From: an uncultured beta proteobacterium
GTDB taxonomy: Bacteria; Pseudomonadota; Gammaproteobacteria; Burkholderiales; SG8-41
Direction: 5' to 3'
DNA: 64,000 bases
Assembly (NCBI GenBank): GCA_903885665.1
Contig: CAISJL010000117.1
Coordinates: forward strand, 3,479 to 67,478
Part shown: positions 1-64,000 of the stretch, one piece after another
How positions within the stretch are numbered: the stretch's first letter is position 1
How the letters are laid out: each line of letters begins with the position of its first letter
Translations under genes and position numbers: made by a program
Notes under the pieces: model-generated
What the model saw: only the letters and a program-made list of their open reading frames with translations
Databases searched by the model: none
What the model was told of the DNA's origin: nothing

Positions 1-9
1 GAATTCCCT

Positions 10-1539
10 ATGAATTGTGTTGAACGTTTAGTGACCTTATTTGGCAGTCAGGCTGAAGTGGCTCGCCGCTTTCGCTTGGATCGTGCGGTGGTAAACCATT
101 GGGTGAAGTCCGGTTATGTGCCGGCACGATGGGCGATGGAGGTCGAGCACATTACTGCGGGACAGGTCGCTGCAGTAGACATACTGAACGAAGCAACATC
201 ACGTAAGCCATTGCGGTTGAAGTCACGCCCCGATGGTGAGAATTTTCTAGCCAACGCCTTAGTAAGGAGTGATTACAGCATGGATAAATTTGCACCCAGT
301 CAACGGATTAGTTCGTTTCACCCACCGCAGCGGACTTTGATGGGACCAGGCCCCACCGAAATTCATCCTCGCGTGCTCACCACCATGAGCCAGCCGGCTA
401 TTGGTTATTTAGATCCAGTATTTGTCGAAATGATGGAGGAGCTGAAGTCCTTACTCCGTTATACCTATCAGACCCACAATGCCTTGACTTTCCCGATTTC
501 TGGACCGGGCTCGGTTGGTATGGAATATTGTTTTGTGAATATGGTGGCACCCGGTGACAAAGTGATTGTGTGCCGCAACGGTGTATTTGGTGGCCGCATG
601 ATCGAGAACGTGGAGCGTTGCGGCGGCACGCCGATTATTGTTGAGGATAAATGGGGCGAGCCCGTGGATCCGCAAAAGCTTGAAGATGCGCTCGTCAAGA
701 ATCCAGGGGTGCGCGTGGTTGCATTTGTGCATGCTGAGACCTCCACTGGTGTGCTCTCTGATGCCAAAACATTGGTGCAAGTTGCACATAAGCATGGTGC
801 TTTGACTATTGTTGATACTGTGACCTCACTAGCGGGTTCTCCGGTATTGGTCGATGAGTGGGGTATTGATGCCGCGTATTCGGCCAGTCAAAAATGTTTG
901 TCTTGCACGCCCGGTCTATCACCAGTCACCTTCTCTGAAGAAGTGGTGAAGTATGTGCAAGCGCGTAAGGACAAAATTCACTCATGGTTTATGGATATGA
1001 ATTTATTGTTGGGTTATTGGGGTGAGACTACGCGGACTTATCACCATACTGCACCGACTAATTCCTTATTTGCATTACATGAAGCCTTGTTGTTAATTCG
1101 CGAAGAAGGTCTGGAGAACTGTTGGGCGCGCGTGCATCGTCACCATACCGCTTTAAAAGCAGGTCTAGAGGCGATGGGCTTGAAGTTTCTAGTGCAGCCA
1201 GCATATCAAACACCGCAGATGAATGCTGTGTATTGTCCAGAAGGCGTGAATGAAGCAGAAGTGCGTAAAACCTTGTTATCGGAATTTGGTTTGGAAATCG
1301 GCGCTGGCCTGGGCCCCTTGGCCGGTAAGATTTGGCGTTTTGGTTTGATGGGTTATTCTTGCCGTCCCGATAATGTGATGCTGTGCTTGTCGGCATTGGG
1401 TTCAGTGTTAGAAGACATGGGGCACGATGTACACGTGGGGGACGCTGAAGCAGCAGCCCATGCCGCTTATGCGTCTATGCACACTACTGCAGCGCAAGCC
1501 AAACTACGTCAAACAGCAAAGACGGGCACGGCGTCGTAA
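10..1539 (+). CDS. Cro/YdaS-like helix-turn-helix domain fused to class V PLP aminotransferase (alanine-glyoxylate/serine-pyruvate aminotransferase type)
   Basis: aa 1-62 (FGSQAEVARRFRLDRAVVNHWVKSGYVPARWAMEVEHITAGQV) has the Cro/YdaS pattern. From aa ~100 there are AGT motifs: LMGPGP, GSGS-like GPGSVGME, VHAETSTGV, IVDTVTS and PLP-lysine SQKCL. The frame is open back to base 1, so the true start could lie outside the window. Confidence 0.85.
   Translation: MNCVERLVTLFGSQAEVARRFRLDRAVVNHWVKSGYVPARWAMEVEHITAGQVAAVDILNEATSRKPLRLKSRPDGENFLANALVRSDYSMDKFAPSQRISSFHPPQRTLMGPGPTEIHPRVLTTMSQPAIGYLDPVFVEMMEELKSLLRYTYQTHNALTFPISGPGSVGMEYCFVNMVAPGDKVIVCRNGVFGGRMIENVERCGGTPIIVEDKWGEPVDPQKLEDALVKNPGVRVVAFVHAETSTGVLSDAKTLVQVAHKHGALTIVDTVTSLAGSPVLVDEWGIDAAYSASQKCLSCTPGLSPVTFSEEVVKYVQARKDKIHSWFMDMNLLLGYWGETTRTYHHTAPTNSLFALHEALLLIREEGLENCWARVHRHHTALKAGLEAMGLKFLVQPAYQTPQMNAVYCPEGVNEAEVRKTLLSEFGLEIGAGLGPLAGKIWRFGLMGYSCRPDNVMLCLSALGSVLEDMGHDVHVGDAEAAAHAAYASMHTTAAQAKLRQTAKTGTAS
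264..282 (+). promoter_or_regulatory. Possible internal ribosome-binding site and in-frame ATG (Met91) for an HTH-less aminotransferase isoform
   Basis: AAGGAG at 264-269, then a 10-nt spacer and ATG at 280-282 in the same frame as the ORF, just before the enzyme domain. Confidence 0.5.
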
Positions 1540-1627
1540 CGCTGGTTTTTTAAGCGCCAAGTCACCCAGCAGGATTGCTTCAGGTAGTCAGTATTAAGGT
1601 CGTAAAGACTGGATCAATAGTTGGATT

Positions 1628-1661
1628 AAAAAAAGCACCTCGGTTTTGAGGTGCTTTTTTG
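1628..1661. terminator. Bidirectional intrinsic terminator between the aminotransferase and metF
   Basis: AAAAAAAGCACCTC-ggtttt-GAGGTGCTTTTTT: perfect stem with A and T tracts on both sides, between convergent genes. Confidence 0.9.
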
Positions 1662-1704
1662 TGGGTACTGTATGCCCATCAACTCTTAGAAAGCTGTGAC
1701 GTGG

Positions 1705-2562
1705 TTAATCGACTTGCGGCAACCCCAAGCGTTGCCAAATGGTTAGTGTGGGCGCTGCTTGGTTCATGGTATAAAAATGCAGCCCTGGTGCGCCTCCAGC
1801 GAGTAGTTGCTCGCACAGTGTAGTGACTACATCCAGACCAAAGGCTTGGATCGAAGTGGTGTCATCACCATAGCCTTCAATTTTGCGGCGAATCCAACGC
1901 GGAATTTCCGCACCACAAGCATCAGAGAAGCGGGCTAATTGCGAGAAGCGACCAATCGGCATAATCCCTGGTACGATGGGGATGTCAATATGCATCGATG
2001 CGCACGCATCCATGAAATGAAAATAGCAATCAGCGTTATAAAAATATTGGGTGATGGCTGAGTCTGCGCCTGCGTCGACTTTACGTTGAAAGTTTAACAA
2101 GTCTTGTTGGGCATTGAGTGCTTGCGGGTGATACTCTGGATAGGCCGCAACCTCAATAGTAAATTGTTGTCCAAACTCGCTGCGAATAAAACGCACCAAC
2201 TCGTTAGCATAATGCAGTTCACCTGCGCTACCTGTACCTGAGGGCAGGTCGCCCCGCAGTGCAACCAAATGTTGTATGCCGTGACTCCGATAGTCATTCA
2301 AAATAGCGTGGATTTCTTGCTTAGTCGAACCCACGCACGAGATGTGAGGGGCTGCCGCATAGCCGGCAGCTTGTAGATCGCGAACGACCTGTAGCGTGCG
2401 TTCGCGGGTGGAGCCACCCGCACCATAGGTTACCGAGAAAAATTTAGGTGCGAGTGCGGCCAGCATTTTGGCGGTATGGGCGAGTTTGGTAACGCCTTCC
2501 GTAGTATTGGGCGGGAAGAACTCAAAGCTAAAGGTTTGTGAGCGATTGCTTGGTGCAGTCAT
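1705..2562 (-). CDS. metF: 5,10-methylenetetrahydrofolate reductase
   Basis: FSFEFFPP, FFSVTYGAGGST, ALRGD, AITQYFY, GLHFYTMN. Start moved to MTAPSN (2562). Confidence 0.96.
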   Translation of the reverse strand: MTAPSNRSQTFSFEFFPPNTTEGVTKLAHTAKMLAALAPKFFSVTYGAGGSTRERTLQVVRDLQAAGYAAAPHISCVGSTKQEIHAILNDYRSHGIQHLVALRGDLPSGTGSAGELHYANELVRFIRSEFGQQFTIEVAAYPEYHPQALNAQQDLLNFQRKVDAGADSAITQYFYNADCYFHFMDACASMHIDIPIVPGIMPIGRFSQLARFSDACGAEIPRWIRRKIEGYGDDTTSIQAFGLDVVTTLCEQLLAGGAPGLHFYTMNQAAPTLTIWQRLGLPQVD

Positions 2563-2636
2563 GGCACTGTATTCAGTATGCTGTGTCTGTGAATTCAACC
2601 GCCACAGCATACTGCCTTAGTTAAGTGAATACCGAA

Positions 2637-4040
2637 TTAATACCGGTAGTGATCTGGCTTAAAGGGGCCGTCCACGGTTAATTGCAGATATTCGCATTGT
2701 TTTTCACTGAGGTTAGTGAGTTCAACACCAAGCTTCTTCAGATGCAAGCGGGCAACTTTTTCATCGAGGTGCTTGGGTAGCACATAGACTTTATTTTGAT
2801 ATTGGTCTCCACGGGTATAGAGCTCGAGTTGTGCCAAGGTTTGATTAGTGAACGAGCTTGACATCACGAAAGAGGGGTGGCCGGTGCCGCAACCCAAGTT
2901 GACCAGGCGACCTTCTGCTAAAATAATCAAGCGCTTGCCATCAGGGAAGATCACATGATCGACTTGCGGCTTGATGTTTTCCCACTTGAGTGTTTTGAGT
3001 TGGGCAATTTCGATTTCAGAATCAAAGTGACCGATGTTACACACAATACTGTTGTGTTTCATGCGCGACATGTGTTCAAAGTTGATGACCGCTAAGTTGC
3101 CGGTGGCGGTCACAAAAATATCGGCTTTATCAGCAGCGTAATCCATAGTCACGACACGGAAGCCTTCCATCGCCGCTTGCAGCGCGCAAATTGGATCAAC
3201 TTCAGTCACCCAGACTTGGGCAGATAGTGCGCGCAATGCTTGAGCGCTGCCTTTACCCACATCACCAAAACCGCAAACCAAGGCAATCTTGCCAGCGATC
3301 ATCACGTCAGTGGCGCGCTTGATAGCATCGACCAGTGATTCACGGCAACCATAAAGGTTGTCAAATTTGGATTTGGTCACGGAGTCATTGACGTTGATCG
3401 CAGGGAATGGCAGGCGACCTTCCTTTTCCATTTGGTATAAGCGATGCACACCGGTGGTGGTCTCTTCAGTCACGCCCTTGATGTTGGCTTCGATCTTGGA
3501 GTAAAAGCCAGGTCTTTCTTTTAAAGTTTTACGCATGGCAGCGAATAATACGATTTCTTCTTCATTGCTGCCGATGGGGGGTTGGGTGTTGGCGCGTTCG
3601 TGTTGCGCACCTAAGGTGACTAAGAGGGTCGCATCACCGCCATCATCTAAGATCATGTTTGGTGTGCCGCCATCGTGCCATTCGAGGATGCGATGCGTGT
3701 AGTCCCAGTAATCTTCTAGAGTCTCACCTTTGTAAGCAAATACAGGAATACCCGTCGCAGCAATTGCGGCTGCTGCATGATCTTGCGTTGAAAAAATATT
3801 ACAAGATACCCAGCGAATATCAGCACCTAAGTCAGCCAGAGTCTCAATTAATACGGCAGTTTGAATGGTCATGTGTAGCGAGCCGGCAATGCGAGCACCT
3901 TTCAGGGGCTTTTTGCCTTTGTATTCTTCGCGTAATGCCATCAGACCAGGCATTTCGGTCTCGGCAATTGTGATTTCTTTACGGCCAAATTCGGCTAATT
4001 CGATATCGGCGACAACGTAATCGGTATTTTTTGTAGTCAT
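2637..4040 (-). CDS. ahcY: Adenosylhomocysteinase
   Basis: [45 protein letters not shown]-terminal DHYRY. AGGAG RBS before ATG 4040. Confidence 0.98.
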
Positions 4041-4062
4041 TGCAACAACTCCTGATGTGAAT

Positions 4063-4126
4063 GGGCGCCGTTGCAAAAGGTGCGTCCCGAGCCTGGCCGA
4101 TAGTTTCGGTCGCAGCGCCCCTCAGG
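4063..4126 (-). ncRNA. SAH riboswitch (proximal copy, translational platform for ahcY)
   Basis: Minus strand CCUGAG-GGGCGCUGCG-ACCGA aacua UCGG-CCAGG-CUCGGG ... CAACGGCGCCC. P1, P2 and the P4 pseudoknot (GGGCG/CGCCC) fit the SAH consensus. The 3' P4 strand UUGCAACGGCGCC can alternatively pair with GGAGUUGUUGCAA, covering the ahcY RBS. Confidence 0.9.
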
Positions 4127-4197
4127 TGCACGTAAGGTCTCGAATATGAGTGCAGCGTAAAACGGGTGTTATGGTGATCTAATGTGATTAAACAATT

Positions 4198-4233
4198 AAA
4201 AAAAGCGCTCGCACCGTCAGACGGTACGAGCGC
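4198..4233 (-). terminator. Intrinsic terminator forming the expression platform of the distal SAH riboswitch
   Basis: Minus strand GCGCUCGUACCGU-cug-ACGGUGCGAGCGC-UUUUUUU (13 pairs incl. one GU, 7 U). The left arm overlaps the aptamer P4 strand. Confidence 0.88.
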
Positions 4234-4286
4234 AGTTGTATCTGGCTGAGCCTGGCCGGATTGTTCCGGTCGCAACGCTCCTCAGC
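4228..4286 (-). ncRNA. SAH riboswitch (distal copy, transcriptional platform, 16 nt after the metK stop)
   Basis: Minus strand GCUGAG-GAGCGUUGCG-ACCGGA acaa UCCGG-CCAGG-CUCAGC ... CAACUGCGCUC. It covaries with the proximal copy in P1 and P4. Confidence 0.9.
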
Positions 4287-4301
4287 GGGCAGAATTATAG
4301 C

Positions 4302-5468
4302 TTATTTCAGACCCGCAGCAGCTTTCAGTGCAGTCGCCTTGTCAGTATGCTCCCAAGTAAATTCTGGCTCATCACGACCAAAGTGGCCGTGCGCTGCCGT
4401 TTTCAAGTAAATGGGACGCAAGAGATCGAGTGACTGAATAATGCCTTTAGGGCGCAGATCAAAATGCAGTTCAACCAAAGCGCTGATCTTCTCATCGCTG
4501 ATTTTACCGGTGCCAAAGGTGTCAACCAGCACGCTGACAGGGCGCGCAACACCAATCGCGTAAGCAACTTGTATTTCACACTTAGAAGCCAAGCCGGCGG
4601 CAACAATATTTTTAGCGACATAACGGGCTGCGTAGGCGGCAGAGCGGTCAACTTTTGATGGGTCTTTGCCGGAGAATGCACCGCCACCGTGGCGCGAATA
4701 GCCGCCGTAGGTATCTACAATAATTTTACGACCTGTCAGGCCGGTATCACCTTGCGGGCCGCCGATGACAAAGCGCCCTGTGGGGTTAATTAAATATTTG
4801 GTGTCTTTGGTGATCATATTCACTGGCAATACCGGTTTGACCACCAATTCGATAATGGCATCGGTCAAATCTTTGTGGCTGATGTCCTCACGATGCTGGG
4901 TTGAAATAACCACGGTATCAATATGGTGTGGTTTGCCGTCGACATAACGAACCGAGACTTGCGATTTGGCATCGGGACGCGCCCAGGGTAGGCGACCGTC
5001 ACGGCGGAGTTCGGCATGACGCTCCATCAAGCGGTGCGAGTAGTAAATCGGCATCGGCATGAGTTGTGGTGTTTCATCGCAGGCAAAACCAAACATCAGT
5101 CCTTGGTCACCCGCGCCTTGATCGAGATCTAAACCTTTGCCTTCATCGACGCCTTGCGCAATATCAGTGGACTGTTCGTCGTAACAAACTAATACGCCGC
5201 AACTTTTGTAATCAAAGCCAATGTCAGAGTCGGTGTAACCAATTTGCTTAACGACTTCGCGTGCCACTTTGGCATAATCAACCCGGGCGCTGGTGGTCAC
5301 TTGTCCGGCCAATACGACTAAACCGGTGTGGGTCATGGTCTCGGCGGCGACTCTGCCGTTTTTATCTTGGGCCAGAATAGCGTCAAGCACTGCATCAGAA
5401 ATTTGATCGGCAATTTTGTCGGGATGACCTTCGGATACAGATTCAGAGGTAAATAGAAAGTTACTCAT
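4302..5468 (-). CDS. metK: S-adenosylmethionine synthetase
   Basis: [56 protein letters not shown]. Confidence 0.99.
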
Positions 5469-5761
5469 AATAGTCGTGAGATCTTTTTAGTGGATGGTTG
5501 GGTTAAGTGGTACGAAGTGATGTTGGTTTGTTGTGTTGTGATCATTATTGGGATGAAGAGTAAGAACGGTGCGACAAACCGTATTGGAGACAATTGAAAT
5601 TTTGATCAAAACATTTAATGCAGTGAACGGTTGCCGTGTAAGGGATTGCGAATTGTACCTATATTGCAGGGAAATCACAAAAAAAGCGTAGTAAATGGTG
5701 TCATTGTCAGCAGTTTAGTCTCAAAGCCGCGTTAGAATACCATATTAATGATTATTTTAAG

Positions 5762-6628
5762 ATGAACTCTGCCTTCAAAACCCTTGCTTTCATTGCGCGT
5801 TTATTGGCTCGTTTGCCCTTGCCGTTGTTGCATGTCTTGGGCAGTGGTTTGGGATGGTTGGCGTATTGGACGTCGTCCTCGTATCAAGAGCGCACCCACG
5901 TCCATCTTCAGGCTAGCGGTCTTTGTCCAAATCCCACGCTGTATCGCCAGGCGTTGCATACCGCGATTGCCGGTGGCGGTCAGGCGGTGACGGAGGCTGT
6001 AAAAGTTTGGTTTGAATCAGAGCGTATGTTGCTCAATATGGTGCAATGTACAACTTGGGGTGTGGTTGAAGCAGCCCAACAGCAGGGTAGAGGCGTGATT
6101 TTCTTAACTCCACATTTGGGTTGTTTTGAGATGTGTGGTTTTTATTTAGCGCAACAGTTCCCGCTCACCATACTATATCGGCCGTCTAAAAATAAATTAT
6201 TGGATCAATTGATGGCTGTGGGCCGGTTACGCGGTCAGGCGGTTTTGGCGCCCGCAAACTTAAAAGGGGTGAGATTGTTATTTAAAGCCTTGCGACGGGG
6301 CGAAGCCATTGGCATTTTGCCCGATCAAGTGCCAAGTGTTGGTGAGGGGCAGTGGGCGGATTTTTTTGGTCGCCCCGCCTATACCATGACCTTGGTTAGC
6401 CGCCTGCAACACACTACGGGCTCGCCAGTTGTGATGGTGTTTGCCGAGCGCCTACCGCATGGCCAGGGTTTTTATTTGCATTGTGAAGCGGTTAACGCCA
6501 ACCCATTGGATGCGCGGTCGCTCAATGCCGCGATCGAGCACGTTGTACAACGGGCGCCGGGTCAGTATCTATGGGGCTATAACCGTTATAAATCGCCCAG
6601 TGCGGCAGCTTCACAGGCCTTATTGTAA
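5762..6628 (+). CDS. Lipid A/lysophospholipid acyltransferase (LpxL/HtrB family), paralogue 1
   Basis: LTPHLGCFE (HxxxxE), ILPDQVP, ADFFG, QYLWGYNRYK. Confidence 0.85.
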   Translation: MNSAFKTLAFIARLLARLPLPLLHVLGSGLGWLAYWTSSSYQERTHVHLQASGLCPNPTLYRQALHTAIAGGGQAVTEAVKVWFESERMLLNMVQCTTWGVVEAAQQQGRGVIFLTPHLGCFEMCGFYLAQQFPLTILYRPSKNKLLDQLMAVGRLRGQAVLAPANLKGVRLLFKALRRGEAIGILPDQVPSVGEGQWADFFGRPAYTMTLVSRLQHTTGSPVVMVFAERLPHGQGFYLHCEAVNANPLDARSLNAAIEHVVQRAPGQYLWGYNRYKSPSAAASQALL

Positions 6629-7494
6629 TGTCTAGATTCGGCCTGGCCTTGGTGTGGTTACTCCACCGCTTACCCTTTGCACTGTTAGTCTGGTTTGGGC
6701 GTGCTTTGGGCCTTTTACTCTTCGTGCTAGCCATTGAGCGGCGTAGGGTGGTGTTGACCAATTTACAATTATGTTTTCCTCATTGGGGTGCTGCACAGCG
6801 GCGGCGGGTGGCGCGAGCGCATTTTCAGGCATTGGGCCGTTCGCTCCTTGAGCATGGCATATTGTGGTGGGCTAGTCGGGAGCGAGTGTTTGATTTAGTG
6901 CGAGTCGAAGGTGAGGCACATTTCAGAGCAGTCGAGCATGGCCCTGTGATTTTGTTAGCGCCCCATTTTGTCGGCTTAGATATGGGGGGCATTCGCTTTG
7001 GCGCGCAATGGGAAGGGGTATCCGTGTATAGCCAACAGAAAGACCCAGTATTTGATGATTTGTTGTTGCGGGGACGCACCCGTTTAGGGCCTGCCCAATT
7101 GTTTTCACGGCAAGAGGGTATTCGGCCGGTGGCGCGAGCGATTAAGGCGGGCTATCCGTTTTACTATCTACCCGACATGGATTTTGGGGCCCGCGATTCG
7201 ATTTTTGTAAGCTTTTTTGAAACCACCGCTGCGACCATTACTGGTTTGTCGCGTTTGGCGCGTTTAACAGGAGCGCGGGTAGTGCCTTTGGTCACGACGC
7301 AATTACCAGGTACTGACGGCTATGTCATGCAATTTTACCCGGCCTGGGATGACTTCCCCAGCGATGATATTGTTGCCGACACCCGAAGGATGAACGCATT
7401 TATTGAAGCACGAATTCTGGAAATGCCCGAACAATACTACTGGGTGCATAAACGTTTTAAGACTCGCCCCGCGGGCGAGGCGTCAGTTTATTAA
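6628..7494 (+). CDS. lpxL: Lipid A lauroyl acyltransferase (LpxL/HtrB family), paralogue 2
   Basis: LAPHFVGLD (HxxxxD), YLPDMDFG, PEQYYWVHKRFKTRP. Start overlaps the upstream stop. Confidence 0.85.
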   Translation: MSRFGLALVWLLHRLPFALLVWFGRALGLLLFVLAIERRRVVLTNLQLCFPHWGAAQRRRVARAHFQALGRSLLEHGILWWASRERVFDLVRVEGEAHFRAVEHGPVILLAPHFVGLDMGGIRFGAQWEGVSVYSQQKDPVFDDLLLRGRTRLGPAQLFSRQEGIRPVARAIKAGYPFYYLPDMDFGARDSIFVSFFETTAATITGLSRLARLTGARVVPLVTTQLPGTDGYVMQFYPAWDDFPSDDIVADTRRMNAFIEARILEMPEQYYWVHKRFKTRPAGEASVY

Positions 7495-7629
7495 TGGCAT
7501 CCCTTATATAATAGGTTTGATGATTATGCGGAAAATGTGGATACCTTCAGAGTCGATGCGGCAGCCAAGCCCGAGAGGGATTGCTCGCGGATGGGTGGTG
7601 GAGGCTTGGATCCATAGAGGGGGCGGGGT

Positions 7630-8493
7630 ATGAGCGAGCAGTTGGTATTTACTAAAATGCAGGGCCTTGGCAATGATTTTGTGGTGATTAATGCGACAAC
7701 TCAGCCCTTTAACCTGAGCGTTGCCCAGATGCGCGCACTAGCGGATCGGCATTTTGGTGTTGGTTGCGATCAAATTCTGGTGGTGGAAGCTGCTCGTACT
7801 CCCGATACCGATTTTTACTACCGTATTTTTAATGCCGACGGCGGCGAAGTGGAGCAATGTGGCAATGGTGCACGGTGTTTTGTGCGCTACGTGCACGAAC
7901 ATGGCTTAATCACGGCATCGCAGATTCGCGTAGGCACGCGGGCTGGCGTGATTGTGTTAACGCTGACCGCGGCTGGTGAGGTGACCGTCAATATGGGCGC
8001 TCCGGTATTTGCTTTATCACAAATTCCTTGTTTGGCACCGGCACTGGCGGTAGAGTATGACTTACCTTTGAACGAAAAAACAATTAAAATCAATATATTA
8101 TCTATGGGTAATCCGCATGCAGTGTTGCGGGTGACCGATTGGGATGCAGCACTGGTAGCGCGTGATGGTGCTTTAATTCAAGCGCACCCGTGGTTTCCCC
8201 AGCAGGTGAATGTTGGATTTTTGCAGGTGATCGATAGACAGCATATTCGCTTGCGAGTCTATGAGCGGGGGGCGGGTGAAACCTTGGCTTGTGGAACGGG
8301 CGCCTGTGCCGCGGTAGTCGCTGGTATTCGACAAGGTTGGTTAGACGCGCAGGTACGAGTGACAACCCGTGGTGGTGATTTGCAGATTGGGTGGGCTGGC
8401 GCAGACGCTCCCGTGTACATGACGGGCCCAGCAGTCACCGTATTTGAAGGGGTGGTAGCGGTGGCAAGCTTGGATGGCGGTCGCGCAGCCTAG
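7630..8493 (+). CDS. dapF: Diaminopimelate epimerase
   Basis: [44 protein letters not shown]. Confidence 0.97.
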
Positions 8494-8674
8494 GCGGTAC
8501 AGTGCTAGGATTAGGGGAAGATGCGGTAAATTAGGTTAGAAGTTGGTATTTGCGGATGGTTTTTAATGGTGGTACGGAGATGTGCTTGACTGCGGCCATT
8601 GTCGCGACGATAGATGAATAGATGCCGTTGAATTGAATGCAGAATTTAATATAGAACCCAAGGATGATTTGCTG

Positions 8675-9319
8675 ATGAATGCCGATGAAGTTGCAGCGTA
8701 TTTGAAGGCACACCCCGAATTTTTTGAGCAATACGGCGAGGTGGTGGCTGATCTCTCTATGCCCAGTCCGCACGGCGGGCGCGCTATTTCTATTAGTGAG
8801 CGGCAGATTTTTACGCTGCGTGAGCGTAGCAAGAAGCTCGAGAGTAAATTGGCTGAGATGATCCAATTTGGTGAAGAAAACGATGTCATTATTCAGAAGA
8901 TACATCGCTTCACGTTATCGATGATTCGCACGCGTGGCTTGCTCGAAGTGGTCCACGCTATTGACGAAGGATTACATGGCGATTTTGTAGTCCCGCAGGT
9001 AGCTTTACGCCTGTGGCATGACGCGACCCCGTCATCATTGCGGCCCTCTGCCGCCTTGCATCACTTGGGGGAGAGCTTGACTGAGCCGCAGTGTGGCTCA
9101 GTGGCTTTGATTGATGCTACCGAGTTGTTTGGTGATGCGGCTGCTGATTTACAGTCTTATGCCTATGTGCCGCTACGCACTGCAGGTGTAGCGTTTGGTT
9201 TGTTGGTAATGGCCAGCGAAGATGAGCGGCGCTTCTACGCTGAAATGGGCACCGTTTACTTAACCTGTATTGGTGATTTGATTGCGGCTAGCTTGCAGCG
9301 CGAGCTAGATGCGGCGTGA
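8675..9319 (+). CDS. DUF484 family protein (GAF-like, YigA type)
   Basis: VAAYLKAHPEFFE N-terminus, ISERQ, RFYAEMGT; canonical position between dapF and xerC. Start could be 8633. Confidence 0.85.
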   Translation: MNADEVAAYLKAHPEFFEQYGEVVADLSMPSPHGGRAISISERQIFTLRERSKKLESKLAEMIQFGEENDVIIQKIHRFTLSMIRTRGLLEVVHAIDEGLHGDFVVPQVALRLWHDATPSSLRPSAALHHLGESLTEPQCGSVALIDATELFGDAAADLQSYAYVPLRTAGVAFGLLVMASEDERRFYAEMGTVYLTCIGDLIAASLQRELDAA

Positions 9320-10257
9320 CAGGTCTAGCAGTCGCACCTGTGCTTGATGCGACAGTCGCTATAGCTGAACCCAGTCAGAAATTATTACAGAGCTTTTTGC
9401 AGTATTTGCAATTTGAGCGGCGGCTCGCTACCCATACGGTCCTTAACTACGGACGCGATGTCAGCGCCTTGTTATCTCATGCCGCGACTCGCGCGCCAAC
9501 CGATTTAAATAGCCATGATATTCGACGCTGTATCAGCCAGTTGCATGGTCGCGGCCTAGATGGTCGCTCGCTGGCACGCATGTTGTCGGCGTGGCGCGGG
9601 TTTTATCACTATTTATCTCGTGACCATGGCTGTCAGCACAATCCCTGTTTAGGCATTCGCGCGCCCAAGCGCGGTAAACGCTTGCCGCAGGCTTTGTCTC
9701 CCGATGAGACGCGACAACTGGTCGAAGTGCAAGCAGAGGATGCGTTGGCGATACGCGATCGAGCGATCTTGGAGTTATTTTATTCTTCAGGCTTGCGACT
9801 GGCAGAGTTGGCGAATTTAGCCCCAGCAGATGTGAATCATGCGGATGCCACGGTCAGAGTTACCGGTAAGGGAAATAAGACGCGGCTGGTGCCTGTAGGT
9901 CGTCAGGCCTTGGCGGCATTAACCACCTGGGACGCGCAGCGTGCCTTAGTGCCAGGCGTGGATGCGCAAGCTTTGTTTGTGACGCTCAAGGGTCGTCGCC
10001 TCGGACCGCGTGCGATTCAACTGCGGGTGGCGCGGCGTGGCATGCAACAATCGGTAGTCGGTCGTGTGCATCCGCATATGTTACGCCACTCGTTTGCCTC
10101 CCATGTGTTGCAGTCGAGTGGGGACTTGCGTGCAGTGCAAGATATGCTAGGGCACGCCAGTATTTCAACCACACAAGTCTATACGCAATTAGATTTCCAA
10201 CATCTCGCAAAAACTTATGATGCAGCGCATCCGCGCGCTCGAAAGAAATCCGTATGA
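9316..10257 (+). CDS. xerC: Tyrosine recombinase XerC
   Basis: RDRAILELFYSSGLRLAEL, GKGNKTR, HPHMLRHSFASH, LGHASISTTQVY; dapF-DUF484-xerC synteny. Confidence 0.93.
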   Translation: MTGLAVAPVLDATVAIAEPSQKLLQSFLQYLQFERRLATHTVLNYGRDVSALLSHAATRAPTDLNSHDIRRCISQLHGRGLDGRSLARMLSAWRGFYHYLSRDHGCQHNPCLGIRAPKRGKRLPQALSPDETRQLVEVQAEDALAIRDRAILELFYSSGLRLAELANLAPADVNHADATVRVTGKGNKTRLVPVGRQALAALTTWDAQRALVPGVDAQALFVTLKGRRLGPRAIQLRVARRGMQQSVVGRVHPHMLRHSFASHVLQSSGDLRAVQDMLGHASISTTQVYTQLDFQHLAKTYDAAHPRARKKSV

Positions 10258-11441
10258 AACGCTTATACCTGCAGGCGGGGCGAGATAAATCCTTGCGCCG
10301 TCATCATCCATGGGTGTTTTCAGGGGGTGTGGCGCGGGTGGAGGGAGAGCCTGAACTGGGTGAGACGGTGACAATTTGCGCCGCTAATGGCGAGGTGTTA
10401 GCAACTGCAGCGTATAGCCCGCACTCTCAAATTCGCGCCCGTGTTTGGGCCTGGGGGGCGGTAGCGATTGACGCCGCTTTTATTGCAGAACGGATAGCAC
10501 GGGCGGTGGCAGTGCGTGCGATTGCAGTGCCTAGTCGTATTACTCAAGCGGTCAGGTTGGTGCATGGGGAGTCAGATGGTTTGCCAGGAGTGATTGCTGA
10601 TCGTTATGCCGATACGGTAGTCGTGCAATTATTGAGTGCAGGTGCTGAGCGCTGGCGGGGCGCGATTGCCGCGGCCTTGGCACAAGTGCCTGGCGTTGCG
10701 CGGGTGTTTGAGCGTTCGGATGCTGATGTGCGCGCGCTAGAAGGTTTGTCCTCGCAGATCGGATTGTTGATGGGGACTGCTTCCGGTGCGCCTGTTGTGG
10801 TGGAAGAGCATGGCTTGCAATATGCAATTGATATTGATGCCGGACACAAGACCGGGTTTTATCTCGATCAGCGGGACAACCGTTGGCGCTTGCGTGACTT
10901 AGCACGCGGTCAGACGGTCTTGGATTGTTTTTGTTATACCGGCGGTTTTGCGCGTAATGCCCGTGCGGGTGGTGCAGTGGCGGTTACCGCAGTCGATAGT
11001 TCTGCAGCAGCATTAGCCGTTGCCCAAGCGCAGGCTACACATGATCCGATTACAGCGCCTGCTATCGAGTGGTTAGAGGCAGATGTGTTTAAGACTTTAC
11101 GTGGGTATCGTGATGCCAATCGTCAATTTGGGGTGATTGTGCTAGACCCACCAAAATTTGCACCAACGGCTGCCCATGCTGATAAAGCGGCACGGGCTTA
11201 TAAGGATATTAATTTGTTGGCGTTTAAGTTGTTGGCGCCGGGCGGGGTGTTGATGACCTACTCCTGTTCGGGCGGTATTAGCCCAGACCTATTCCAAAAA
11301 ATTGTCGCCGGTGCGGCCTTAGATGCGGGTGTCGATGCCTGCATGGAAGGTGGGCTGCATGCAGCTGCTGACCATCCGGTTGCGCTACAGTTTCCTGAAG
11401 GTCAATATCTCAAGGGTTTGTTGTGTCGGGTGCGGATGTAG
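10254..11441 (+). CDS. rlmI: RlmI-like class I SAM-dependent 23S rRNA methyltransferase
   Basis: PUA-like N-terminus HPWVFSG, GHKTGFYLDQRDNR, LDCFCYTGGF, VLDPPKF, TYSCS, FPEGQYLKG. Confidence 0.88.
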   Translation: MKRLYLQAGRDKSLRRHHPWVFSGGVARVEGEPELGETVTICAANGEVLATAAYSPHSQIRARVWAWGAVAIDAAFIAERIARAVAVRAIAVPSRITQAVRLVHGESDGLPGVIADRYADTVVVQLLSAGAERWRGAIAAALAQVPGVARVFERSDADVRALEGLSSQIGLLMGTASGAPVVVEEHGLQYAIDIDAGHKTGFYLDQRDNRWRLRDLARGQTVLDCFCYTGGFARNARAGGAVAVTAVDSSAAALAVAQAQATHDPITAPAIEWLEADVFKTLRGYRDANRQFGVIVLDPPKFAPTAAHADKAARAYKDINLLAFKLLAPGGVLMTYSCSGGISPDLFQKIVAGAALDAGVDACMEGGLHAAADHPVALQFPEGQYLKGLLCRVRM

Positions 11442-11673
11442 GGTTTGTAGTAGAAGGATTGGGTGGCACGGGGTCGCAACCGCCCGCATGCCAGGGGTGA
11501 CATTTCGCGAGGCGTTTCAGCGTTAACCACAGCCCGCGTAGCGTGCCGTGTTGGATGATGGCTTCTAGTGCATACGCCGAGCATGTCGGATAGAAGCGAC
11601 AGTGCATACCAAAAAACGGCGAGAGCGCGAGGCGATAGCCTTGTATGAGTTTGATGCATAGTCGTTGGATCAT
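11410..11673 (-). CDS. yidD: Membrane protein insertion efficiency factor YidD
   Basis: LIQGYRLALSP, HCRFYPTCSAYA, RLAKCHPWHAGGCDPVP. The 3' end overlaps rlmI by 32 bp. Confidence 0.9.
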   Translation of the reverse strand: MIQRLCIKLIQGYRLALSPFFGMHCRFYPTCSAYALEAIIQHGTLRGLWLTLKRLAKCHPWHAGGCDPVPPNPSTTNPTSAPDTTNP

Positions 11674-11713
11674 GCGGGCTAGTATAACGCGCTCGGGTTG
11701 CGAGTATGTGGCC

Positions 11714-11744
11714 TTGACCTTGCGGACGGCAGCGAGGTTATAAT
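11714..11744 (+). promoter_or_regulatory. Sigma70-type promoter with a 19-bp spacer containing a dyad (MerR/CueR-like architecture)
   Basis: TTGACC-N19-TATAAT; ACCTTGC-N8-GCGAGGT imperfect inverted repeat overlaps the -35 and spacer. Confidence 0.5.
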
Positions 11745-11755
11745 AGACTGGCATC

Positions 11756-11770
11756 TGATGATAATCATCA
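11756..11770. promoter_or_regulatory. Perfect 7-1-7 palindrome, Fur-family box-like (or an RNA hairpin)
   Basis: TGATGAT-A-ATCATCA, one mismatch per half from the Fur 7-1-7 TGATAAT-N-ATTATCA; sits just after the predicted start site. Confidence 0.4.
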
Positions 11771-11878
11771 CGCTAGGGACTGCCCCGAAGCGGTAACCTT
11801 ACAAATAAAAAATAAGCACTAAAAATAAACACCGGAAATTTAGAAAATATATAACGACTTAATTTTATTGATATTTAA

Positions 11879-12295
11879 ATGCGCCTATTGAACCAACAAG
11901 ACATTCGGACCGACCGCAGCGGTGGCTTTGCCACCCTCTGGCGGATCTTGTTGATTGGCGCATTATTGCTCAGCCAGTATGGCGCGCTCAGTCATGCCTT
12001 AGCGCACGCTAGTCGCGCTGCGACGCGCGGTGTCGAGCAACTGGAGGGCGCAAGCCCGGTTGAGGTCGTGCGCAGTGTGGTGGAGTCTACGACTACATCG
12101 CCCTTATCAGCACCTATCAACGATTGGTGTGCGTTCGATGGCCTGTGGCTACAAGCGCTGGCTGGCTTATGTGTGGCCTTGTTGGTGTTCCAGGCGGTGG
12201 TGCGCGTAGCGACCCAAAATGCACCACTGATTTTGTTGTGGCTGCCTCAAAGCCATTGTCATTACCGTAGTCGGGGACCTCCACCCCGCATCTGA
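11879..12295 (+). CDS. DUF2946/CruR-like leader protein with RGPP arrest motif, CxxC-less variant
   Basis: N-terminal TM/signal, H39-x3-H43, C84-x2-D87, ends HCHYRSRGPPPRI; first gene before a TonB-dependent receptor. Confidence 0.7.
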   Translation: MRLLNQQDIRTDRSGGFATLWRILLIGALLLSQYGALSHALAHASRAATRGVEQLEGASPVEVVRSVVESTTTSPLSAPINDWCAFDGLWLQALAGLCVALLVFQAVVRVATQNAPLILLWLPQSHCHYRSRGPPPRI

Positions 12296-12418
12296 AATTG
12301 CGGATCACAATTCGTAGCTAGCGCTTGCCAGTGGTCAGGCGCTTGCTGATTTCAGTATGCAATTGCGGTTGTTTATTCGTCGTATAGAGACGAATAGCGA
12401 CCTATTTTGGAGATTAAA

Positions 12419-14560
12419 ATGTTGATTAAACAATCATGGCTGCTGCTGATCGCAGGGCTATTGACTACCCTCAGTCATGCACAAGAGCGCTCGATGGGGG
12501 TGCTGAGTCCTCAGCAGTCTAGGGCGAATACCGATCCTGCGGTGTTACCCGAAGTGGTGGTCACGGGCAATCCGTTGGGCAGTGAGTTGTTTGAGTTGGC
12601 GACCCCGTCGGCAGTGTTAAGTGGTACTGCCTTACAACTGCAACGGCGCTCAACCCTAGGCGATACTTTGCAGAATTTACCGGGAATGAGTGCTACGGGT
12701 TTTGGTCCGAACGCGAGTCGGCCAGTGATTCGTGGGCTCGATGGCGACCGTACGCATATTTTGCAAAATGGTGCGGGGGTGATTGATGCCTCCGCTTTAA
12801 GTGCCGATCACGCCGTTGCCCTCGATCCATTAGTGATGGAGCGGGCAGAAGTCGTGCGTGGGCCGGCGGCTTTGTTCTATGGCGGTAACGCTGTTGGTGG
12901 CGTAGTGAACGTGATTGACAATCGTATTCCACAAGCAGCCAATCAGGGGTTTTCAGGTCGTTTTGAAGCGCGCTACGGTGGTCCCGAACAAGAGCAGGCG
13001 CATGCAGTGGTGCTTGAGGGCGGTAGTGTAGAGGATCAAGGTGCGCAGTGGGCGCTTCATGCCGACGCTTATACCCGGTCAGCGGATGACTTGCGGATTA
13101 AAAACTACGCGCGCTCAGCGCGCCTGCGTGCGGCTGATCCGCAAAGCACTGAAACTCAATATCGCTTAACGAATAGCGCGGCTGCGGGTGAGGGGGGGGC
13201 AGTCGGGGTGTCTAGGGTCTGGGGTAGTGGCTATGTCGGGCTATCAGTGGCACAGTTTAATTCGCGCTACGGCACGGTGGCGGAGCCCACAGTCACTATC
13301 GATATGCAAAGCAGCCGTTTTGATGTAGCCGGTGAGGCGCGCGAGTTGGGTGGATTAGTCTCGGCGCTCAAATGGAAGGCGAGTGCAACCAACTACAATC
13401 ATCAAGAGCTCGATAGCGGCACAGTTGCGACAGTGTTCCGTAACAAGGGTCAGGAGTTGCAAGTCGAAGCACAGCATGCGCCGTGGCGAAATCTGAAAGG
13501 TGCGGTTGGTATGCAGGTTGCGCAAAACACTTTAACCGCCACTGGTGATGAGGCGTTTTTGCCCTCGACCCAAACCCAATCGCAAGCCTTGTTTCTGTTT
13601 GAGGAGCTCACTTTAGGCGCTTGGAAGTGGACGGCAGGTGTGCGCCAACAAAATAGCCGTATCAGCAGCGGTGGCGGTGGCGAGATTCCTTATGGCGAGA
13701 CGAGTGCACGTTTTGATCCGGCCATGACGCGGCGTTTTAATGGGAATAGTGCAGCGCTAGGTGCGGTCTGGACACTACAGCCGGGGTGGGCTGTGGCCGT
13801 GAATGGTGCATACACTGAGCGCGCACCGTCCCAAACCGAGTTGTTTGCCAATGGCCCGCATGTAGCCACCGGGTACTACGAAGTAGGCAATAGCGCGTTT
13901 GGTGTCGAGCGCTCGCGTGCGATCGATATCGCCTTGCGACGTAAAACAGAGGCCTACAGTGCCAGTGTCAGTGTGTTTCAGAATCGCTTTGCGGGGTTTA
14001 TTACCCAATACGCCAGTGGTAACACCCGCGGCACCGATGGTGAACTCAATCCGACAGCCAATGACAGCGGCGTGTCTTCTAATACGGGTGACGACATCCT
14101 GCCCGAGTCTGTGTATCGCGCGGTGCCGGCGCGGTTTCGTGGCGCTGAGTTAGAAGCGGGGTGGCGTGTGCCCTACTCGGGGGCGCAGATCGAGTTGCTG
14201 CCGCAGATCAGTTATGTCCAAGCCAGCGACTTGAGCACTGACGTGCCCTTGCCGCGGATTGCGCCATTACGTTATGGCATGGGTTTGAATTATCGGCTCG
14301 ATCGTTTGGGTGGGCGGGTTGATATAACCCGAGTATCGGCTCAGCATCGATTGGCAGCCAGTGAGTTGGCCACTGATGGCTATACGATGTTGAATATGGC
14401 CTTAACCTATAAGCTGCCGGCACCAGGGGCGCGGCTCGAAGGTTTTGTGCGTGGCGTGAATTTGTTGAATGCGGAAGCACGTAATCACGCCTCTATGCTA
14501 AAAGATGTAGCACCTATGGGTGGGCGTAGCGTGCAGTTCGGGGTGCGTGGTCAGTTCTAG
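12419..14560 (+). CDS. TonB-dependent outer membrane receptor, ZnuD-like
   Basis: Signal peptide, TonB box PEVVVTG, GFGPNASRPVIRG, DASALSADHAV, ELFANGPHVAT, C-terminal Phe. GGAG RBS before ATG 12419. Confidence 0.88.
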   Translation: MLIKQSWLLLIAGLLTTLSHAQERSMGVLSPQQSRANTDPAVLPEVVVTGNPLGSELFELATPSAVLSGTALQLQRRSTLGDTLQNLPGMSATGFGPNASRPVIRGLDGDRTHILQNGAGVIDASALSADHAVALDPLVMERAEVVRGPAALFYGGNAVGGVVNVIDNRIPQAANQGFSGRFEARYGGPEQEQAHAVVLEGGSVEDQGAQWALHADAYTRSADDLRIKNYARSARLRAADPQSTETQYRLTNSAAAGEGGAVGVSRVWGSGYVGLSVAQFNSRYGTVAEPTVTIDMQSSRFDVAGEARELGGLVSALKWKASATNYNHQELDSGTVATVFRNKGQELQVEAQHAPWRNLKGAVGMQVAQNTLTATGDEAFLPSTQTQSQALFLFEELTLGAWKWTAGVRQQNSRISSGGGGEIPYGETSARFDPAMTRRFNGNSAALGAVWTLQPGWAVAVNGAYTERAPSQTELFANGPHVATGYYEVGNSAFGVERSRAIDIALRRKTEAYSASVSVFQNRFAGFITQYASGNTRGTDGELNPTANDSGVSSNTGDDILPESVYRAVPARFRGAELEAGWRVPYSGAQIELLPQISYVQASDLSTDVPLPRIAPLRYGMGLNYRLDRLGGRVDITRVSAQHRLAASELATDGYTMLNMALTYKLPAPGARLEGFVRGVNLLNAEARNHASMLKDVAPMGGRSVQFGVRGQF

Positions 14561-14638
14561 CGGCGCGTGAGAGCCTGAGCACCGTATAATATCCATCATA
14601 AAAATCAGCAGCTTGTAGAGTATAGGCAACCAAGCAGT

Positions 14639-14746
14639 ATGAATCAACAGATGAAGCGTCAGAGTGCAGTTGGTGTTTCAGAGCAGACTACAGTGTGCGC
14701 CATGGGGTGTGGCGTAGCATTTTGTGCTGATTGTTGTAATGACTGA
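14639..14746 (+). CDS. Possible 35-aa Cys-rich small ORF overlapping the tonB start
   Basis: Hand translation MNQQMKRQSAVGVSEQTTVCAMGCGVAFCADCCND*; ATGACTGA overlap with the tonB ATG at 14739. No SD, below the ORF-track cutoff. Confidence 0.25.
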   Translation: MNQQMKRQSAVGVSEQTTVCAMGCGVAFCADCCND

Positions 14747-15500
14747 TTTGAACAGCATGCAGTTTGGATATTCATCGACAGCGATGCGGCGGGTGCAGTG
14801 CGGCTTATTGTTGAGTATCGCCGCGCATATGGTGGTGCTGACCTTGGCACCGGGTTGGTCTGTGACGCATTCACCACCAGGGTCAGCCTTAGCAGTGGTA
14901 TTGATGCCGCCGACATTAAAATCACCACCATCACCCCGAGCACTTCCTGCACCCACATTACCTTCATCGCCCCCATCATCTCTACCCCAACCATTACCAG
15001 TCAAAACGCCGTCGACATTGTCATCACCGTCATCACCACGGGTAATGCCAATGGCTAATCCGTCACTTGAAATACGTGCGGAGTCCAAGCTGGCTCTGGC
15101 AGTGACTGAATCGGCGGCTACGCCAAGCCATAGCGTACTGCCACCAGTCGCACGGGCCACCGCAGAGCCGCCGACAGTCGCAGCCTCACCCCCACTCAAG
15201 GCCGAAGCGGCGACACCGCCAGTATTTAATGCGGCATATTTGGGTAATACCGATGCGAAATATCCGTTGGCAGCGCGTCGTAATGGCGATGAGGGCAAGG
15301 TGATGTTGTTGGTCAAGGTCAGCGCTGAGGGTGTACCGGTGAAGGTCGACGTGTTTCAGAGTAGTGGGTTTCCAGCCTTAGACCGAGCCGCCTTAGACGC
15401 CGTGCGGGCTTGGCGTTTTGTGCCTGCACGTCAAAGTGGGAAAGCGGTAGAGGGTGAAGTGCGGGTGCCGGTTGTATTTCAATTGGGTGAGCGTGGCTAA
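14739..15500 (+). CDS. tonB: Energy transducer TonB
   Basis: N-terminal TM with SxxxH (SIAAH), Pro/Ser-rich linker, YPLAARRNGDEGKVML ... SSGFPALDRAALDAVRAWRFVPA. Start uncertain (14724-14784). Confidence 0.9.
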   Translation: MTDLNSMQFGYSSTAMRRVQCGLLLSIAAHMVVLTLAPGWSVTHSPPGSALAVVLMPPTLKSPPSPRALPAPTLPSSPPSSLPQPLPVKTPSTLSSPSSPRVMPMANPSLEIRAESKLALAVTESAATPSHSVLPPVARATAEPPTVAASPPLKAEAATPPVFNAAYLGNTDAKYPLAARRNGDEGKVMLLVKVSAEGVPVKVDVFQSSGFPALDRAALDAVRAWRFVPARQSGKAVEGEVRVPVVFQLGERG

Positions 15501-15559
15501 GCCTATGTGACTTAGCCTGCCGTCAATACATTTGACTTGCGTCACAATCCACGGTTAGC

Positions 15560-15958
15560 ATGCCCCCCATGAAATGGTTTTCGTATCGTCGCTCTGTTGT
15601 AGGCATGGCGCTATTGGCGTTCATGTTTGCCTTAGCCCACCCCTTGCTCGTACAAGCCCGACAGGCTTGGGACCCGTTGTTAGATGTTACTGTGTGTCGG
15701 GTCGTGGTATCTGATCAAAATGGTAGTGCTACAGCTAATTCAAGCCAAACGCCTACCGACACTCAGCCTGCATCGCTAACTGCTGGTCATTGTGCATGGT
15801 GCTTGACCAGTGTGGCAGTGCCACCTGTCGCGCCCATCTTGGTCAATGGACTGACTCTCGACCCTATTCCCGCACCATCGCCACCAGCATCGATTATTGT
15901 GCTGCGTGTGCATGCGGCCTTGCAGCCGCTCAATCCACGCGCCCCCCCGCGCGGCTAA
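15560..15958 (+). CDS. DUF2946 / CruR-like copper-responsive leader protein
   Basis: N-terminal hydrophobic segment, VC46, H77-C78-A-W-C81, Pro-rich stretch, C-terminal PRAPPRG. Confidence 0.82.
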   Translation: MPPMKWFSYRRSVVGMALLAFMFALAHPLLVQARQAWDPLLDVTVCRVVVSDQNGSATANSSQTPTDTQPASLTAGHCAWCLTSVAVPPVAPILVNGLTLDPIPAPSPPASIIVLRVHAALQPLNPRAPPRG

Positions 15959-16055
15959 CCCGCTCTCCTCGGTTTGTGCCAGTTGCATGCGTGCTGGCTG
16001 GCGTGCCTATTACGGCACTACATTTTAATTAAATACTTGATTTAAAAGGATAAAT

Positions 16056-16541
16056 ATGAAATTTTTCCGAGTGATTCTATGGACGCTGGTTAGCGCTATT
16101 TTGCTTGTAATGGTGAGCGGTGTGCGGGCGGCTGAGATCAGCGTGAAAGACGTCTGGATTCGCGCCACTGTGCCGGGACAATCTGCTACAGGAGCATTTA
16201 TGGCCTTAAGTAGTCATACCACGGTGCGCTTGGTTGGCGTTAGCAGCCCGATTGCCGGGCGTGCTGAAGTGCATCAGATGCGCTTGGAACAAGGCGTGAT
16301 GAAGATGCAAGCCATCCCCGCCCTAGAAGTACCTGCAGGTCAGACTGTGCAGTTAGCACCAGGTGCTTATCACGTGATGTTGATGCGTTTGTCCAAGCCG
16401 GTAGAGGCAGGTGCGCAAATCCCCATGCAATTGACTTTTGAGTTGGCCAATCAAAAACGTCAAACCGTTGAGGTGACTGCAACAGTGCGAGCTTTGAACG
16501 CTCAGAGAGGTGGAGATCATGGGCAACATCACAATCATTAA
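16056..16541 (+). CDS. Periplasmic copper chaperone PCu(A)C
   Basis: VWIRATVPG, EVHQM-x-GVMKM ... PGAYHVMLM (H(M)x10Mx21HxM type), His-rich tail HGQHHNH. Confidence 0.92.
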   Translation: MKFFRVILWTLVSAILLVMVSGVRAAEISVKDVWIRATVPGQSATGAFMALSSHTTVRLVGVSSPIAGRAEVHQMRLEQGVMKMQAIPALEVPAGQTVQLAPGAYHVMLMRLSKPVEAGAQIPMQLTFELANQKRQTVEVTATVRALNAQRGGDHGQHHNH

Positions 16542-18651
16542 ACGAGCGTGGGCTAGTTTGCTGGGGATATTGGGTTGTTGGGGTGTGGTGCTGGATGCTA
16601 CCGCCCAAACTGTAGAGTTTGCTGTATTACCCGAAGTCACGGTGACTGGCACCCGCGAGCAATCACAGATTAAACAGTCTGCGGTATCGGTGGGCGTGAT
16701 TGGACAATCGTCCATTGAATTTACCCGTCCCTCACACCCTCAGCAGATTCTTGGCCAGATTCCCGGAGTTGCGATAGGTGTTACGAATGGCGAAGGGCAT
16801 AACACAGCTATTCGCCAAGGGTTCTCAACCAGTCCGGTATATTTATTCCTAGAAGATGGGATACCCATTCGGGCAACAGGCAATTTTAATCATAACGCGC
16901 TCTACGAACTGAATTTACCCAGCGCAGGTGGCGTGGAGGTGATTCGCGGTATTGGTACCGCGCTCTATGGTTCTGATGCGATTGGCGGCACGATCAATGT
17001 GCTGACGAAAACACCGAGCGCGACTGCGCGCGCAGACGGTTCAGTGGAGATCGGGGGGCATGGGTTTGGTCGTGTGCTAGGCGGACTCGATAGCGGTCGC
17101 AGTGCGTTCGATGCCCTACGTGCGGACGTGAATATCACACACACCGATGGCTGGCGCGATCGCACGGCCTACGATAGGCAGAGCTTGAACCTGCGTTGGG
17201 ATCGTGAGATTGACAGCCAGACCTTGTCGAAAACGATTTTAGGGTATACCAAAATTGATCAGCAAACAGGAGCTAACAGTGCCTTGCCCTATGTCGATTA
17301 TATGAACAATCCAACTAAAAACTTACGGGCTGATGCGTATCGCAAAGTGGAGGCGCTACGCCTATCGACCGAGTGGATGCATGATATTGGAAATGGGCAG
17401 ATGGTGACCCTGGTTCCGTATCTGCGTAATAACAAAATGGATTTAAATGGCTCGTACAACTTTAGTGGAGATGCCCGAGTCGAAGTTACTGAAGTCACAT
17501 CGTATGGTTTAATGAGTAAGTATCGTAAAGACTTTAGTGATGCTTGGCGTACGCGAGTCATTGTCGGACTAGATCTCGATTACAGTCCAAGCACACGACT
17601 TGAAAATAAAATTGCGTTGACCACTTCAACCAGTAATGGTGCAACCAATTATGCTTGGACTGGCGCTTTGGGCGCGACAATTTATGACTACTCCACTGTT
17701 TATCAATCGGCGGCACCGTATACCCATCTCGAGGTCTCGCCACTGAGTAAATTAAGGGTCAGTCTGGGAGTGCGTTATGACACTATCCAATATACAAGCA
17801 ACAATAATTTAGCGGCCGGATATGTGACTAGCGGTAGCTATTATTACTATACTCCAGCGAATGCAAGCGCTAGTTTCTCGCGCGCTAGTCCAAAGCTCGG
17901 GGTGACATATGCACTCAGTGCTGCAGATGATGTGCATGCCTCATATCATCAGGGTTTTCGTACGCCCTCAGAGAGTCAGTTATTTAGAGGGGGGCGGGCT
18001 ACTACACAAGCAGAAGCCTTAGCGCTAGCCAATGCTGCAGCAGGGCTTAAGCCAATTACTGCTGACCAATATGAATTAGGTCTGCGTGGCCAGCGTCAGG
18101 CCTGGAATTATGAAGCGGTTGCTTATCAACTGACTAAAAAGAATGATCTGCTCAGTCAAAAAGATAGTACCGGCTACGCCGTACAAACTAATAATGGTGA
18201 AACTACCCATAGAGGCGTTGAGTTGGCCTTGGGCGCGCAATTCATGCCACAGTTTAGGACAGACCTTGCTGCATCCTATGCCAAACACAAATACGCGGAG
18301 TGGGTGACTTCAACGGTGAATTATTCGGGTAAAGAGATAGAGAGCGCGCCGCGTGTGTTGGGGAATCTACGTTTGAGCTGGAAGGCCGCATCAACAGCAA
18401 TGGTGCAGCTTGAAATGGTCAAAGTGGGCGCTTATTTTATGGATCAACTCAATACCCAACGCTATAACGGCTATGCACTCTACAACCTACGGTCGACTGT
18501 GCAGTTGACTCGGGATCTGAGTATGAGTGCGCAGTTATTGAATCTGACTAATCAGCGCTACGCCGATAGCGCATCTGGCACGGGCACTGCCGCATTGTAT
18601 GCGCCGGGCTTGCCACGTACCGCCTATGTTGGTCTGAATATGCGCTATTAA
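16519..18651 (+). CDS. TonB-dependent outer membrane receptor (putative copper-related)
   Basis: PEVTVTG TonB box, plug motif VEVIRGIGTALYGSDAIGGTIN, C-terminal NLTNQRY ... PGLPRTAYVGLNMRY. GGAG before ATG 16519. Confidence 0.88.
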   Translation: MGNITIIKRAWASLLGILGCWGVVLDATAQTVEFAVLPEVTVTGTREQSQIKQSAVSVGVIGQSSIEFTRPSHPQQILGQIPGVAIGVTNGEGHNTAIRQGFSTSPVYLFLEDGIPIRATGNFNHNALYELNLPSAGGVEVIRGIGTALYGSDAIGGTINVLTKTPSATARADGSVEIGGHGFGRVLGGLDSGRSAFDALRADVNITHTDGWRDRTAYDRQSLNLRWDREIDSQTLSKTILGYTKIDQQTGANSALPYVDYMNNPTKNLRADAYRKVEALRLSTEWMHDIGNGQMVTLVPYLRNNKMDLNGSYNFSGDARVEVTEVTSYGLMSKYRKDFSDAWRTRVIVGLDLDYSPSTRLENKIALTTSTSNGATNYAWTGALGATIYDYSTVYQSAAPYTHLEVSPLSKLRVSLGVRYDTIQYTSNNNLAAGYVTSGSYYYYTPANASASFSRASPKLGVTYALSAADDVHASYHQGFRTPSESQLFRGGRATTQAEALALANAAAGLKPITADQYELGLRGQRQAWNYEAVAYQLTKKNDLLSQKDSTGYAVQTNNGETTHRGVELALGAQFMPQFRTDLAASYAKHKYAEWVTSTVNYSGKEIESAPRVLGNLRLSWKAASTAMVQLEMVKVGAYFMDQLNTQRYNGYALYNLRSTVQLTRDLSMSAQLLNLTNQRYADSASGTGTAALYAPGLPRTAYVGLNMRY

Positions 18652-18689
18652 CCACCAGCAACATCTTTGAGATATGCAGAGAGGTAAAA

Positions 18690-19991
18690 TTGATGAAGCA
18701 GCAACAACTTGATGGATTACGCTACTGGTCTATAAGGTCATGGTCGGTAGTGCTGCGTGTGCTATGGCTATGGGTGGGCGCAGCGATAGCAACAGTCACA
18801 GCGATGCTAGTCAGCACCCCCGTAATGGCTGCGCAATCTGGGGATTTGACCGCACATCAAACGCATGCTGGCAGTAGTGGTCACGCCATGCGGGCGCGTC
18901 CTCAGCTCGCGATTAGCGCCGCGTTTGATCCGCAGGGTAGGCTGTGGGTGGTGGGTGTAAATACGCAAGGACAACTGACCTTGCGCCAAGCACCAGCAAC
19001 TGATCCCCACGCGTTGAGCGCGCCACGTGTCATTGCGAATGGTGACGATGTCATTGCAGCCGAAGGTGAGAGTCGACCCAAGATTGCCTTTGGTCCGAAT
19101 CAATGGGTAGTGATCAGCTACACGCGACCATTGGCTAAGCCCTACACGGGTGAGATTCGTATGCTGCATTCGAGCGATGGTGGACAACAGTTCTCAGCCC
19201 CATTGACAGTACATCAAGATCGGCAAGTGATAACCCATCGCTTTGAAAGTATCGCTTTTGATCGTGCTGGCACTTTGCATACGCTGTGGATTGACAAGCG
19301 TGATGCCGAGCAGCTACCCACACAACACGGCGTGAGCAAAGGCTATGTGGGTGCTGCGGTGTATCGCAACACCTCGGTCGATGGGGGGCGCACGTTTAGC
19401 ACTGATCGTAAAGTGGCTGATCATAGTTGTGAGTGTTGCCGAATCGCGCTAGCAGAAGATCCACAAGGCGAGATGGTAGCAGTATGGCGGCAGATATTTG
19501 CACCACAAGAGCGTGATCATGGTTTCGTGCGCCTCACGCCCCATAGTGCTCCTGTCGTGCGCGCCACCGAGGATCACTGGGCGCTCGATGTTTGTCCGCA
19601 TCACGGCCCAGCGCTAGCGCTACAAGCTGCAGGTGGGTATCACTTAGTCTGGTTTGCCGAACGTGCCGGCGTGGGCCGTGTACGATATGGGCGGTTAACT
19701 GCAGAGGGCAGGCCTAGCAGCAAGCCGATCGCCATACCAGATTCGGGTGCTGAACACGCAGATATTCAAAGTGCTGGGGATTCGGTAGTAATTTCATGGC
19801 GTAGCTTCGATGGTCAAAAAACGCTGTGGCAAGTCTGGGAGTCTAATGATGGTGGCAGGCAATTTACAGCGCGTACTCTAGGTAAGGCTACCGGGGATAA
19901 TGACTATCCCTTGTTACTAAAACGAGGGGCAACTATTTTTGGTGTATGGCAAACCAATACGGGGATACGTGTTGAACAAATTACACAATAG
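18690..19991 (+). CDS. Exported BNR/Asp-box (sialidase-fold) beta-propeller protein with Cys/His motifs
   Basis: Three Asp boxes (SSDGGQQF, SVDGGRTF, SNDGGRQF), DHSCECCR, DVCPHHGP, His-rich N-terminal segment. Confidence 0.78.
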   Translation: MMKQQQLDGLRYWSIRSWSVVLRVLWLWVGAAIATVTAMLVSTPVMAAQSGDLTAHQTHAGSSGHAMRARPQLAISAAFDPQGRLWVVGVNTQGQLTLRQAPATDPHALSAPRVIANGDDVIAAEGESRPKIAFGPNQWVVISYTRPLAKPYTGEIRMLHSSDGGQQFSAPLTVHQDRQVITHRFESIAFDRAGTLHTLWIDKRDAEQLPTQHGVSKGYVGAAVYRNTSVDGGRTFSTDRKVADHSCECCRIALAEDPQGEMVAVWRQIFAPQERDHGFVRLTPHSAPVVRATEDHWALDVCPHHGPALALQAAGGYHLVWFAERAGVGRVRYGRLTAEGRPSSKPIAIPDSGAEHADIQSAGDSVVISWRSFDGQKTLWQVWESNDGGRQFTARTLGKATGDNDYPLLLKRGATIFGVWQTNTGIRVEQITQ

Positions 19992-20025
19992 TGCAGTATC
20001 GAATCAATGGTTCGCCAAAGCGACA

Positions 20026-20544
20026 ATGAGGGTAATACACCTGCTGCACCAGCAGGTGATCCAGGTGAATAAGGTATTAGCGATAGTGTTGATGATTGGC
20101 AGCTCGAGCTTGCTGTGGGCGCGCCCCGCATTGACAGTTGAACGGTTTGATCGAAACACATGGCAGCGCCTGACACAACAAATCACAACGCCAACAGTCG
20201 TGGTATTTTCAGCGACCTATTGCACTCATTGTCCTGCAGTGATTGCTCAGCTTGCACGTAGTCGTGGTCAATGGTCCAGCAAGCAAGCCTATCAACTGAT
20301 AGTCGTGGTGATGGATGGTGATTTACATCAGCCGATCAATACTACTGCAACATATCGTGAGGTGGATCGCTGGATGGTGTTTGATGGTGCGGAACAAGCA
20401 TTGCGCTTTGGGGTTAATCGCGAGTGGCGTGGTCTAACGCCATATGTGGCTTTACTCGCACCGCGTCGTCCCCCACAATTTGTCACAGGCGCGCCAAGCG
20501 CAGAACAGTTACGACAAGCGTTGTATTCAGCACCTAGCGAATAA
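20026..20544 (+). CDS. Exported thioredoxin-fold (TlpA-like) CxxC protein
   Basis: Hydrophobic signal, VVVFSATYCTHCP, GLTPYVALL. Start uncertain (20026 ATG or 20065 GTG). Confidence 0.68.
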   Translation: MRVIHLLHQQVIQVNKVLAIVLMIGSSSLLWARPALTVERFDRNTWQRLTQQITTPTVVVFSATYCTHCPAVIAQLARSRGQWSSKQAYQLIVVVMDGDLHQPINTTATYREVDRWMVFDGAEQALRFGVNREWRGLTPYVALLAPRRPPQFVTGAPSAEQLRQALYSAPSE

Positions 20545-21523
20545 CCACGATGGCTTTAGCGCCGCTGAGTGGCGTGATGCGTTGCGCCTGCTGTGTGGCC
20601 TCGTTTGCAGTAGCGTAGGGGCCCGCTTGCACCCGAAACAGACCGTCACTGGGATTGACATAGATGCTCAAGCGTGGCGTGTCGTTTTGTGATTGCAACC
20701 GACTCAAAAACGCTTCGGCATTATCGCGCGCACCAAACGCGCCGAGTTGTAAATAGTAAAGGCTGCTTGAGGCAACACTTACACTGGCAGTGCTGATGTT
20801 TGTGTTATCGACTGGGTTGCTGGGACTAGAGTTTAGACTGGTGGTGTTCGATGGTGGGCTAGAAGGAACCGCTGTGGTGTATTGTTGCGACCCTGGCAAT
20901 ATGCTCTCAACTTCAACCAGTCCACTACCGCTACTGGCGATGCCTAATTTATGGGCAGCGACATAGGATAAGTCGATAATCCGATTGTCAATAAACGGAC
21001 CGCGATCATTGATGCGTACAATCACAGACTTACCGTTGCTGATATGGGTCACTTTGGCATAGCTGGGGATCGGCAGTATGGGGTGGGCTGCCGTCATAGC
21101 ATACATGTCATAGCGTTCACCGGAAGCGGTAGGCTTGCCGTCGTAGCGGCGACCATACCAAGACGCAATGCCGCGCGTCCGATAGGGTGAGAGTTGGGTC
21201 ATTGGGGTGAAACTCTGACCCATCACTACATAAGGTTTTTGAGTGCCCCGATGCAAGGGTTCAAGGCGTGGTGTGGCATCAGGAATACTGTCAAGATTAG
21301 TCGGCGGATTGGCGCCTGGACCATCGTTTAGATAATAGCCGCCGCCTTGAGTTGGCGGCGCTTTGGAGCCTACTGTTTTAGCAGACTGAACAACCACTTT
21401 AGGCGCACTGCCACAGGCTGAGAGTAAGCAGATCAAGATAAGCAACAGTAGCGCTAGCGGTAACTGACGGCTCACAGGCAGTCCTGGTCGCAGAGTTGAA
21501 GTCAAAAAAGCATCGTAGCGCAT
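20534..21523 (-). CDS. rlpA: Septal ring lytic transglycosylase RlpA
   Basis: Lipobox LSAC, GIASWYG, YDMYAMTAAHP, VRINDRGPF, RIIDLSY, C-terminal SPOR domain (YLQLGAF). Confidence 0.94.
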   Translation of the reverse strand: MRYDAFLTSTLRPGLPVSRQLPLALLLLILICLLSACGSAPKVVVQSAKTVGSKAPPTQGGGYYLNDGPGANPPTNLDSIPDATPRLEPLHRGTQKPYVVMGQSFTPMTQLSPYRTRGIASWYGRRYDGKPTASGERYDMYAMTAAHPILPIPSYAKVTHISNGKSVIVRINDRGPFIDNRIIDLSYVAAHKLGIASSGSGLVEVESILPGSQQYTTAVPSSPPSNTTSLNSSPSNPVDNTNISTASVSVASSSLYYLQLGAFGARDNAEAFLSRLQSQNDTPRLSIYVNPSDGLFRVQAGPYATANEATQQAQRITPLSGAKAIVVIR

Positions 21524-21544
21524 CGTTAGAGTAATGAGAGAAGA

Positions 21545-22651
21545 TTAATAGTTGGGTAGACGTTTGTGTGAATGAATACTCATTAAAATCCCGAAACCTA
21601 AACAAATCGATACTAAAGAAGTACCACCATAGCTAATCAGCGGCAAGGGCACACCCACTACAGGGAGTATGCCAGAGACCATGCCCATGTTTACGAATAC
21701 ATAAGTGAAAAAAGTCATAGTAATCGCACCTGCAATTAGGCGATTAAATAAAGTGGTGGCCTCAGAGGTAATGACTAGCGCGCGCGCAATCAAAAATAAG
21801 AATAAGGTAATCAGTATCAGATTGACAAACAAACCAAACTCTTCTGCAAATACTGCAAATATAAAATCAGTGGTTCTCTCGGGAATAAAATCAAGATGGG
21901 TTTGGGTGCCATTCATCCAACCTTTACCCAGGATACCGCCAGAGCCCACGGCAATGGTCGATTGAATGGTATGGTAGCCGGAACCGAGTGGATCTTCTGA
22001 GGGATCTAACAAGGTGAGTATGCGTTGTTGTTGGTAATTGTGCATCTTAGACCACAAAAACGGTAGGCTGGCCACACCGCTAATAGCCAAGCCAGCGATG
22101 ATGCGCCAAGACAATCCCGCAAGAAAGATCACATAGCAACCGCTAGCCATAATCAACAGGGCTGTGCCTAAATCGGGTTGGCGGGCAATGAGTAATACCG
22201 GGAATAATAAAATGAGGGCTGCAGTAATGTAATTGCGGGTATTGAGAGAGGCCTCGTGGCGATTGAAATACCAAGCCAGCATTAATGGCAAGGCAATTTT
22301 CATCAACTCAGAGGGCTGAATTCGAGTCACCCCGAGATGCAACCAACGACGCGCACCATTGACCACGTCACCAGCAACAGCCACACCCAATAGCAGGCCA
22401 CAAGCGATCATAAACAAGGGCAAGGCCAGGCGCATTAAATAATGGGGCGGGATGTTGGCGAAGCCCCACATCACCGCAAATGCCACAGTCATATTCAGTA
22501 ATTGACTCAATACCCGCATATAGTTGCCATTAGAAGCGCTAGTGAGAACGATAAGTCCGGTCGCCATCAACATGATTAAACCTATAATCAAACCGCGGTC
22601 TAAATGCCGAGCTAAGTATTGGAGGATGCGTTGAAATAGTGGTGGACTCAT
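21545..22651 (-). CDS. rodA: Rod shape-determining protein RodA
   Basis: GARRWL, IQPSELMK, QPDLGT, PERTTDFIF, LPLISYGGTS. Confidence 0.96.
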   Translation of the reverse strand: MSPPLFQRILQYLARHLDRGLIIGLIMLMATGLIVLTSASNGNYMRVLSQLLNMTVAFAVMWGFANIPPHYLMRLALPLFMIACGLLLGVAVAGDVVNGARRWLHLGVTRIQPSELMKIALPLMLAWYFNRHEASLNTRNYITAALILLFPVLLIARQPDLGTALLIMASGCYVIFLAGLSWRIIAGLAISGVASLPFLWSKMHNYQQQRILTLLDPSEDPLGSGYHTIQSTIAVGSGGILGKGWMNGTQTHLDFIPERTTDFIFAVFAEEFGLFVNLILITLFLFLIARALVITSEATTLFNRLIAGAITMTFFTYVFVNMGMVSGILPVVGVPLPLISYGGTSLVSICLGFGILMSIHSHKRLPNY

Positions 22652-24531
22652 TCGTCAGTAGCCGGTTGTTTAGGTAACTTGCCGAGTAAATAATAATCGA
22701 GTACCAGACGCGCGATAGGGGCCGCTGCGCGTGCACCAAAGCCGGCATTCTCGACAATGACTGCCAGTGCGATTTTGGGTTTCTCAGTGGGAGCATAAGC
22801 AATAAACAAGGCATGATCACGATGACGCTCTGCGACCTGACTTTCGATATATTTTGAATCTTGCTTAATCGCGATCACTTGCGCTGTGCCAGTTTTGCCG
22901 GCGCTGCTATAAGGCGCATCGATAAAAGCGCGCGATCCAGTGCCTTCTTTGTTTACCGCAATCATCGCCTGTTTTACCGCTTCTAGATGTTCAGGCTTGA
23001 GTTGCAGATCGCGTGTCGGTGAAGGCTCAATCACCGTCTTTGCTTTTGTTTGTATGTTCTCGACATGATTGACAATGTGCGGTTTAAAGGCAATCCCATT
23101 ATTTGCTAGCGTGGCCGTGGCAACAGCGAGTTGTAATGGTGTGTAACTGTTATAGCCCTGACCGATACCGACACTGATGGTCTCGCCGGGAAACCATTTT
23201 TGTTTAAAGCGACGCTGCTTCCATTCGCTAGAAGGCAGAATACCCGAGGCCTCGCCTTTGAGATCAATACCAGTCTTGCTGCCAAAACCAAACAGCGTCA
23301 TAAAGTTTGCAATGGCATCAATGCCGAGGTCATTGGCCAGCATGTAGTAATAAGTATCGCAAGATACAACGAGTGACTGAAATAGATTCACAGCGCCGTG
23401 GCCACCTTCCTTGTCATCACGGAAGCGATGGCCACCAAACATAAAGTATCCAGGATCACTAATCGCTTGCTGGGGTGTACGTTTGCCGTAAAACAGTCCA
23501 GCTAGGGCCATGAAGGGTTTAAACGTTGAGCCTGGTGGATAAGTGCCTGCGAGCGCACGGTTTAGCAATGGTTTATTGATAGAAGTGTTGAGCTCTGTCC
23601 AACTTTGCGGATCGATATTGTCGACAAATAAATTGGGATCGAAGCCTGGCTTGCTGACAAAAGCCAGTACGCCGCCGGTGGCAGGGTCAATTGCAACCAG
23701 TGCGCCGCGACGATCACCAAAGGCATTGTAGGCTACTTCTTGTAAGCGGGCATCGAGGTGAAGTGTGAGATTGTTGCCAGAAATGGGTGCGCTGCGCGAA
23801 AGCGTGCGAACGGCGCGTCCACCAGAGTCGACTTCAACTTCTTCAACGCCAGTCGTACCGTGTAAATACTGTTCATAACTTTGCTCTAGTCCTGCTTTGC
23901 CAATGTAATCACTGCCACGGTAGTTGGCGAGACGTCCATCGTCGGATAGTTGCTCGATCTCGCGGGTATTGATTCGACCGATATGACCGATGACATGAGA
24001 GAACATATCGCCTTGCGGATATTGTCGAAACAGCCGTGCCTTGGCTTCAACTCCAGGCAGTCGATAACGATTTGCTGCAAAGCGAGCAATTTCGTCATCA
24101 GTGAGCCGGTTGCGAATCGGTAGGCTCTCGAACCGTTTGCTCTCGCCTAATAATTTTTTAAAGCGGCGGCGATCGCGCGGCGTAATTTCAACAATGGCGG
24201 CTAATGCATTGATAGTACTTTCTAAATCTTCAACTTTGTTGGGCGTGATCTCTAGGGTATAGGCGGAATAATTATGCGCCAGCATAATGCCGTTGCGATC
24301 AACAATCACACCGCGGTGCGGGGCGATAGGCAATACCGAGATGCGATTTGATTCAGCGAGTGTGGTGTAATGTTCCTTTTGGAAGATTTGTAAATAAATA
24401 AAGCGAATGATGAGCAGGCAAAACAGCGAGAGTATAAAAATGCTTAATATGCCTAGACGATATCGAAAGCGCTGTAGCTCTTGCTCAGCGTCCCGAATTT
24501 CAACCCCAGCGTTGATGAATTGCTTAGGCAC
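22648..24531 (-). CDS. mrdA: Penicillin-binding protein 2
   Basis: PHRGVIVDRNG, YPPGSTFKP (SxxK), SCD, KTGTAQ. Confidence 0.96.
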   Translation of the reverse strand: MPKQFINAGVEIRDAEQELQRFRYRLGILSIFILSLFCLLIIRFIYLQIFQKEHYTTLAESNRISVLPIAPHRGVIVDRNGIMLAHNYSAYTLEITPNKVEDLESTINALAAIVEITPRDRRRFKKLLGESKRFESLPIRNRLTDDEIARFAANRYRLPGVEAKARLFRQYPQGDMFSHVIGHIGRINTREIEQLSDDGRLANYRGSDYIGKAGLEQSYEQYLHGTTGVEEVEVDSGGRAVRTLSRSAPISGNNLTLHLDARLQEVAYNAFGDRRGALVAIDPATGGVLAFVSKPGFDPNLFVDNIDPQSWTELNTSINKPLLNRALAGTYPPGSTFKPFMALAGLFYGKRTPQQAISDPGYFMFGGHRFRDDKEGGHGAVNLFQSLVVSCDTYYYMLANDLGIDAIANFMTLFGFGSKTGIDLKGEASGILPSSEWKQRRFKQKWFPGETISVGIGQGYNSYTPLQLAVATATLANNGIAFKPHIVNHVENIQTKAKTVIEPSPTRDLQLKPEHLEAVKQAMIAVNKEGTGSRAFIDAPYSSAGKTGTAQVIAIKQDSKYIESQVAERHRDHALFIAYAPTEKPKIALAVIVENAGFGARAAAPIARLVLDYYLLGKLPKQPATDE

Positions 24532-25048
24532 GGCTTGGGTCTGAGCGTGGACGCTGTGGTATTTTGAGAATAAAGCCGATCACTGGCCATAAGGCAACGC
24601 CAACTAAGGTGCTTAAAAAATAGCTATAGCCAGGGTAAGAGGCGTCTGCGAGCGCGCGTACCAATAGCACTACGCAATTAGTGAGCAGTAGTAGGGGTGC
24701 GATATGTAGCAACTGTGCTGGTATTTGAAAGTTTTGAATGCGCCGATGTACGGCGATACCCGCATAGACCAGAATCACATAGGCCAAGGCGTGTTGTCCG
24801 AATAAACTGCCGTTGGCAATGTCCATCATCAAGCCTAAGCACCAAGCTAATATAAAACTCATTTTGCGTGGTGCTTCAATGCTCCAATACAACACCAGGA
24901 GTGCAACAAAATCAGGTAACAACCAATTGATCCAATTGGGCCAAGGCATTAAGTTTAAGGTCAGTGCTATGAATAGGGTGAGCAAGATAAAACCAGATTT
25001 AGCAGGTAATAATAGCTCTTGTGGGGCCATGGTTTGGGATGAAATCAT
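24524..25048 (-). CDS. mreD: Rod shape-determining protein MreD
   Basis: PDFVALLVLYW, GLMMDIANGSLFGQHAL; operon position. Confidence 0.93.
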   Translation of the reverse strand: MISSQTMAPQELLLPAKSGFILLTLFIALTLNLMPWPNWINWLLPDFVALLVLYWSIEAPRKMSFILAWCLGLMMDIANGSLFGQHALAYVILVYAGIAVHRRIQNFQIPAQLLHIAPLLLLTNCVVLLVRALADASYPGYSYFLSTLVGVALWPVIGFILKIPQRPRSDPSRA

Positions 25049-25941
25049 GCGCCGCCCTTTTTCTTTTTCGGATTGCTAGGTGTTGGAGTTGTGGGTCGCT
25101 CAGGAACGCTAGGTAGAGGACCCAATACCAAAACCTGAATATCAGTGTTGACCCCTGCTAAGGGTTTGCAGTCAACCGTGGCAAAGAGAGCGGCGCTATT
25201 GCGCTCGACATTCATCACTTCGGCCACTGGTATACCTTGTGGATAAATACCATCGATACCCGAGGTCACCAGTCGATCGCCTTTTTGAAAGTCACTCGCC
25301 AGTGGCACAAAGCGCAGTTCAAGCCGACTATCATCCCCGGTGCCTGCAATCACTGCCCGCGCCCCGGTACGGACATTGAGTACCGGCACGAGGTGACCTT
25401 TATCCGTGATCAGCGTGACCTCTGATAACCACGGGTAGGTTTGGCTGATCTGACCGATGACGCCTAAATGATCCACCACGGGTCGGCCTGCAACAATATC
25501 TTGTTGCAGGCCTTTGTCGATCATGACTTTGCGCGAAAACGGGTCGCGCGCTGCGTAGAGGATTTCTGCAACAACAGACGGGATAGGAGACTTTTCTCGC
25601 GCGTCCACTAAAGCCCGTAGATGCACATTTTCGATGCGTAGTGCTTCAGCTTCTTGTGCGGCATTGGCGAGAATCAGATTCTGTGCGCTGAGATATAAAT
25701 TATTTTTGCGCAGTGAGGTCTGCGAAATAAACAAATCGCTAAAGTAAGTCCAAACTTGCTTGGGTGTAGTGGCGAGCTGTTGCAACGGATAGACCGCAAC
25801 GCTACTGACTTGGCGTATCAGACTTAAATAATTAAAGCGAGCGTCTGCAACCAGTAGCGCAATCGATAGCGTGACAAAAATGATCAAGCGCGTGAGCGCA
25901 GAAGGCCCAGTGCGAAACAGTGGTGGTGGCGTGCGCTCCAT
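25045..25941 (-). CDS. mreC: Rod shape-determining protein MreC
   Basis: ENVHLRAL, IDKG, GVIGQI, LVTSGIDGIYPQGIPVA. Confidence 0.94.
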   Translation of the reverse strand: MERTPPPLFRTGPSALTRLIIFVTLSIALLVADARFNYLSLIRQVSSVAVYPLQQLATTPKQVWTYFSDLFISQTSLRKNNLYLSAQNLILANAAQEAEALRIENVHLRALVDAREKSPIPSVVAEILYAARDPFSRKVMIDKGLQQDIVAGRPVVDHLGVIGQISQTYPWLSEVTLITDKGHLVPVLNVRTGARAVIAGTGDDSRLELRFVPLASDFQKGDRLVTSGIDGIYPQGIPVAEVMNVERNSAALFATVDCKPLAGVNTDIQVLVLGPLPSVPERPTTPTPSNPKKKKGGA

Positions 25942-25987
25942 AGGGCATTACGGCAATTAGCCGCAGGCAAGCGGATCGAAAATGGGA

Positions 25988-27049
<1,062 letters not shown>

Positions 27050-27161
27050 TTAATTCGAATAGGGTTTGTGAGTCGGGATTTTGCCCAATTGTGATGTGAA
27101 GGGGCGTGCCCTTATGATACCCTATCCAGTCCTTGTTTTTAACGGTTTTTGTCGCTCCATT

Positions 27162-27449
27162 ATGGCTTTAACTCTAGATGATGTTCGCCGTGCCGCCCAT
27201 TTGGCGCGAATTGCAGTCAGTGATACCGAGGCTAGCGCCGCGTTGGCTCAATTGACCCAGGTGTTTGGGATGATTGAGCAAATGCAGGCGGTGGACGTGT
27301 CGAATATTGCCCCAATGTCGCATGCCCAAGATTTGGTCTTGCGCTTGCGCCAGGATGTGGTGACAGAAACCGATCAACGTCAGGCCAATCAAGCCGTTGC
27401 CCCCGAGGTCGAACATGGTCTTTATTTGGTGCCTAAGGTGATTGAGTGA
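27162..27449 (+). CDS. gatC: Asp/Glu-tRNA amidotransferase subunit C
   Basis: [27 protein letters not shown]. Start moved to MALTL. Confidence 0.93.
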
Positions 27450-27527
27450 TCTCACCAAGACTCCCGGCATTACGCCTACGTCAATCTTTCTCGACGGTAA
27501 CTGCCCTAGCGTGTTTACTGAACTAAT

Positions 27528-28991
27528 ATGACTTATCAAACCCTGCAAAGTTTAGCCCAAAATCTCGCCAAGGGCACCTGCTCAAGCGTCGAGATAACCC
27601 AAGATTATTTGAATAAAATCAATGAGTTAAATCTGTCCCTGAACTGCTTTATTAGCGTTGATCCGGCGCGTAGTTTGGCGCAAGCCGCGCAGGCTGACCA
27701 GCGCCGTGCCCGAGGTGAGGCTGGCCCGCTGACCGGAATTCCTTTGGCGCACAAAGATATTTTCTGCGCAAAAGACTGGCTGACTACCTGTGGCTCTAAG
27801 ATGTTGAGCAATTTTGTCTCTCCCTACGACGCCCATGTAGTCGAGTCGCTCAACGCTGCCGGTATGGTGACCTTGGGTAAAACCAATATGGATGAATTCG
27901 CCATGGGGTCATCGAATGAGACTTCATTTTTTGGTGTGGTACATAACCCCTGGGATTTAAACCGGGTGCCTGGTGGTAGTTCGGGAGGGTCGGCTGCTGC
28001 AGTCGCCGCTGGGCTTGCACCAGTGGCCACCGGAACGGACACGGGTGGGTCGATCCGTCAGCCGGCCGCACTCACTGGCATTTGCGGTTTGAAGCCAACA
28101 TACGGCACGGTTTCGCGCTACGGCATGATTGCGTTTGCATCTAGTTTGGATCAGGCTGGCCCGATGGCGCATACCGCAGCCGATTTGGCGTTGTTACTGA
28201 ATGCGATGGTCGGTTTTGATGGGCGTGACTCTACGAGTCTTGAGCGCCCGTACACCGATTATACTGGACAGTTGACGCAACCACTGAAAGGCTTGCGGAT
28301 TGGTCTGCCCAAAGAGTTTTTGGCAGCAGGGCTTGCGCCTGAGGTCGAGCAAGCAGTTGCCGCTGCGATCGCCCAATATCAACAACTTGGTGCAACCATT
28401 GTTGATGTGACTTTGCCAAATATGGGCTTATCGGTTCCGGTCTATTATGTATTAGCACCGGCTGAGGCCTCGAGTAATTTGTCGCGTTATGACGGTGTGC
28501 GTTATGGCCATCGCGCTGCTGAATACGTCGACTTAATGGACATGTATAAGCGGAGTCGTGCCGAGGGTTTTGGTGCCGAGGTGAAGCGTCGGATTTTGAT
28601 TGGCACCTATGTGCTGTCCCATGGTTATTATGATGCGTATTACATTCGCGCGCAGAAATTGCGCCGCTTGATTGCCCAAGATTTTGTAGCGGCATTTGCA
28701 CTTTGCGATGTGATTATGGGACCGACCAGCCCAACCACCGCATTCAAACTCGGTGAGAAAAGCGCAGATCCCTTACAAATGTATTTGTCCGATATTTATA
28801 CGATTGGTGTGAATTTAGCAGGCTTGCCCGGGATGTCTATCCCTTGTGGATTTGATGGCCAAGGGCTACCAGTGGGCTTGCAGATTATTGGCAATTATTT
28901 TGATGAAGCACGTATGCTGAATGTAGCGCATCAATTGCAACAAGTGTCGGATTGGCATCTACGGGCGCCCACCGCAGGAGTGCGATCATGA
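27528..28991 (+). CDS. gatA: Asp/Glu-tRNA amidotransferase subunit A
   Basis: [43 protein letters not shown]. Confidence 0.97.
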
Positions 28992-30424
28992 AATGGGAAG
29001 TGGTGATTGGGCTCGAGACCCATGCGCAATTATCGACCGTCTCTAAGATTTTCTCTGGCGCTTCAACTGCATTTGGCGCGGCTGCCAACTGCCAAGCTTG
29101 TGCTGTTGATATTGCATTGCCAGGGGTGTTGCCGGTATTGAATACGGGTGCAGTAGAGCGCGCGATTCGCTTTGGCTTGGCAGTAGGTGGAGAGGTGAGT
29201 CCATATTCGGTGTTTGCTCGCAAGAATTATTTTTATCCGGACTTACCCAAAGGCTATCAAATCAGTCAGTTTGAGTTGCCGATTGTGGTTGGTGGAAACT
29301 TAACCATTACCGTGGGCGAACAGGATAAAACCATTCGCCTCACGCGAGCTCATCTCGAGGAAGATGCCGGCAAGTCTTTGCATGAAGAGTTTCGCGATCG
29401 CACCGGCATTGATTTAAATCGCGCCGGTACGCCTTTACTGGAGATTGTGTCGGAGCCGGATATGCGTTCAGCGGCTGAGGCCGTGGCCTATGCGCGTACT
29501 TTGCATAGTCTGGTGCGATGGATTGATGTGTGTGACGGCAATATGCAAGAGGGTTCGTTCCGTTGCGATGCCAATGTCTCTGTGCGACCCATGGGCTCAA
29601 CCGTGTTGGGTACGCGGCGGGAAATTAAAAACCTCAATAGTTTTCGCTTTTTGCAGCAGGCGATTGACTACGAAGTGCAATGGCAAATTGGTGAGCTGGA
29701 AGATGGTCGATCGATTCAGCAAGCAACGGTATTGTTTGATCCTGCGAGCGGTGAGACGCGGATGATGCGCACTAAAGAGGACGCCCATGATTACCGCTAC
29801 TTCCCTGATCCTGATTTACTGCCGTTGGCGGTGAGTCCTGAGCGGTTAGCCGCAGTGCGCGCACAAATGCCCCTGCTGCCTACAGAGCGTCGTCAAGTAT
29901 TGGTCGATACGTACGGCTTAACGGTCTATGATGCAGATCAACTCACGGCAAGCCGCGAGTTGGCAGAATACTTTGATCGCGCTGCCGCCGGTGCAACTGA
30001 GCAAGTTGGCAAGCTGTGTGCAAATTGGATTTGCGGTGCATTGAGTGCGAGTCTAAACGAGGCGGGTCTCGACATTACGCAAAGCAGAGTAAGCGCCCAA
30101 CAACTGCGCGGTTTAGTGGACCGCGTGCTAGATCAGACCTTGTCGAATAAAATGGCGAAGTTGGTATTTGATGCGATGTGGTTGGGTGAAGGTGATGCGG
30201 ATCAAATTATTGCCGCTAAAGGCTTAAAACAAATTTCCGATAGTGGAGAGTTGGCACGAGTGATCGATGAGATCTTGGCGGCGCAACCGCAGCTGGTTGC
30301 GGATTTTAAGTCAGGCAAAGAAAAAGCGTTTAATGCATTGGTGGGTCAGGTGATGCGAGCCACCCGTGGCAGTGCCAACCCACAGCAAGTCAATGATATC
30401 TTGCGTAGCAAACTAGCGGTCTAG
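28988..30424 (+). CDS. gatB: Asp/Glu-tRNA amidotransferase subunit B
   Basis: [46 protein letters not shown] overlap with the gatA stop. Confidence 0.97.
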
Positions 30425-30479
30425 ATCAGCAAGACCGCTAGCGCCTGTGCGCTAACCACTAACCATTACCACTTACTGC

Positions 30480-31082
30480 TTACTGCAATGGCACTGCCAT
30501 CCCGGTTGCCAGTGGCGTGCGATCCACATTCAAGCACATCGAGACCAGGGTGTAGAAACCATTGGCGGCGATGATGTCCATTACACCACGTTCACTAAAA
30601 CGCTCCACGGCACGTTGATAAGTGGCATCAGTCACACCATGGGTGTGATGTAATTGAGTTGAAAAATCATAAATAATGGCCTCGTCAGCATCTAGAGTGG
30701 CGGGGCGCTCATGTCGTGCGATAGCGTCTGCCACAGCAGGATCAAGACCAGCATCCAGCGCGAGCTTAAGATGCGATACCCATTCGTATTGGGAGGTCCA
30801 GAAGCGTGCGGTAATCAAGATCGCTAACTCATTGAGTTTTGGTGGAAGTGAGCTTCTAAAGCGAATTTCAGCACCTAGCTTTTGTATGATGTCACCTACA
30901 CCTGGGCTACGTAACCAAATATTGAATGGGCCACCTAAGGGGCCAGGTCGCGCAGCCCCAGAGTTTTGAACATTGGCCCGTGGACCGGATCGAATCGCTG
31001 CCGCGAGTGTTTGTTGTTCTGGTGTGAGTTGATCGGTGGGAATTAATTTAAAACGTCGCTGATCGCTAGTGCTATCGGACAT
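30480..31082 (-). CDS. Carboxymuconolactone decarboxylase/AhpD-like family protein
   Basis: GPFNIWLRSP, LNELAILITARFWTSQYEWVSH. Confidence 0.75.
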   Translation of the reverse strand: MSDSTSDQRRFKLIPTDQLTPEQQTLAAAIRSGPRANVQNSGAARPGPLGGPFNIWLRSPGVGDIIQKLGAEIRFRSSLPPKLNELAILITARFWTSQYEWVSHLKLALDAGLDPAVADAIARHERPATLDADEAIIYDFSTQLHHTHGVTDATYQRAVERFSERGVMDIIAANGFYTLVSMCLNVDRTPLATGMAVPLQ

Positions 31083-31162
31083 GGCGCGGTCCTCCAAAAT
31101 GATTGATGAGTATTATGAGTATTGCTCTTGACGTTCTGGGAGGTTGGTGTCAGTTGGTGAAA

Positions 31163-31813
31163 TTAGGTGCTAGAGACGCCATAGCGTTGACGATATGCCG
31201 CCACTGCAGCGAGCTCTTTGTTCAAGCTGGGATCATGACCTAGAAAATCAATTAAATCATCGAGGTTGGCAATACTGATAACCGGTATTGCATAGAGCTG
31301 ACTGACCTCTTGTGTGGCGGAGAGCTCACCGGTGCCACGTTCCATGCGATCAAGTGCGATGAGCACGCCAGCGGGTGTGGCTTGTGCGCCACGAATAATC
31401 TCTACAGACTCGCGCACCGAGGTGCCAGCAGAGATCACATCATCCACAATCAGCGCGCGCCCTTGGAGTGTGGCGCCTACCGTATTTCCGCCCTCGCCAT
31501 GATCTTTAACTTCTTTGCGATTGTAGCTAAAAGGCACGTTGCGACCCATCTCGGCAAGTGCGACTGCGACTGCGGCAACCAGCGGAATGCCTTTATAAGC
31601 GGGGCCAAATAATAGGTCGAAGGGCGTGCCTGCTGCAACGATAGCTTTGGCGTAGAATTGGGCTAGTTGGCGTAGACTCTCACCATCGCAGAATAAACCA
31701 GCGTTAAAGAAGTATGGTGAGAGACGTCCAGCTTTGGTTTTAAATTCACCAAATAGTAGGACTTTTGTTGCAATTGCAAAACGAATAAAGTCAAGACGAA
31801 AAGAACTGGGCAT
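31163..31813 (-). CDS. pyrE: Orotate phosphoribosyltransferase
   Basis: [42 protein letters not shown]. Confidence 0.97.
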
Positions 31814-31881
31814 AGTGATATCTCAAAGATGGATGTAGGAATGTATTCATTGATTAAGGTAGTAATAAGGTGGTAAAGAAT

Positions 31882-31941
31882 TATGTAGTAAGGAAGTATG
31901 TAGTAATGCAGTATGTAGTAATGCAGTATGTATTGCTGCAG
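31882..31941. repeat. 15-bp tandem repeat (4 copies) in the pyrE-xth divergent spacer
   Basis: tatgtagtaaggaag / tatgtagtaatgcag / tatgtagtaatgcag / tatgtattgctgcag. Confidence 0.85.
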
Positions 31942-32094
31942 TCACGTAGTATTGTAGTGAATGATCAGCCGCACATTAAACGATCTTTGTGTAGAACACA
32001 AATTGCGCTACTCGGGCGTCTTGTTAAAATACAAACTCAATCATCTATGTAACAGCTTAAATAGACGCTTATTAAACAGATACTACGGATTGCA

Positions 32095-32874
32095 ATGAAA
32101 ATTATAACCTTGAATTTAAATGGAATACGCTCGGCAGTACGTAAAGGCTTTTTGGACTGGTTAGCGCTACAGCATGCGGACGTGATTTGCTTGCAGGAAA
32201 TCAAGGCGCAAGCCGCAGATATGACCGAAGAGTTGCTCTCACCCTTGGGCTATCACGGACATTTTCAATACGCTCAGAAAAAAGGCTATAGCGGCGTGGG
32301 TATTTATTCCAAACGACCGCCAGATCGAGTGGTTAAACGTATGGCAGTGCCAGAGTTTGATGATGAGGGTCGCTATGTGTGTGCTGATTTTGGTCGGCTA
32401 AGCGTAATCTCTGTGTACTTGCCATCGGGTTCTAGTGGCGAGGAGCGACAGGCCGCGAAGTATCGTTTCTTAGATTCATTTTATCCATTACTCAAACGCT
32501 TGCGTAAAAGTGGTCGTGAGGTCGTTCTGTGCGGTGATTTAAATATTGCACATCGAGAAATTGATTTAAAAAACTGGAAGGGTAATCGTAAAAATTCGGG
32601 CTTCTTACCAGAGGAGCGTGAGTGGTTGAGTCGGGTATTTGATGAATTGGGTTGGGTGGATGTGTATCGCCACTTAGAACCAGATACCGAGTCGTATACC
32701 TGGTGGTCTAATCGTGGTCAAGCGTGGGCAAAGAATGTGGGATGGCGGCTAGACTATCAAATTGCCACGCCAACATTGGCAATACTTGCACAGCGTGCTC
32801 ATGTTTATAAGGAGGAGCGCTTCTCAGACCATGCGCCATTAATTATTGAGTATGCGGATTTGGCAACTGCATGA
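32095..32874 (+). CDS. xth: Exodeoxyribonuclease III (AP endonuclease)
   Basis: NLNGIRSA, CLQEIK, GYSGV, GDLNIAH, YTWWSNRG, GWRLDY, SDHAP. Confidence 0.95.
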   Translation: MKIITLNLNGIRSAVRKGFLDWLALQHADVICLQEIKAQAADMTEELLSPLGYHGHFQYAQKKGYSGVGIYSKRPPDRVVKRMAVPEFDDEGRYVCADFGRLSVISVYLPSGSSGEERQAAKYRFLDSFYPLLKRLRKSGREVVLCGDLNIAHREIDLKNWKGNRKNSGFLPEEREWLSRVFDELGWVDVYRHLEPDTESYTWWSNRGQAWAKNVGWRLDYQIATPTLAILAQRAHVYKEERFSDHAPLIIEYADLATA

Positions 32875-34136
32875 GTCAAGCACTCACATGGCGCGAGCTA
32901 GTTCTGACCCTATGTAGTCGACGTATGGTGTTGGCTTTGCTGATGGGCTTTGCCTCGGGCTTGCCCCTGTTGCTGACGGGATCGGTGCTGCAAGCGTGGT
33001 TGCGTGAAGGCGGTGTTGATTTAACCCATATCGGATTGTTTGCATTGATTGGCTTGCCCTATACCTTAAAATTTTTGTGGGCACCGTTATTAGATCGTTA
33101 TCAAATATTAGGTTTGGGACGGCGTCGTGGGTGGTTAATCGTAGCGCAATGTGTGATTGCAGCTGGGTTGTTGGTGTTGAGTATGAATGCGCCGAATACA
33201 GGACAACTCTTGGGTGTGATGGGCGCAAGTTTTTTAGTGACGTTTTTTTCTGCAACCCAAGATATTGTAGTCGATGCCTATCGGCGCGAGAGCTTGGCTG
33301 AAACTGAGCTGGGTCTGGGCTCAGCCTTATATGTCAATGGTTATCGATTGGGGATGTTGCTCGCTGGCGGTGGTGGTTTGATTTTGGCCGACTGGTTGTC
33401 GTTTCCGGTGATGTATCGCGGTATGGGCTTATGTATGTTGGCCTGTGTGGTGGTGACTTGGTATGCACCAGAGCCGCTAGTGCCCAGTGGTGCGCCACAG
33501 ACTTTGCGCGCAGCTGTGGTAGAGCCGTTTCTAGATTATTTTGCACGACCTGGCGCATGGTTAATGTTGGCTTTTATTCTGCTCTATAAATTGGGCGACA
33601 CCATGGCTGCGGCTATGACCACACCGTTTTATTTGGATTTAGGTTTTAGTAAAACGGAAATTGGTAGCGTTGTGAAACTGTTCGGATTTTGGGCGACGCT
33701 AGCAGGTGGCACATTGGGGGGCATTTGGATATTGCGCGTTGGCGTGGCGCGTGCATTGATTTGGTTTGGACTCGCGCAAATGCTCTCGACTTTAGGATTT
33801 GTGTTGCTCTCACAATTTCCGTATCAAATCGCGCTATTAGCACTGGTCGTGACTGTAGAGAATGTGACCGCTGGTATGGGCACTACGGTCTTTGTAGGGT
33901 TTATGGCCGCTTTAACGGACAGGCGATTTACTGCCACTCAATATGCGTTGCTGTCCAGTCTAATGGGTGTGCCCAGAGTCTTGTTATCGGCGCCTACCGG
34001 TTGGTTTGCTGAGGTCTTAGGCTGGCCGCTATTTTTCTTGAGTTGTGCGCTATTGGCAGTGCCGGGTTTGTTACTATTAAAGTGGGTCTTGCCCTTGTCA
34101 GGAACCGAACAACCCCAGGATCAACCGCCGAAGTGA
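32871..34136 (+). CDS. ampG: AmpG family muropeptide MFS transporter
   Basis: GFASGLPLLL, KFLWAPLLDR, GRRRGW, SATQDIVVDAYR, TATQYALLSS. Confidence 0.92.
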   Translation: MSQALTWRELVLTLCSRRMVLALLMGFASGLPLLLTGSVLQAWLREGGVDLTHIGLFALIGLPYTLKFLWAPLLDRYQILGLGRRRGWLIVAQCVIAAGLLVLSMNAPNTGQLLGVMGASFLVTFFSATQDIVVDAYRRESLAETELGLGSALYVNGYRLGMLLAGGGGLILADWLSFPVMYRGMGLCMLACVVVTWYAPEPLVPSGAPQTLRAAVVEPFLDYFARPGAWLMLAFILLYKLGDTMAAAMTTPFYLDLGFSKTEIGSVVKLFGFWATLAGGTLGGIWILRVGVARALIWFGLAQMLSTLGFVLLSQFPYQIALLALVVTVENVTAGMGTTVFVGFMAALTDRRFTATQYALLSSLMGVPRVLLSAPTGWFAEVLGWPLFFLSCALLAVPGLLLLKWVLPLSGTEQPQDQPPK

Positions 34137-34717
34137 TAGACCGCAAGCTCACCATAGAAATTAGGCCAGAGCCTAACGGTCTCGCCATTAGTGAGGACAG
34201 TGCGCGCTAAGATATGAATGTTGCGTGCAGCACAGAAGGCTTCAAAATCAGCAATCGTGCAGTGGTGAATATTGGGTGTGTCGTACCAAGCATACGGAAG
34301 GTTTTGTGATACCGGCATACCGCCGCTTAATACTTGTAGGCGATTCTTCCAGTAGCCGAAATTCGGAAATGTAATAATCCCTGCGCGACCGACCCGCAAC
34401 ATCTCTTGCATAATGCGCTCACTATTGCGCATAGCTTGTAGGGTTTGGGATAGCACGACATAGTCAAAAGAGTGATCTGCAAACTCGGCTAAACCTTGCT
34501 CTAAATCACTTTGAATCACGTTGATGCCATTATTGACGCAAGCCAATACATTGTGATCGTCAATTTCTACACCATAGCCAGTGACATTGCGCGTTGATTG
34601 CAAGTAATGCAACAAGGTGCCATCACCACAACCTAAGTCAAGGACGTGGGTGTCTCGCGTAATCCATTGCGCAATTGCTGCAAAGTCAGCACGTTGGGTC
34701 GGCACGTTGATGATCAT
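34121..34717 (-). CDS. metW: Methionine biosynthesis protein MetW
   Basis: [36 protein letters not shown]; follows metX. Confidence 0.94.
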
Positions 34718-35862
34718 GGCTTGAGCTCGCTTTCAATCCGTGCAAAGTAGCGACTGACTAATTGATGGTAGCGGGAGTCGGTTAATAGAAAGGCATCGTG
34801 ACCATGGGGCGCGTCAATTTCAGCGTAGCTCACGCGCGATCGATTATCGATTAAGGCGCGCACGATTTCGCGTGAGCGTGCTGGAGCGAAGCGCCAATCG
34901 GTAGTAAATGAGATGACTAATACGGCCGCCTCTACGCTCGCCATGGCTTGGGTCAGGTTGTCACCATGCGCATGTGCTGGGTCGAAGTAATCAAGGGCTT
35001 TTGTAATGCGCAGATAGGTGTTGGCATCAAAGTAATCGGCGAATTTATCGCCCTGATGACGTAGATAAGATTCAATTTCGAATTCACTGGCAAAAGTGTA
35101 TTTGGGATCGCCTTGCTTGAGTTGACGGCCAAATTTATGCGCCATTTCGTCATCTGAGAGGTAAGTGATGTGACCAACCATACGGGCAACTCGCAAACCG
35201 CGTTTGGGTGCGCTGCTGTGCTGTTGATAGTCACCGTCGTGGAAATCCGGGTCTGTCATGATGGCTTGTCGTGCCACCTCGTTGAAAGCAATGTTCTGGG
35301 CAGATAAATTGGGTGCACAGGCGATGACAATGCTATGGCGGAGCCGGCTAGGGTAGCGGATAGACCATGCCAAGGCCTGCATCGCACCTAGGCTACCCCC
35401 CATGACTGCAGCGAATTGTTGAATACCGATGGCATCAGCCAGACGCGCTTGGGCATCGACCCAGTCCTCCACAGTGATCATGGGGAAGTGACCGCCCCAG
35501 GGCTGTTCGGTCTGTGGATTGATACTGAGGGGGCCAGTCGAGCCATGACAGCCGCCTAGATTATTAATACAAATCACAAAGAAGCGATCGGTATCCAGCG
35601 GTTTGCCAGGTCCAATCATATTGTCCCACCAGCCGATGTTATGGGGTTGATCAGCGTAGATGCCAGCGACATGATGCGAGGCATTCAGTGCATGACAGAC
35701 CAAGACTGCGTTCGAGGCGTTGGCGTTTAAAGTGCCATAGGTTTCGTAGGCCAGCGTATATTCATTCAATATCGTACCGCATTGCAGGGGCAGGGCTTGC
35801 TTAAAATCCATGCTACGCGGCATTACAATGCCTATCGATGAGGGTGTAGTGGTCGACATCAT
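34714..35862 (-). CDS. metX: Homoserine O-acyltransferase (MetX family)
   Basis: [40 protein letters not shown]. Confidence 0.95.
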
Positions 35863-36009
35863 AGGGTGATGGCTTGGATGAGTGGGTGCAAGTTCATGAT
35901 CAATAGTGGTGCAACGATTTGGCGATACCTTTTACAAATGTGAATACTGCTTTTACGCATGTCTATATTGCTTTGACAGTCGTCATTAATAGTCGTAATT
36001 GAAGGTCGT

Positions 36010-36047
36010 AAAAATACAAAAACCCCGAAGCTTGCGCACCGGGGTTT
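36010..36047 (-). terminator. Intrinsic terminator of the SAM-II expression platform
   Basis: Minus strand AAACCCCGG-UGCGCAAGC-UUCGGGGUUUUU-GUAUUUUU. Confidence 0.8.
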
Positions 36048-36062
36048 GGAGAATACAATGGT

Positions 36063-36115
36063 CTCTTTAGCCGGATTTATTAGGCGCCCGCAAGCTGATC
36101 GCAAATCGGCGCCAC
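36063..36115 (-). ncRNA. SAM-II riboswitch upstream of metX-metW
   Basis: Minus strand GGCGCC-GAUUUG ... GCUUGC-G-GGCGCC-UAAUAAAU-CCG-GCUAAAGAG; conserved GAUUU, UUGC, UAAAU and GCUAAA elements of SAM-II. Confidence 0.85.
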
Positions 36116-36139
36116 TACACTGATTTAATTTAAGCGACT

Positions 36140-36168
36140 ACCTTACCCGTGCCTTAGTCGCTTGTCAA
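36140..36168 (-). promoter_or_regulatory. Sigma70 promoter for SAM-II/metX, overlapped by a 9-bp inverted repeat
   Basis: TTGACA-N17-TAAGGT on the minus strand; AAGCGACTA-N14-TAGTCGCTT at 36132-36163. Confidence 0.7.
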
Positions 36169-36194
36169 CGGGCGCTTGGATGAGCGGCGTGTGT

Positions 36195-37922
36195 TTAGTG
36201 GTTAATCTGTTCGAGTAATTGGTGCAATTGCTGCGGATCGCTAGTGAGTAGCATTTGTTGGGCTAGGGGCGTTGCCGTTTGAATATCGGTGTGCAGGATG
36301 CGTTGCTTAATCTCGGGCAATTGCGTGGCGTGCATGGAGAACTCGCGTAGCCCCAAGCCCAGGAGTAGCCGAGTTAAGCGCACGTCGCCGGCCATTTCGC
36401 CACAAATACTGAAGGGTGTGCCAGTGTTTGTCGCATGTTTGAATATATGGGCTAACACAAAGAGCACTGCAGGATGCAGTGGATCGTATAGGTGGGCAAC
36501 TGCGTTATCGGTGCGGTTTATCGCCAGCAGATATTGCAATAAGTCATTGGTGCCCACGGACAGAAAGTCAAAGCGTTTGGTGAATAAATCGAGAGCTAGT
36601 GCGGCAGCTGGGATTTCCACCATTGCGCCAATCGGCACTGCCGGGTTAAAAGCGAGGCCGTCCGCCACTAAGCTGGCTTTGGCTTGGGCTATTAAACTCA
36701 GGGTTTGGTCAATTTCCGAGGCGCTCATCAGCATGGGTATCAGAATCTTTAACTGCCCATACGGTGATGCTCGGTAGAGTGCGCGTAATTGAATCAAAAA
36801 TCGTTTGGGCTCGGATAAGCACAGACGAATGGCCCGCAGACCTAGGGCGGGGTTAGCAGAAGTGCGTAGTTGCTCGGCAATGGTTTTATCGGCCCCTAAA
36901 TCATAGGTGCGTATCGTCACCGGGTAGTGTGGACTGGCGGTGAGTGCTTGGCGATAGGCCTCAAATTGTTCTTCTTCGTCAGGTAGTTCGCGGCGATTGA
37001 GAAATAAAAACTCGCTACGAAACAATCCAATACCCGTTGCCCCTTGAGCGAGGGCGCCAGCCACATCGCTGGGGCGTTCGATATTGGCGTGCAGGCGTAT
37101 TGCCTGACCATCGATGGATTGTGCTGGGATATCGCGTAGGGTCGCGAGTTGTTGCCGTGTTAAGCGTTGTTGCGCTTGCCTTTGTGTGTATTCAGCCAGA
37201 ACTTGCGGGTCGGGGTCTATGATTAATACCCCGTGGTTACCATCAACAATAACGAGATCATCTTGTTGCAGCCAGAGCAAAGCATGGTGGAGGGCAACCA
37301 CGCAGGGGATATTTAGGCTGCGGGCGACGATCGCGCTGTGCGAGGTCGCGCCCCCTAAGTCGGTGACAAAGCTACTAAAGCCATGGGCGTTGAGGTCAAT
37401 GACCTCGGCCGGAGATAAGTCATGGGCAATTAAGATCCGCAATTCACCCGTATGAGCGGTGGGGAGTTGCGAGAGCTTGGCTTGCCCGAGTAAGACCCGC
37501 ATCAAGCGCTGGGAAGTCTGTAAGATGTCGTTGCGCCGCTCCCGCAGATAGGCGTCGCTGATGGTGTTGAATTGCTGGGTAATGGCTGCCGTTTGGGTAT
37601 GCAGCGCCCATTCCGCATTGCACAGTAGTGTTGTAATTTGTGCAATTGGCGCATCCTTGAGCGGTGCATCATTCAGGATCATCAGATGCACACCGATGAG
37701 GGCGGATAGCTCGCTAGGTGCTTCGGTATGGAGGCGCTGGTGTAGTGTTTCTAATTCCTGTCTCACCGCAGCGTGTGCTTGGTTAAAGCGCGCGCACTCA
37801 GCGTCAACTTGTTCTGGAGTGATGCGGTAGTGCGGGATACTGAGCAGGCTAGGGTGATGCAGGTGGGCGCGACCAATCATGACCCCGTTACCGGCGCCAA
37901 TGCCGTGAAGGCTGAGACTCAT
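36195..37922 (-). CDS. ptsI: Phosphoenolpyruvate-protein phosphotransferase (PTS enzyme I)
   Basis: GGATSHSAI phospho-His, GIGLFRSEF, NPALGLRAIR, GAMVEIP, SVGTNDL, ICGEMAG; no GAF domain. Confidence 0.93.
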   Translation of the reverse strand: MSLSLHGIGAGNGVMIGRAHLHHPSLLSIPHYRITPEQVDAECARFNQAHAAVRQELETLHQRLHTEAPSELSALIGVHLMILNDAPLKDAPIAQITTLLCNAEWALHTQTAAITQQFNTISDAYLRERRNDILQTSQRLMRVLLGQAKLSQLPTAHTGELRILIAHDLSPAEVIDLNAHGFSSFVTDLGGATSHSAIVARSLNIPCVVALHHALLWLQQDDLVIVDGNHGVLIIDPDPQVLAEYTQRQAQQRLTRQQLATLRDIPAQSIDGQAIRLHANIERPSDVAGALAQGATGIGLFRSEFLFLNRRELPDEEEQFEAYRQALTASPHYPVTIRTYDLGADKTIAEQLRTSANPALGLRAIRLCLSEPKRFLIQLRALYRASPYGQLKILIPMLMSASEIDQTLSLIAQAKASLVADGLAFNPAVPIGAMVEIPAAALALDLFTKRFDFLSVGTNDLLQYLLAINRTDNAVAHLYDPLHPAVLFVLAHIFKHATNTGTPFSICGEMAGDVRLTRLLLGLGLREFSMHATQLPEIKQRILHTDIQTATPLAQQMLLTSDPQQLHQLLEQINH

Positions 37923-37938
37923 GTAGCGCTCCCCAAGG

Positions 37939-38208
37939 TTAGTCGCTCTCTCCGAACCGCTCGGCTACTAAAGTCACTAGCGCTTGTAAGGCGGCGACCT
38001 CGTCGCTACCATCGGTTTCAATGGTGATACGGGTGCCTTGGCTGGCGGCTAACATCATCACCCCCATAATACTTTTGGCATTGACCCGTTGCTGATTACG
38101 GGTGAGCCAGACTTCGCAGGTATAACTACCCGCGAGTTGCGAGAGCTTGGCAGAGGCGCGGGCGTGTAAGCCCAAGCGATTAATGATTTCAACGTGTTGT
38201 TGCAGCAT
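37939..38208 (-). CDS. ptsH: Phosphocarrier HPr
   Basis: GLHARASAK, VNAKSIMGVMMLAA. Confidence 0.95.
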   Translation of the reverse strand: MLQQHVEIINRLGLHARASAKLSQLAGSYTCEVWLTRNQQRVNAKSIMGVMMLAASQGTRITIETDGSDEVAALQALVTLVAERFGESD

Positions 38209-38611
38209 GAATCACCGTTGTGCTTGGAGAGAATAGGCGTAATACGCCCTCGCTGCCGCCACTGATGGCTTTGCTGACCATGAGCGCTAGCGATTGCTCG
38301 CGATAGGTGAGGGCACGAATGAGCATCGGTAGATTTACACCAGCTACTGCTTCGATGTGGCCGGCATCTACTAACTGTGCGCACAGATTTGAGGGCGAGC
38401 CCCCATACATATCGGTGAGTATCAACACGCCGGCACCGCTATTGATGTCGGCCACCGCTTGGCGGGCTATGGGGAGTAGTGCGCTAGGGTCAGCTTGATG
38501 GTCGAGTCCGAGATAGCGTAATTGCGGCAGTGGCTGATTGAGCATCTGGACCGCACATTCGATCAGGCTTTGACCTAAGGTGTTATGGCTAATGATGAGG
38601 ATACCAATCAT
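38189..38611 (-). CDS. PTS IIA component, mannose/fructose family
   Basis: GILIISH, LILTDMYGGSPSN, AGVNLPMLI. Confidence 0.9.
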   Translation of the reverse strand: MIGILIISHNTLGQSLIECAVQMLNQPLPQLRYLGLDHQADPSALLPIARQAVADINSGAGVLILTDMYGGSPSNLCAQLVDAGHIEAVAGVNLPMLIRALTYREQSLALMVSKAISGGSEGVLRLFSPSTTVIHAATTR

Positions 38612-38659
38612 GGCCTAGCGCTTAGTTGAGGCGAAGTTCAGGGTCATGTTTGCACGCAC

Positions 38660-39601
38660 TCACTTAATAATTTTTTCCAATGAATTCATGAAGATAGCGG
38701 CAACGTTACAGCCGGTCTGCGTGGTGATTTCTTGGAAGCAGGTAGGGCTGGTGACGTTCACTTCTGTGAGGTAATCACCGATCACATCGAGCCCAACGAG
38801 CAGTAGTCCGGCGGCGATGAGCTGTGGTCCCAGGGCTTCGGCAATTTGTCGCTCACGGGCGTTGAGCGCTTGGGCTACACCAGTACCGCCAGCCGCCAAG
38901 TTGCCGCGAGTCTCACCGGCTTTGGGGATTCGCGCTAGGCAGTAAGGCACGGGCTCGCCCCCGATCACTAAGACGCGTTTGTCGCCGGCGCTGATTGCGG
39001 GGATATAGCGTTGCGCCATGATGGTGCGCTGACCGTGTGCAGTCAGCGTCTCGAGGATGACGTTGCGATTGGGGTCAGTGGCACCCACTCGGAATATCGA
39101 CGCGCCGCCCATGCCGTCTAGGGGCTTTAAGATGACATCAGTATGGCTGTCGATAAAGTCTTGCAACCAGTCGAGCTTGCGGGTGACCAAAGAGGGCGCA
39201 GTAAATTCGGCAAAACGCGCAATGGCCATTTTTTCGTTGTAATCACGGATGGCTTGCGGTCGATTGAAAATGCGCGCGCCCCCGCGCTCAGCCAATTCCA
39301 GCAAATAAGTGCTGTAGATATATTCCATATCAAAGGGCGGGTCTTTACGCATGATAACCGCATCAAAGTCGCTTAAGACGATGGTGGTGGCAGGTTGCAG
39401 GTGAAACCAATCGGGGGTGCTGCCCGTGAGTTGTAGTTCGGCTGCGTGTGCGCTGACTTGGTGTTTATGCCAGGCCAAATCGTCTTGTTGGAATGCGTAG
39501 AGGGTGTGGCCGCGTGCTGCGGCTTCAACCATCATGGCGTAAGTAGTGTCTTTTTTGAGATTAAAGCTCGCGAGCGGGTCGACAATAAAGGCAAGCTTCA
39601 T
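38660..39601 (-). CDS. gshB: Glutathione synthetase
   Basis: MRKDPPFDMEY, KPLDGMGG, GDKRV, RGNLAAGG, EVNVTSPT. Confidence 0.97.
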   Translation of the reverse strand: MKLAFIVDPLASFNLKKDTTYAMMVEAAARGHTLYAFQQDDLAWHKHQVSAHAAELQLTGSTPDWFHLQPATTIVLSDFDAVIMRKDPPFDMEYIYSTYLLELAERGGARIFNRPQAIRDYNEKMAIARFAEFTAPSLVTRKLDWLQDFIDSHTDVILKPLDGMGGASIFRVGATDPNRNVILETLTAHGQRTIMAQRYIPAISAGDKRVLVIGGEPVPYCLARIPKAGETRGNLAAGGTGVAQALNARERQIAEALGPQLIAAGLLLVGLDVIGDYLTEVNVTSPTCFQEITTQTGCNVAAIFMNSLEKIIK

Positions 39602-40869
39602 GGCGCCATCCGTTCAATTTCAATCGCTGCAGCCAGCAAGGCCAGGCGGGCAATCACGCCATAGGCATAGAAACGATTGGGTGGACAGCCAGGGTCTAGT
39701 GGGTTGGGTGAGGAGCAGGGTTCGGCAAAGGCCAAGGGCGAGAATTGCATGCCAGGGGCGTTCAAGTTTTGGTCGGTGCCACGACCGCCGTGTACCCGAT
39801 AAAATCCACCCACCACAAAGTGATCGATCATATAGACCACGGGCTCGGCTACCGCCTCTCCTACGGTTTCAAAAGAATACACACCTTCTTGCACAATCAC
39901 ATCTTGCACTGATAAGCCTTCTTTGACGACCGCCATTTTGTTTCGTTGCTTACGGTTTAAGCCTTTGACTTCACTGGGGTCTTTCACCGTCATGATGCCC
40001 ATGCCGTAGGTGCCGGCGTCGGCTTTCACAATGACAAATGGTTCTTCCTTAATGCCATATTCAGTATATTTCTGACGAATGTCGGTGAGGATTTCAGAGA
40101 CATAGCCCTCAAGACAGGCTTCGCCTTGGCGGGTTTGAAAGTCGATTTTGCCGCACTTTTCAAAATACGGATTAATCACCCAAGGGTCTATGCTCAACAG
40201 GCTTGCAAAATCCTTGACCACTTCGTTGTAGGCGGCAAAATGATTTGACTTGCGGCGAGCATACCAACCGGTATGAATTGGTGGGAGTACGGTTTGCTCG
40301 AGATTCTCTAAGATTGCAGGCACCCCGCCTGATAAATCATTGTTCAGTAAGACCACGCAGGGGTCGCAATCCCCAACCAAAAGACGGTTACCGACGCGGC
40401 GAAGTGGCTCAAGTAGTAGGGTTTGACCATTGGGTAACTCAAATGCTGTCGGAGTCGTGATTTCAGGCAACAGACTGCCGATGCGCACCTCGACGCCAGC
40501 GTGGCGCAAGATCGCAGCCAGTTGCGCGACATTTTGTAAATAGAACAGATTCCGAGTGTGGTTCTCTGGGACCAGTACGATCCGATGGGCATCGGGACAG
40601 GCTTTTTCGATGGCAATCATCGCCGCTTGCACGCACAGTGGATGGAAGTCGGGGTTAAGATTATTAAAGCCGCCGGGGAATAAGTTAGTGTCGACTGGGG
40701 CGAGCTTGAAGCCGGCGTTACGTAAGTCGACCGAGGCGTAGAACGGCGTGGAATGCTCTTGCCATTGGCTACGTAGCCAATGCTCGATATCGGGCATGGC
40801 GTGGAGGATTTGGCGCTCGAGCTCTTGGATCGGGCCAGTCAGGGCGGTAGTGAGTCTAGGGACAGTCAT
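39598..40869 (-). CDS. gshA: Glutamate-cysteine ligase (betaproteobacterial type)
   Basis: FYASVDLRNAGFKLAPVDTNLFPGGFNNL, KADAGTYGMG, NLNAPG. Confidence 0.94.
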   Translation of the reverse strand: MTVPRLTTALTGPIQELERQILHAMPDIEHWLRSQWQEHSTPFYASVDLRNAGFKLAPVDTNLFPGGFNNLNPDFHPLCVQAAMIAIEKACPDAHRIVLVPENHTRNLFYLQNVAQLAAILRHAGVEVRIGSLLPEITTPTAFELPNGQTLLLEPLRRVGNRLLVGDCDPCVVLLNNDLSGGVPAILENLEQTVLPPIHTGWYARRKSNHFAAYNEVVKDFASLLSIDPWVINPYFEKCGKIDFQTRQGEACLEGYVSEILTDIRQKYTEYGIKEEPFVIVKADAGTYGMGIMTVKDPSEVKGLNRKQRNKMAVVKEGLSVQDVIVQEGVYSFETVGEAVAEPVVYMIDHFVVGGFYRVHGGRGTDQNLNAPGMQFSPLAFAEPCSSPNPLDPGCPPNRFYAYGVIARLALLAAAIEIERMAP

Positions 40870-40942
40870 AGACCCGGATTGTAGCTGATCTTGGGCCGCG
40901 CGCTGTGACTGATGATGTAGTGGCTACTGTCATCAAACGGTC

Positions 40943-40969
40943 AAAAAAAGCGGGCGCCGAGGCGCCCGC
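40943..40969 (-). terminator. Intrinsic terminator after amtB
   Basis: Minus strand GCGGGCGCC-tc-GGCGCCCGC-TTTTTTT (terminal pairs likely open into a 4-nt loop). Confidence 0.85.
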
Positions 40970-41118
40970 AAAGCTCTGAGGAAATACCAATGCAATCAAC
41001 AAGTTACCAGTTTAAGTCAGCGTTAAGGAGGCTACACTCGAGAACGCTGACCGCTACCGTTTACTACGCATACCACTACAACAAAATACTGCAACTACTG
41101 AGAACTGCGGCACAACGC

Positions 41119-42594
41119 TTACAGGTGATAGGCTTTCTCACCATGTTCGTTGATGTCCAGGCCTTCGCGTTCAACTTCTTCAGGAACCCGTAATCCAACC
41201 ATGGCATCGACAATCTTGTAAGCAATCAGTGCCACTACACCAGACCAGACTAAGGCAACGCCTACTGCCCAGCTCTGTGCAATGACTTGGGTCGCCATGT
41301 CAAAGTCAGCGACTTTGTTAGCAACATAGTCGTAGACGCCAGTGCCACCGAGTTCAGGGGAGACAAACACACCGGTGAGGATGGAGCCTAAGATGCCGCC
41401 AACCGCATGCACACCAAACACATCGAGTGCGTCATCGGCACCGAGTAGGCGCTTCAGACCATTCACACCCCAGAGGCAGACCACACCTGCGCTCAAGCCG
41501 ATGATGATGCCACCCATGGGGCCGACAAAACCGCAAGCTGGGGTAATAGCCACTAATCCAGCGACTGAACCAGAGGCTGCACCCAGCATGGAAGGCTTGC
41601 CTTTGATCAACCACTCAAACACCATCCACGATACTGCAGCAGCAGCGGTAGCGAGCAAGGTATTGACTAGGGCCAGGGTTGCAGTGCCAGTGGCTTCGAG
41701 GTTAGAGCCGGCGTTAAATCCAAACCAACCCACCCACAACAAGGCCGCACCCACCATGGTTAAGGTCAGGCTGTGTGGTGTCATCGGCTCTTTGCCGTAA
41801 CCAACCCGCTTACCCACCAAGTAGGCACCGATCAAGCCTGCGATACCGGCGTTGATGTGCACCACCGTGCCACCAGCGAAGTCGAGCGCACCTTTTGCCC
41901 ACAAGAAACCTGCAGCAGCGGTGACTTTCTCAAGTGAAGCGGCATCTGTGATCGCATCGGGACCGTCCCAATACCAAACCATGTGTGCCATGGGCAAGTA
42001 GGAGAACGTGAACCAGATCAAGATGAACAGCAACACCGCAGAGAAGCGCATCCGCTCGGCAAACGCACCCACAATCAAAGCGGGGGTAATGCCAGCAAAC
42101 GTTGCTTGGAAGGCAAAGAATACATACTCAGGAATCACAACCCCTTTACTAAAGGTAGCACTCACCGAGTCGGGTGTGATACCAAGCAGGAACAGTTTCT
42201 CCAAGCCACCAATAAAGGTGCCGGCACTGCCAAAGGCTAAGGTGTAACCATAAATCGCCCACAGCACGATACACATCGAGAACACGACGTAGACCTGCAT
42301 CAGCACGGATAGGGTATTTTTGGCGCGTACCATGCCGCCGTAGAATAAAGCGAGTCCAGGCACGGTCATTAGAATGACCAAGACTGTAGACACCATCATC
42401 CAAGCGGTATCCCCTTTATTAGGGGTTGGGCCAGGGGCCGCAGCCGGTGCGGCAGCCGGTGCTGCAGCTGGGGCAGCGGTTACAGCAGCCGCAGGATCAG
42501 CGGCTTTGTCTTGTGCGAAGGTGGGGGTTCCGAATAGCAGGAACGCACTACACAACGCGAGTATGGCACAAAAAGTTTTCATGAGAGTCTCCAA
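41119..42594 (-). CDS. amtB: Ammonium transporter
   Basis: GLALFYGGMVR, FQATFA, DFAGGTVVHINAG, WFGFNAGS, DVFGVH; Ala/Pro-repeat linker after the signal peptide. Confidence 0.97.
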   Translation of the reverse strand: METLMKTFCAILALCSAFLLFGTPTFAQDKAADPAAAVTAAPAAAPAAAPAAAPGPTPNKGDTAWMMVSTVLVILMTVPGLALFYGGMVRAKNTLSVLMQVYVVFSMCIVLWAIYGYTLAFGSAGTFIGGLEKLFLLGITPDSVSATFSKGVVIPEYVFFAFQATFAGITPALIVGAFAERMRFSAVLLFILIWFTFSYLPMAHMVWYWDGPDAITDAASLEKVTAAAGFLWAKGALDFAGGTVVHINAGIAGLIGAYLVGKRVGYGKEPMTPHSLTLTMVGAALLWVGWFGFNAGSNLEATGTATLALVNTLLATAAAAVSWMVFEWLIKGKPSMLGAASGSVAGLVAITPACGFVGPMGGIIIGLSAGVVCLWGVNGLKRLLGADDALDVFGVHAVGGILGSILTGVFVSPELGGTGVYDYVANKVADFDMATQVIAQSWAVGVALVWSGVVALIAYKIVDAMVGLRVPEEVEREGLDINEHGEKAYHL

Positions 42595-42984
<390 letters not shown>

Positions 42985-42992
42985 TCAAAAAG

Positions 42993-43802
42993 TTAAAAGG
43001 TTTTTGAAACGTATACTGTGTAAGCTTCTTTACCTAACATGAAACTATCTGATGAGTTAGTGTAGAAGGATTTTCTTGCATCCGATTTAATATCCGTCGT
43101 GGTGTAATACGCGCCAATACTAAAGTCCTTAGGCAATGTGTAAGTCACGCCGAGCTTGTAGTCTTGGTAGGATGCTTGGGAATCATTGGAGTATCCGCTA
43201 ACTGCACCGCTTGTACCTTGAAACTTTTGATTACCCCAGTGCGCAATTAAGTTAACGCTATCAGTCACAGGCACTGTGGCCGTCACGTCTAGGTAATAAC
43301 TGCCGCTACTGTTGCTTACGCCAAAAGTGTTGTTGGTAATGCTTTGTGAATACTTAGCGCTCAAAAACTTCCAGCTTAATGCAGCATAGGCTTCTAGGGT
43401 ATCTGCTTTATTCAGAGGCGCAACGCGCGTATAAGTTCCTGGATAGTAATATTGTAAGAGGCCAACATCATAGCCAACATCACCACCTAGTGAGCCTTTG
43501 TAGCCGCCATAGAAGTCCATCTCTAGCGCGCTGCTTTTGTAACCAGTTACTGTTGGGCTGTCAGACAACCAACTGATGTTGGACATCCAAGTGCCTGCAT
43601 ATAAACCACTAGCGTGCGCATAGTCAAAACCGCCTTGTAGGGCTGGGTTTTTGTTGGTTTGGGTTAAGCCACGGAAAATGTATTGGCTGTAGACACCAAC
43701 GTTACCGGTGAGCGTGTGCTCAGGCGTAGGGGCATCGGCTGCCATCGCTGCGGATGCGAACGCGCCTGTTATGAGTCCGGCGATTAGGGTTTTTTTAAAC
43801 AT
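42993..43802 (-). CDS. TorF family putative porin (TIGR02001-like)
   Basis: Signal peptide, SQYIFRGLTQT, PALQGGFDY, EMDFYGGY, terminal SKTF. Confidence 0.85.
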   Translation of the reverse strand: MFKKTLIAGLITGAFASAAMAADAPTPEHTLTGNVGVYSQYIFRGLTQTNKNPALQGGFDYAHASGLYAGTWMSNISWLSDSPTVTGYKSSALEMDFYGGYKGSLGGDVGYDVGLLQYYYPGTYTRVAPLNKADTLEAYAALSWKFLSAKYSQSITNNTFGVSNSSGSYYLDVTATVPVTDSVNLIAHWGNQKFQGTSGAVSGYSNDSQASYQDYKLGVTYTLPKDFSIGAYYTTTDIKSDARKSFYTNSSDSFMLGKEAYTVYVSKTF

Positions 43803-43855
43803 GGAATTTCCTTTTAGTAATGACAAAATGTTTAACAGAACTGCAATGAACTTAC

Positions 43856-43871
43856 AGCAGATACCGTGCCA
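43856..43871 (-). promoter_or_regulatory. Sigma54 (-24/-12) promoter for porin-glnK-amtB
   Basis: Minus strand TGGCAC-GGTAT-CTGCT vs consensus TGGCAC-N5-TTGCW. Confidence 0.8.
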
Positions 43872-43888
43872 GATATAAAACCATTAAA

Positions 43889-43901
43889 AATCAATGGCTT
43901 A
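43889..43901 (+). promoter_or_regulatory. IHF site between the enhancer and the sigma54 promoter
   Basis: AATCAA-TGGC-TTA matches WATCAA-N4-TTR. Confidence 0.65.
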
Positions 43902-43931
43902 TATTTTTTGCTGATGACAGAGGCGGTGATA

Positions 43932-43979
43932 TGCTCCATCACGGTGCACTGAGCACGACGATTGCACCATAATTTTGCA
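43932..43979. promoter_or_regulatory. Two NtrC-type enhancer sites
   Basis: TGCTCCATCACGGTGCA (43932-43948) and TGCACCATAATTTTGCA (43963-43979) vs TGCACCA-N3-TGGTGCA; 31 bp apart. Confidence 0.75.
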
Positions 43980-44146
43980 CAATATTGATCAAGGGCGCCA
44001 GTTTGATAGTGATTAAATTGAACCGATGCTGTTTTGAGTGTATCTAAAATGTAACTGCGGTAACAGTGACGCTGTGGAGTGGTCCTTGTTACACTGCACG
44101 GTCGATAGGGCGCGTGGTGTGTCTTAAATAAGCGAGGCTAGAGGGT

Positions 44147-44389
44147 ATGATGAATCAGCAATTATTCACCGAATTGAATGAGAAATTGAAGTCGGTTATG
44201 GCGCAAGGCCCAATGGCTGATTTTGATCGGAATGTGCGGGCAGCCATAGGCAGCGTGTTAGGACGCCTAGAGTTGGTGACCCGCGAGGAATTTGATATTC
44301 AGCGTGAGCTCTTGCAACGCACCCAGCAACAATTGGTGGCCCTAGAGCGCAAAGTCAGCGAACTGGAGCAAGCACGCAAGAGTGCCTAG
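44147..44389 (+). CDS. ubiK: Ubiquinone biosynthesis accessory factor UbiK (YqiC/BMFP)
   Basis: LELVTREEFDIQRELLQRT, C-terminal coiled coil. Confidence 0.88.
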   Translation: MMNQQLFTELNEKLKSVMAQGPMADFDRNVRAAIGSVLGRLELVTREEFDIQRELLQRTQQQLVALERKVSELEQARKSA

Positions 44390-44418
44390 GCGCGTGCTGA
44401 TGTTGAGAAAGCCTGGTT

Positions 44419-45915
44419 GTGGCGACAGCTGTTTTATATAGCCGCGCACTCGCGGGTATGCATGCCCCTTTGGTGACGGTGGAGGTGCATCTCGCCAATG
44501 GCTTGCCGGCGCTTAATATGGTGGGTCTGCCCGAGGCCGAGGTCAAAGAGGCCAAGGATCGGGTGCGCGCTGCGCTCCAAAATGCTGGGTTTGAGTTTCC
44601 GAATCGCCGGATCACGGTAAATTTAGCCCCTGCTGATTTACCCAAGGAGTCTGGGCGCTTTGATTTGCCGATTGCCGTGGGTATTTTAGCGGCGTCGGGG
44701 CAAGTGCCGATGACGCGTCTTGGAGCTTATGAATTTGCTGGCGAGTTGGCGCTGACCGGTGAGTTGCGACCGGTGCGTGGCGCGTTGGCGATGGCGCTAG
44801 CGGTGGCCGGTGAGGGGCGAGCGTTTATCCTGCCTGCGGCCAGTGCGCCAGAGGCGGCCTTAGCCGTCAATGCCGAGGTCTATGCTGCCCCGCATTTAAT
44901 GGCGGTATGCGCGCATATTGCCGCGGGTGAAGGTCTAGCGCTGACCCCGCCCACAGATACTGTGACAGCGGTTGATTACCCCGATTTGGCAGACGTGCGC
45001 GGTCAGGCGCAGGCGCGCCGCGTACTCGAGATTGCTGCCGCCGGTGGTCATAGCCTGTTATTTATCGGGCCGCCGGGCACGGGTAAGACTTTGTTGGCAC
45101 AGCGCCTGCCCGGAATTTTGCCGCCGATGACGACAGCTGAGGCGACAGCGGCCGCCGCTATTCAGTCGATTGGGTCTCAGGGTTTTGATCCCCGATGCTG
45201 GCGCCGCCGGCCGTTTCGCGCACCCCATCACACTGCCTCTGCGGTGGCTTTGGTGGGGGGGGGTAGTCAACCCCGCCCGGGCGAGATTTCGATGGCGCTC
45301 CATGGCGTGTTATTTCTGGATGAGTTGCCGGAGTTTGAGCGGCGTGTCTTAGAGGTCTTGCGTGAACCTTTAGAGTCGGGCCGGATTACGGTGTCACGCG
45401 CTGCCCGGCAAGTAGATTTTCCTGCGCAATTTCAATTAGTTGCGGCCATGAATCCGTGTCCTTGTGGTTATTTAGGGCACTATAACGGGCGGTGTCGTTG
45501 CACCCCAGATCAGGTGGCTCGCTATCGTGGCAAGATTTCCGGACCATTGCTGGATCGGATTGATTTGCAACTCGAAGTGCCGGCATTGGCAGCAACTGAG
45601 TTAAGCGGGGTGGCAGTGGCCGAGGATTCGGCGACAGTGCGGGCGCGGGTGGCGGTTGCGCGCGCGCGTGCGCTGGCGCGTCAGGATAAGCCCAATCATC
45701 TCATCGCCAGTGGCGAGGTGAATACCTTTTGTGCACCAGATGCGCGGGGTGAGGCGTTGTTACAACAAGCACTGACGCGTTTGGGATTGTCTGCGCGTGC
45801 CTACCATCGGTTGTTGCGGGTGGCGCGCACGATTGCTGATTTGTCAGGCACAGCGACAGTGGAGGCCGCCCATATCGCCGAGGCGATCCAATACCGGCGT
45901 ATGGATAGACCATGA
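44419..45915 (+). CDS. comM: YifB/ComM family Mg-chelatase-like AAA+ ATPase
   Basis: ITVNLAPADLPKESGRFDL, GPPGTGKT, PFRAPHH, AAMNPCPCG, LLDRID. Confidence 0.88.
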   Translation: MATAVLYSRALAGMHAPLVTVEVHLANGLPALNMVGLPEAEVKEAKDRVRAALQNAGFEFPNRRITVNLAPADLPKESGRFDLPIAVGILAASGQVPMTRLGAYEFAGELALTGELRPVRGALAMALAVAGEGRAFILPAASAPEAALAVNAEVYAAPHLMAVCAHIAAGEGLALTPPTDTVTAVDYPDLADVRGQAQARRVLEIAAAGGHSLLFIGPPGTGKTLLAQRLPGILPPMTTAEATAAAAIQSIGSQGFDPRCWRRRPFRAPHHTASAVALVGGGSQPRPGEISMALHGVLFLDELPEFERRVLEVLREPLESGRITVSRAARQVDFPAQFQLVAAMNPCPCGYLGHYNGRCRCTPDQVARYRGKISGPLLDRIDLQLEVPALAATELSGVAVAEDSATVRARVAVARARALARQDKPNHLIASGEVNTFCAPDARGEALLQQALTRLGLSARAYHRLLRVARTIADLSGTATVEAAHIAEAIQYRRMDRP

Positions 45916-47135
45916 GTGGTGCGCGTCATCACATGCCGATGGCACTGCCAGCGCTGGCGATGCTATTGGCGGCATTAGCAATGGTCGGGCCATTTACCAT
46001 AGACACTTATTTGCCGGCGTTTCCGTATATTGCGCGTGAGTTGCAAGCGACCCCTGCACAAATGCAGCAAACCTTGAGTGTGTATTTATTCACCCTAGCT
46101 GTGATGACTTTGTTTCACGGTACGGTGTCTGATGCGGTGGGGCGGCGACCGGTGATCTTGGGGAGCCTGTTGGTGTATTTGGTATCAGCCGTTGGCTGTG
46201 CAGTGGCTAGCGATTTTAGTCATTTGTTGGCATGGCGCGCAGTGCAAGGCCTGGCTGCTGGTTCGGGGATTATTGTTGGGCGCGCGATTATTCGCGACAG
46301 CTTAGAGGGGCCGCCCGCCCAGCGCTTGATGTCGGTGGTGACCATGATTTTTGGAATTGCGCCGGCGATCGCTCCAGTCATTGGCGGGTGGTTGCAAGCA
46401 AGTAGTGGTTGGCGGGCGATCTTTTGGTTTTTAGTCGCCTACAGTGGCGTGTTGTGGATGGTCGTCGCCTATCGTTTGCCTGAGACCCACCCTGCCACCA
46501 ACCGTATCCCATTTCGGGCGCGGGTATTGTTCGCAAATTATGGGCGCTTGGCCAGGGATCGGCGCTTGCTGATGTTGTGCACCGTGATTGCGTTTAATTT
46601 TTCAGGGTTTTTTCTGTATGTGGTGTCAGCACCGGCAGTGATCTACCAATTGCTGGGCTTAACCGAACGCGATTTTGCATGGTTGTTTGTGCCAGGGATT
46701 AGTGGGGTGATGGGCGGGGCGTTTTTGTCGGGACGGCTTGCGGATCGGCTAACGCCTGAGCGCACGGTGTTTGTGGGCTATTGCGTGATGGGCACGGCGG
46801 CAACCCTGAATGTGTTCTATTGTAGTGTGTGGCCGCCGGCATTGCCGTGGACGGTGTTGCCAGTGATGCTCTATACCATTGGGATGTCGATGACTATGCC
46901 CAGTGTGTCTTTATTGGCTTTGGATCGGTTTCCGCAATTACGCGGAATGACTTCATCGTATCAAGGCTTTGCGCATAGCTTTATAGCTGGAGTGACTGCC
47001 GGTGTGATCTCACCTTGGGTGTCTGGCAGCGCGTTGGGCTTGGCTTGCACCATGGCCACCTTTGCTGCCCTAGCCGGTGCGTTGTGGTGGGCTTATCGAC
47101 ACCTAGAGAGCGTCGTAGCCATTAAAAATAATTAA
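45912..47135 (+). CDS. Bcr/CflA family multidrug efflux MFS transporter
   Basis: FTIDTYLPAFP, SDAVGRRPV, APAIAPVIGG, WRAIF. Confidence 0.88.
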   Translation: MSGARHHMPMALPALAMLLAALAMVGPFTIDTYLPAFPYIARELQATPAQMQQTLSVYLFTLAVMTLFHGTVSDAVGRRPVILGSLLVYLVSAVGCAVASDFSHLLAWRAVQGLAAGSGIIVGRAIIRDSLEGPPAQRLMSVVTMIFGIAPAIAPVIGGWLQASSGWRAIFWFLVAYSGVLWMVVAYRLPETHPATNRIPFRARVLFANYGRLARDRRLLMLCTVIAFNFSGFFLYVVSAPAVIYQLLGLTERDFAWLFVPGISGVMGGAFLSGRLADRLTPERTVFVGYCVMGTAATLNVFYCSVWPPALPWTVLPVMLYTIGMSMTMPSVSLLALDRFPQLRGMTSSYQGFAHSFIAGVTAGVISPWVSGSALGLACTMATFAALAGALWWAYRHLESVVAIKNN

Positions 47136-47159
47136 ATAAAATCAGATACTTATATACCT

Positions 47160-47546
47160 CTAGCACTGCTCCCAAGGTAGGCCTGCGAAGCGCCAACCGG
47201 ATTGCTCATTGCGATGGTGTTGCTCGTCGAGTTCGCCCTCAAAGCCATGTAAGACGTTATAGATTTGGGTAAAGCCAGCGGCCTCGAGCGCGCGCCCCGC
47301 ATCGAGCGAGCGATTGCCGCTGCGGCAGATAATCACAATTGGGCGATCTACACTGGCGGCTTTTTTGACGTGGGCGACAAAGTGCGGGTTCACATCCCAG
47401 TTCGGGCCGTCGTTCCATGGCACTAAGATGGCACCAACGGGGTGGCCGACAAACAGATATTCCATTTCACTACGACAGTCGATAAACACCGAATTGGGGT
47501 TTTGCTTTAAGAAATCATAGGCAGCTAGGGGTTCTAGATGTTTCAT
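47160..47546 (-). CDS. Rhodanese-like domain protein
   Basis: FIDCRSEME, VGHPVGA, active-site loop ICRSGNRS, YNVLHGFEG. Confidence 0.9.
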   Translation of the reverse strand: MKHLEPLAAYDFLKQNPNSVFIDCRSEMEYLFVGHPVGAILVPWNDGPNWDVNPHFVAHVKKAASVDRPIVIICRSGNRSLDAGRALEAAGFTQIYNVLHGFEGELDEQHHRNEQSGWRFAGLPWEQC

Positions 47547-47753
47547 GGCGACTCGTTTTATTAAAGAATGTTAGCGATTATAAAGGTTGATCTGCTCGCT
47601 TGGGGCATTGGTGCCGGTAATTGCTACCTAGGCTAGGCTAAGCCCATGATAAAATTACGACTTTGATGACGTATGGGCAAGCATCAATGATGCAGCTTGC
47701 GCGCTTCATTTTGTTGCTTAACTTAAATAGAGCGCCTCTTGCGCCCCCTAGGT

Positions 47754-50700
47754 ATGACTGCTTCTAGAATTCAACAGCTTCCACAACTACTCGCGCAACG
47801 CATCATGATTCTCGATGGTGCGATGGGCACCATGATTCAAAATTATAAACTCGATGAAGCCGCCTATCGAGGGCATCGCTTTCGTGATTTTGCCCATGAG
47901 GTGAAGGGGAATAATGATTTACTAACCCTAACCCAGCCGCACATAATCCGTGAAATTCACGAGCAATACTTAGACGCTGGCGCCGATATTATCGAGACCA
48001 ACACGTTTAACTCCACCGCGGTGGCGATGGCCGACTATCACATGGAGGATTTGGTCTACGAACTCAATCTAGAGGCGGCCAAGTTGGCGCGCGCCGCTGC
48101 TGACCGCTATGAAGTGCAAAACTTGCAAAAGCCGCGGTTTGTGGCTGGTACTTTGGGGCCTACCAATCGTACGGCCTCCATTTCGCCGGATGTTAACGAT
48201 CCGGGGTTTCGCAATATTAACTTTGATCAATTGGTGGTGACCTACACCGAAGCGGTGCGGGGTTTGATTGATGGCGGTTGTGATGTGCTGATGGTAGAGA
48301 CAGTGTTTGATACCTTGAATGCCAAGGCAGCTTTATTTGCCATTGACCAATATTTTGAGGCGCATGCAGTGCGTCTGCCAGTGATGATCTCGGGCACCAT
48401 CACCGATGCTTCAGGGCGGACCTTGTCGGGTCAGACGCCAGAAGCTTTTTGGAACTCGGTACGACATGCTAAACCGCTATCGATCGGTTTGAATTGCGCG
48501 CTAGGTGCGAAGTTGATGCGGCCGTACATCGAAGAATTGTCACGGGTAGCGGATACTTTTGTATGTGCTTATCCGAATGCTGGTCTACCCAATCCCTTAG
48601 CGCCCACCGGTTACGATGAATCGCCAGAGCAAACTGCAAATTATTTATTGGATTTTGCCACCAGTGGTTTTATTAATATTGCAGGTGGTTGTTGTGGCAC
48701 GACGCCGGCGCACATTCGCGCTATTGCCGAGGCGATTGCGCATTGCCCTCCTCGCGCCATTCCGACGATTGAACACAAGACCCGACTCTCGGGTTTGGAA
48801 GCGCTCAATATTGGCGACGATTCTTTATTTGTGAACGTGGGCGAGCGCACTAATGTCACAGGATCACGAGCGTTTGCCAAGCTGATTTTAGCTGGTGACT
48901 ATACAGCGGCTGTTGCAGTGGCTCGTCAGCAAGTGGAGAGTGGTGCGCAAATCATCGATATCAACATGGATGAGGCGATGCTTGATTCGCAGTTGGCGAT
49001 GACCACTTTTTTGAGTTTGATTGCCTCCGAGCCTGATATCTCGAGGGTGCCCGTAATGATCGACTCCTCGAAGTGGGATGTGATTGAGGCGGGCTTGAAG
49101 TGTGTGCAAGGCAAGGCCATTGTTAATTCGATCAGCATGAAGGAAGGGTTGGATTCTTTTCGAGCACAAGCGCGGCTTGCACGGCGTTATGGTGCGGCCG
49201 TGGTAGTGATGGCCTTTGATGAAAAAGGACAAGCTGACACTTATCAACGCCGTATTGAAATTTCACGCACGGCTTACGATGTTTTAGTGAATGAAATTGG
49301 TTTTCCAGCCGAAGATATTATTATCGATCCGAATATTTTCGCAATTGCTACCGGTATCGAAGAGCACGATCGTTACGGGATTGATTTCATGGATGCAACG
49401 CGTTGGATTCGTCAGAATCTGCCGCACGCTCGAATCAGTGGTGGTTTATCTAACATTTCGTTCTCGTTTCGTGGCAACGATGCGGTGCGTGAGGCTATCC
49501 ATACCGTATTTTTGTATCATGCCATTCAAGCGGGTTTGAGTATGGCAATTGTCAATGCAGGTCAGCTTGGTGTGTTTGATGAAATTCCGAAAGATTTGCT
49601 TGAGCATGTAGAAGATATTTTATTTAATCGGCGCCCTGATGCGGCCGAGCGGATGGTGGCGTTTGCCAATACTGTGAAGGGCGCGGGCAGGGTGCAGGTC
49701 GAAGACTTGGCGTGGCGCGACGCACCGGTGGGAGAGCGTCTCACGCACGCGCTTGTGAAAGGCATCACGCAATGGATTGTTGAAGATACCGAGGAGATGC
49801 GCTTACAAATTGACGCTGCAGGCGGCCGCCCGATTCAGGTAATCGAAGGGCCGTTGATGGATGGCATGAATGTGGTGGGCGATTTGTTTGGTGCAGGTAA
49901 GATGTTTTTACCGCAAGTAGTGAAGTCGGCCCGAGTGATGAAGCAAGCCGTTGCCCATTTAATTCCATACATAGAAGCCGAAAAGGCACGCCTAGGCGAT
50001 TTAAAGCCAAAGGGTAAGATTGTTTTAGCAACGGTGAAGGGTGATGTACATGATATTGGTAAAAATATCGTAGCCGTGGTCTTGCAATGCAATAACTATG
50101 AAGTCGTGAATATGGGCGTGATGGTGCCATGGTCGCAGATTGCCGAAGTCGCAGCGCGTGAGGGTGCGGATATTATTGGCTTGTCTGGTTTAATTACGCC
50201 CTCACTCGAGGAGATGGCGCATAACGCTCGCGAGATGCAACGTGCCGGCATGACCATTCCCTTGTTAATTGGCGGCGCGACCACCTCTAGCGTACATACC
50301 GCAGTCAAAATTGCGCCGCATTATCAAGGGCCAGTGGTGTGGGTGCCAGATGCGTCACGCAGTGTCAGTGTGTGCTCGAGCTTGCTCTCTACGGATCAGC
50401 GCCAAGGCTATATCGATAACTTGTTGGTAACCCAGCAGCGCGCTCGTGAACAGCACGCCGGTAAGACCGGACCACAGTTAATTACGATAGAGGCGGCACG
50501 TGCCAATGGTGTGGCGATTGATTGGTCCCGGGACGTGCCACCGCAGCCTGAGATGCTCGGTGTCAAGGTCTTACGTAACTATGACTTAGCAGAGATAGCG
50601 CGATACATTGATTGGGGTCCATTTTTCCAGACATGGGATCTTGCTGGTCCGTATCCGGCAATTCTAGACGATGCCGTGGTCGGCATTGAGGCACGGAAGG

Positions 50701-51458
50701 TATTGGCAGATGCGCAAGCGATGCTGAAAAAAATCATCGAAGGTCGGTGGTTGACGGCGCACGGCACGTTCGGTTTGTTTGCTGCCGCTAGTGTCGATCA
50801 AGACGATATTGCGATCTATACCGATGCATCTCGTACTAAAACGCATATGGTTTGGCATAACTTGCGGCAGCAGAACCAGAAACCTACGGGTCAGCGTAAT
50901 CAGTGTTTAGCCGATTATATTGCCCCACAGGGCAGTGGGGTGGCAGATCACATCGGCGCTTTTGCGGTGGGTATTCATGGCAGCGAGCAACCGCTGGCAC
51001 GTTTTGAAAAAGCCAACGATGATTATTCGGCAATCCTACTCAAAGCGTTGGCTGACCGCCTAGCGGAAGCCTTTGCCGAGCTATTGCATGTGCGCGTGCG
51101 GCGTGAGTTTTGGGGGTATGCGCGTGATGAGGCCCTAGATATCACGGCATTAGTCGCAGAGTCTTATCAGGGGATTCGACCGGCGCCAGGCTATCCGGCC
51201 TGCCCAGACCATACCGAAAAGGGTTCGCTCTTTAGCTGTTTGCCGGCCACGAAAATTGATATGCAGCTCACCGAATCCTATGCGATGTGGCCAGCCTCTG
51301 CAGTCAGTGGATTTTATTTAGCGCATCCGCAAGCACGTTATTTTGCAGTGGGTAAGATTGCGCGCGATCAAGTCGTAGACTACGCGCGACGTAAAGGCCA
51401 GGCCGTTTCAGAAGCAGAGCGTTGGTTGGCGCCGGTATTGGGATACGAGCCTACATGA
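47754..51458 (+). CDS. metH: Cobalamin-dependent methionine synthase
   Basis: [42 protein letters not shown] (B12-binding DxH), [12 protein letters not shown]. Confidence 0.98.
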
Positions 51459-51492
51459 TTGTTCAGGGGGTTTTTGACGCTGGTGCAGCGCT

Positions 51493-52278
51493 GTGAATAG
51501 CAAGCGCGCGCGCAGCCTCAATGCTGATGAATTAGCGGGGTTTAACCGTGACGGATTTTTAGTGCTGCGTGGCCTGCTCTCGGAGGATACGCGTATAGCA
51601 ATGCGGGCGGTTGCTGAACGCGATTTGGCGGCATTGGTCGAGCCCTTAGAGTTTGAAGCTGACACCCAATATCCGGGTGCGCCCGCCTCGCGCCAAGCGC
51701 CAGGCGGGCGCACGGTGAGGCGTTTGCTGCAAGCATGTGATCGAGATGCAGTATTTCGTAATCAAGCAACAGCGCCAACAGTGGTCGCGTGCTTAGAGCA
51801 AATGTTCATGCAACCCGTGGTGTTAGTGCAAGCCCACCATAATTGTGTCATGACCAAGGCCCCGGCGTTTAGTAGCGTCACTGGCTGGCACCGCGATATT
51901 CGTTATTGGTCGTATCAGCGCCCCGAGTTGATTTCATTGTGGTTTGCCTTGGGCGAGGAGCGCGTAGAGAACGGTTGCTTAAATGTGTTGCCGGGTTCGC
52001 ATCGGGTGGAATGTGCTGCCCAGCAGTTAGATGCCGCACAATTCTTACGACCAGAGCATCCTGATAATGCTGCGTTATTGGTGCAACAATATGCAGTGAC
52101 CCTGGCGCCTGGTGATGCTTTGTTTTTTCATAGCCAATTATTTCATGCGGCTGGCCGCAATCAAACAACTGAGACCAAGCTCTCGGCGGTGTTTACTTAT
52201 CGCGCACAAGACAATCTAGCGCTGGCCGCTACGCGTTCTGCAACCCATCCGGAAATAGACTTATCGACGACAGTTTGA
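51493..52278 (+). CDS. Phytanoyl-CoA dioxygenase (PhyH) family Fe(II)/2-oxoglutarate oxygenase
   Basis: GWHRD (HxD), GCLNVLPGSH, LFFHSQLFHAAGRN. Confidence 0.85.
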   Translation: MNSKRARSLNADELAGFNRDGFLVLRGLLSEDTRIAMRAVAERDLAALVEPLEFEADTQYPGAPASRQAPGGRTVRRLLQACDRDAVFRNQATAPTVVACLEQMFMQPVVLVQAHHNCVMTKAPAFSSVTGWHRDIRYWSYQRPELISLWFALGEERVENGCLNVLPGSHRVECAAQQLDAAQFLRPEHPDNAALLVQQYAVTLAPGDALFFHSQLFHAAGRNQTTETKLSAVFTYRAQDNLALAATRSATHPEIDLSTTV

Positions 52279-52414
52279 GAATGTTGGTGTGGGTGTGGCT
52301 GGAGATCGTGCGCAGATTATGATGGTGAATGTAATATTACGGGATGTGGCTGTGTAGGTTGTACCCATAAATGGTGCAGTATTGAGTGACTCTATATTAT
52401 TTATTTTAGGTTGA

Positions 52415-53779
52415 ATGATGCATATCCATATTTTAGGTATTTGCGGCACGTTTATGGGTGGCTTGGCAGTGCTCGCGCGCGCAGCGGGTCATCGCGTCAC
52501 GGGTTGTGATGCTAATGTCTACCCGCCAATGAGTACGCAATTAGCGGCACAGGGCATCACGCTAATCCAAGGCTATGGGGAAGAGCAAGTTGATTTGGCT
52601 CCCGACGTCTATGTTGTTGGTAATGTTGTTACGCGTGGCAACCCCTTGATGGAAGCGATACTCGCCCAAGGGTTGCCTTGCACTTCTGGCCCGCAGTGGT
52701 TAGCTGATCATGTGTTGCAAGGTCGTTGGGTCTTAGGGGTCGCAGGCACGCATGGCAAAACCACCACGAGCGCACTGTTAGCGTGGATCTTAGAGGACGC
52801 GGGTTTGAATCCGAGTTTTTTAATTGGAGGGGTGCCACAAAATTTTGGTGTCTCCGCCCGCCTGACAGACAGCCCGTTTTTTGTGATTGAAGCCGATGAA
52901 TATGACACGGCATTTTTTGATAAGCGTTCTAAATTTATTCATTACAAGCCGCGCACGGTAGTGTTGAATAATCTAGAGTTTGATCATGCAGATATATTCA
53001 CAGATTTGACGGCGATTGAAACACAGTTTCATCACTTAGTACGTACCTTACCTAATAATGGTTTGATTGTTGCGCAAGCGGGGCTGTCGGCATTAGATCG
53101 GGTGTTAGCGCGCGGTGCTTGGACGCCATTGGCGCGCTTTGGTGCAGATGGCGAATGGCAAGTGACAGCAGCAGACGCTACCGGATTTAGTGTGCTACAT
53201 CATGGCCAGACCGAGGGTCGTGTCGAGTGGGCTTTGTTGGGTGAGCATAATCGGTTGAATGCATTGGCAGCCATTATTGCTGCGCGTCATGTCGGAGTGC
53301 CAGTGGCTCATGCGATCTCTGCCTTGTCCCGGTTTCAAAATGTACGGCGCCGTATGGAATTGCGTGGTGTAGTTGCTGAGGTTGCTGTTTATGACGATTT
53401 TGCGCATCATCCAACAGCGATAGCCACGACCCTAGCCGGTTTACGCCAACGCGTTGGTTCGGCGCGAATTATTGCAGTGATCGAGCCGCGCTCGAATACC
53501 ATGAAATTGGGTGTGATGAAGCAGGCGCTGGCCGAGAGCTTGATGAATGCTGATGAGGTTTATTGTTACAGCGGTGGCATTGACTGGGATGTAGCAGCGG
53601 CTCTGCAGCCCCTAGGCACGCGCGTGACGGTGATCGCGACTGTGTCAGCCTTAGTAGAGGCCTTAGTGCAAAACGCGCGGGCAGGCGATCAAGTGTTGGT
53701 GATGAGCAATGGTAGCTTCGGCGGCATTCATGAGCAGTTATTGGCTCGATTGGCGAGGATTGCACCGAGCGCAGACTAA
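52415..53779 (+). CDS. mpl: UDP-N-acetylmuramate:L-Ala-gamma-D-Glu-meso-DAP ligase (murein peptide ligase)
   Basis: HILGICGTFMGG, VAGTHGKTTT, IEADEYDTAFFDKRSKF, DDFAHHPTAI, EPRSNTMK. Confidence 0.96.
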   Translation: MMHIHILGICGTFMGGLAVLARAAGHRVTGCDANVYPPMSTQLAAQGITLIQGYGEEQVDLAPDVYVVGNVVTRGNPLMEAILAQGLPCTSGPQWLADHVLQGRWVLGVAGTHGKTTTSALLAWILEDAGLNPSFLIGGVPQNFGVSARLTDSPFFVIEADEYDTAFFDKRSKFIHYKPRTVVLNNLEFDHADIFTDLTAIETQFHHLVRTLPNNGLIVAQAGLSALDRVLARGAWTPLARFGADGEWQVTAADATGFSVLHHGQTEGRVEWALLGEHNRLNALAAIIAARHVGVPVAHAISALSRFQNVRRRMELRGVVAEVAVYDDFAHHPTAIATTLAGLRQRVGSARIIAVIEPRSNTMKLGVMKQALAESLMNADEVYCYSGGIDWDVAAALQPLGTRVTVIATVSALVEALVQNARAGDQVLVMSNGSFGGIHEQLLARLARIAPSAD

Positions 53780-54091
53780 GCGCGTTTGATCCAAAAGTTG
53801 ATGAGTGACCTGACTCACTAACGATGCGCTTGATATGGACGGACTTCTTAAGGGCAGACTTGCCAATGGTGGACTTGCTGTTGCGATGTTCATGCTAACA
53901 ACAGGCTGGTCGATGAGTTACAGTGCCATTGTATAAAAATAATACAAATTAAATTTTAGCTTTAAATTAAATCAATCGACTTCATTTAAGTGCACTTTGA
54001 GTTCATTTCAATTTCATTATTAAGTAGATATATGATTTTAGTGTTTAGTATTTAGTATTTAGTTAAAATTTTTTAATGAACAGAGGTTTAA

Positions 54092-54664
54092 TTGCTGATA
54101 TATATTCACGGTTTCAATAGTTCAGCGCAATCGCATAAGGCGTGCTTGTTGCAACAGCGCATGGAGACATTGGGTTTTGCGCAGTGGTATGCTGCACCCA
54201 ATTTGGGCAATCAGCCGCTGCAAGCGATGGCTACAATCGAAGCGTTGTTGCGCGGCCTGGATCCAGCGCATGTGACTGTGGTCGGGTCTTCTTTAGGTGG
54301 ATATTATGCAACGTATTTAGTGGAGCAATATGGTGTGCGTGCAGTATTAGTCAACCCAGCTGTTCGACCTTATCAGCTGCTGGCAACGCAGCTTGGTATG
54401 CAGCGGAATTTATACACCGGTGAGTCTTATGAGCTAACACCACAACATCTGCTGGAGTGGGAGCAGTTAGAGGTGGCGCAGATTAGTGTTGAGCGCTATT
54501 GGTTAATTACAGCCAGTGGTGATGAAGTATTAGATTATCGTGAAGGTTTGAGCCGCTATAAGGGTTGTTTAACGGAGGTGATTGAAGGTGGCGATCATGG
54601 TTGTGCTGAATTTGTAAATTATTTAGATAAGGTCATCGCATACTGGCAGCGCGGGCGCGTATAA
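54092..54664 (+). CDS. yqiA: YqiA/YcfP family alpha/beta hydrolase (esterase)
   Basis: YIHGFNSS, GSSLGGYYA, LVNPAVRP, GDEVLDY, GGDH. Confidence 0.88.
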   Translation: MLIYIHGFNSSAQSHKACLLQQRMETLGFAQWYAAPNLGNQPLQAMATIEALLRGLDPAHVTVVGSSLGGYYATYLVEQYGVRAVLVNPAVRPYQLLATQLGMQRNLYTGESYELTPQHLLEWEQLEVAQISVERYWLITASGDEVLDYREGLSRYKGCLTEVIEGGDHGCAEFVNYLDKVIAYWQRGRV

Positions 54665-54823
54665 TCCGCCGACCATCTGCAATACTGACGATTCATTTTT
54701 GAGATGAATTCTGATATGAGTCTTGTAAAGTAACTCTTTAAATTAACACCATAGATTACCGCTCAAATTAACCGCCCAAATTAAACACTCCAATTAACCA
54801 CTTAAGCAACGGCAACTGTATCG

Positions 54824-56662
54824 ATGAATGTGTTCTATGAAGAAGAGGGCGAGTTTAGAGTCGGTTCCATATTGACCGATAACGAGACTTCGTTACAAGT
54901 TGAAGCCCCCCATGGCAAACGCTCCAAGGTTAAGGCCAGTGCAGTGTTGTTGCGTTTTACCGCGCCCAGTCATCAGGTATTTATGGCTGAAGCGCAACAG
55001 TTGGCTGATGCAATTGATTTAGATTTTCTATGGCAATGCTGTAGTGAGGATGAATTTGCCTATGCGAGTTTGGCAGAAGAATATTACGGCCATGCACCCT
55101 CTGTCTTAGAGTCTGCGAGTGTGCTGATTCGTCTTCACGCGGCACCGATGTATTTTTATAAAAAAGGCCGGGGTCGTTATAAAGCAGCGCCACAAGCAGC
55201 CTTACAGGCGGCGCTCGCCAGCGTCGAGCGTAAGCGTATGCAAGCCGCGGCGAAAGCTGAGTATATTGCTGAGTTAGCGCAATCTCGCTTACCAGCAGAT
55301 TTTGTGCCGCTGCTGCATCAGTTACTCTATCAGCCGGATAAAAACAGTGTTGCTTGGAAGGCCTTGGAAGAGGCTAGTGTGCTCTTAAAGCGCTCGCCGC
55401 TCAGAGTCTTAGAGCAGTGTGGTGCACTCGCCGATACCCATGCTTATCATCTGCAACGTTTTGTTCACGAGCACTTTCCTAAAGGCTTGAGTTTCCCCGA
55501 ATTGCCGCAGTTGCTAGGGGCGAGTGATCTGCCTACTGCGACTGTTCATGCTTATAGTATTGATGACGCGGCGACCACTGAAATCGATGATGCATTCTCG
55601 CTCACCCCACTGGGCAATGGCAGCTTTCGCCTAGGGATTCACATTGCAGCACCGGCGCTTGGGCTATTACCGGATTCGCCGTGGGAGCGCTTAGCGCGTG
55701 AGCGTTTGTCTACGGTGTATTTTCCGGGTCATAAAATTACCATGTTGCCGGAAGCGGCGGTGGCAACTTATAGCTTGGCCGCAGGTCGGGTGTGTCCGGC
55801 TTTATCGATTTATTTTACGGTAGCCGATGATTTTTCAATTTTGGATCATTCCAGTTGCTTAGAGCAGGTGATGGTGGCAGAGAACTTGCGTCACGAGACG
55901 CTAGAGCCGGTATTTAATGCCGAGACCGTTGCGACCGGGGTAATCGACCATCCACTATCCGATACCTTGGTGTGGTTGTGGCGGTTTGCAACGCATCGGC
56001 TCCGTATCCGAAAGGGTGAGAATGCACCGAACGAGGATCGACCTGAGTTTGGCTTTCAGGTGGTTGACGGCAGAGTCAGCATCACCCGCCGTCAACGGGG
56101 CACGCCGATTGACCAGAGCGTTGCTGAACTGATGATCTTAGCCAATAGCACCTGGGCCAGTGATTTACAGGCCGCGGGGATTGCCGGTTTATTTAGGGTG
56201 CAAAGCGGTGGTAAGGTGCGCACCAGCACGGCGGCCGGGCCGCATGATGGTTTGGGGGTGTCGCACTACATGTGGGCGAGCTCGCCATTGCGTCGTTATT
56301 GTGATTTAGTCAATCAGCGCCAGTTAATGGCAATGGTGCAAAGCAGATCACCAGCGTATCAAGCAAGTGATGTAAATTTGTTGACTACAATGCGTGACTT
56401 TGAAGCGGCCTATGAGGCTTATGCGGAGTTTCAGCGGGCGATGGAGCGTTATTGGAGTTTGCGCTGGTTATTGCAAGAAGCAATGGCGAGTGTCAAGGCA
56501 GTTGTGTTGCGAGACAATCTGGTGCGCTTGCAACATCTGCCCCTAACCCAGCGTGTGCCTTCTCTATCGGGCGTGGCGGTTGGCGATCAGGTAGAGTTGC
56601 GTATTGGTGGGGTTGATTTATTAGAAATGGCCTTGACTCTGGAATATAGTGCTGTAGTTTGA
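54824..56662 (+). CDS. RNB-domain exoribonuclease (RNase II/R family)
   Basis: SIDDAATTEIDDAFS, GIHIAAP, ELMILAN, SSPLRRYCDL. Confidence 0.9.
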   Translation: MNVFYEEEGEFRVGSILTDNETSLQVEAPHGKRSKVKASAVLLRFTAPSHQVFMAEAQQLADAIDLDFLWQCCSEDEFAYASLAEEYYGHAPSVLESASVLIRLHAAPMYFYKKGRGRYKAAPQAALQAALASVERKRMQAAAKAEYIAELAQSRLPADFVPLLHQLLYQPDKNSVAWKALEEASVLLKRSPLRVLEQCGALADTHAYHLQRFVHEHFPKGLSFPELPQLLGASDLPTATVHAYSIDDAATTEIDDAFSLTPLGNGSFRLGIHIAAPALGLLPDSPWERLARERLSTVYFPGHKITMLPEAAVATYSLAAGRVCPALSIYFTVADDFSILDHSSCLEQVMVAENLRHETLEPVFNAETVATGVIDHPLSDTLVWLWRFATHRLRIRKGENAPNEDRPEFGFQVVDGRVSITRRQRGTPIDQSVAELMILANSTWASDLQAAGIAGLFRVQSGGKVRTSTAAGPHDGLGVSHYMWASSPLRRYCDLVNQRQLMAMVQSRSPAYQASDVNLLTTMRDFEAAYEAYAEFQRAMERYWSLRWLLQEAMASVKAVVLRDNLVRLQHLPLTQRVPSLSGVAVGDQVELRIGGVDLLEMALTLEYSAVV

Positions 56663-56711
56663 TGGCGGACGGCGTTGCAGAATACGGATATAGCAATGTA
56701 TAAAATGTGGT

Positions 56712-57719
56712 ATGAAACACTCGACAACTAAAAAAGTGATTCAGTTTCCTAGGCCGCAGTCGCCAAGGCAGTCGCACCATGGTGCTCGGCTACGCTACCG
56801 TATTCGTTATTACTCTGGATTGTTTCCGTTAAAAAGCGAACAGCAATGGTACGCACGTTATAATCAAAAAATACGCATCAGTATCGCGAGCTGCAGTTCA
56901 TTATTAGTGCATGCGCTGGTGATTATGTTTGTACAATTTATCGTACTGAGCCCAGAGTTAAAGCAAATTAGTACCGCGATGACCGTTGTGTTGGTGAATG
57001 CCAAAACAGCCAATGCGCCCACTAACGCTACAATTTTGGCACAACACAATCTTGATGGTGGGGGTAATGCGGATACTCCGCAAGCAGCAAAAAGCCCCTT
57101 GCCAGCGGTGACTCAGGATGAACAAACGACAGAAGTGCAGTTGGCGCGGCGGCGCGTGCTTGAACTTGAGCGTCAAGCGCGCGAGTTGTTGACGGTGCCA
57201 GCGCCAAGCAGTCAGGTAAAGAGTGCGCGGCGCGTGCTTGCGGCCGAGCAAGAGCCAACGGTAGTGCCAACGCCCGAGGGTCAGGACTTGGTGGCACGCA
57301 GCCTTGAGATTGCGCGACTAGAGGCGCAAATTAATCAAGATTGGAATCGTTATCAGCAGCGGCCACGTCGTAAGTTTGTAGGCGCGCGCACTCAAGAGTA
57401 TAGCTATGCCCGTTATATCGAAGACTGGCGAATGAAGGTTGAGCGCATTGGGGATTTAAATTACCCTAAAGCGGCACGTGATCAGGGTGTCTATGGCAAA
57501 CTGGTGGCAACGGTGTCGATACGCGCTGATGGGACGCTTGAGCGCGTACAAATCGATAAATCTTCAGGCAGTACGATTTTAGACGAGGCAGCAGTGCGTA
57601 TTGTGACTTTGGCAGCGCCTTATGCACCATTTTCTGATTCGATCAAACGCGATGTCGATGTTCTGCATATTACGCGGACTTGGGCATTTACTCGCGCCGA
57701 TCAGTTTGTTAGTCAATGA
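56712..57719 (+). CDS. TonB family protein (TonB C-terminal domain)
   Basis: TM with SLLVH, VVLVNAK, GGGN, WRMKVERIG-LNYP, SSG-ILDEAA; usual rnb-tonB-aroE synteny. Confidence 0.82.
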   Translation: MKHSTTKKVIQFPRPQSPRQSHHGARLRYRIRYYSGLFPLKSEQQWYARYNQKIRISIASCSSLLVHALVIMFVQFIVLSPELKQISTAMTVVLVNAKTANAPTNATILAQHNLDGGGNADTPQAAKSPLPAVTQDEQTTEVQLARRRVLELERQARELLTVPAPSSQVKSARRVLAAEQEPTVVPTPEGQDLVARSLEIARLEAQINQDWNRYQQRPRRKFVGARTQEYSYARYIEDWRMKVERIGDLNYPKAARDQGVYGKLVATVSIRADGTLERVQIDKSSGSTILDEAAVRIVTLAAPYAPFSDSIKRDVDVLHITRTWAFTRADQFVSQ

Positions 57720-58576
57720 TGAAACGCTACGCCGTGATTGGGCATCCAGTGGCGCACAGCCAATCGCCCTTTATTCACACCCAGTTTGCTGAACAGACGG
57801 GTTGTCAATTAAGTTATGAGCGGCTACTTGCACCGTTAGAGGGCTTTGAAGTAACTGCGCGTCAGTTTTTTGATGACGGTGGTAGTGGCCTGAATGTGAC
57901 CGTGCCGTTTAAGCAAGCGGCTTGGCGTTTGGTCGATGCCTATGGTGCGGATGGTGACGCGCTAATGGCTGAAGCAGTGAATACTATTGTGCGTGTTGCC
58001 GATACCAATATCGCACAGGGTTATCGATTGCTCGGTCATAACACCGATGGTTATGGTTTAGTGACAGATATCGAATGCAATATTGGCGTTTGTCTGGGTG
58101 GTGCCCGTGTTTTGTTATTGGGCGCGGGCGGTGCTGCCTATGGCGTGATGCTCGCGTTATTACGCAGTGGCCCACAGCACATTGTTGTAGCTAATCGCAC
58201 CTTGGATAAAGCTCAGGCCTTGGTTGGGCATTTTGCGCAATCTGCGCAGCGGTTTGCCGTTCCGTTAAGCGCTGATGCTTACCCAGCATTGACAAGCAGT
58301 GTTTTTGACGTGGTGATTAACGCCACTTCGGCTGGCTTGCAAGCGCAGGCGCCAGCAATTCCACCCCAGGTGTTTGCTCCTCAAGCTTTGGCCTATGAGA
58401 TGGTCTATGGTCGAGTGACTCCGTTTATGCAGCTGGCGCAAAGCGTTGGGGTGCGCGCGGTAGCCGGTTGGGGCATGTTAGTTGAGCAGGCTGCTGAAGC
58501 CTTTCGTTTATGGCATGGTGTGCGTCCGGTAACAGATCGCCTATTACAGTACCAAGAAGCATATAAAAATATTTAA
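57716..58576 (+). CDS. aroE: Shikimate dehydrogenase
   Basis: GHPVAHSQSP, NVTVPFK, AVNT, NTDG, GAGGAA, INATS, GMLVEQAA. Confidence 0.95.
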   Translation: MMKRYAVIGHPVAHSQSPFIHTQFAEQTGCQLSYERLLAPLEGFEVTARQFFDDGGSGLNVTVPFKQAAWRLVDAYGADGDALMAEAVNTIVRVADTNIAQGYRLLGHNTDGYGLVTDIECNIGVCLGGARVLLLGAGGAAYGVMLALLRSGPQHIVVANRTLDKAQALVGHFAQSAQRFAVPLSADAYPALTSSVFDVVINATSAGLQAQAPAIPPQVFAPQALAYEMVYGRVTPFMQLAQSVGVRAVAGWGMLVEQAAEAFRLWHGVRPVTDRLLQYQEAYKNI

Positions 58577-58618
58577 ATATCAAATACTTATGTTTAAAAT
58601 ATGGCTTGAGGTGGGTGT

Positions 58619-59317
58619 TTGATGGGGGGCTTGGGGCAGTTGCTAACGCAGCTCTTACGCTGGGCATTGATTGGTTTGATAGCGCTACAGTTTTGGTTTT
58701 TTGGTCATATTGTATATTGGAATTTTTTTAATCCACAGTCGACTGCGTTTATGCGGGCGCGACTGGCGGTGATCCACCAAAAAAAACCCAAAGCCCAGCT
58801 CCGTCAGCAGTGGGTGAGTTACCCGCGTATTTCGGTGCATCTGAAGCGTGCTCTAGTGGCAGCGGAGGACGCCAAGTTTGTCGATCATCCGGGTTTTGAT
58901 TGGGACGGTATTCGTAGCGCTTATGAACGTAACCGCCGTGCTGGGGCAGTGGTGGCGGGTGGCTCGACGATCTCTCAGCAATTAGCAAAAAATCTATTCT
59001 TTTCGGGCGAGCGCACTTGGTGGCGTAAGTCGCAGGAAGCCGTAGTCACGGTGATGTTAGAGACTGTGATGAGTAAGCGGCGGATTTTTGAAATTTACCT
59101 CAACGTCATTGAGTGGGGTGATGGCGTATTTGGGGCGGAAGCAGCCGCCCGTTACCACTATGGGAACAATGCCCAGGGCTTAGATCATGACCAAGCGGCT
59201 CGTTTAGCTGCGGTAGTGCCTAGCCCACGACGCTATGGACCCGCGAGTAATTCCTTGTACTTGCAACGACGAAGTGCCATCATTGGCGCCCGAATGGACA
59301 TGGCGCGAATCCCTTAA
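58619..59317 (+). CDS. mtgA: Monofunctional biosynthetic peptidoglycan transglycosylase
   Basis: AEDAKF, GGSTISQQLAKNLF, RKSQE, YLNVIEWG, FGAEAAA. Confidence 0.95.
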   Translation: MMGGLGQLLTQLLRWALIGLIALQFWFFGHIVYWNFFNPQSTAFMRARLAVIHQKKPKAQLRQQWVSYPRISVHLKRALVAAEDAKFVDHPGFDWDGIRSAYERNRRAGAVVAGGSTISQQLAKNLFFSGERTWWRKSQEAVVTVMLETVMSKRRIFEIYLNVIEWGDGVFGAEAAARYHYGNNAQGLDHDQAARLAAVVPSPRRYGPASNSLYLQRRSAIIGARMDMARIP

Positions 59318-59363
59318 GGTGCTTGATTAATAAGCAGTTTTAATGAAGCATGCGTGATTGGTA

Positions 59364-59392
59364 TTGACCCACTGCCTGGACAAGCTTACCCT
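59364..59392 (+). promoter_or_regulatory. Candidate sigma70 promoter for the ior-sox operon
   Basis: TTGACC-N17-TACCCT, about 140 nt upstream of the iorA-like ATG. Confidence 0.4.
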
Positions 59393-59530
59393 TGATGAAT
59401 GACGTGGATTGGGTCCTTGTTCAAGCGTTCTGCAGGCACGTTAAAGACGACACGTCGCGTGGGTAAGTTCTAATCACCCCGGCCAAGATCGTGGATTCAC
59501 AATTATTTCAAATCGTTCTGAGGAGAAGTC

Positions 59531-60031
59531 ATGATTCAACTGAATATCAATGGTCGCCCCTATCGTGTTGCGGTCGAAGCAGATACCCCCTTGTTATGGG
59601 TTATTCGCGAACATGTCGGTTTGACAGGTACTAAATATGGCTGCGGTGTTGCGCAGTGTGGTGCGTGCTCTATCCACTTAAATGGTCAGTTAGTGCGTTC
59701 TTGCTCGTTGCCCGTCAGTGCAGTCAAGGCTACCGATAAGATCACCACGATTGAAGGCATCTCTGCGGATAACTCGCATCCAGTGCAAAAAGCCTGGGCC
59801 GAGATCGATGTGCCGCAGTGTGGTTACTGCCAATCAGGACAGGTCATGGCGGCAGTGGCTTTGCTCAAACGCAAGCCAAAGCCGACAGATAAGGACATTG
59901 ATGAGGTGATGACGAATATCTGTCGTTGTGGCACTTATCATCGGATTCGCGCAGCGGTGCATATTGCCGCTGGGAGCACTAAGGTCAGCGCGACTGAGGT
60001 GCCTGTGACTACCGATCAACAGACTGTCTAG
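59531..60031 (+). CDS. 2x[2Fe-2S] small subunit of an IorA/CoxS-type molybdenum hydroxylase
   Basis: GTKYGCGVAQCGAC, SC, PQCGYCQSGQ, NICRCGTY; AGGAG RBS; no export signal. Confidence 0.93.
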   Translation: MIQLNINGRPYRVAVEADTPLLWVIREHVGLTGTKYGCGVAQCGACSIHLNGQLVRSCSLPVSAVKATDKITTIEGISADNSHPVQKAWAEIDVPQCGYCQSGQVMAAVALLKRKPKPTDKDIDEVMTNICRCGTYHRIRAAVHIAAGSTKVSATEVPVTTDQQTV

Positions 60032-60048
60032 GCCGAGGAAAAATACAC

Positions 60049-62253
60049 ATGAATAATAAACAACAAGTTGGCGCAGAATTAGATCCAACACGCCGTCAGT
60101 TTTTAGTGTCTTCTGCGGCGGTTGGTGGTGGTTTAGCTATTGGTATTCAATTGCCGTTTGGTGCGACTGAAGCGGCCGCGCAAAGTGCTGCGGACGCAGC
60201 AGAGGTGGGTATTTGGGTAGCGATACGGCCTGACGATACTTGCGTGATTCGGATTGTGCGTTCAGAGATGGGCCAAGGCACGCGCACTGGTCTTGCTCAG
60301 TTGGTGGCTGAAGAGTTGGAATGCGATTGGAAACGTGTGACTGTCGAACAAGTCACTGCTGGTCGTAATGTGAAGAGCAAACGCGCATGGGGTGATATGT
60401 CTACTGGGGGTAGTCGTGGTATTCGCACATCCCAAGAATATGTGCGAGGTGGCGGCGCTGTGGCGCGGACAATGCTATTACAAGCGGCTGCAAATGAATG
60501 GCAAGTGCCGGTGGCAGAGTTGAAAGTAGCGGCAGGGGTAATTACCCATGCTAGTTCTGGGCGTACTACCACCTACGGAAAAGTGGCTACTGCTGCAGCG
60601 AAACTGCCACAACCTGACTACAAGAGTATTCAGCTCAAGAATCCAAAAGATTGGAAGATCGCAGGTAAGCCCTTAAAGCGTTTGGATACCCTAGACAAGC
60701 TTAACGGCCAGAAGAAATTTGGCTTTGACTTGCAATTGCCCGGCATGCTGCATGCCACGGTGAAAGACTGTCCAGTCTATGGTGGTAAGTTGGTGAGTTT
60801 CGATGACGCTAAAGTCAAGACCATGCCTGGTGTGAAGCAGGTGCTTAGAGTGAATGCTACTACGGTGGGTGTGGTTGCTGATACCTGGTGGCGTGCTAAA
60901 AAAGCATTGGATGCGCTTCCCATTGTTTGGGATGAAGGTCCTAATGCCAAGGTAAATAGCGCCAGTATTGCTGAGCATTTGAAATCAGGCTTAACATCAG
61001 ATGATGCATTTGCGGATACCAATACGGGTGATGCGATCAATGCGATTGCTGGGGCCACAAAGAAAATCGAGGCGGTCTATAGTGTGCCGTTCTCGGGTCA
61101 CGCGATGATGGAACCGATTAATTGTACCGTGAAGCTCTCGGCAGATCGTGCGGAGTTATGGATTCCGTCACAAAATGCGGATGCCTCGATTGCAACGTTG
61201 TCCACTGCAACTGGGCTGCCACAAACACAATGTGAAGTTTATATTCAAGACTTGGGCGGCGGCTTTGGCCGACGTGGAGTGCAAGATGTCGTTGGGCAAG
61301 CGGTAGCCATTGCTAAAAATTATCCGGGTGTGCCGGTAAAGCTGGCATGGTCGCGGGAAGAAGATCAGTCGCACGACTTCTATCGCCCGATTGCGCAATG
61401 TAAATTGTCAGCAGGTGTGGATGCTAATGGTAATTTAGCGGGCATGCACATTCGAGTATCAGGTCAGTCGATTAACGCTTATTTGAATCCGGCTGCCATT
61501 ATTGGTGGTAAGGATAAACGACAGCTGCAAGGTATGTGGCCAGAGCCGCATGATGCGCAGTTCGGCTATACCCATCCGAATCTGAAGATCGAGTATGCAA
61601 TGCGTAACACCCACATACCGGTAGGCGCATGGCGCGGTGTGAATACCAATCAAAATGGCATTTTTACCGAATGCTTCATGGATGAGGTAGCGCGATTGGC
61701 TGGTAAAGATCCGCTGGCCTTCAGGCGCGCGTTGATGGCTGAGCGGCCTAAGCACCTCGGTGTACTGAACGCCGCTGCCGAGCGTGCCGGATGGGGTAAG
61801 CCGCTACCCGCAGGTCGCTTCCGTGGTATTGCGCAGTTCATGGGCTACGCTAGTTATTCAGCCGCTGTTGCCGAGGTATCGGTGAGTGCTAAAGGTGAGG
61901 TGAAGGTGCATCGCATGGTGTTTGCATTAGATTGCGGTCATATCGTTAATCCGGATCAAGTGAACTCACAAATTGAAGGCTCAGTTGCCTACGGTATGAC
62001 GGCTTTACAAAGTGAGGTCTCGGTTGCACAAGGGCGGATTGTTGAAACCAACTTCCATAATTATCGTGTGATGCGTATCGCAGAAATGCCTAAGGTCGAG
62101 ACCGTATTAGTCCCTACAGGTGATTTCTGGGGTGGTGTGGGTGAACCGACAATTTGCGTTGTAGTGCCAGCCATTATGAATGCGATTCTAGCGGCAACTG
62201 GTAAGCCAGTGCGTGCACTACCGCTAGAGAAGCAAGGCTTGAAACTCGTCTAA
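60049..62253 (+). CDS. Tat-exported molybdopterin-binding large subunit, IorB-like (xanthine oxidase family)
   Basis: TRRQFL Tat motif, RSEMGQG, TGGSRG, GGGFGRR, WRGV, GGVGEP (catalytic Glu). Confidence 0.92.
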   Translation: MNNKQQVGAELDPTRRQFLVSSAAVGGGLAIGIQLPFGATEAAAQSAADAAEVGIWVAIRPDDTCVIRIVRSEMGQGTRTGLAQLVAEELECDWKRVTVEQVTAGRNVKSKRAWGDMSTGGSRGIRTSQEYVRGGGAVARTMLLQAAANEWQVPVAELKVAAGVITHASSGRTTTYGKVATAAAKLPQPDYKSIQLKNPKDWKIAGKPLKRLDTLDKLNGQKKFGFDLQLPGMLHATVKDCPVYGGKLVSFDDAKVKTMPGVKQVLRVNATTVGVVADTWWRAKKALDALPIVWDEGPNAKVNSASIAEHLKSGLTSDDAFADTNTGDAINAIAGATKKIEAVYSVPFSGHAMMEPINCTVKLSADRAELWIPSQNADASIATLSTATGLPQTQCEVYIQDLGGGFGRRGVQDVVGQAVAIAKNYPGVPVKLAWSREEDQSHDFYRPIAQCKLSAGVDANGNLAGMHIRVSGQSINAYLNPAAIIGGKDKRQLQGMWPEPHDAQFGYTHPNLKIEYAMRNTHIPVGAWRGVNTNQNGIFTECFMDEVARLAGKDPLAFRRALMAERPKHLGVLNAAAERAGWGKPLPAGRFRGIAQFMGYASYSAAVAEVSVSAKGEVKVHRMVFALDCGHIVNPDQVNSQIEGSVAYGMTALQSEVSVAQGRIVETNFHNYRVMRIAEMPKVETVLVPTGDFWGGVGEPTICVVVPAIMNAILAATGKPVRALPLEKQGLKLV

Positions 62254-62256
62254 GGA

Positions 62257-62745
62257 TTGTCAGCGATTGCTACGTGGCTATTGAAAATTGTGTTGTGGGG
62301 TGCTGTGATCACACTGTGTGATGCAGCGCCTCCTGACAATCATTCAGCAACAGCCGCATTAACAGCGGCTCATGTTTTGCAAACGGTGCAGGTGACTGGG
62401 GATGCGATTGCGATGCCACTAGCAACAAGTAGTGATCCAGCACGCGGCCGCGAGTTGGTGATGGGTCGTGAATCTAACTGTATGCTGTGTCATGCTATTC
62501 CTGAGACCGGTGCACAATTTATGGGCAATATCGGCCCCACATTATCAGGCGTTGCGCAGCGTTTGTCGGCAGCACAGATGCGCTTGCGAATTGTAGATCA
62601 ATCGCGCTTGAACCCGGCTACTGTAATGCCAGCGTATTATCGGACTGAAGGCCTCAGCTTGGTGGCACCCAGTTTTCAGGGTAAACCGGTTTTAAATGCA
62701 CAGCAAATCGAAGACGTGATTGCTTATTTACAAACCTTAAAGTAA
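62257..62745 (+). CDS. soxX: SoxX-like monoheme c-type cytochrome
   Basis: GDAI-PL, DPARGR, NCMLCH, GNIGPTL, LRLRIVD-like, NPATVMPAYY, IEDVIAYL. Start codon uncertain. Confidence 0.85.
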   Translation: MSAIATWLLKIVLWGAVITLCDAAPPDNHSATAALTAAHVLQTVQVTGDAIAMPLATSSDPARGRELVMGRESNCMLCHAIPETGAQFMGNIGPTLSGVAQRLSAAQMRLRIVDQSRLNPATVMPAYYRTEGLSLVAPSFQGKPVLNAQQIEDVIAYLQTLK

Positions 62746-62752
62746 AGCGTTT

Positions 62753-63202
62753 ATGATGAATCGTCGCACATTTTTGAGTTCTGGATTCTGCGCCTTGCCG
62801 TGGTGTACGCCAATAGCGTGGGCGCAAACAGAAACAAAACGTGAGCAGTTAATGCGTGAGGTCAGTGGGGGAGCCGTGGTTAATCCGGGGCGAGTGATTG
62901 TGGATACTCCAACGCTGGCTGATAACGGTCATTCGATACCAGTGCGGATTACTGTCGAGAGCCCAATGACGCCTGAAGATTACGTGCAGCGGGTGACGAT
63001 TCTAGCAGAACGTAATCCGCGTCCAATCGTGGCGAGTTTTATGTTTAGCCCTGCCTCAGGGCGGGCCGAGGTGATGACACGCATTCGTTTGGCCGATATT
63101 CAAGATGTGGTTGCGGTTGCCCAACTCGCTAATGGCACCTATTGGTATGGACAGACCAAGGTGATTGTTACTGAGTTAGCGTGTTTGGAAGAGGTGCGCT
63201 AG
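62753..63202 (+). CDS. soxY: SoxY-like carrier protein with a non-canonical C-terminus
   Basis: Tat motif NRRTFL, P-LADNG-SIPV, NPRP, TRIRLA; ends VIVTELACLEEVR instead of VKVTIGGCGG. Confidence 0.82.
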   Translation: MMNRRTFLSSGFCALPWCTPIAWAQTETKREQLMREVSGGAVVNPGRVIVDTPTLADNGHSIPVRITVESPMTPEDYVQRVTILAERNPRPIVASFMFSPASGRAEVMTRIRLADIQDVVAVAQLANGTYWYGQTKVIVTELACLEEVR

Positions 63203-63204
63203 AG

Positions 63205-63525
63205 ATGCTGGCGAGAATTCAAGTGCCTAGTCAAGCGCGTCGCGGTGAAGTGATGACGATTCGTATTTCGATTCAACACGCGATGGAGACCGGTTACCGT
63301 TTAGATGACTTTGGTCGTGCTTATCCCAAAAATGTGATACACACCCTGAGTTGTCATTACGGGGGCAAGGAAGTGTTTCGCGCTGAGATGGGCTCTGGCA
63401 TTGCGGCTAATCCTTATTTTGAGTTCTATGTGCTGGCCGATCAAAGTGGGGAGTTGCGCTTTGAATGGCAAGACGATTCTGGTGTAGGTGGTGCAGAGCG
63501 CGCGACCGTGCAGGTTGTGACTTGA
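63205..63525 (+). CDS. soxZ: SoxZ-like protein
   Basis: IQHAMETG (HPMETG-like), GIAANPYFEF, LRFEWQDD; GAGG RBS before ATG 63205. Confidence 0.87.
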   Translation: MLARIQVPSQARRGEVMTIRISIQHAMETGYRLDDFGRAYPKNVIHTLSCHYGGKEVFRAEMGSGIAANPYFEFYVLADQSGELRFEWQDDSGVGGAERATVQVVT

Positions 63526-63533
63526 TTCAACCG

Positions 63534-64000
63534 ATGTGGTGGCTGTGGTTCATGAGTATTGGCATATGGTGTGCAGTCACTCCATGGTCGAGTCATAGTG
63601 CTGAATCCATACCCCCCATATTCTCCATATCACCACCCGCTTCATCAACGCCACTAGCGCCATTGGGCCGCTCGGGAATCACCTTTGCAAGTCCAGACAT
63701 TCGTCAACTGCAAGCTGATAATTTTGCCAATCCAGGCATGCTTTGGGTAACACGTGGCGAGACTATATGGCGCACACCTAGCGGCGTGAAAGGCCAGGCC
63801 TGTGCCAGCTGTCATCAAGATGCTCAGCAAAGTATGCAAGGCGTGTCAGCGCGTTATCCACGACTCGATACAGGGCGTGGCACCATACTCAATATTGAAG
63901 GGCAGATTAATCGCTGTCGCCAAGAACAACAGGCTACTACGCCTTGGGTTTATGAGTCGGCGGATTTATTGGCAATGACTGCCTATTTGAATTACCAATC
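63534..64000 (+). CDS. soxA: SoxA-like c-type cytochrome (partial, runs off the window)
   Basis: Hand translation, open to the window end: ...DNFANPGMLWVTRGETIW...GQACASCH...ARYP...IEGQINRCRQEQQ...YES-DLLAMTAYL. Absent from the ORF track because there is no stop codon. Confidence 0.85.
   Translation, partial: MWWLWFMSIGIWCAVTPWSSHSAESIPPIFSISPPASSTPLAPLGRSGITFASPDIRQLQADNFANPGMLWVTRGETIWRTPSGVKGQACASCHQDAQQSMQGVSARYPRLDTGRGTILNIEGQINRCRQEQQATTPWVYESADLLAMTAYLNYQ

Follow-up and report, generated by a model that had tools for sequence, protein, structure and literature searches.

The gene at positions 10..1539 (+) of the window, by which we mean the whole 64,000-nt stretch that was analysed (contig positions 3479-67478), encodes a 509-aa protein in which a Cro-type helix-turn-helix (HTH) domain, a basic tail and a linker precede an AGXT-type aminotransferase. 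From comparison of this sequence with its relatives, we consider it reasonably probable that the single gene would supply both an autorepressor, the long isoform, and the enzyme alone, as a short isoform. The frame of 509 codons is unbroken, and the nearest upstream in-frame stop lies nine codons 5' of the ATG. The preliminary description had recognised an HTH of about 62 aa, a linker of about 30 aa and a full class V aminotransferase; this layout stands, except that the linker is partly conserved, since the conservation of aa 65-76 (dN/dS 0.15) leaves only about aa 77-90 as truly variable.

It is confirmed that the fusion is real and inherited, well beyond chance or artefact. Both PF15943 and PF00266 were present in all of at least 120 database clusters (81-91% identity, 501-530 aa), and the best 80 genome loci carried the fusion without exception (80/80); among evenly sampled genomes of the order Burkholderiales, about 50 of 401 had the fused gene, in seven families. 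The expectation that relatives would carry it was thus borne out by the homologue search for all close ones. The carriers are uncultured betaproteobacteria of fresh water and soil that make up a large clade, and no cultured carrier was found among the 160 best loci from two genome scans, all of which were MAGs. In the tree, all 82 fused genes formed one clade (SH-aLRT 97) within which three unfused genes (f49) were nested, a topology consistent with a single gain followed by no more than one loss. Unfused orthologues with 58-80% identity occur in sister families, and in the three of their loci that were examined no separate HTH gene, as a possible source of the fusion, was found upstream.

The gene is 3.5 kb into a 161-kb contig and therefore does not sit at a clone end; together with the presence of the fusion in every relative, this ruled out a clone-end or assembly artefact. 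It is flanked by ttcA on the upstream side and, downstream, by metF-ahcY in convergent orientation, and the synteny comparison showed that the order midA, SDR, ttcA, fusion gene and, farther on, metF and ahcY is kept among relatives, so that the gene is chromosomal and not borne by a mobile element. Regarding a YdaS/YdaT-like pair, neither a small partner ORF nor a ydaT-type gene adjoins the fusion, and the locus is a housekeeping one; a toxin-antitoxin module or prophage remnant was ruled out by the absence of the partner gene and by this housekeeping synteny. An operon partner was also sought and rejected, as the genes 3' of the fusion are not constant across lineages, and the variation of these downstream genes makes the gene monocistronic.

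The N-terminal domain (aa 1-65; 10..204, +) is an all-alpha Cro/YdaS-type HTH, as indicated by Pfam, AF2, Foldseek and dN/dS. When aa 1-90 were scanned alone, Pfam gave PF15943 (YdaS_toxin) on aa 6-59 with 36.6 bits against a cut-off of 30, which is the HMM match anticipated for this region; the full-length protein scored 32.2 bits (cut-off 30), and P22_Cro (PF14549) reached 23.8 bits, under its cut-off of 30.2. In the AF2 models, with a pLDDT of 82-92 for the HTH and of 82-87 over aa 1-60 in the model compared with solved Cro structures, there are five helices (aa 3-11, 14-21, 25-34, 39-48, and 55-65), the third of which, RAVVNHWVKS (aa 25-34), is the probable recognition helix. The phage-Cro type that had been assigned to the domain was upheld, the best solved match in Foldseek being Cro of the Xylella prophage Xfaso-1 (3BD1; TMt 0.87, rmsd 1.5 A, 62 residues), with N15 Cro bound to DNA (0.73-0.77) and P22 Cro as further matches; small phage regulators are 36-41% identical to the HTH, and PHROG transcription-regulator families match it as well. 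Conservation is highest at the turn and recognition helix, where R25, A26, V27, V28, W31, and K33 are invariant or nearly so. Judged by substitution rates, purifying selection is as strong on the HTH as on the enzyme (dN/dS 0.118 vs. 0.100), and a value of 0.12 on the HTH codons at dS >1 indicates that they are translated and selected. Among 1.84 billion representative proteins searched with aa 1-90, no other enzyme fusion of the same HTH was recognised; the matches were fragments of the same fusion, stand-alone Cro-like proteins of 60-100 aa, and a handful of longer proteins in which several stretches matched.

Stand-alone phage Cro proteins (3BD1; N15, 2HIN/6ON0; P22, 1RZS) share with the fusion the five-helix fold, size, HTH position and sequence family, and their operators are palindromes of 17-19 bp over a promoter, as is the putative operator of the fusion. 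They are, however, proteins of 60-80 aa that work in lysis-lysogeny switches or in a YdaS/YdaT pair, whereas here the HTH forms the N-terminus of a 509-aa metabolic enzyme with no phage gene nearby, and dimerisation, unlike that of phage Cro, is probably supplied by the enzyme part.

Right after helix 5 comes a conserved basic tail, RKPLRLKSRPDG (aa 65-76; 202..237, +), whose residues P67, K71, S72, R73, and P74 are invariant in 77 sequences. Its dN/dS is 0.154, against 0.326 for the linker that follows (aa 77-96), and it is disordered in AF2 models; we infer that the tail is an arm contacting DNA over the A/T-rich centre of the operator. The variable linker proper (aa 77-90; 238..279, +), delimited by dN/dS and by a pLDDT of 25-28, bears an internal ribosome-binding site.

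By sequence, aa 91-509 belong to the AGXT family of class V aminotransferases; the PLP site is intact, and activity is predicted. The Aminotran_5 core (PF00266; aa 142-433; 433..1308, +) scored 75 bits against a cut-off of 21.5, whereas Aminotran_1_2 gave a mere 25.5 bits on aa 129-270, so that the PLP domain is assigned to class V. Nostoc AGXT (alr1004, 1VJO) matched with 345 bits over aa 11-377 of the 419-aa part, PucG (3ISL) with 291 bits, and mammalian AGT with about 252-266 bits. In the alignment with AGXT structures, the PLP-binding lysine is K295 in SASQKCLS (codon 892..894, +), which falls on the SQK lysine of 1VJO, PucG and human and mouse AGT; the PLP-pyridine aspartate is D269 (VDTVTSL), the phosphate-binding S/T lies in HAETSTG, the stacking aromatic is F193 (NGVFGGR), and the substrate-carboxylate arginine is R443 (IWRFGLMG). 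These PLP-site residues match those of 1VJO, 3ISL, 3KGW, and 4CBR and are invariant in 64 homologues, and the enzyme part as a whole has a dN/dS of 0.10. The full-length AF2 model, built on a shallow alignment, is too weak in this part (mean pLDDT 64) to be relied on for the enzyme or for the placing of the domains in a dimer. AGXT-family enzymes use alanine or serine together with glyoxylate as substrates. The aspartate-glyoxylate aminotransferase BhcA was considered and rejected (NF045640 equivalog, 216 bits against a cut-off of 650), and RuBisCO, malate synthase and full-length isocitrate lyase were all absent from the genome. Similarity to AGXT enzymes (1VJO, 3ISL, 1H0C) runs over the full length and includes all PLP-site residues; we know of no solved or characterised member of the family with a DNA-binding domain.

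Regulators with a PLP domain had been said in the preliminary description to use a GntR winged helix. This is right for MocR, in which a GntR winged helix is joined to a class I aminotransferase-like sensor domain that is no longer a metabolic enzyme, but the protein studied here is not a MocR relative. MocR, GabR, and PdxR have in common with it an N-terminal DNA-binding domain, a linker and a dimerising PLP domain of fold-type I; the fusion differs in its Cro-type HTH and in a class V PLP domain as conserved as that of enzyme-only orthologues, and no match to a GntR-type winged helix was found in the protein. The two are not homologous assemblies.

Few enzymes double as transcription factors, the textbook cases being PutA, BirA, and NadR. 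The archaeal RbkR is likewise an enzyme with its own DNA-binding domain (PMC5397151). In all four of these trigger enzymes, one polypeptide is catalytically active and also represses its own gene or genes of its pathway, and the fusion similarly holds a catalytic domain and a domain predicted to bind DNA in one conserved polypeptide. PutA, BirA, NadR, and RbkR differ from it in using a ribbon-helix-helix or winged helix, and their regulons and ligand switches have been demonstrated. To our knowledge, none of them uses an in-frame internal start to produce an enzyme-only isoform.

In the mechanism that we propose, a housekeeping aminotransferase of the AGXT family would have acquired a phage-derived all-alpha Cro domain at its N-terminus, once, in the ancestor of about seven uncultured Burkholderiales families. 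AGXT enzymes are obligate homodimers, and a dimer of the 509-aa form would therefore carry two Cro domains, which it could set on the 19-bp palindrome TGTCAAAnTnAnTTTGnCA; occupancy of this site would block RNA polymerase and result in negative autoregulation. The strong and conserved Shine-Dalgarno (SD) sequence before Met91 would drive the 419-aa enzyme-only form, and mixed dimers, with one HTH each, would be expected to bind poorly.

This autorepressor reading could be refined by supposing that the long form is metabolite-gated, as a trigger enzyme like PutA, which we regard as unlikely. Binding or turnover of PLP, glyoxylate or an amino acid would in that case alter the geometry or availability of the Cro pair, and transcription would track substrate supply and not just enzyme concentration. 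The combination of HTH and enzyme would be identical to that of plain autorepression, and the conserved tail and linker connect the HTH to the first residues of the enzyme, a segment that in the AGXT family overlies the partner subunit near the active-site entrance (human AGT, e.g., 1H0C), a position favourable to such gating. On the other hand, the predicted disorder of the linker makes tight mechanical coupling less likely, and no second regulated gene or operon partner in need of induction was seen among the near-matches to the operator that were inspected or among the genes downstream.

The promoter/operator-like region lies 116-144 nt upstream of window base 1 (contig 3334-3362) and contains a sigma-70 promoter with the -35 element TTGTCA, a 17-bp spacer and a TG-extended -10 element, TAAATT; between contig positions 3200 and 3800, no promoter-like site other than this palindrome-bearing one was found. 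The gene's own 19-bp palindrome, TGTCAAATTAATCTTGTCA (contig 3335-3353), is a copy of the sequence TGTCAAAnTnAnTTTGnCA, which in fused genes overlaps the -35 element and spacer of their own sigma-70 promoter and whose consensus was built from 43 unique sites. Symmetric positions averaged 14.7 of 19 against a background of 4.9, and the palindrome is near-invariant even at spacer positions that are dispensable for a promoter. It is imperfect at position 16, which is mostly T or C and not A, and the window's copy has one mismatch besides that position. The palindrome was present in 74 of the 82 distinct fused genes, across families, and upstream of none of 25 unfused orthologues from nine families. 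When the 3.03-Mb genome was scanned with up to 3 mismatches allowed, the gene's own site was the top match to the consensus, and the six further near-matches inspected (every site with 1 mismatch and five of the sites with 2) were all intragenic; a regulon beyond the gene itself was rejected on these grounds.

An operator-like palindrome that sits on the gene's own promoter and co-occurs solely with the HTH favours the enzyme-regulator reading first suggested for this protein, with binding to the site as a putative step. Two features of the palindrome temper this argument. Its left half is the -35 hexamer, so that its conservation is partly due to promoter function alone, and the gain of the HTH and that of the palindrome are one event, so that their co-occurrence does not amount to many independent trials; the argument rests on the maintenance of both at dS >1. 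In this context, it is conceivable, albeit improbable, that the HTH is translated and no longer binds DNA, having been domesticated for protein contact, solubility, localisation or RNA binding, and that the palindrome is the site of another regulator or a peculiar promoter. The overlap with the -35 element would agree with such a loss, as would the lack of any covariation seen between recognition-helix residues and operator bases. Nevertheless, it is the turn and recognition helix that are the most conserved residues of the HTH, and the confinement of the palindrome to HTH-bearing genes, with the inspected near-matches elsewhere all inside genes, makes a separate trans-acting factor hard to invoke.

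Between promoter and gene, the 115-nt 5' untranslated region (UTR) of the window's species had no Rfam match to a riboswitch or structured leader and a folding z-score of +1.07, by which such a leader was rejected. The last 9 nt of this SD-less UTR are positions 1..9 (+) of the window; the GAATTC with which the window opens is there by coincidence.

The same frame has two kinds of start. An internal SD, AAGGAG (264..269, +), precedes the ATG of Met91 by 10 nt, and translation from there to the stop (280..1539, +) would yield a short isoform of 419 aa, the aminotransferase alone, with the length of the unfused orthologues. These orthologues start 5-15 residues (mostly 11-15) before SFHPPQRTLMGPGP, in register with Met91. 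In 81 of 82 homologues, GGGAG, AGGAG or GGGAA stands 7-10 nt before the ATG aligned with Met91; the SD duplex averaged -6.8 kcal/mol against a background of -2.9, and values of -6 or lower were obtained in 70% of genes against 12%. Since the hexamer is kept amid the most variable codons of the gene, what is selected appears to be the signal in the RNA rather than the encoded peptide. The first codon is an ATG in 81 of 82 homologues and lacks an SD (mean anti-SD duplex -1.3 kcal/mol; 0 of 25 leadered genes at -6 or lower). In 29 of 74 genes (approximately 40%), this ATG follows the palindrome motif at a distance of 33-38 nt, which places the predicted transcription start at the ATG and would make the mRNA leaderless; a leaderless ATG is a recognised route to translation without an SD. 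Such a start, devoid of an SD and often leaderless, would probably yield little of the long form.

Detection of the Met91 product alone had been named as something that would refute the fusion; the conserved SD instead implies that this form is probably made alongside the long one, so that the two are not alternatives. That a single product matters, either because the internal SD and Met91 are a relic and all of the protein is the 509-aa form, or because initiation at the upstream ATG is rare and the stretch coding for the HTH serves mainly as a translated or untranslated leader, is very improbable: the lack of any SD at the first ATG would suit the latter, and, as Met91 lies where unfused orthologues begin, the SD could in principle be inherited, a leftover of the ancestral start that is eroding slowly, but the purifying selection on the HTH codons at dS >1, the retention of the SD in 81/82 genes despite highly variable surrounding codons, and the leaderless first ATG in 29/74 genes all speak against it.

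A parallel comes from cultured Neisseriales (Chromobacterium, Vogesella, Neisseria, Snodgrassella, and others), in which a Cro-like HTH is fused to 2-isopropylmalate synthase (LeuA). As in the aminotransferase fusion, a Cro-like HTH of about 60 aa is followed by a complete dimeric enzyme; the LeuA proteins have a linker of 30-40 aa and an SD-led internal Met, and GACA/TGTC palindromes occur in their upstream regions. The two fusions differ in enzyme, clade and half-site arrangement, and their HTHs are distantly related, with a BLASTP E-value of 4e-5 at 21% identity. The NF046037 model, "carph-isopro" (cut-off 38 bits), scored 69-72 bits on HTH::LeuA and 34.0 on the aminotransferase fusion, most genus relatives of which had 30-38 bits and one relative from another family 39.1; by these scores, the aminotransferase HTH is a distinct subfamily related to the carph-isopro domain. 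No paper on the aminotransferase fusion, "carph-isopro" or HTH-LeuA was found in the literature.

Tentatively, the grafting of a Cro-HTH onto a dimeric enzyme with its old SD-led start kept may be a recurrent, unnamed betaproteobacterial design, one that seems to have arisen at least twice, as the AGXT type in uncultured Burkholderiales and with LeuA in Neisseriales. If so, one gene would give rise to small amounts of an enzyme-repressor and plenty of plain enzyme, the two assembling together, and promoter occupancy would report the concentration of enzyme dimer and the isoform ratio and, in the case of LeuA, could also report the allosteric ligand leucine. Leaderless or SD-less and SD-led starts in one frame could fix how much regulator-enzyme is made relative to enzyme, a dual-start trait not described for known enzyme-regulators. 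The fusion would also represent a novel domain pairing, shared by about seven families, of a phage Cro fold with a PLP enzyme of predicted activity, and illustrates how a phage repressor module may be domesticated, with dimerisation probably supplied by the host enzyme. Annotation from the internal start would have masked such a design, and the LeuA parallel hints that regulatory domains may be hidden in many of the "N-terminal extensions" that annotation pipelines cut away. As the LeuA fusion occurs in culturable Neisseriales, the idea is directly testable.

Downstream of the gene, a hairpin between an A-run and a T-run, AAAAAGCACCTCGGTTTTGAGGTGCTTTTTT (1631..1660, no strand), was read off the sequence by eye and is likely a two-way terminator common to the fusion gene and the convergent metF, which ends at position 1705 on the minus strand.

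The gene under study (window 10-1539, plus strand) reads as 509 codons in one frame, with an upstream in-frame stop 9 codons before its ATG. Pfam YdaS_toxin (PF15943) matched residues 6-59, at 36.6 bits when residues 1-90 were scanned (cut-off, 30 bits), and Aminotran_5 covered residues 142-433, bearing out the single frame joining an HTH to a class V aminotransferase that the preliminary description had proposed. Moreover, the absence of the fusion from relatives, named there as a refuting observation, was not found, since both domains were present in all 120 protein clusters listed (81-91% identity, 501-530 aa) and in 80/80 of the best species-level genome loci, all of them MAGs labelled Burkholderiales or Betaproteobacteria. 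The fusion is thus real with near certainty. A cloning end, hinted at by GAATTC at window base 1, was ruled out, since the window spans positions 3479-67478 of a 161-kb contig (G000:C117).

Selection was estimated on each part by Nei-Gojobori dN/dS, using 400 pairs whose dS was about 1. The HTH (residues 1-58) gave 0.118 against 0.100 for the enzyme, showing that it is translated and held under similar constraint, while the stretch after the HTH (residues 59-76) gave 0.154 and the linker stretch (residues 77-96) 0.326. The linker described earlier is indeed present, but residues 65-76 (RKPxRxKSRPDG) proved to be a basic tail conserved among homologues rather than part of a neutral linker.

By sequence and predicted fold, the N-terminal domain is a Cro. 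Its nearest relatives among solved structures were Xylella prophage Xfaso-1 Cro and P22 Cro, and AF2 models of the HTH showed five helices (pLDDT 82-92). Their top Foldseek match was 3BD1, a Cro (TMt 0.87, rmsd 1.5 A); N15 Cro, both free and bound to operator DNA, ranked next, ahead of YdaS and P22 Cro. The phage type recognized earlier was likewise upheld by the 36-41% identity between the HTH and small regulators encoded by phages of Pseudoalteromonas, Vibrio and Alteromonas, and PHROG regulator families also matched. Against the NCBIfam 'carph-isopro' domain model, the HTH fell slightly short (34 bits; cut-off, 38). Among 1.84 billion representative proteins, residues 1-90 matched fragments of the same fusion, stand-alone proteins of 60-100 aa (at most 47% identity) and a small number of longer proteins in which several stretches matched.

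Of 401 genomes sampled evenly across the order, about 50, from seven families, had a match spanning residues 1-130, and many further families matched the enzyme part only. A second genome scan, seeded with a complete 5.3-Mb fusion-bearing genome, again returned only MAGs among the best loci. Neighboring genes were kept across relatives (midA, an SDR gene and ttcA upstream; metF and ahcY convergent downstream), and the locus is therefore a housekeeping one. When the enzyme part was analyzed by maximum likelihood, the 82 distinct fused genes all fell into a single clade (SH-aLRT 97), within which three unfused genes of family f49 were nested, a topology consistent with one gain and perhaps a single loss. 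These three genes (G332:C1, L104; G213:C76, L105; G072:C1, L106) are close to the enzyme part of fused proteins, lack both the HTH and an upstream palindrome, and in 2/3 loci abut the ttcA 3' end, as if HTH and operator had been cleanly lost at a later stage. Furthermore, one family f16 genome carries two fused-gene copies (G097:C264:383-769 and G097:C54:22439-22822; 75% and 67% identity to the N-terminus of the fusion protein studied here), reflecting either duplication or bin contamination.

Upstream of 74/82 distinct fused genes we detected TTGTCAAAnTnAnTTTGnCATGnTAnnnT, read as a -35 element (TTGTCA), a 17-bp spacer and a TG-extended -10. The fusion gene of the window is preceded by a single promoter-like site, this one, at contig positions 3334-3362 (locus L002), 116-144 nt before window base 1. 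The spacer is near-invariant even at positions dispensable for a promoter, and together with the -35 it makes up a 19-bp palindrome, TGTCAAAnTnAnTTTG(a)CA (mean of 14.7 symmetric positions out of 19; background, 4.9). None of 25 unfused orthologues from nine families, the near-identical f49 enzymes included, carried the palindrome. When the source genome was scanned, the best match was the fusion gene's own site, and those near-matches elsewhere that were inspected were all intragenic. On its simplest reading, the palindrome would be a putative operator for the fused Cro domain, leading to autorepression. The same genome holds a perfect 21-bp palindrome, TTGCCAAAGTGACTTTGGCAA (C157:68131-68149), each half-site of which departs from the operator consensus at one position; it sits within a 400-aa ORF (C157 67808-69010, minus strand), 13 kb from a second class V aminotransferase paralogue (C157:81640-82737, 31% identical).

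The first ATG was in no case preceded by a Shine-Dalgarno sequence among 25 genes with a leader (mean duplex -1.3 kcal/mol). In 29/74 genes it lies 33-38 nt from the motif start, at the predicted transcription start, and the mRNA would therefore be leaderless. By comparison, Met91, with which the start of unfused orthologues aligns, has GGGAG, AGGAG or GGGAA 7-10 nt ahead of it in 81/82 genes (mean duplex -6.8 versus a background of -2.9 kcal/mol), kept although these codons are the most variable of the gene. We infer that the long enzyme-repressor would be scarce and the short enzyme abundant. In the window's species the leader is 115 nt long, folds no better than shuffled sequence and had no Rfam match; a terminator-like 9-bp GC-rich hairpin with a weak T-run behind it (L002 3380-3415, 64-99 nt before window base 1) is limited to this species and not kept in other members of the genus. 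Another hairpin (window 1631-1660), with A-runs and T-runs on its flanks, separates the fusion gene from the convergent metF and probably terminates transcription in both directions.

The enzyme part scored 345 bits against Nostoc AGXT (1VJO), 291 against PucG and about 252-266 against mammalian AGT, and the nearest NCBIfam model, BhcA, was far below its cut-off (216 versus 650 bits). In the alignment with AGXT-family structures, counterparts were present for the PLP lysine and the aspartate, for the HAETSTG loop, for the stacking aromatic and for the carboxylate-binding arginine; these residues were invariant across 64 homologues, and the enzyme looks active. The full-length AF2 model was unreliable over the enzyme part. 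RuBisCO, malate synthase and full-length isocitrate lyase were not found in the source genome. It does encode seven PrpB/phosphonomutase-like paralogues of the isocitrate-lyase/PEP-mutase superfamily (open frames of 302-336 aa; C12:14098, C12:14962, C126:37633, C138:52014, C101:9099, C157:73702 and C19:8967), an unusual load for a 3-Mb genome.

AGXT enzymes are obligate dimers, as established from their structures. A long-form dimer would carry two Cro domains, whose contact with the palindrome would block RNA polymerase, mixed long/short dimers would bind poorly, and the basic tail may touch the A/T-rich center of the palindrome. We regard this autorepression as a moderately probable mechanism. 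The enzyme-regulator proposed in the preliminary description is supported in part, through a palindrome on its own promoter; the gating by PLP or substrate suggested there is possible.

The protein is not a MocR: it has no GntR domain, and its PLP part is an enzyme-like class V domain. In the proposed mechanism it would work like the trigger enzymes PutA, BirA and NadR, from which it differs in its DNA-binding fold and internal start. Our literature search found no published description of an HTH-aminotransferase fusion. In two other families, the N-terminus of a frame of roughly 600 aa scored 69-72 bits with model NF046037; in this frame, a Cro-like HTH (about 60 aa) and a 30-40-aa linker are followed by an internal Met and by a complete 2-isopropylmalate synthase (L206 1489-3183, G029:C1 from about 1089300; L207, G040:C7 from about 351380; L212-L277). 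Its HTH is a distant relative of the aminotransferase-fused one (E 4e-5), and this parallel fusion suggests that joining a Cro-like HTH to an enzyme may be a recurrent design. The carriers are cultured Neisseriales (uninterrupted in Chitinibacter, Deefgea, Chromobacterium, Vogesella, Aquitalea, Neisseria, Snodgrassella, Kingella, Eikenella and others), culturable organisms for testing the design; other betaproteobacteria matched the LeuA part only. The frame was stop-free in 51/51 loci having an in-frame LeuA motif, and the internal Met, at the usual LeuA start, is led by a Shine-Dalgarno sequence in most loci. Palindromes of the TAGACA-N3-5-TGTCTA type lie upstream, one copy overlapping a TTGACA -35.

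Follow-up and report, generated by a model that had tools for sequence, protein, structure and literature searches.

Every SAM-dependent methylation yields SAH, which is toxic, and the SAH riboswitch is among the few natural ON switches. To our knowledge, known SAH riboswitches occur singly in a leader. The window analysed here, a stretch of 64,000 nucleotides from an uncultured beta proteobacterium of the Burkholderiales from freshwater (contig CAISJL010000117.1), raises the question of whether two of them can act in series on the same genes: a reading made from the letters alone had placed two complete SAH aptamers about 100 nt apart between metK and ahcY. The SAH riboswitch was reportedly described by Wang et al. 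in 2008, and there is a crystal structure of the Ralstonia solanacearum riboswitch.

The SAH motif goes back to Weinberg et al. 2007 (PMC1950547). The most comprehensive tandem-riboswitch survey (Sherlock et al. 2022, PMC9481103) names SAH in its Table 3 as a class that has never turned up in tandem, so that the initial doubt about a prior description was justified; no SAH tandem of this kind is described in the literature that we searched. The same survey uses the term 'bi-mechanism' for tandem architectures that mix transcription and translation control. We consider it probable that the ahcY-metF 5′ leader carries a bi-mechanism tandem SAH ON riboswitch, in which SAH would permit first read-through and then translation.

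Two SAH aptamers and a terminator ahead of ahcY

A search with cmscan (Rfam 15) returned two matches to the SAH model RF01057 in the ahcY leader, as many as had been expected, and the whole 3.03-Mb assembly holds no other. Both lie well above the gathering score of 37 bits, copy 1 (4289-4221) with 58.3 bits (E 3.6e-8) and copy 2 (4129-4056) with 58.9 bits (E 2.6e-8). Each covers the model at full length (positions 1-78 of 78), with 91 nt between the matches and 160 nt from start to start. Both aptamers are thereby confirmed, on the minus strand and where they had first been placed. The features of the locus are as follows.

4302..5468, minus strand: metK (SAM synthetase), Pfam S-AdoMet_synt N, M and C domains, E 1e-41 to 3e-70
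4221..4289, minus strand: SAH aptamer 1, P1 4286-4281/4250-4245, P2 4269-4265/4260-4256
4280-4275/4234-4228, minus strand: P4 pseudoknot of SAH aptamer 1, from the helix tables of 47 distinct homologous copies
4056..4129, minus strand: SAH aptamer 2, P1 4126-4121/4091-4086, P2 4109-4106/4100-4097
4120-4115/4069-4063, minus strand: P4 pseudoknot of SAH aptamer 2, from 48 distinct homologous copies
2637..4040, minus strand: ahcY (SAH hydrolase), the regulated gene, Pfam AdoHcyase, E 2e-148
1705..2610, minus strand: metF (methylenetetrahydrofolate reductase), Pfam MTHFR, E 2e-88

The stop codon of metK (TAA, 4304-4302) lies 12 nt upstream of aptamer 1, and the gene has no terminator of its own ahead of the leader. 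The position of the leader fits the SAH-recycling genes (ahcY, metF, metH), with the ahcY start 16 nt past aptamer 2 and then metF. The latter follows ahcY at a distance of 26 nt with its own ribosome-binding site; it is probably co-transcribed with ahcY in one putative operon and would thus come under switch 1. The only open reading frame between the copies (TTG start, 3979-4275) extends over both RNAs as well as ahcY and was judged spurious, which leaves two complete riboswitches of the same class without a credible open reading frame between them.

The paired strands are those of the sequence-only reading: copy 1 has GCUGAG/CUCAGC as P1 and GAGCGU/(U)GCGCUC as P4, and copy 2 has CCUGAG/CUCGGG and GGGCGC/(G)GCGCCC, respectively. 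At P4 position 2, 46 of 47 distinct copies 1 have A-U and 48 of 48 distinct copies 2 have G-C; at P1 position 3 copy 1 has U-A and copy 2 has C-G. Among 122 distinct aptamers, all but one, with G.U, carry A-U or G-C at P4 position 2, the pair at P1 position 3 is either U-A or C-G, P2 positions 3-4 exchange G-C and A-U, and P2 varies in length from 8 to 44 nt with its closing pairs kept. P1, P2 and the P4 pseudoknot are maintained through these base-pairing changes.

The tandem, counted as two matches on one contig, is present in 36 of the 40 genomes of the genus. It also occurs in four sister genera of the family (6/7, 4/9, 1/1 and about 8/31 genomes) and in two further Burkholderiales families (7/28 genomes of the second and 2 genomes of the third). 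Most of its carriers are uncultured bacteria of freshwater, groundwater and soil, which older databases did not contain. Leaders with copy 1 alone and leaders with copy 2 alone are found in the same family, which argues that each unit is self-sufficient; since the single-copy leaders mix the P1/P4 signatures of both copies, no simple duplication history can be read from them. When 185,579 species genomes were scanned by exact pattern for a pair of SAH cores spaced as in the genus, a scan that is not a census, the matches listed included many G+C-rich chance ones (Streptomyces, Pseudomonas, Zoogloea, Myxococcota), and the carriers among them were metagenome-assembled genomes. Of the listed proteobacterial matches from outside the clade, 14 were tested, and each of these had zero or one match to the SAH model.

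Aptamer 1 runs into an intrinsic terminator.

4198..4233, minus strand: intrinsic terminator, left arm 4233-4221, loop 4220-4218, right arm 4217-4205, U7 4204-4198

The sequence scan gives 13 pairs (9 G-C), a loop of 3 and T7, and the fold reaches -25.0 kcal/mol (z = -7.2). The P4 3′ strand of aptamer 1 is the beginning of the left arm, and scan and fold thus agree with the earlier claim of a P4 strand shared with a 13-bp U7 terminator. A terminator homologue of 12-13 bp follows aptamer 1 in all 47 distinct tandem leaders (-20 to -29 kcal/mol), with C-G, U.G and U-A changes in the stem among them. In the predicted structures, the P4 3′ strand alternates with the terminator as in an ON switch, and on this in silico evidence the first unit would act on transcription termination.

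The second unit and the ahcY ribosome-binding site

No terminator was found 3′ of aptamer 2 in a terminator scan of the window leader, and the copy ends 9 nt ahead of the ahcY Shine-Dalgarno (SD). The proposal of two different platforms therefore holds in its outline, with a P4-overlapping terminator first and a terminator-free unit adjoining the SD second.

4053-4049 and 4040-4038, minus strand: ahcY Shine-Dalgarno AGGAG and start codon ATG, from the sequence
4040..4076, minus strand: predicted SD/start-sequestering helix, 4076-4067 and 4065-4064 with 4052-4051 and 4049-4040

Across the genus, CAGGAG stands 6-8 nt 5′ of the ATG in 21 of 22 leaders, the remaining one (L018) having AAGGA. The predicted helix pairs UUGCAACGGC.CC (4076-4064) with GG.GUUGUUGCAA (4052-4040), so that two G's of the SD and the first base of AUG are covered. 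It uses the CAACGGCGCC segment of aptamer 2, and helix and P4 are mutually exclusive. The isolated segment reaches -14.1 kcal/mol (z = -3.0; 2 of 200 shuffles were equally good), and the helix is present in the minimum free energy (MFE) structure of the whole leader as well as in that of the segment.

The suggestion that the proximal P4 strand can pair over the SD thus stands for the window, but a search for a conserved SD-sequestering helix showed that the sequence of this 12-bp helix is not conserved across the genus and is lineage-specific. The recurrent P4-SD pairing within the genus is a 4-bp GCCC/GG(A)GC alone, at -1 to -6 kcal/mol. With the aptamer blocked, modelled SD accessibility goes from 0.36 to 0.49 and increases in 31 of 39 leaders, a small and variable effect. 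In the sister lineages, a hairpin of the form CC(A/G)UUC-loop-GAA(U/C)GG bridges the final C's of P4 and the leading G's of the SD; it shows an A-U/G-C compensatory change, and its loop varies freely. The P4 3′ strand pairs with the SD in 38 of 53 local folds. A translational layer is accordingly well supported in the sister lineages by the covarying hairpin, and weakly supported in the window's own genus.

These observations leave some room for a true tandem in which aptamer 2 is not an SD-occlusion gate in the genus, but acts through mRNA stability or Rho access, or is a conserved back-up sensor with a decayed platform. The missing conservation of the sequestering helix, the weak P4-SD complementarity with its small modelled shifts in accessibility and the position of the SD just 8-12 nt past the pseudoknot in most leaders all speak for such a role. 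We nevertheless regard it as unlikely, given that aptamer 2 keeps its full model length and compensatory pairs in 48 of 48 distinct copies and is not followed by a terminator, that the window itself has a -14 kcal/mol helix over SD and AUG, and that the P4-SD hairpin covaries in the sister lineages.

Promoter, spacer and transcripts

A bi-mechanism tandem requires both units on one RNA, and the features that bear on this are the following.

4294..4299, minus strand: putative -10 box TATAAT, 7 nt 5′ of the P1 helix of aptamer 1
4130..4197, minus strand: spacer between the riboswitches, 68 nt, the longest in the genus and not conserved in the alignment

The TATAAT is invariant 6-7 nt 5′ of copy 1 in 22 of 22 genus leaders, irrespective of the upstream gene, and TATAAT, TACAAT, TAGAAT or TATACT stands at the equivalent site in other genera and families. 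A strain variant (run X25) is changed at 4293 and 4291 with TATAAT intact. No recognisable -35 accompanies the box in the leader sequence; transcription would start near 4287. Of the 22 genus leaders examined, 11 lack an adjacent metK and 7 have a divergent upstream neighbour, and aptamer 1, terminator and TATAAT are retained in both cases. With a divergent upstream gene, copy 1 must lie in the 5′ UTR in those 7 leaders. The divergent open reading frame, conserved in 7 relatives, had no Pfam match even at E = 5 and was dropped as a candidate regulator.

The spacer is only about 20-25 nt long in many relatives and its length ranges from about 20 to 110 nt. A strong promoter between the aptamers, which would have made the distal copy irrelevant to ahcY, is not apparent: neither the promoter scan nor manual reading found a promoter-like site in 4130-4197, and the promoter box is conserved ahead of copy 1 only.

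In metatranscriptomes, contigs run from metK through both aptamers into the start of ahcY. The contigs X19 (4025-5635), X20 (3975-5581) and X29 (3923-4250) cross the terminator, as does an adapter-flanked insert in X30 (4130-4268); the evidence consists of assembled contigs rather than mapped reads, carries neither strand nor local depth, and may include some DNA carry-over. X19 and X20 end in the metK 5′ UTR, which argues for RNA and not DNA. In silico, both units are thus on one transcript. RNA fragments also end at 4130/4131, directly before aptamer 2, in two independent runs, and these ends might reflect RNA processing or a second start.

A second start would fit an arrangement of separate transcripts, in which aptamer 1 and its terminator form no more than an SAH-gated end of the metK transcript, a valve on read-through, and ahcY is transcribed chiefly from a spacer promoter under aptamer 2 alone. 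The short distance from the metK stop to aptamer 1, with no other terminator present, is in keeping with this, as are the exceptional length of the spacer in the window, the repeated 4130/4131 ends and a weak CATATT at 4148-4143. This CATATT, however, has no -35 and lies 11 nt from the putative end, in a spacer that is unconserved and much shorter in many relatives. Furthermore, aptamer 1, terminator and TATAAT persist where metK is absent or the neighbour divergent, and both the RNA contigs and a discrete cDNA insert cross the terminator from aptamer 1 towards aptamer 2. We therefore hold separate transcripts to be quite improbable. That the two homologous same-ligand aptamers of the leader sense cooperatively as one unit and share an expression platform, in the manner of tandem glycine aptamers, is hardly credible in view of the complete terminator between them in 47 of 47 leaders, the separate platform of each, the variable length of the spacer and the copy-1-only and copy-2-only leaders of the same family.

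A proposed two-step ON switch and its relatives

For the bi-mechanism tandem, in which we infer SAH binding and ON logic for both units, the following course can be proposed. RNA synthesis would begin a few bases past TATAAT (4299-4294) and would also enter by read-through from metK. Aptamer 1 (4289-4221) would be the first to fold. Without SAH, its P4 3′ strand (GCGCUC) would be captured into the 13-bp terminator and the RNA would stop at U7, about 4198. With SAH bound, the pseudoknot would keep this strand, only a 7-bp hairpin six bases from the U run would be possible, and the polymerase would continue. Since the terminator greatly exceeds P4 in stability, this choice has to be made kinetically. 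The read-through RNA would bear aptamer 2 (4129-4056), whose CAACGGCGCC segment would pair over the ahcY Shine-Dalgarno and AUG in the absence of SAH; with SAH, P4 would claim the segment and the ribosome site would be freed.

SAH would therefore be needed twice for full ahcY expression, and the leaks of the two switches would multiply, giving a tight OFF state. At low SAH the response would be approximately quadratic. Finished mRNAs would remain adjustable after transcription, and metF would be governed by switch 1 only. A simple two-site model gives an apparent Hill coefficient of 1.0-1.2. The steeper two-layer response expected from the sequence thus survives as a small effect, and according to the model the main gain of the tandem would be a multiplied dynamic range.

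The aptamers resemble the SAH riboswitch RF01057 in their P1, P2 and P4 pseudoknot, conserved core, site before ahcY-metF and predicted ON logic through the P4 3′ strand. Unlike known SAH riboswitches, they form two complete units in series and fall into distinct copy types (A-U/U.G versus all-G-C P4) over three families. Bi-mechanism tandems have been described for SAM-II/SAM-V of 'Candidatus Pelagibacter' and for a mixed-platform tandem SAM-II (PMC9481103). As in these, a termination unit would come first and, by prediction, a ribosome-access unit second, with the same ligand and no open reading frame between. Those tandems, however, are SAM OFF switches that repress biosynthesis, whereas the present leader would hold two ON units that respond to SAH, a toxic by-product, and uses one aptamer class twice. 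The pseudo-cooperative tandem TPP riboswitches of Welz and Breaker 2007, to the extent that they are described in PMC9481103, likewise place two independent units of the same class in one leader for a sharper or more complete response; in that description both units are terminators and both OFF, while here the platforms differ and activation would be AND-like.

According to Leyn et al. 2014 (PMC4239095), metK is not controlled by SAH riboswitches. Here the riboswitch terminator also ends metK, so that SAH is predicted to set read-through from metK to ahcY, with metK adjacency being optional (11/22 leaders). Tentatively, and with more doubt than belief, we suggest a joint reading in which the copies are deliberately differentiated partners of a three-output circuit with an SAH valve on the metK side. 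The weak P4 of copy 1 (A-U plus two U.G) might suit a fast kinetic choice against the 13-bp terminator, and the all-G-C P4 of copy 2 a reversible equilibrium control of translation; the distinct P1/P4 'codes' might also stop cross-pairing between the copies. Where metK lies upstream, switch 1 might be an SAH-gated valve that joins metK, ahcY and metF into one methyl-cycle transcript as SAH rises. If true, one metabolite would set three outputs, namely the metK end, transcription of the operon and translation of ahcY.

SAH aptamers are already in use as sensors in methyltransferase assays, and two natural variants of unequal pseudoknot strength may be of practical use. The leader would be a natural AND-like activating circuit with two levels, transcription and then translation, usable for testing the effects of tandem ON switches on leak, threshold and timing. 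Kept in at least three Burkholderiales families, the tandem would take SAH off the 'never tandem' list.

A tandem of SAH aptamers before ahcY

The leader between metK and ahcY holds two complete SAH riboswitches, which are a genuine conserved tandem. The sequence-only reading had expected two matches to the SAH model, and exactly two were returned (cmscan, Rfam 15), both full-length and far above the RF01057 gathering score of 37. An assembly-wide search found only these two, copies 1 and 2, in the whole 3.03-Mb assembly.

Features of the leader and its genes
5468-4302, minus strand: metK (open reading frame and Pfam)
Between metK and ahcY, minus strand: intergenic leader, 261 nt
4289-4221, minus strand: SAH aptamer copy 1 (RF01057, 58.3 bits, model positions 1-78)
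Copy 1 helices, minus strand: P1 4286-4281/4250-4245; P2 4269-4265/4260-4256; P4 (pseudoknot) 4280-4275 with 4234-4228
4233-4205, minus strand: intrinsic terminator (scan: 13 pairs, loop 3, T7)
4129-4056, minus strand: SAH aptamer copy 2 (RF01057, 58.9 bits, model positions 1-78)
Copy 2 helices, minus strand: P1 4126-4121/4091-4086; P2 4109-4106/4100-4097; P4 4120-4115 with 4069-4063
4053-4049, minus strand: ahcY Shine-Dalgarno (SD) AGGAG, nine bases beyond copy 2 P4; ATG at 4040
4040-2637, minus strand: ahcY (open reading frame and Pfam)
2610-1705, minus strand: metF (open reading frame and Pfam)

The P1 and P4 helices first quoted can be read straight from the sequence. A 98-aa open reading frame with a TTG start (3979-4275, minus strand), which overlaps both riboswitches and the ahcY start in another frame, was judged spurious.

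We compared 47 distinct copies 1 with 48 distinct copies 2. Copy 1 invariably has GCUGA/UCAGC in P1, with A-U at P4 position 2 in 46 of 47 and U.G at position 6, whereas copy 2 has a (C/U)CGA-type P1, G-C at position 2 (48/48) and C-G at position 6. P2 ranges from 12 to 42 nt with its closing pairs retained. The covariation proposed between the two copies is therefore a fixed pair of compensatory changes and not noise.

Two SAH matches are found in 36 of the 40 genomes of the window's GTDB genus, on one contig and 109-160 nt apart (start to start) wherever both coordinates are listed; the four genomes without any SAH match are 76-91 % complete. Within the same family the tandem occurs in four further genera (6/7, 4/9, 1/1 and about 8/31 genomes), checked by sequence in 18 leaders. 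Other genera have a single riboswitch before ahcY, some with a second on another contig, before a gene with a metH-like N-terminus. An even sample of the order (401 genomes, 61 families) added two families, with 7 of 28 genomes carrying the tandem in one of them. In a pattern scan of public genomes, all carriers among the matches listed are metagenome-assembled genomes labelled no further than Burkholderiales or Betaproteobacteria, and the DNA runs containing the window are freshwater and lake metagenomes. Among loci L178, L179, L188 and L189, together with L171, L175 and L211, all from these families, some have only copy 1 and its terminator, right before the ahcY SD, and others only a copy-2-type aptamer with an SD hairpin; these natural single-switch leaders may descend from the tandem or be ancestral to it.

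Other features stand elsewhere in the window. Most reports of SAM_alpha (SAM-II, RF00521) come from Alphaproteobacteria. It has a match at 36046-36122 (minus strand, 37.8 bits against a cut-off of 36), with a metX-like alpha/beta hydrolase gene (35862-34714) about 180 nt downstream and then metW (34717-34121). A distinct 'metXZ' element has been described before metXW in Betaproteobacteria (Leyn et al. 2014, PMC4239095). At 10-1539 (plus strand), a 509-aa open reading frame encodes a Cro/YdaS-type helix-turn-helix at its N-terminus (residues 6-58) followed by a class-V aminotransferase domain (142-433), an unusual fusion beside methyl-cycle genes.

Terminator and co-transcription

The terminator at 4233-4205 is the single strong site on the minus strand in the terminator scan, which found none after copy 2. 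Its folding energy is -25 kcal/mol (z = -7.2). Since the first six bases of its left arm are the 3′ strand of copy 1 P4 (GCGCUC), pseudoknot and terminator are mutually exclusive; with that strand held by P4, the remaining hairpin would have only 7 bp and fall six bases short of the U run. Scan and fold thus agree with the claim that the P4 strand doubles as the left arm of a 13-bp U7 terminator, and every detail of the original observation (model matches, helices, 13-pair T7 terminator) is confirmed. All 47 leaders have a terminator after copy 1, 12-13 bp long and of -20 to -29 kcal/mol, with C-G, U.G and U-A alternatives in its stem.

An alignment of 22 genus leaders has an invariant TATAAT 6-7 nt ahead of copy 1 P1. 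At this position TATAAT, TACAAT, TAGAAT or TATACT occurs in other genera and families, a pattern of variation that fits a putative -10 box. Of the 22 leaders, 11 have a same-strand metK upstream, 7 a conserved 215-aa open reading frame on the opposite strand, and others a GGDEF or DUF4325 gene. The 215-aa frame, the best conserved among competing frames (66-92 % identity), sits between metK and the leader and is divergent from the latter, so that copy 1 must lie within a 5′ UTR in those leaders. It is found at about 770-1440 in loci L011, L014, L015, L019, L020, L028 and L029, and has no Pfam match in these 7 species.

The spacer from terminator to copy 2 is unconserved (about 20 to 110 nt), and no promoter-like site was found in that of the window. 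Metatranscriptome assemblies support co-transcription of the two copies. Contigs from runs X19 (1633 nt, 4025-5635) and X20 (1607 nt, 3975-5581) extend from the metK 5′ UTR to within ahcY, taking in metK, copy 1, the terminator and copy 2. Unlike DNA, both end upstream of metK and do not continue into the next gene. X34 and X25 span the junction of metK and copy 1, X29 covers 3923-4250, and X30 has an adapter-flanked 139-nt insert across the terminator (4130-4268, depth 7). Such contigs, without strand or local depth, show the existence of these RNAs, not their abundance.

The X19 and X20 ends suggest a metK 5′ UTR of about 115-170 nt, a region (5469-5761) with no Rfam match; compared with the window, X19 has 22 nt inserted at 5592. 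Just ahead of copy 2 (by 1-2 nt), RNA fragments end at 4130-4131 (minus strand) in two independent metatranscriptomes (the X30 insert and an X27 contig, 3940-4131); these ends could be due to chance, or could mark RNA processing between the riboswitches or a weak second start.

Proposed translational layer of copy 2

The translational layer is the least secure part of the reading. In minimum-energy folds of both the whole leader and the isolated tail, UUGCAACGGC.CC (4076-4064) pairs with GG.GUUGUUGCAA (4052-4040). This predicted helix (-14.1 kcal/mol, z = -3.0) employs the aptamer's conserved CAACGGCGCC and occludes the SD in part, as well as the A of the AUG. The proposal that the copy 2 P4 strand pairs over the ahcY SD therefore holds for the window's own fold, but the sequence of the helix is not conserved within the genus. 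Of 53 distinct tails folded locally, 38 show pairing between the SD and the P4 3′ strand, which in the window's genus is only a 4-bp GCCC/GG(A)GC (-1 to -6 kcal/mol). Modelled SD accessibility, aptamer free versus blocked, moves only from a mean of 0.36 to 0.49, rising in 31 of 39 leaders.

In sister lineages, sequence comparison points to a clear translational platform: a hairpin CC(G/A)UUC-loop-GAA(C/U)GG (-10 to -13 kcal/mol) that starts at the last C's of P4 and finishes at the leading G's of the SD, GGAG(G). This hairpin carries a compensatory change (G-C/A-U), its loop varies freely in length and sequence, and single-copy leaders of copy-2 type have it too. The window retains the 5′ arm GCGCCCAUUC, and the 3′ arm is replaced. 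Overall, we moderately favour control of translation initiation by copy 2 in the window's organism.

Precedent and expected behaviour

Published accounts of the SAH motif place one copy of it 5′ of ahcY, metF or metH in beta- and gamma-proteobacteria (PMC1950547; PMC4239095). In a survey of all classes, SAH is placed under 'not found in tandem arrangements' (Table 3 of Sherlock et al. 2022, PMC9481103); the mixed terminator-plus-RBS design proposed here is the same as that known in SAM-II/SAM-V and some SAM-II pairs (same survey). A 2025 survey of contiguous riboswitches merges SAH into the SAM group and has no comparable case in its main text, and our full-text searches found no description of tandem SAH riboswitches. 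Aptamer class and tandem architecture are both known; their combination is unreported before.

A steeper two-layer response had been predicted. When two independent binding curves are multiplied to model expression, slight steepening stands: the 10-90 % range still spans 40-55-fold, against 81-fold for one curve (apparent Hill coefficient 1.1-1.2), and the gain vanishes when affinities differ tenfold with leak. In the same model the dynamic range multiplies (10-fold for each switch, 100-fold combined) and the response at low SAH is quadratic. This outcome is in line with an account of 'bi-mechanism' systems that emphasises a gain in timing from controlling both mRNA synthesis and its later use (Sherlock et al. 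2022, PMC9481103).

The best reading of the tandem is a bi-mechanism ON/ON switch, with SAH binding and both regulatory steps predicted. Because metF has a ribosome site of its own, it would obey the first switch only. In leaders that follow metK, the riboswitch terminator would also end the metK transcript, and rising SAH would put metK, ahcY and metF on a single RNA; contigs X19 and X20 fit such an SAH-gated joining of metK to ahcY.

Follow-up and report, generated by a model that had tools for sequence, protein, structure and literature searches.

A probable zinc-responsive, CruR-like arrest leader upstream of a ZnuD-like receptor gene in an uncultured Burkholderiales bacterium

The closest described system to the locus reported here is CruR (Bp2923) of Bordetella pertussis, a DUF2946 (PF11162) protein that carries the motif RAPP at residues 139-142, three residues before its end (PMC9426467). 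The spacing between its CxxC motif and RAPP is conserved to 1-2 residues and matters for regulation (Roy et al. 2022, PMC9426467). Members of the DUF2946/CruR family carry an N-terminal signal peptide or an N-in/C-out transmembrane segment. The export signal of CruR itself was dispensable (PMC9426467), so that the site of metal sensing is uncertain. CruR arrests in vitro, and its toeprints place one of the two Pro codons in the P site and the other in the A site (PMC12992588). In the same work, RGPP was the strongest of the RAPP-like arrest motifs, giving the most robust and EF-P-resistant arrest; no other tetrapeptide was reported to be so strongly excluded from bacterial proteomes, RGPP was enriched at the ends of small exported uORFs, and RGPP/RAPP uORFs were enriched upstream of TonB receptors and copper genes (PMC12992588). 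A second system is the DUF2946-like CutF of Rhodobacter capsulatus, a secreted nascent peptide that senses metal outside the cytoplasm and whose stalling on a C-terminal proline motif melts an mRNA stem shielding the ribosome-binding site of the next gene (bioRxiv 10.1101/2025.02.05.636593, 10.1101/2022.11.11.516240).

Here, we analysed a 64,000-nt stretch of DNA (the window) from an uncultured Burkholderiales bacterium, in which ORF 11879-12295, a genuine gene for a protein of 138 aa (ATG at 11879, TGA at 12293-12295), precedes the gene of a TonB-dependent receptor (Table 1). We consider it rather probable that this ORF is the regulatory leader (uORF) of the ZnuD-like receptor gene, a divergent and unannotated branch of DUF2946/CruR, and a metal-sensing arrest peptide. 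As far as can be judged from sequence, it is probably a CruR-like arrest leader that responds to zinc; arrest, metal binding and receptor regulation are what we infer for it. The protein has a basic N-terminus followed by a hydrophobic stretch (ILLIGALLLSQYGAL) and ends with R132-G-P-P, P-R-I and the stop codon, with H126-C127-H128 directly N-terminal to Y129-R-S-R132-G-P-P. It shows two features of the RAPP-like class, an R-[AG]-P-P core near the C-terminus and a position upstream of a putative regulated gene. Among the 12,721 open frames of the genome that reach 60 aa or more, only three carry R[AG]PP within the last 10 residues, namely this leader, the CruR-like ORF next to it and a frame that is likely to be spurious. 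A first-pass annotation of the window had pointed to H39/H43, C84/D87 and the HCH before RGPP; all of these motifs and their coordinates were confirmed on the sequence, and they go beyond chance, as each falls on columns that are invariant, or almost so, across 122 homologues.

Table 1. Coordinates of the leader, the downstream units and associated sequence elements in the window
Feature	Position	Strand	Remarks
Perfect 7-1-7 palindrome TGATGATaATCATCA	11757..11771	.	Fur-box-like (each half-site differs from TGATAAT at one position); may serve the leader promoter as operator
Leader ORF	11879..12295	+	Basic N-terminus, hydrophobic helix (~residues 17-44), variable linker, CAFD motif, hydrophobic second helix, HCH-YRS-RGPP-PRI-stop
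H39-A-L-A-H43 (HALxH motif), proposed metal ligands	11993..12007	+	Outer end of putative signal-anchor helix; H39 11993-11995, H43 12005-12007
C84-A-F-D87, proposed metal ligands	12128..12139	+	Takes the place of CruR CxxC; C84 12128-12130, D87 12137-12139
R132-G-P-P arrest motif (predicted)	12272..12283	+	Expected stall: P134 codon (12278-12280) in P site, P135 codon (12281-12283) in A site
Three-way RNA domain	12287..12360	+	Closing helix: last two sense codons, stop and 3 nt (GCAUCUGAAAU) pair with GAUUUCAG-UAUGC; -31.9 kcal/mol
Second hairpin, 14 pairs with one bulge, then UAUUUUGGAG	12367..12402	+	-17.9 kcal/mol; possibly a weak intrinsic terminator/attenuator
Receptor Shine-Dalgarno (SD) GGAG	12409..12412	+	6 nt before ATG 12419
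ZnuD-like TonB-dependent receptor, 713 aa	12419..14560	+	Plug and barrel domains; starts 123 nt past the leader
TonB-family gene between both leader-receptor units	14724..15500	+	TonB_C E 4.3e-21
Canonical CruR-like leader (DUF2946; HCAWC ... RAPPRG), copper-type sister unit	15560..15958	+	PF11162 29.5 bits, above cut-off
PCuAC gene headed by leader 15560-15958	16056-16541	+	PCuAC E 4.5e-36
Second receptor gene headed by leader 15560-15958	16510-18651	+	

The leader family is new to annotation: it comprises at least 260 protein clusters from uncultured Burkholderiales, all annotated as 'hypothetical' and none with a Pfam domain. With the single leader protein as query, a word-seeded search returned only a 97% twin and exhaustive phmmer five representatives; an alignment query was required to reach the whole family. 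Thirteen residues are invariant in 122 sequences (L29, L30, Q33, A36, L37, H39, A40, H43, C84, D87, L94, P134 and P135), and R132 and G133 are kept in at least 90% of them. The HALxH motif occurs in 120 of 121 homologues, C-x-[FL]-D in 119 of 121 and [ST]R[GA]PP in ~113 of 121, and 96 of the 122 family proteins have a single Cys. The distance from Cys to Arg is exactly 48 in all 119 of 119 homologues and the tail after PP exactly three residues in all 121 of 121. Mean column identity of the 122-sequence alignment is only about 45%; sequence outside the motifs is hardly conserved and yet both spacings are residue-exact, which fits a ribosome-based ruler rather than a fold. AlphaFold2, run with the 122-sequence alignment, predicts helices at residues 15-56 and 82-121 (pLDDT 92-94 over residues 21-40), and the low overall confidence of the model (pTM 0.34) means that it says nothing on a joint metal site. 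Homologues of 123-133 aa from the same genus were present in 17 of 36 genomes, and in every locus with enough downstream DNA (14/16) a TonB receptor gene follows ~90-106 nt 3' of the leader.

The window's leader gave no match to Pfam PF11162 even at E<=10 and has C84-A-F-D87 in place of the invariant CxxC of DUF2946/CruR. On the other hand, 14 of 22 family members match this profile over positions 3-117 of 117, with 11-23 bits, all under the gathering score of 23.7 bits. Comparison of the leader family with canonical DUF2946 by hhalign placed helix on helix and C84 on the first Cys of CxxC, at a probability of only 14%, and bridging sequences combine AQxGAxxHxxxH with CxxC and RAPP. Pairwise BLASTP of the window's two leaders (11879-12295 and 15560-15958) against each other found no similarity; their relatedness emerges through profiles only. 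As had been noted in the first-pass annotation, they have nearly the same spacing (48 from C84 to R132, against 49 from C78 to R127 in the DUF2946 ORF). The earlier proposal of a CxxC-less, CruR-like leader for a non-copper metal is supported by the invariant H39/H43/C84/D87/PP, the fixed spacings, the sub-threshold DUF2946 matches and a neighbourhood of zinc type.

The receptor encoded at 12419-14560 scores 303.7 bits against the NCBIfam ZnuD model NF038289, under its curated cut-off of 950, and its best solved structure is ZnuD (4rdr, E 6.6e-57); judging from these matches, the label 'ZnuD-like' seems justified and equivalence to ZnuD does not. It is 63% identical to a leader-following receptor in a zinc island (L067), where the leader-receptor pair is preceded by a Fur-family gene, Zip, a HisI-like gene, two COG0523/CobW genes, a DksA-like gene, DUF1826, an ABC ATPase, a MacB/FtsX permease and DUF3299. 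The ABC ATPase, permease and DUF3299 protein correspond to ZrgC/B/E, which are Zur-regulated (PMC9817125). In two further loci (L052 and L066), a second leader copy heads the ABC operon. Relatives of the leader are located in zinc-starvation islands, with a Zur-like gene, Zip, COG0523 and a ZrgBCE-like ABC transporter with DUF3299. ZrgD/DUF2607 was considered as a known counterpart of the leader and rejected, as no match of the DUF2607 HMM rose above noise in the 41 genomes searched. In the window's genome (99.97% complete), Zur, ZnuA, COG0523 and DUF3299 were not found, and Fur is the sole Fur-family regulator.

Considering that the leader is related to the DUF2946 superfamily and adjoins a copper-type unit, with one tonB gene common to both, it might sense copper like other DUF2946 members. 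However, the copper-type operon 3 kb away has a canonical CxxC/RAPP leader of its own, both in the window and across the genus. This separate DUF2946 leader is accompanied by PCuAC and is found 3 kb downstream here as well as in relatives, so that both sensors coexist side by side, and the copper-type genes follow the leader at 15560, not that at 11879-12295. The latter is indeed the first gene before a TonB-dependent receptor gene, but this receptor is ZnuD-like and the neighbours in relatives are of zinc type, in contrast to the copper-homeostasis genes of CruR-type operons, which encode TonB-dependent receptors, PepSY_TM, PCuAC, ScoC, YcnI and CopC. Two His, one Asp and a single Cys form a typical zinc ligand set and not a Cu(I) set (general coordination chemistry), which likewise speaks against copper. 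A variant of this alternative is that in the window's genome the leader belongs to an iron/Fur-controlled unit. The promoter carries the Fur-like 7-1-7 palindrome, with a TATAAT-like hexamer at 11739-11744 just upstream; it is unchanged in three sister strains, although 21 positions vary in the 176 nt of promoter sequence around it. Since Fur is the only regulator of its family in this genome, Zur, ZnuA, COG0523 and DUF3299 are missing and the linker histidines of the leader are lost, the unit could have been rewired in the window's lineage. The statistical support for conservation of the palindrome is nevertheless weak. In a genome-wide search (0-1 mismatch) it was single-copy, with no informative near-matches, and therefore no Fur regulon could be tied to it. 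As the receptor is ZnuD-like and close to one inside a zinc-starvation island, we regard a copper-sensing or iron/Fur-controlled leader as unlikely.

The RNA between leader and receptor is significantly structured: a 181-nt stretch folds better than 200 of 200 shuffles (z = -3.85). Pairing of CTGAAAT at the stop codon (12292-12298) with ATTTCAG (12349-12355), as predicted in the first-pass annotation, is present in the minimum-free-energy fold, and the second hairpin described there near the receptor SD does end 6 nt before the GGAG. This hairpin has no counterpart in relatives, its outer stem is weakened in two sister strains, and a promoter/terminator scan did not flag it or anything else relevant. 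It had also been suggested that a stalled ribosome would cover the 5' strand of the stop-codon helix. Here the geometry is correct, as the footprint extends to about 12293 and thus into the 5' arm of helix 12287-12360, but in the window this helix makes no contact with the ribosome-binding site of the receptor. The predicted probability that the SD is unpaired is 0.64 in free mRNA, so that it is not sequestered, and 0.38 with a stalled ribosome. Constraint folding with a stalled or terminating ribosome revealed no switch touching hairpin 12367-12402 or the SD in the window; because the SD is predicted to be mostly open with or without a stalled ribosome, no RNA switch is derivable for this locus. 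We also observed an imperfect 23-nt direct repeat (12296-12318 and 12361-12383); an antiterminator drawn by eye from this repeat was dropped, as there was no convincing alternative pairing. A 22-codon frame (12357-12425) that overlaps the receptor start lacks an SD and was taken as spurious. No copy of the intergenic sequence was found elsewhere in the genome, and no Rfam family matched 11600-12500.

The relatives present a different picture. In 14 of 16, the last codons of the leader pair with the receptor SD, and the duplex between leader end and pre-AUG sequence reaches -17 to -25 kcal/mol (14/16), where shuffled sequences give -8 to -14. The probability that the SD is unpaired is ~0 in free mRNA and rises to 0.3-0.95 with a stalled ribosome. 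This SD-masking duplex is absent from the window, where the corresponding pairing (-8.3 kcal/mol) is matched by 20% of shuffles, and the post-stop GC hairpin of the relatives is missing as well. The linker of the window's leader has 0 histidines against a family median of 5. The window's leader copy is thus atypical, with no histidine-rich linker and no Pfam match.

These losses, together with the disappearance of Zur and the neighbouring zinc genes, would be expected if the family were regulatory and the window's copy were a decaying remnant that no longer controls the receptor, and the four non-synonymous and four synonymous changes relative to three sister strains could be read in the same way. 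However, this copy retains each of the 13 family-invariant residues as well as the 48-residue spacing and the three-residue tail, and 12199-12343 shows zero substitutions across the three sister strains. Overall divergence is 1.9% for the leader, similar to the 1.6% of the receptor, whereas that of the promoter is 12%, and the intergenic RNA remains significantly structured around the stop codon. We therefore think such decay quite improbable. It is also improbable that the leader is a small membrane or periplasmic metal-binding accessory protein (e.g. a metallochaperone or receptor partner) whose RGPP has no regulatory role: histidine-rich linkers in relatives recall periplasmic zinc chaperones, the invariant anchor-helix residues Q33, A36 and L37 could reflect a protein partner and a second hydrophobic helix is predicted at 82-121, yet there is little conservation outside the motifs despite residue-exact spacings, RGPP is reportedly the most excluded tetrapeptide and enriched at small exported uORF ends (PMC12992588), in 14 of 16 relatives the last leader codons pair with the SD of the next gene, one and the same leader stands at the head of both a receptor operon and an ABC transporter operon, and CruR, the closest relative to have been characterised, is believed to have a short lifetime.

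If the ORF is a metal-sensing arrest leader of the receptor gene, the putative N-terminal signal-anchor helix would take the nascent chain to the membrane, and the ribosome would stall on R132-G-P134-P135 with both Pro codons in the P and A sites. At this point C84/D87 would be 47-50 residues from the peptidyl-transferase centre, just beyond the ribosome tunnel/translocon and beside H39/H43 at the outer end of the anchor helix. With scarce metal, the arrest would persist and the receptor gene would be expressed. Metal, most likely Zn2+, would bridge the His2-Cys-Asp set, the chain would fold or be pulled and the arrest would be released; the ribosome would then terminate and receptor expression would fall, a CruR logic that would suit an uptake gene. 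In most relatives, the codons from PP to stop are predicted to pair with the receptor SD, so that a ribosome parked there would free it. In the window, it is instead the stop-codon helix 12287-12360 that a stalled ribosome would open. The next step might be attenuation at hairpin 12367-12402 or else, as in CruR, termination by Rho; a C>G stretch, though a modest one, is found at 12220-12320. More tentatively, the leader could be a zinc-sensing molecular ruler made of nascent chain, and the only zinc-specific regulator left in a streamlined genome without Zur, ZnuABC and COG0523 chaperones. With the ribosome on RGPP, Cys84/Asp87 would leave the translocon exactly 48 residues behind the arrest point and meet His39/His43. 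Periplasmic Zn2+ would then bridge these four ligands, pull on the chain and free the arrest.

If true, this would make the leader the first zinc sensor in bacteria described to act post-transcriptionally; to our knowledge, metal-sensing arrest peptides have been demonstrated for copper only (CruR and CutF), and none has been shown for zinc. The family may also represent a natural experiment in which the CruR scaffold is kept and a His2-Cys-Asp ligand set replaces CxxC. Owing to the residue-exact spacing and the adjoining copper-type CruR, it could show how a nascent chain encodes ligand specificity. It would further account for the control of zinc-uptake genes in those streamlined freshwater Burkholderiales that have no Zur.

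With regard to known zinc systems, the putatively controlled gene resembles ZnuD of Neisseria (PDB 4rdr), and relatives carry an ABC ATPase, a permease and a DUF3299 protein like ZrgC, ZrgB and ZrgE of Vibrio ZrgABCDE (PMC9817125). Those systems are controlled transcriptionally by Zur, whereas here a leader peptide precedes the genes in a genome without Zur. With ApdA, ApdP, ApcA, SecM and the 2025 catalogue of RGPP/RAPP uORFs, the leader shares the core arrest motif, located close to the C-terminus of a small protein that is exported or, in the case of the leader, predicted to be (PMC10951233, PMC10987492, PMC12992588). However, the ApdA/ApdP/SecM class monitors Sec/YidC activity, and the gene after leader 11879-12295 encodes a TonB-dependent receptor and not sec/yidC. 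The His2-Cys-Asp family, the 48-residue spacing and the zinc link are not described in the catalogue, and the words 'zinc' and 'DUF2946' are absent from its text (PMC12992588). The RNA logic of CutF recurs in 14 of the 16 relatives, although the window itself has no stem shielding the ribosome-binding site. CutF has CxxxC and an EF-P-sensitive PPP motif, in contrast to C-x2-D and RGPP in the leader. Metal induces CutF stalling and thereby turns on a detoxifying oxidase; as the leader precedes an uptake receptor, the opposite sign would be expected, with metal relieving the arrest.

The closest likeness is to CruR. Both are small first genes of a TonB-dependent-receptor operon with a long structured intergenic region; CruR has an N-terminal export signal and the leader a predicted signal-anchor helix. 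In both, a Cys motif lies at a fixed distance from R-x-P-P (44 intervening residues from D87 to R132 here, 45 in CruR) and the arrest motif is exactly three residues from the C-terminus, and relatives of the leader align with the DUF2946 profile from end to end. The leader differs from CruR in having a single Cys in C-x2-D and an invariant H-x3-H instead of CxxC, and RGPP instead of RAPP. The window's copy has no PF11162 match and its relatives stay below the threshold. The neighbours are of zinc type (the ZnuD-like receptor and, in relatives, the ZrgBCE-like ABC transporter, COG0523, Zip and a Zur-like gene). Finally, coupling in relatives of the leader resembles SD masking, whereas CruR has been shown to use Rho-dependent termination.

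The first-pass annotation had proposed that this ORF encodes a CruR-like arrest leader that lacks CxxC and responds to a metal other than copper. The observation itself was confirmed, and the reading as a CxxC-less, CruR-like, non-copper arrest leader is supported by comparative evidence: conservation, spacing, neighbourhood and RNA pairing in relatives, all established by computation. The general class of RGPP/RAPP uORFs is already known, having been catalogued in 2025 with copper examples characterised (PMC12992588); within the searchable literature, we found no description of a His2-Cys-Asp, zinc-associated leader family.

Re-reading the sequence showed all previously noted coordinates to be correct (see table). 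The product of the intact ORF opens with a basic N-terminus and a hydrophobic helix that closes with H39-A-L-A-H43; a linker of 40 residues leads to C84-A-F-D87 and a second hydrophobic stretch, after which come H126-C-H128, Y129 and R132-G-P-P, with P-R-I as the last residues before the stop codon. The 80 nt upstream of its ATG (window 11800-11878) have a G+C content of only 17.5%. Because no Shine-Dalgarno (SD) sequence precedes the leader ATG, either here or in the relatives, leader initiation is suggested to be low-level or S1-dependent, as reported for CruR.

Coordinates of features at the leader locus and of related features elsewhere (G, genomes, G000 being that of the window; L, loci of relatives)
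Feature	Position	Detail
Fur-box-like palindrome	11757-11771	perfect 7-1-7, TGATGATaATCATCA
Leader ORF	11879-12295 (+)	138 codons
Three-way domain	12287-12360	-31.9 kcal/mol
Heptamer CTGAAAT	12292-12298	contains stop codon
Heptamer ATTTCAG	12349-12355	pairs with CTGAAAT
Imperfect direct repeat, 23 nt	12296-12318; 12361-12383	AATTGCGG-6 nt-ATTCGT
Second hairpin	12367-12402	-17.9 kcal/mol
SD (GGAG)	12409-12412	
Receptor gene	12419-14560 (+)	ATG 12419; starts 123 nt 3' of leader
Second leader copies	L052:6758-7135; L066:4780-5139	ending ...PYD[SP]RGPPxIS
Zur-like Fur-family gene, G034	L053:11187-11660 (minus)	
Cys/His protein, ~90 aa	L066:7141-7416; L067:7145-7411; L053:9005-9439 (minus)	...KCFE.GKSEKECHGQLAKDCKGLAIGKYCGM.H.H
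GC hairpin, 6 bp (examples)	L066:8388-8480; L066:5140-5258	GCCGGUCUGACCGGC, then AUUCC-U5-7
fur, G000	C120:5482-5835	between recN and bamE

A single-sequence search with the leader protein returned only a 97% twin, and exhaustive phmmer five representatives. Homologues of 123-133 aa (25-38% identity) were recovered by a six-frame search of related genomes in 17 of the 36 genomes of the genus, and a TonB-dependent receptor gene, whose product begins '...LPEVxVTGNPLG', lies ~90-106 nt after the leader in all 14 loci with enough downstream sequence (16 loci in all). A profile built from these homologues retrieved at least 260 protein clusters, which were of metagenomic Burkholderiales/Betaproteobacteria origin throughout, all annotated as 'hypothetical' and without a Pfam domain in any of them. 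Mean column identity among 122 aligned leader sequences was only 45%, with L29, L30, Q33, A36, L37, H39, A40, H43, C84, D87, L94, P134 and P135 invariant; R132 and G133 are shared by at least 90% of the sequences. Spacing is the most telling feature: the Cys-to-Arg distance was exactly 48 in 119/119 family sequences, and the tail after Pro-Pro was exactly three residues in 121/121. An R[AG]PP ending occurs genome-wide in only 3 of 12,721 open frames (minimum length 60 aa), and two of these three are the leaders of the window locus. By these comparisons, the leader is a conserved gene and not a chance frame.

Formally, the family falls outside DUF2946 on two counts, the profile threshold and CxxC. 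The window's leader protein matched no Pfam profile, and BLASTP showed no similarity between it and the DUF2946 ORF at 15560. With PF11162, 14 of 22 family members aligned along the entire profile (positions 3-117 of 117) and scored 11-23 bits, just under its cut-off of 23.7. Alignment of the family with canonical DUF2946 sequences by hhalign gave a low probability (14%) and placed helix on helix and C84 on the first Cys of CxxC, and intermediates in other Burkholderiales combine the family's AQxGAxxHxxxH anchor with CxxC and S-R-A-P-P. In CruR, RAPP lies three residues from the C-terminus and 45 residues separate it from CxxC, a spacing conserved to 1-2 residues and needed for regulation (PMC9426467); the tail of the window leader is also three residues long, with 44 residues lying between D87 and R132. 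Taken together, the profile matches, hhalign, the intermediates and the CruR-like tail and spacing argue that the family is a divergent branch of the CruR/DUF2946 superfamily.

Other DUF2946-like leaders were also observed. Within the same genus, a variant at L042 (G009:C6) and L047 (G033:C16) combines a linker very rich in His with an HSCCHH motif and ends in Q-R-P-P-R-A; PF11162 scores were 22.9 bits for L047, just below the cut-off, and 25.9 bits for L042 in the six-frame genome search. A broad set from other Burkholderiales families (L079, L086, L088-L096) shares an AQQGAxxHALSH anchor, carries PHSPxCxxC or C-x2-H and ends in S-R-[AG]-P-P-x3, and many of its members precede a gene whose product has an N-terminal coiled coil (A.D.DL..IR.EI..LK..YE.RI..LE.RL), not a TonB receptor gene. 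These varied Cys motifs and the non-receptor target suggest that ligand motif and target genes diversify together.

With regard to the metal, the receptor's top NCBIfam match is ZnuD (303.7 bits, below the cut-off of 950), as is its closest solved structure (4rdr, E 6.6e-57). In the metagenomic relative L067, a leader-receptor pair, whose receptor is 63% identical to that of the window, closes a textbook zinc-starvation island listing a Fur-family gene, Zip, PRA-CH, CobW/COG0523, a DksA-like gene, DUF1826, a second CobW, an ABC ATPase, a MacB/FtsX permease, a small Cys/His protein and DUF3299. The ABC, permease and DUF3299 genes are counterparts of ZrgC/ZrgB/ZrgE of a Zur-regulated Vibrio system (PMC9817125). 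In L052 and L066, an ABC ATPase/MacB-FtsX permease/DUF3299 operon headed by a second leader copy lies directly upstream of the leader-receptor pair, and in G034 a Zur-like gene occupies the position of that copy. Most relatives have a His-rich linker (median 5 His). By general coordination chemistry, a His2-Cys-Asp set is typical of zinc; from this set and the gene context, zinc is the most likely ligand that the leader would bind. Genus-wide, a canonical DUF2946 leader of the CxxC/RAPP type lies ~3 kb downstream, together with PCuAC and a second receptor, so that a copper-type and a putative non-copper-type sensor stand side by side.

The gene between permease and DUF3299 encodes a conserved, Cys- and His-rich exported protein of ~90 aa that matched neither Pfam nor NCBIfam and may handle metal in the periplasm. 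A Caulobacter Zur-regulon table includes a DUF2946 gene that lies beside czrCBA/zntA and for which a Zur box is predicted (PMC4176598); we regard this as a lead and not as support.

The window's genome (3.0 Mb, 99.97% complete) has several peculiarities. Its leader is the sole family member fetched with no His in the linker. Its single Fur-family gene is a true Fur (most congeners have two or three Fur-family genes, the third often adjoining the leader island), and the genome contains a Zip homologue and no ZnuA, COG0523/CobW or DUF3299. The palindrome, located just after a TATAAT-like hexamer 5' of the leader, occurs once in the genome. Three sister strains carry it unaltered, against 12% divergent positions in the promoter region around it. 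Leader and receptor differ from those of the sister strains by 1.9% (4 synonymous and 4 non-synonymous changes) and 1.6%, respectively, with no substitutions at 12199-12343. The window copy is thus constrained, though possibly rewired.

Previous work found RGPP to be the strongest and most EF-P-resistant RAPP-like motif and the tetrapeptide most avoided in bacterial proteomes; small exported uORFs that precede TonB-dependent receptors are enriched for it at their C-termini. In the PURE system, CruR stalls while its two Pro codons occupy the P and A sites (PMC12992588). The leader would stall ribosomes at RGPP. The proposed pairing of the stop-codon heptamer and the hairpin ending just before the receptor SD were borne out in predicted folds: the heptamer helix closes the three-way domain, and the fold of the region, which matched no Rfam family, beats all 200 shuffles (z = -3.85). 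Computed geometry also agrees with the suggestion that a stalled ribosome covers the 5' hairpin strand, as with P134 in the P site it would reach ~12293 and open the stop-codon helix. The next step could be Rho-dependent termination, the CruR mechanism (C modestly exceeds G over 12220-12320), or, alternatively, attenuation at the second hairpin; we infer both the leader-receptor coupling at this locus and the sign of regulation. The second copy of the direct repeat forms the 5' arm of the second hairpin.

In the relatives, a strong duplex is predicted between the leader 3' end, reaching from the Pro-Pro codons to 10 nt beyond the stop, and the 25 nt that precede the receptor AUG; in it, an anti-SD-like CUCC pairs with GGAG. 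Duplex energies were -17 to -25 kcal/mol, compared with -8 to -14 in shuffled sequences, and in 14 of the 16 loci no more than 3% of the shuffles equalled the native value; registers and sequences vary between loci. In free mRNA, pairing of the relatives' SD is predicted to be almost complete, and with a ribosome at the arrest site the SD is predicted to be 0.3-0.95 unpaired. Directly after their leader stop, a GC hairpin absent from the window, enclosed by the SD-masking helix, resembles a weak intrinsic terminator or a pause site. The window counterpart of the duplex (-8.3 kcal/mol) is no better than shuffles, and its SD is mostly open in both states (unpaired 0.64 free, 0.38 stalled); the stop-codon arm pairs instead with 12348-12360, ~50 nt 5' of the SD, and an extra hairpin followed by UAUUUUGG, without counterpart in the relatives' arrangement, is interposed. 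The predicted pairing between leader end and SD in the relatives corresponds to coupling of the CutF/SecM type.

What the first reader, a model, noticed from the sequence alone, without database searches (positions are those of the whole stretch)
62753..63202. SoxY swinging arm rewritten: VT-ELA-C-LEEVR instead of VT-IGG-C-GG
Seen: the Cys is kept in the same register after VT, but all four flanking glycines are replaced by bulky or acidic residues and the chain is extended by 3 aa. Known: the GGCGG arm is near-invariant in thiosulfate-oxidising SoxY and must enter the SoxA, SoxB and SoxC active sites. Inference: strong sign of a different partner set or cargo; the acidic tail may dock on the IorB funnel.
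Basis: partly seen in the sequence, partly recalled or inferred. Interest (0 to 1): 0.62.

Follow-up and report, generated by a model that had tools for sequence, protein, structure and literature searches.

The report
Variant-arm SoxY tied to molybdoenzyme
This gene encodes a real, conserved variant of the sulfur-carrier protein SoxY whose cysteine tail is rewritten; it belongs to a named but never-tested protein family that sits beside a periplasmic molybdenum enzyme instead of the usual sulfur-oxidation enzymes.

Summary
ORF 62753-63202 (+) encodes a 149-aa Tat-exported protein with a SoxY fold. It ends ...VIVT-ELA-C-LEEVR, and Cys144 aligns exactly with the carrier cysteine of Paracoccus SoxY. 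All 120 database homologues (57-65% identical) keep TELAC-x-[D/E]. All 30 canonical SoxY sampled from the same order end VT-x-GGCG(G).

The "+3 aa" extension is private to this species; 90 of 120 homologues carry only three residues after the Cys.

The protein is not new in kind. Its best family is NCBIfam TIGR04487, "SoxY-related AACIE arm protein" (146 bits, below the cut-off of 172). It branches inside the clade that holds cut-off-passing members.

In about 65 loci from Beta- and Alphaproteobacteria, these carriers lie next to an IorAB-type xanthine-oxidase-family molybdoenzyme, with one exception. Usually they also have their own SoxX/SoxA, and sometimes flavocytochrome c. The genome also has a canonical soxYZAXB cluster elsewhere.

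"Different partner set" is therefore well supported. "Acidic tail docks on IorB" is untested: some IorB-linked carriers have glycine or non-acidic arms, but IorB Lys207 tracks the acidic residue, which is a weak lead.

The function is unknown. The most likely role is a dedicated, insulated carrier that presents bound sulfur to IorAB.

The parts
59531..60031 (+). iorA-like small subunit (two [2Fe-2S] domains, no signal peptide)
   Evidence: Pfam Fer2_2 at 100.6 bits plus Fer2. It is 75-84% identical in 21 syntenic MAG loci.
60049..62253 (+). iorB-like Tat-exported molybdopterin subunit of the xanthine-oxidase family
   Evidence: MoCoBD_1, MoCoBD_2 and a Tat signal RRQFL. The closest solved structure is 8gy3_C, the membrane aldehyde dehydrogenase large subunit, at 236 bits. 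The motifs GGGFGRR, W.REED and FWGGxGEP (the motif I take to carry the catalytic Glu) are conserved across module-linked orthologues, and there is no invariant Cys.
62257..62745 (+). soxX' monohaem cytochrome c (the TTG start is uncertain)
   Evidence: TIGR04485 SoxX at 80.8 bits, over the cut-off of 61. One CMLCH motif.
62753..63202 (+). soxY' variant-arm carrier, the finding itself. Tat signal within about residues 1-24 (62753-62824; cleavage site inferred).
63173..63199 (+). carrier arm ELACLEEVR (residues 141-149). Cys144 codon at 63182-63184.
   Evidence: The sequence. Alignment to 2ox5_Y. TELAC-x-[DE] in 120/120 homologues. Low-pLDDT coil after the last strand.
63205..63525 (+). soxZ' partner subunit (no signal peptide; starts 2 nt after the soxY' stop)
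   Evidence: PF08770 at 88.2 bits and TIGR04490 at 79.1 bits, over the cut-off of 76.
63534..64000 (+). soxA' dihaem cytochrome. It runs off the window and ends at window-equivalent 64361 (C117:67839).
   Evidence: PF21342 at 94.2 bits. The full 275-aa product has CASCH and CVHCH plus the Cys in RRLRSCF, matching the SoxA haem-ligand motif.

Best explanation
SoxY' is the cysteine-bearing subunit of a second, self-contained periplasmic carrier system that runs in parallel with the canonical Sox system of the same cell.

Shown:
- It keeps the SoxY fold, the Tat signal, the adjacent SoxZ partner and a flexible C-terminal tail carrying one invariant Cys.
- It is co-inherited as a unit with an IorAB-type xanthine-oxidase-family molybdoenzyme. 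In this clade the unit also includes its own SoxX'/SoxA' cytochromes, and SoxA' keeps the active-site Cys.
- In other lineages a flavocytochrome c sulfide dehydrogenase sits in the same operon.

Inferred:
- SoxX'A' oxidatively loads an inorganic sulfur species (thiosulfate, sulfide or polysulfide) onto Cys144.
- The tail then carries it into IorAB, which oxidises the carrier-bound sulfur using water. Electrons leave through the two [2Fe-2S] clusters to c-type cytochromes.
- The rewritten arm (E-L-A-C-L-E in place of G-G-C-G-G) acts as an address label. Its side chains keep the carrier out of the narrow SoxB channel, and they fit it to its own partners.

Speculative:
- With no hydrolase in the module, the product could be released by sulfide displacing sulfite from Cys-S-SO3-. 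That would give a SoxB-independent cycle from sulfide to sulfite.
For: - Tight six-gene operon with gaps of 2-17 nt.
- 21 of 21 MAG loci keep iorA-iorB-soxX-soxY'-soxZ'-soxA.
- 29 of 30 best TIGR04487-type loci in 301 Burkholderiales genomes have IorB adjacent; the thirtieth contig is too short.
- The linkage survives changes of gene order: L075, L082 and L083.
- Seven of 7 loci from other orders or classes have it too, five of them with an insert between iorB and soxX that proved to be fccAB in the two loci checked, L133 and L136.
- The SoxY tree splits canonical from IorB-linked carriers at 100/99 support, and the IorB tree mirrors it.
- SoxY' is only 25% identical to the genome's own canonical SoxY, which ends GGCG and lies beside SoxB on C181.
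- SoxA' keeps both haem motifs and the ligand Cys.
- IorB keeps the catalytic motifs.
- 19 of 61 module-bearing genomes have no SoxB.
- In Bradyrhizobium diazoefficiens only soxY1, not soxY2, is needed for thiosulfate oxidation (PMC5748708). Bradyrhizobium's second SoxY is of this family.
- The second sox cluster of Starkeya, with its XO-family enzyme, is barely expressed on thiosulfate (PMC3797975).
Against: - No experiment exists on any member of the family.
- Xanthine-oxidase-family enzymes are known to hydroxylate carbon, not sulfur (my knowledge).
- The module has no hydrolase to release a product.
- 42 of 61 module-bearing genomes also have SoxB, so use of SoxB in trans cannot be excluded.
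- Several SoxB-less genomes still hold a "true" SoxY, so some SoxB absences may be assembly gaps.
- The four-gene cores (iorAB-soxY'Z') have no SoxXA or cytochrome nearby, so loading and electron exit are unexplained there.
- That glycine is needed for entry into the SoxB channel rests on my memory of Grabarczyk et al. 2015, which was not held in the library.
Confidence: 0.55

Rival explanations
1. It is a redundant isoform for thiosulfate oxidation. SoxX'A' and SoxY'Z' are a second copy of the normal loading step and hand their adduct to the canonical SoxB in trans. The arm differences are tolerated variation, and IorAB is merely a neighbour or an electron-transfer accessory.
For: - 42 of 61 module-bearing genomes have SoxB, an enrichment over 108 of 240 without the module.
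- SoxX and SoxA of this type also serve canonical GGCGG carriers in other Burkholderiales.
- SoxA' keeps its catalytic Cys.
Against: - The arm is invariant within the clade and never GGCGG in about 65 loci.
- IorAB linkage is kept through gene-order changes and across classes.
- 19 of 61 genomes lack SoxB.
- Bradyrhizobium soxY2 does not replace soxY1.
- The Starkeya cluster is not induced by thiosulfate.
Confidence: 0.15
2. It is a maintenance factor for the molybdenum site. SoxY'Z' carries a persulfide that restores the terminal Mo=S ligand that xanthine-oxidase-family enzymes lose. IorAB is exported folded, far from the cytoplasmic sulfurases, and SoxXA or FccAB supply the sulfur.
For: - The pairing is obligate with a xanthine-oxidase-family enzyme, including minimal four-gene cores of iorAB-soxY'Z' with nothing else conserved.
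- The IorB and SoxY' trees co-diversify.
- The need for Mo=S is family knowledge.
Against: - Another IorAB paralogue in this genome (C111) has no such partner, and, from my knowledge, neither do other periplasmic enzymes of the family.
- A four-to-six-gene apparatus with haem enzymes looks like a flux pathway rather than a repair kit.
- No precedent is known to me.
Confidence: 0.1
3. IorAB oxidises a soluble organic substrate (an aldehyde or N-heterocycle). SoxX'A' are simply its cytochrome c electron acceptors: three haems in total, like the trihaem subunit of membrane aldehyde dehydrogenase. SoxY'Z' is a thiol-based regulator or scaffold.
For: - The closest solved relative of IorB is an aldehyde dehydrogenase large subunit that works with a cytochrome c subunit.
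- SoxA' (2 haems) plus SoxX' (1 haem) give three haems.
Against: - SoxA' keeps the Cys haem ligand typical of the catalytic SoxA haem.
- The invariant Cys on a flexible tail is the hallmark of a covalent carrier.
- Flavocytochrome c sulfide dehydrogenase is inserted in the operon in other lineages.
- The four-gene cores keep SoxY'Z' but drop the cytochromes.
Confidence: 0.1
4. It is a decaying, non-functional SoxY paralogue whose arm has drifted.
For: It scores below the curated cut-offs of both TIGR04487 and TIGR04488.
Against: - The arm and 40-odd other positions are invariant in 54-120 homologues.
- The frame, Tat signal and partner genes are intact.
- The operon is conserved.
Confidence: 0.02

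Closest known systems
NCBIfam TIGR04487 (SoxY_para_1), "SoxY-related AACIE arm protein"
   Same: - It is the best-scoring family, at 146.1 bits.
- The arm has the same logic: small residue, Cys, aliphatic residue, acid (LACLE against AACIE).
- The protein lies in the same tree clade as cut-off-passing members, at 99/92 support.
- It has the same IorAB neighbourhood.
   Different: - It scores below the curated cut-off of 172.
- The arm has Glu-Leu at -3/-2 (TELAC), a signature of one freshwater Burkholderiales subclade of 22 rows.
- The family name is an annotation only. No paper in the searched library contains "AACIE arm".
Canonical SoxY of the Sox thiosulfate-oxidising system (TIGR04488; Paracoccus pantotrophus SoxYZ, PDB 2ox5/2oxg)
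   Same: - Fold, with TM 0.85.
- Tat signal and adjacent SoxZ.
- Cys in the same register on a flexible C-terminal tail.
- SoxX and SoxA in the same operon.
   Different: - The arm is ELACLEEVR rather than GGCG(G).
- It scores 87.6 bits against a cut-off of 125.
- It is 25% identical to the genome's own canonical SoxY.
- There is no SoxB or SoxCD in the operon; IorAB takes that place.
Second sox cluster of Starkeya novella (soxX2Y2Z2A2F2, Snov_1982-1977, plus the XO-family enzyme Snov_1975/1976; Kappler and Nouwens 2013, PMC3797975)
   Same: SoxXA and SoxYZ duplicates without SoxB or SoxCD, in one operon with a xanthine-oxidase-family molybdoenzyme.
   Different: - It is alphaproteobacterial and includes soxF2, which is absent here.
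- I could not read its arm sequence.
- The authors found very low expression and suggested no functional significance under their conditions.
soxY2 of Bradyrhizobium diazoefficiens (Masuda et al. 2010, as cited in PMC5748708)
   Same: - It is a second soxY beside a canonical one.
- Bradyrhizobium genomes carry iorA-iorB-fccA-fccB-soxX-soxY'(LAACTEEVI)-soxZ'-soxA.
- NCBI names that SoxY' an AACIE arm protein.
   Different: - The arm is LAACTEEVI, and fccAB is inserted in the operon.
- That soxY2 of strain USDA110 is this very gene is my inference; the original paper was not held.
SoxCD sulfane dehydrogenase (functional analogue only)
   Same: It is a periplasmic molybdoenzyme that, in the canonical pathway, oxidises sulfur bound to the SoxY cysteine. 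IorAB occupies the equivalent operon position here.
   Different: - SoxC belongs to the sulfite-oxidase family, and IorB to the xanthine-oxidase family.
- There is no complementary distribution: 28 of 61 module-bearing genomes also have SoxC, against 45 of 240 others.
- This genome has no SoxC.
TIGR04557, quinoprotein dehydrogenase-associated SoxYZ-like carrier
   Same: It is another SoxYZ-type carrier recruited to a non-Sox periplasmic oxidoreductase. It gives weak hits to both SoxY' and SoxZ'.
   Different: - It is a fused YZ protein with a different partner enzyme.
- The scores are far below its cut-off (63.5 and 47.3 against 140).

Membership tests
SoxY superfamily (Pfam PF13501) | Profile score over the gathering threshold | tested here: met
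   99.3 bits against 28.4, covering residues 39-144.
SoxY superfamily (Pfam PF13501) | Immunoglobulin-like SoxY fold | tested here: met
   The AF2 model has mean pLDDT 83.8. Foldseek's top hits are Paracoccus SoxY chains, with target TM 0.85 and rmsd 1.7 A.
SoxY superfamily (Pfam PF13501) | Single Cys on a C-terminal tail after the last strand; Tat signal; SoxZ gene adjacent | tested here: met
   Cys144 aligns with the carrier Cys of 2ox5_Y. The tail, residues 141-149, is coil. The N-terminus carries RRTFL. soxZ' starts 2 nt after the soxY' stop.
Canonical thiosulfate-oxidation SoxY (TIGR04488, SoxY_true_GGCGG) | Score over the curated cut-off of 125 bits | tested here: not met
   87.6 bits.
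Canonical thiosulfate-oxidation SoxY (TIGR04488, SoxY_true_GGCGG) | GGCG(G) C-terminus | tested here: not met
   The protein ends ELACLEEVR. 30 of 30 canonical members sampled end VT[ILVA]GGCG(G).
Canonical thiosulfate-oxidation SoxY (TIGR04488, SoxY_true_GGCGG) | Works with SoxB (and SoxCD); encoded with them | tested here: not met
   - There is no soxB or soxCD in the operon.
- soxB lies with the canonical soxYZAX on contig C181.
- The genome has no SoxC.
- The biochemical partnership is not testable here.
NCBIfam TIGR04487, SoxY-related AACIE arm protein | Score over the curated cut-off of 172 bits | tested here: not met
   146.1 bits, though it is the best hit and matches full length, 2-146 of 146. 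43 other Burkholderiales genomes in the sample likewise score roughly 105-171 bits. Those I inspected have the same kind of neighbourhood.
NCBIfam TIGR04487, SoxY-related AACIE arm protein | Arm of the type small-small-Cys-aliphatic-acid in place of GGCGG | tested here: met
   LACLE here. Cut-off-passing members show LAACIEG, LSACTEMI, LAACLEE and LSACLEE.
NCBIfam TIGR04487, SoxY-related AACIE arm protein | Phylogenetic placement with bona fide members, apart from canonical SoxY | tested here: met
   The split between canonical and IorB-linked carriers has 100/99 support. The window lies inside the 45-row clade (99/92) that holds the members over the cut-off.
IorAB-linked Sox-like module (Starkeya 'second sox cluster' type) | XO-family Mo enzyme plus SoxYZ paralogue (with or without SoxXA or FccAB) in one cluster, lacking SoxB and SoxCD | tested here: met
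   iorA-iorB-soxX'-soxY'-soxZ'-soxA' at 59531 to beyond 64000. The same arrangement is found in 21 of 21 MAG loci.
IorAB-linked Sox-like module (Starkeya 'second sox cluster' type) | Carrier-bound sulfur is the substrate of the Mo enzyme | not testable with these tools
   This needs biochemistry. No published assay was found.

The most novel reading that the evidence does not exclude
IorAB would be the first xanthine-oxidase-family molybdoenzyme whose substrate is sulfur held on a protein cysteine. Together with SoxY'Z', and with SoxX'A' as loader, it would form a route from reduced sulfur to sulfite or sulfate that needs neither SoxB nor SoxCD. The rewritten arm would be an orthogonality device that lets two SoxYZ carrier circuits run side by side in one periplasm without cross-talk. 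It would be read in part by an electrostatic contact between the acid after the Cys and IorB Lys207.
Probability: 0.3. Interest if true: 0.8.

Novelty: new member of a known kind. Interest (0 to 1): 0.5.

Why it matters
The family is very large. One search hit the 8000-candidate ceiling, with 7998 proteins at E <= 1e-20. About 20% of sampled Burkholderiales genomes carry the module. It occurs in well-studied soil genera such as Bradyrhizobium.

Even so, no paper in the searched library mentions the family by name. The largest SoxY survey I found discarded every sequence lacking a "GGC" motif (PMC11237559), so this branch has been overlooked.

If the molybdoenzyme really acts on carrier-bound sulfur, two things follow. 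It adds a new reaction type to the xanthine-oxidase family, and it adds a new branch to bacterial sulfur oxidation in lakes and soils.

The arm comparison also gives a clean, testable example of how a swinging-arm carrier is re-addressed to new partner enzymes.

Tried and rejected
- **Complementary distribution with SoxCD** (IorAB as a SoxCD replacement): rejected. SoxC is enriched, not depleted, in module-bearing genomes: 28 of 61 against 45 of 240.
- **Strict dependence on SoxB:** rejected, since 19 of 61 genomes lack it. The caveat is that several of those still have a canonical SoxY.
- **The acidic/aliphatic arm tracks the presence of a dedicated SoxXA:** rejected. L065 and L066 have AACIE-type arms in four-gene cores without SoxXA, although both genomes hold a second cluster with SoxXA.
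- **A conserved third partner in the flanks of the four-gene cores:** none found.
- **A conserved Cys in IorB for thiol-disulfide relay:** none; the best is 86% conserved.
- **A bit-score threshold on TIGR04487 to count modules:** this works only within Burkholderiales. In other classes canonical GGCGG proteins score 134-144 bits, and one Burkholderiales hit at 103.9 bits is canonical.
- **Primary papers:** Grabarczyk 2015 (PMC4702959) and Masuda 2010 (PMC2849208) are not held. Points taken from them are marked as my own knowledge or as cited second-hand.
- **IorB-arm covariation:** only suggestive. Among 43 clade-discriminating columns, 0.56 are expected to switch in both deviant lineages and 2 do.

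Full report
**What is there.** The window is G000:C117:3479-67478. ORF 62753-63202 (+) encodes 149 aa ending QTKVIVTELACLEEVR. It is the fourth gene of a tight same-strand block:
- iorA-like [2Fe-2S] subunit, 59531-60031
- iorB-like molybdopterin subunit with a Tat signal, 60049-62253
- soxX', 62257-62745
- soxY', 62753-63202
- soxZ', 63205-63525
- soxA', from 63534, running off the window to C117:67839

The gaps between genes are 2-17 nt. Convergent 2-oxoacid:ferredoxin oxidoreductase-like genes follow, so the operon ends with soxA'.

**Checking the observation.** The protein matches Pfam SoxY at 99.3 bits. HMMER aligns residues 134-144 (QTKVIVTELAC) with QTTVKVTIGGC of Paracoccus SoxY (PDB 2ox5_Y). 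The Cys therefore sits in the register of the carrier cysteine.

An AlphaFold2 model built on 54 homologues is confident (mean pLDDT 83.8, core above 90). Its last strand ends at Thr140. Residues 141-149 are coil with low confidence, so they form a free tail like the canonical swinging arm. The model superposes on Paracoccus SoxY with target TM 0.85 and rmsd 1.7 A.

The rewritten arm is under strong constraint. All 120 listed homologues (57-65% identical; 246 in total at E <= 1e-5) contain TELAC-x-[D/E]. In a 54-sequence alignment, V137, V139, T140, E141, L142, A143 and C144 are invariant while mean column identity is 71%. By contrast, 30 of 30 canonical SoxY sampled from the same order end VT[ILVA]GGCG(G).

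One detail of the observation does not generalise. The tail after Cys is 3 residues in 90 of 120 homologues and 4 in 27. The 5-residue LEEVR occurs only here.

**Which family it belongs to.** The best NCBIfam model is TIGR04487, "SoxY-related AACIE arm protein". It matches full length at 146.1 bits, below the curated cut-off of 172. The true-SoxY model TIGR04488 gives only 87.6 bits against a cut-off of 125.

In a tree of 93 SoxY proteins, canonical GGCG(G) carriers form one side of a branch with 100/99 support. The window lies on the other side, inside a 45-row clade (99/92). All arms in that clade read [A/S/T][A/S/G]-C-[L/I/M/T/V], usually followed by D/E. The clade includes the members that pass the TIGR04487 cut-off.

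The TELAC subclade (22 rows, 100/97) is sister to a TESACLD group. All 21 loci recovered from the species-level genome collection are uncultured freshwater or soil Burkholderiales MAGs. So the arm rewrite is a known, curated feature, and this protein is a divergent member of that kind.

**The neighbourhood is the informative part.**
- All 21 MAG loci keep iorA-iorB-soxX-soxY'-soxZ'-soxA where the contig allows.
- In 301 Burkholderiales genomes, 61 carry a variant-arm SoxY'. This is my hand count of hits of 105 bits or more, after removing G166, which proved canonical.
- Of the 30 best loci, 29 have an IorB homologue directly beside SoxY'. The thirtieth contig is too short to tell.
- The linkage survives rearrangement: iorAB-Y'Z'-X-A in L075, X-Y'-Z'-A-iorAB in L082, and a divergent layout in L083.
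- Seven loci from other orders or classes also have iorAB on the same strand. In five of them an insert of about 1.7 kb lies between iorB and soxX. In the two I checked (L133, L136), it encodes a small cytochrome c and a flavocytochrome c sulfide dehydrogenase flavoprotein.
- The one exception is G237 locus L073. There soxX-Y'(ETACLDASDIT)-Z'-A stands without iorAB, about 3.5 kb from a SoxC-like molybdoenzyme and cytochrome. The same genome has iorAB-soxY'Z' at another locus.

The IorB tree mirrors the SoxY' tree, so the two proteins are inherited as a unit.

**Two arm classes among IorB-linked carriers.**
- An apparently basal, unresolved set of 18 rows (midpoint rooting only) has near-canonical arms: VSGCG, VTGCGL, VAGCGL, LTACGG, VGGCDP. 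It occurs in four-gene cores iorA-iorB-soxY'-soxZ'. No soxX or soxA lies within 7-10 kb, and no other flank gene is conserved.
- The derived clade has the aliphatic-acid arms and holds all 40 clusters with their own SoxXA.
- Three genomes of one family have LAACVVL or LAACVIG arms with no acid.

So IorB linkage does not by itself demand an acidic arm.

**A lead on the docking idea.** I looked for IorB positions that track the acid.
- Lys207 lies in the motif AGKPLKRLD, which I take from memory of the XO family to be the start of the hammerhead domain.
- It is Lys in 35 of 35 modules whose arm has D/E at +2 or +3.
- It is Thr in 12 glycine-arm modules and Gln in the 3 LAACV.. modules.
- L076 lies inside the glycine-arm IorB clade but has the arm AAACGD, and it has Lys.
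- Only 2 of 734 columns partition this way.
- Among 43 clade-discriminating columns, 0.56 would be expected to switch in both deviant lineages and 2 do (columns 207 and 308).

I therefore treat this as suggestive only, at roughly P = 0.1.

**Relation to the canonical system.** The same genome has soxYZAXB on contig C181. Its SoxY ends KITVGGCG. The genome has no SoxC.
- SoxY' is 25% identical to that SoxY.
- SoxA' is 25-26% identical to SoxA1.
- SoxA' is dihaem, whereas SoxA1 is monohaem.

These are old paralogues, not recent copies.

Across the order, 42 of 61 module-bearing genomes have SoxB and 19 do not. The background is 150 of 301. Some of the 19 still have a "true" SoxY, so part of that absence may be due to assembly gaps. 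SoxC is present in 28 of 61 module-bearing genomes against 45 of 240 others. IorAB is therefore not a stand-in that appears where SoxCD is missing.

**Competence of the parts.**
- SoxA' keeps both CxxCH motifs and the Cys in RRLRSCF, matching the haem-ligand Cys of catalytic SoxA.
- SoxX' passes the SoxX equivalog cut-off.
- IorB's closest solved relative is the large subunit of membrane aldehyde dehydrogenase, 8gy3_C, at 236 bits.
- GGGFGRR, W.REED and FWGGxGEP (carrying, to my knowledge, the catalytic Glu of the family) are conserved across module-linked orthologues. No Cys is invariant, which argues against a thiol-disulfide relay with the carrier.

**Literature.**
- No paper in the library contains "AACIE" together with SoxY, or "AACIE arm".
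- None links SoxY or SoxYZ with IorB in a relevant way.
- Kappler and Nouwens 2013 (PMC3797975) described a second sox cluster in Starkeya novella (soxX2Y2Z2A2F2). It lacks SoxB and SoxCD and shares an operon with a xanthine-oxidase-family enzyme. They found very low expression on thiosulfate, glucose and methanol.
- Masuda, Hennecke and Fischer 2017 (PMC5748708) state that B. diazoefficiens has soxY1 and soxY2 and that only soxY1 is essential for thiosulfate oxidation.
- Bradyrhizobium genomes carry the eight-gene form of this module. NCBI names their SoxY' an AACIE arm protein. That soxY2 is this gene is my inference.
- A 2024 survey of SoxY diversity removed every sequence without a "GGC" motif (PMC11237559), which excludes this clade.

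**How it most likely works.**

Shown:
- a SoxY-fold carrier with an invariant Cys on a free tail
- obligate co-inheritance with a periplasmic IorAB
- its own, apparently competent SoxXA
- sulfide dehydrogenase in the operon in other lineages
- independence from SoxB in part of the genomes

Inferred:
- SoxX'A' loads an inorganic sulfur species on Cys144.
- The tail delivers it to IorAB, which oxidises it.
- Electrons leave through the [2Fe-2S] clusters to cytochromes.
- The side chains of the arm exclude the carrier from SoxB, whose channel, as I recall from Grabarczyk et al. 2015 (not held), fits a glycine-rich arm. They also adapt it to its own partners.

Speculative:
- Release of sulfite by sulfide attack on Cys-S-SO3-. 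This is in line with the exchange chemistry described in PMC5336275 and would remove the need for a hydrolase.

I put 0.55 on the general model. The rivals are a redundant thiosulfate isoform using SoxB in trans (0.15), Mo=S repair (0.10), a soluble organic substrate with SoxXA as electron acceptors (0.10), and decay (0.02).

**Verdict.** The protein is a divergent member of a named but functionally untested family. The same module has been met repeatedly elsewhere in this scan. Interest is moderate: ordinary as a sequence feature, but it marks a widespread system whose chemistry is unknown.

Noticed in passing
L073 (G237:C5:51000-69000), about 2486-9461: A genome of the same family has soxX-soxY'(ETACLDASDIT)-soxZ'-soxA without iorAB. 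About 3.5 kb away, convergent, lie a SoxC-like molybdoenzyme plus cytochrome c, TauD and two TctC receptors. The 2-oxoacid:ferredoxin oxidoreductase neighbours are the same kind as in this window. The same genome keeps iorAB-soxY'(LAACLEELPA)-soxZ' on another contig (L066). It looks like a split or ancestral form of the six-gene operon.
   Followed up: partly
window 60667-60669 (IorB Lys207) and 60970-60972 (IorB Ala308): IorB Lys207 is present in 35 of 35 modules whose SoxY' arm has D/E at +2/+3. It is replaced by Thr or Gln in all 15 modules without that acid, including two lineage-specific switches. Position 308 behaves similarly. It may be a contact site between enzyme and arm; statistically this is only suggestive.
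   Followed up: partly
window 63534-64000 and C181:40821-41690: The module's SoxA' is a dihaem protein (CASCH, CVHCH), whereas the canonical SoxA of the same genome is monohaem. SoxX and SoxA of the module's type also accompany canonical GGCGG carriers in soxXYZA clusters of other Burkholderiales.
   Followed up: partly
L133 7696-9345; L136 7764-9382: In Bradyrhizobium-like and other genomes, a small cytochrome c and a flavocytochrome c sulfide dehydrogenase flavoprotein are inserted between iorB and soxX, giving an eight-gene operon. This ties the module to reduced-sulfur metabolism.
   Followed up: yes
L006 10775-11121 (also L003, L007, L009, L010, L013): In six loci of the TELAC clade, the spacer between soxZ' and the aligned part of soxA' is about 450 nt longer than in the others. 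In L006 the gap to the soxA' start is about 345 nt and holds a 70-aa minus-strand ORF with a signal-like N-terminus and a Cys/Lys-rich end. Its significance is unknown.
   Followed up: no
G000 contig C111:2094-4758 (-) and C185:75464-78500: The genome has two further IorAB-like pairs (27% and 24% identical to this IorB). They have no SoxYZ-like neighbour, and the C111 pair has no adjacent cytochrome c.
   Followed up: partly
window 64358-69145 equivalent (C117:67836-72623, minus strand, beyond the window end): The genes convergent on soxA' look like 2-oxoacid:ferredoxin oxidoreductase subunits. The same neighbours recur beside the Sox-like cluster in G237, where Pfam confirms POR_N and TPP_enzyme_C.
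   Followed up: partly
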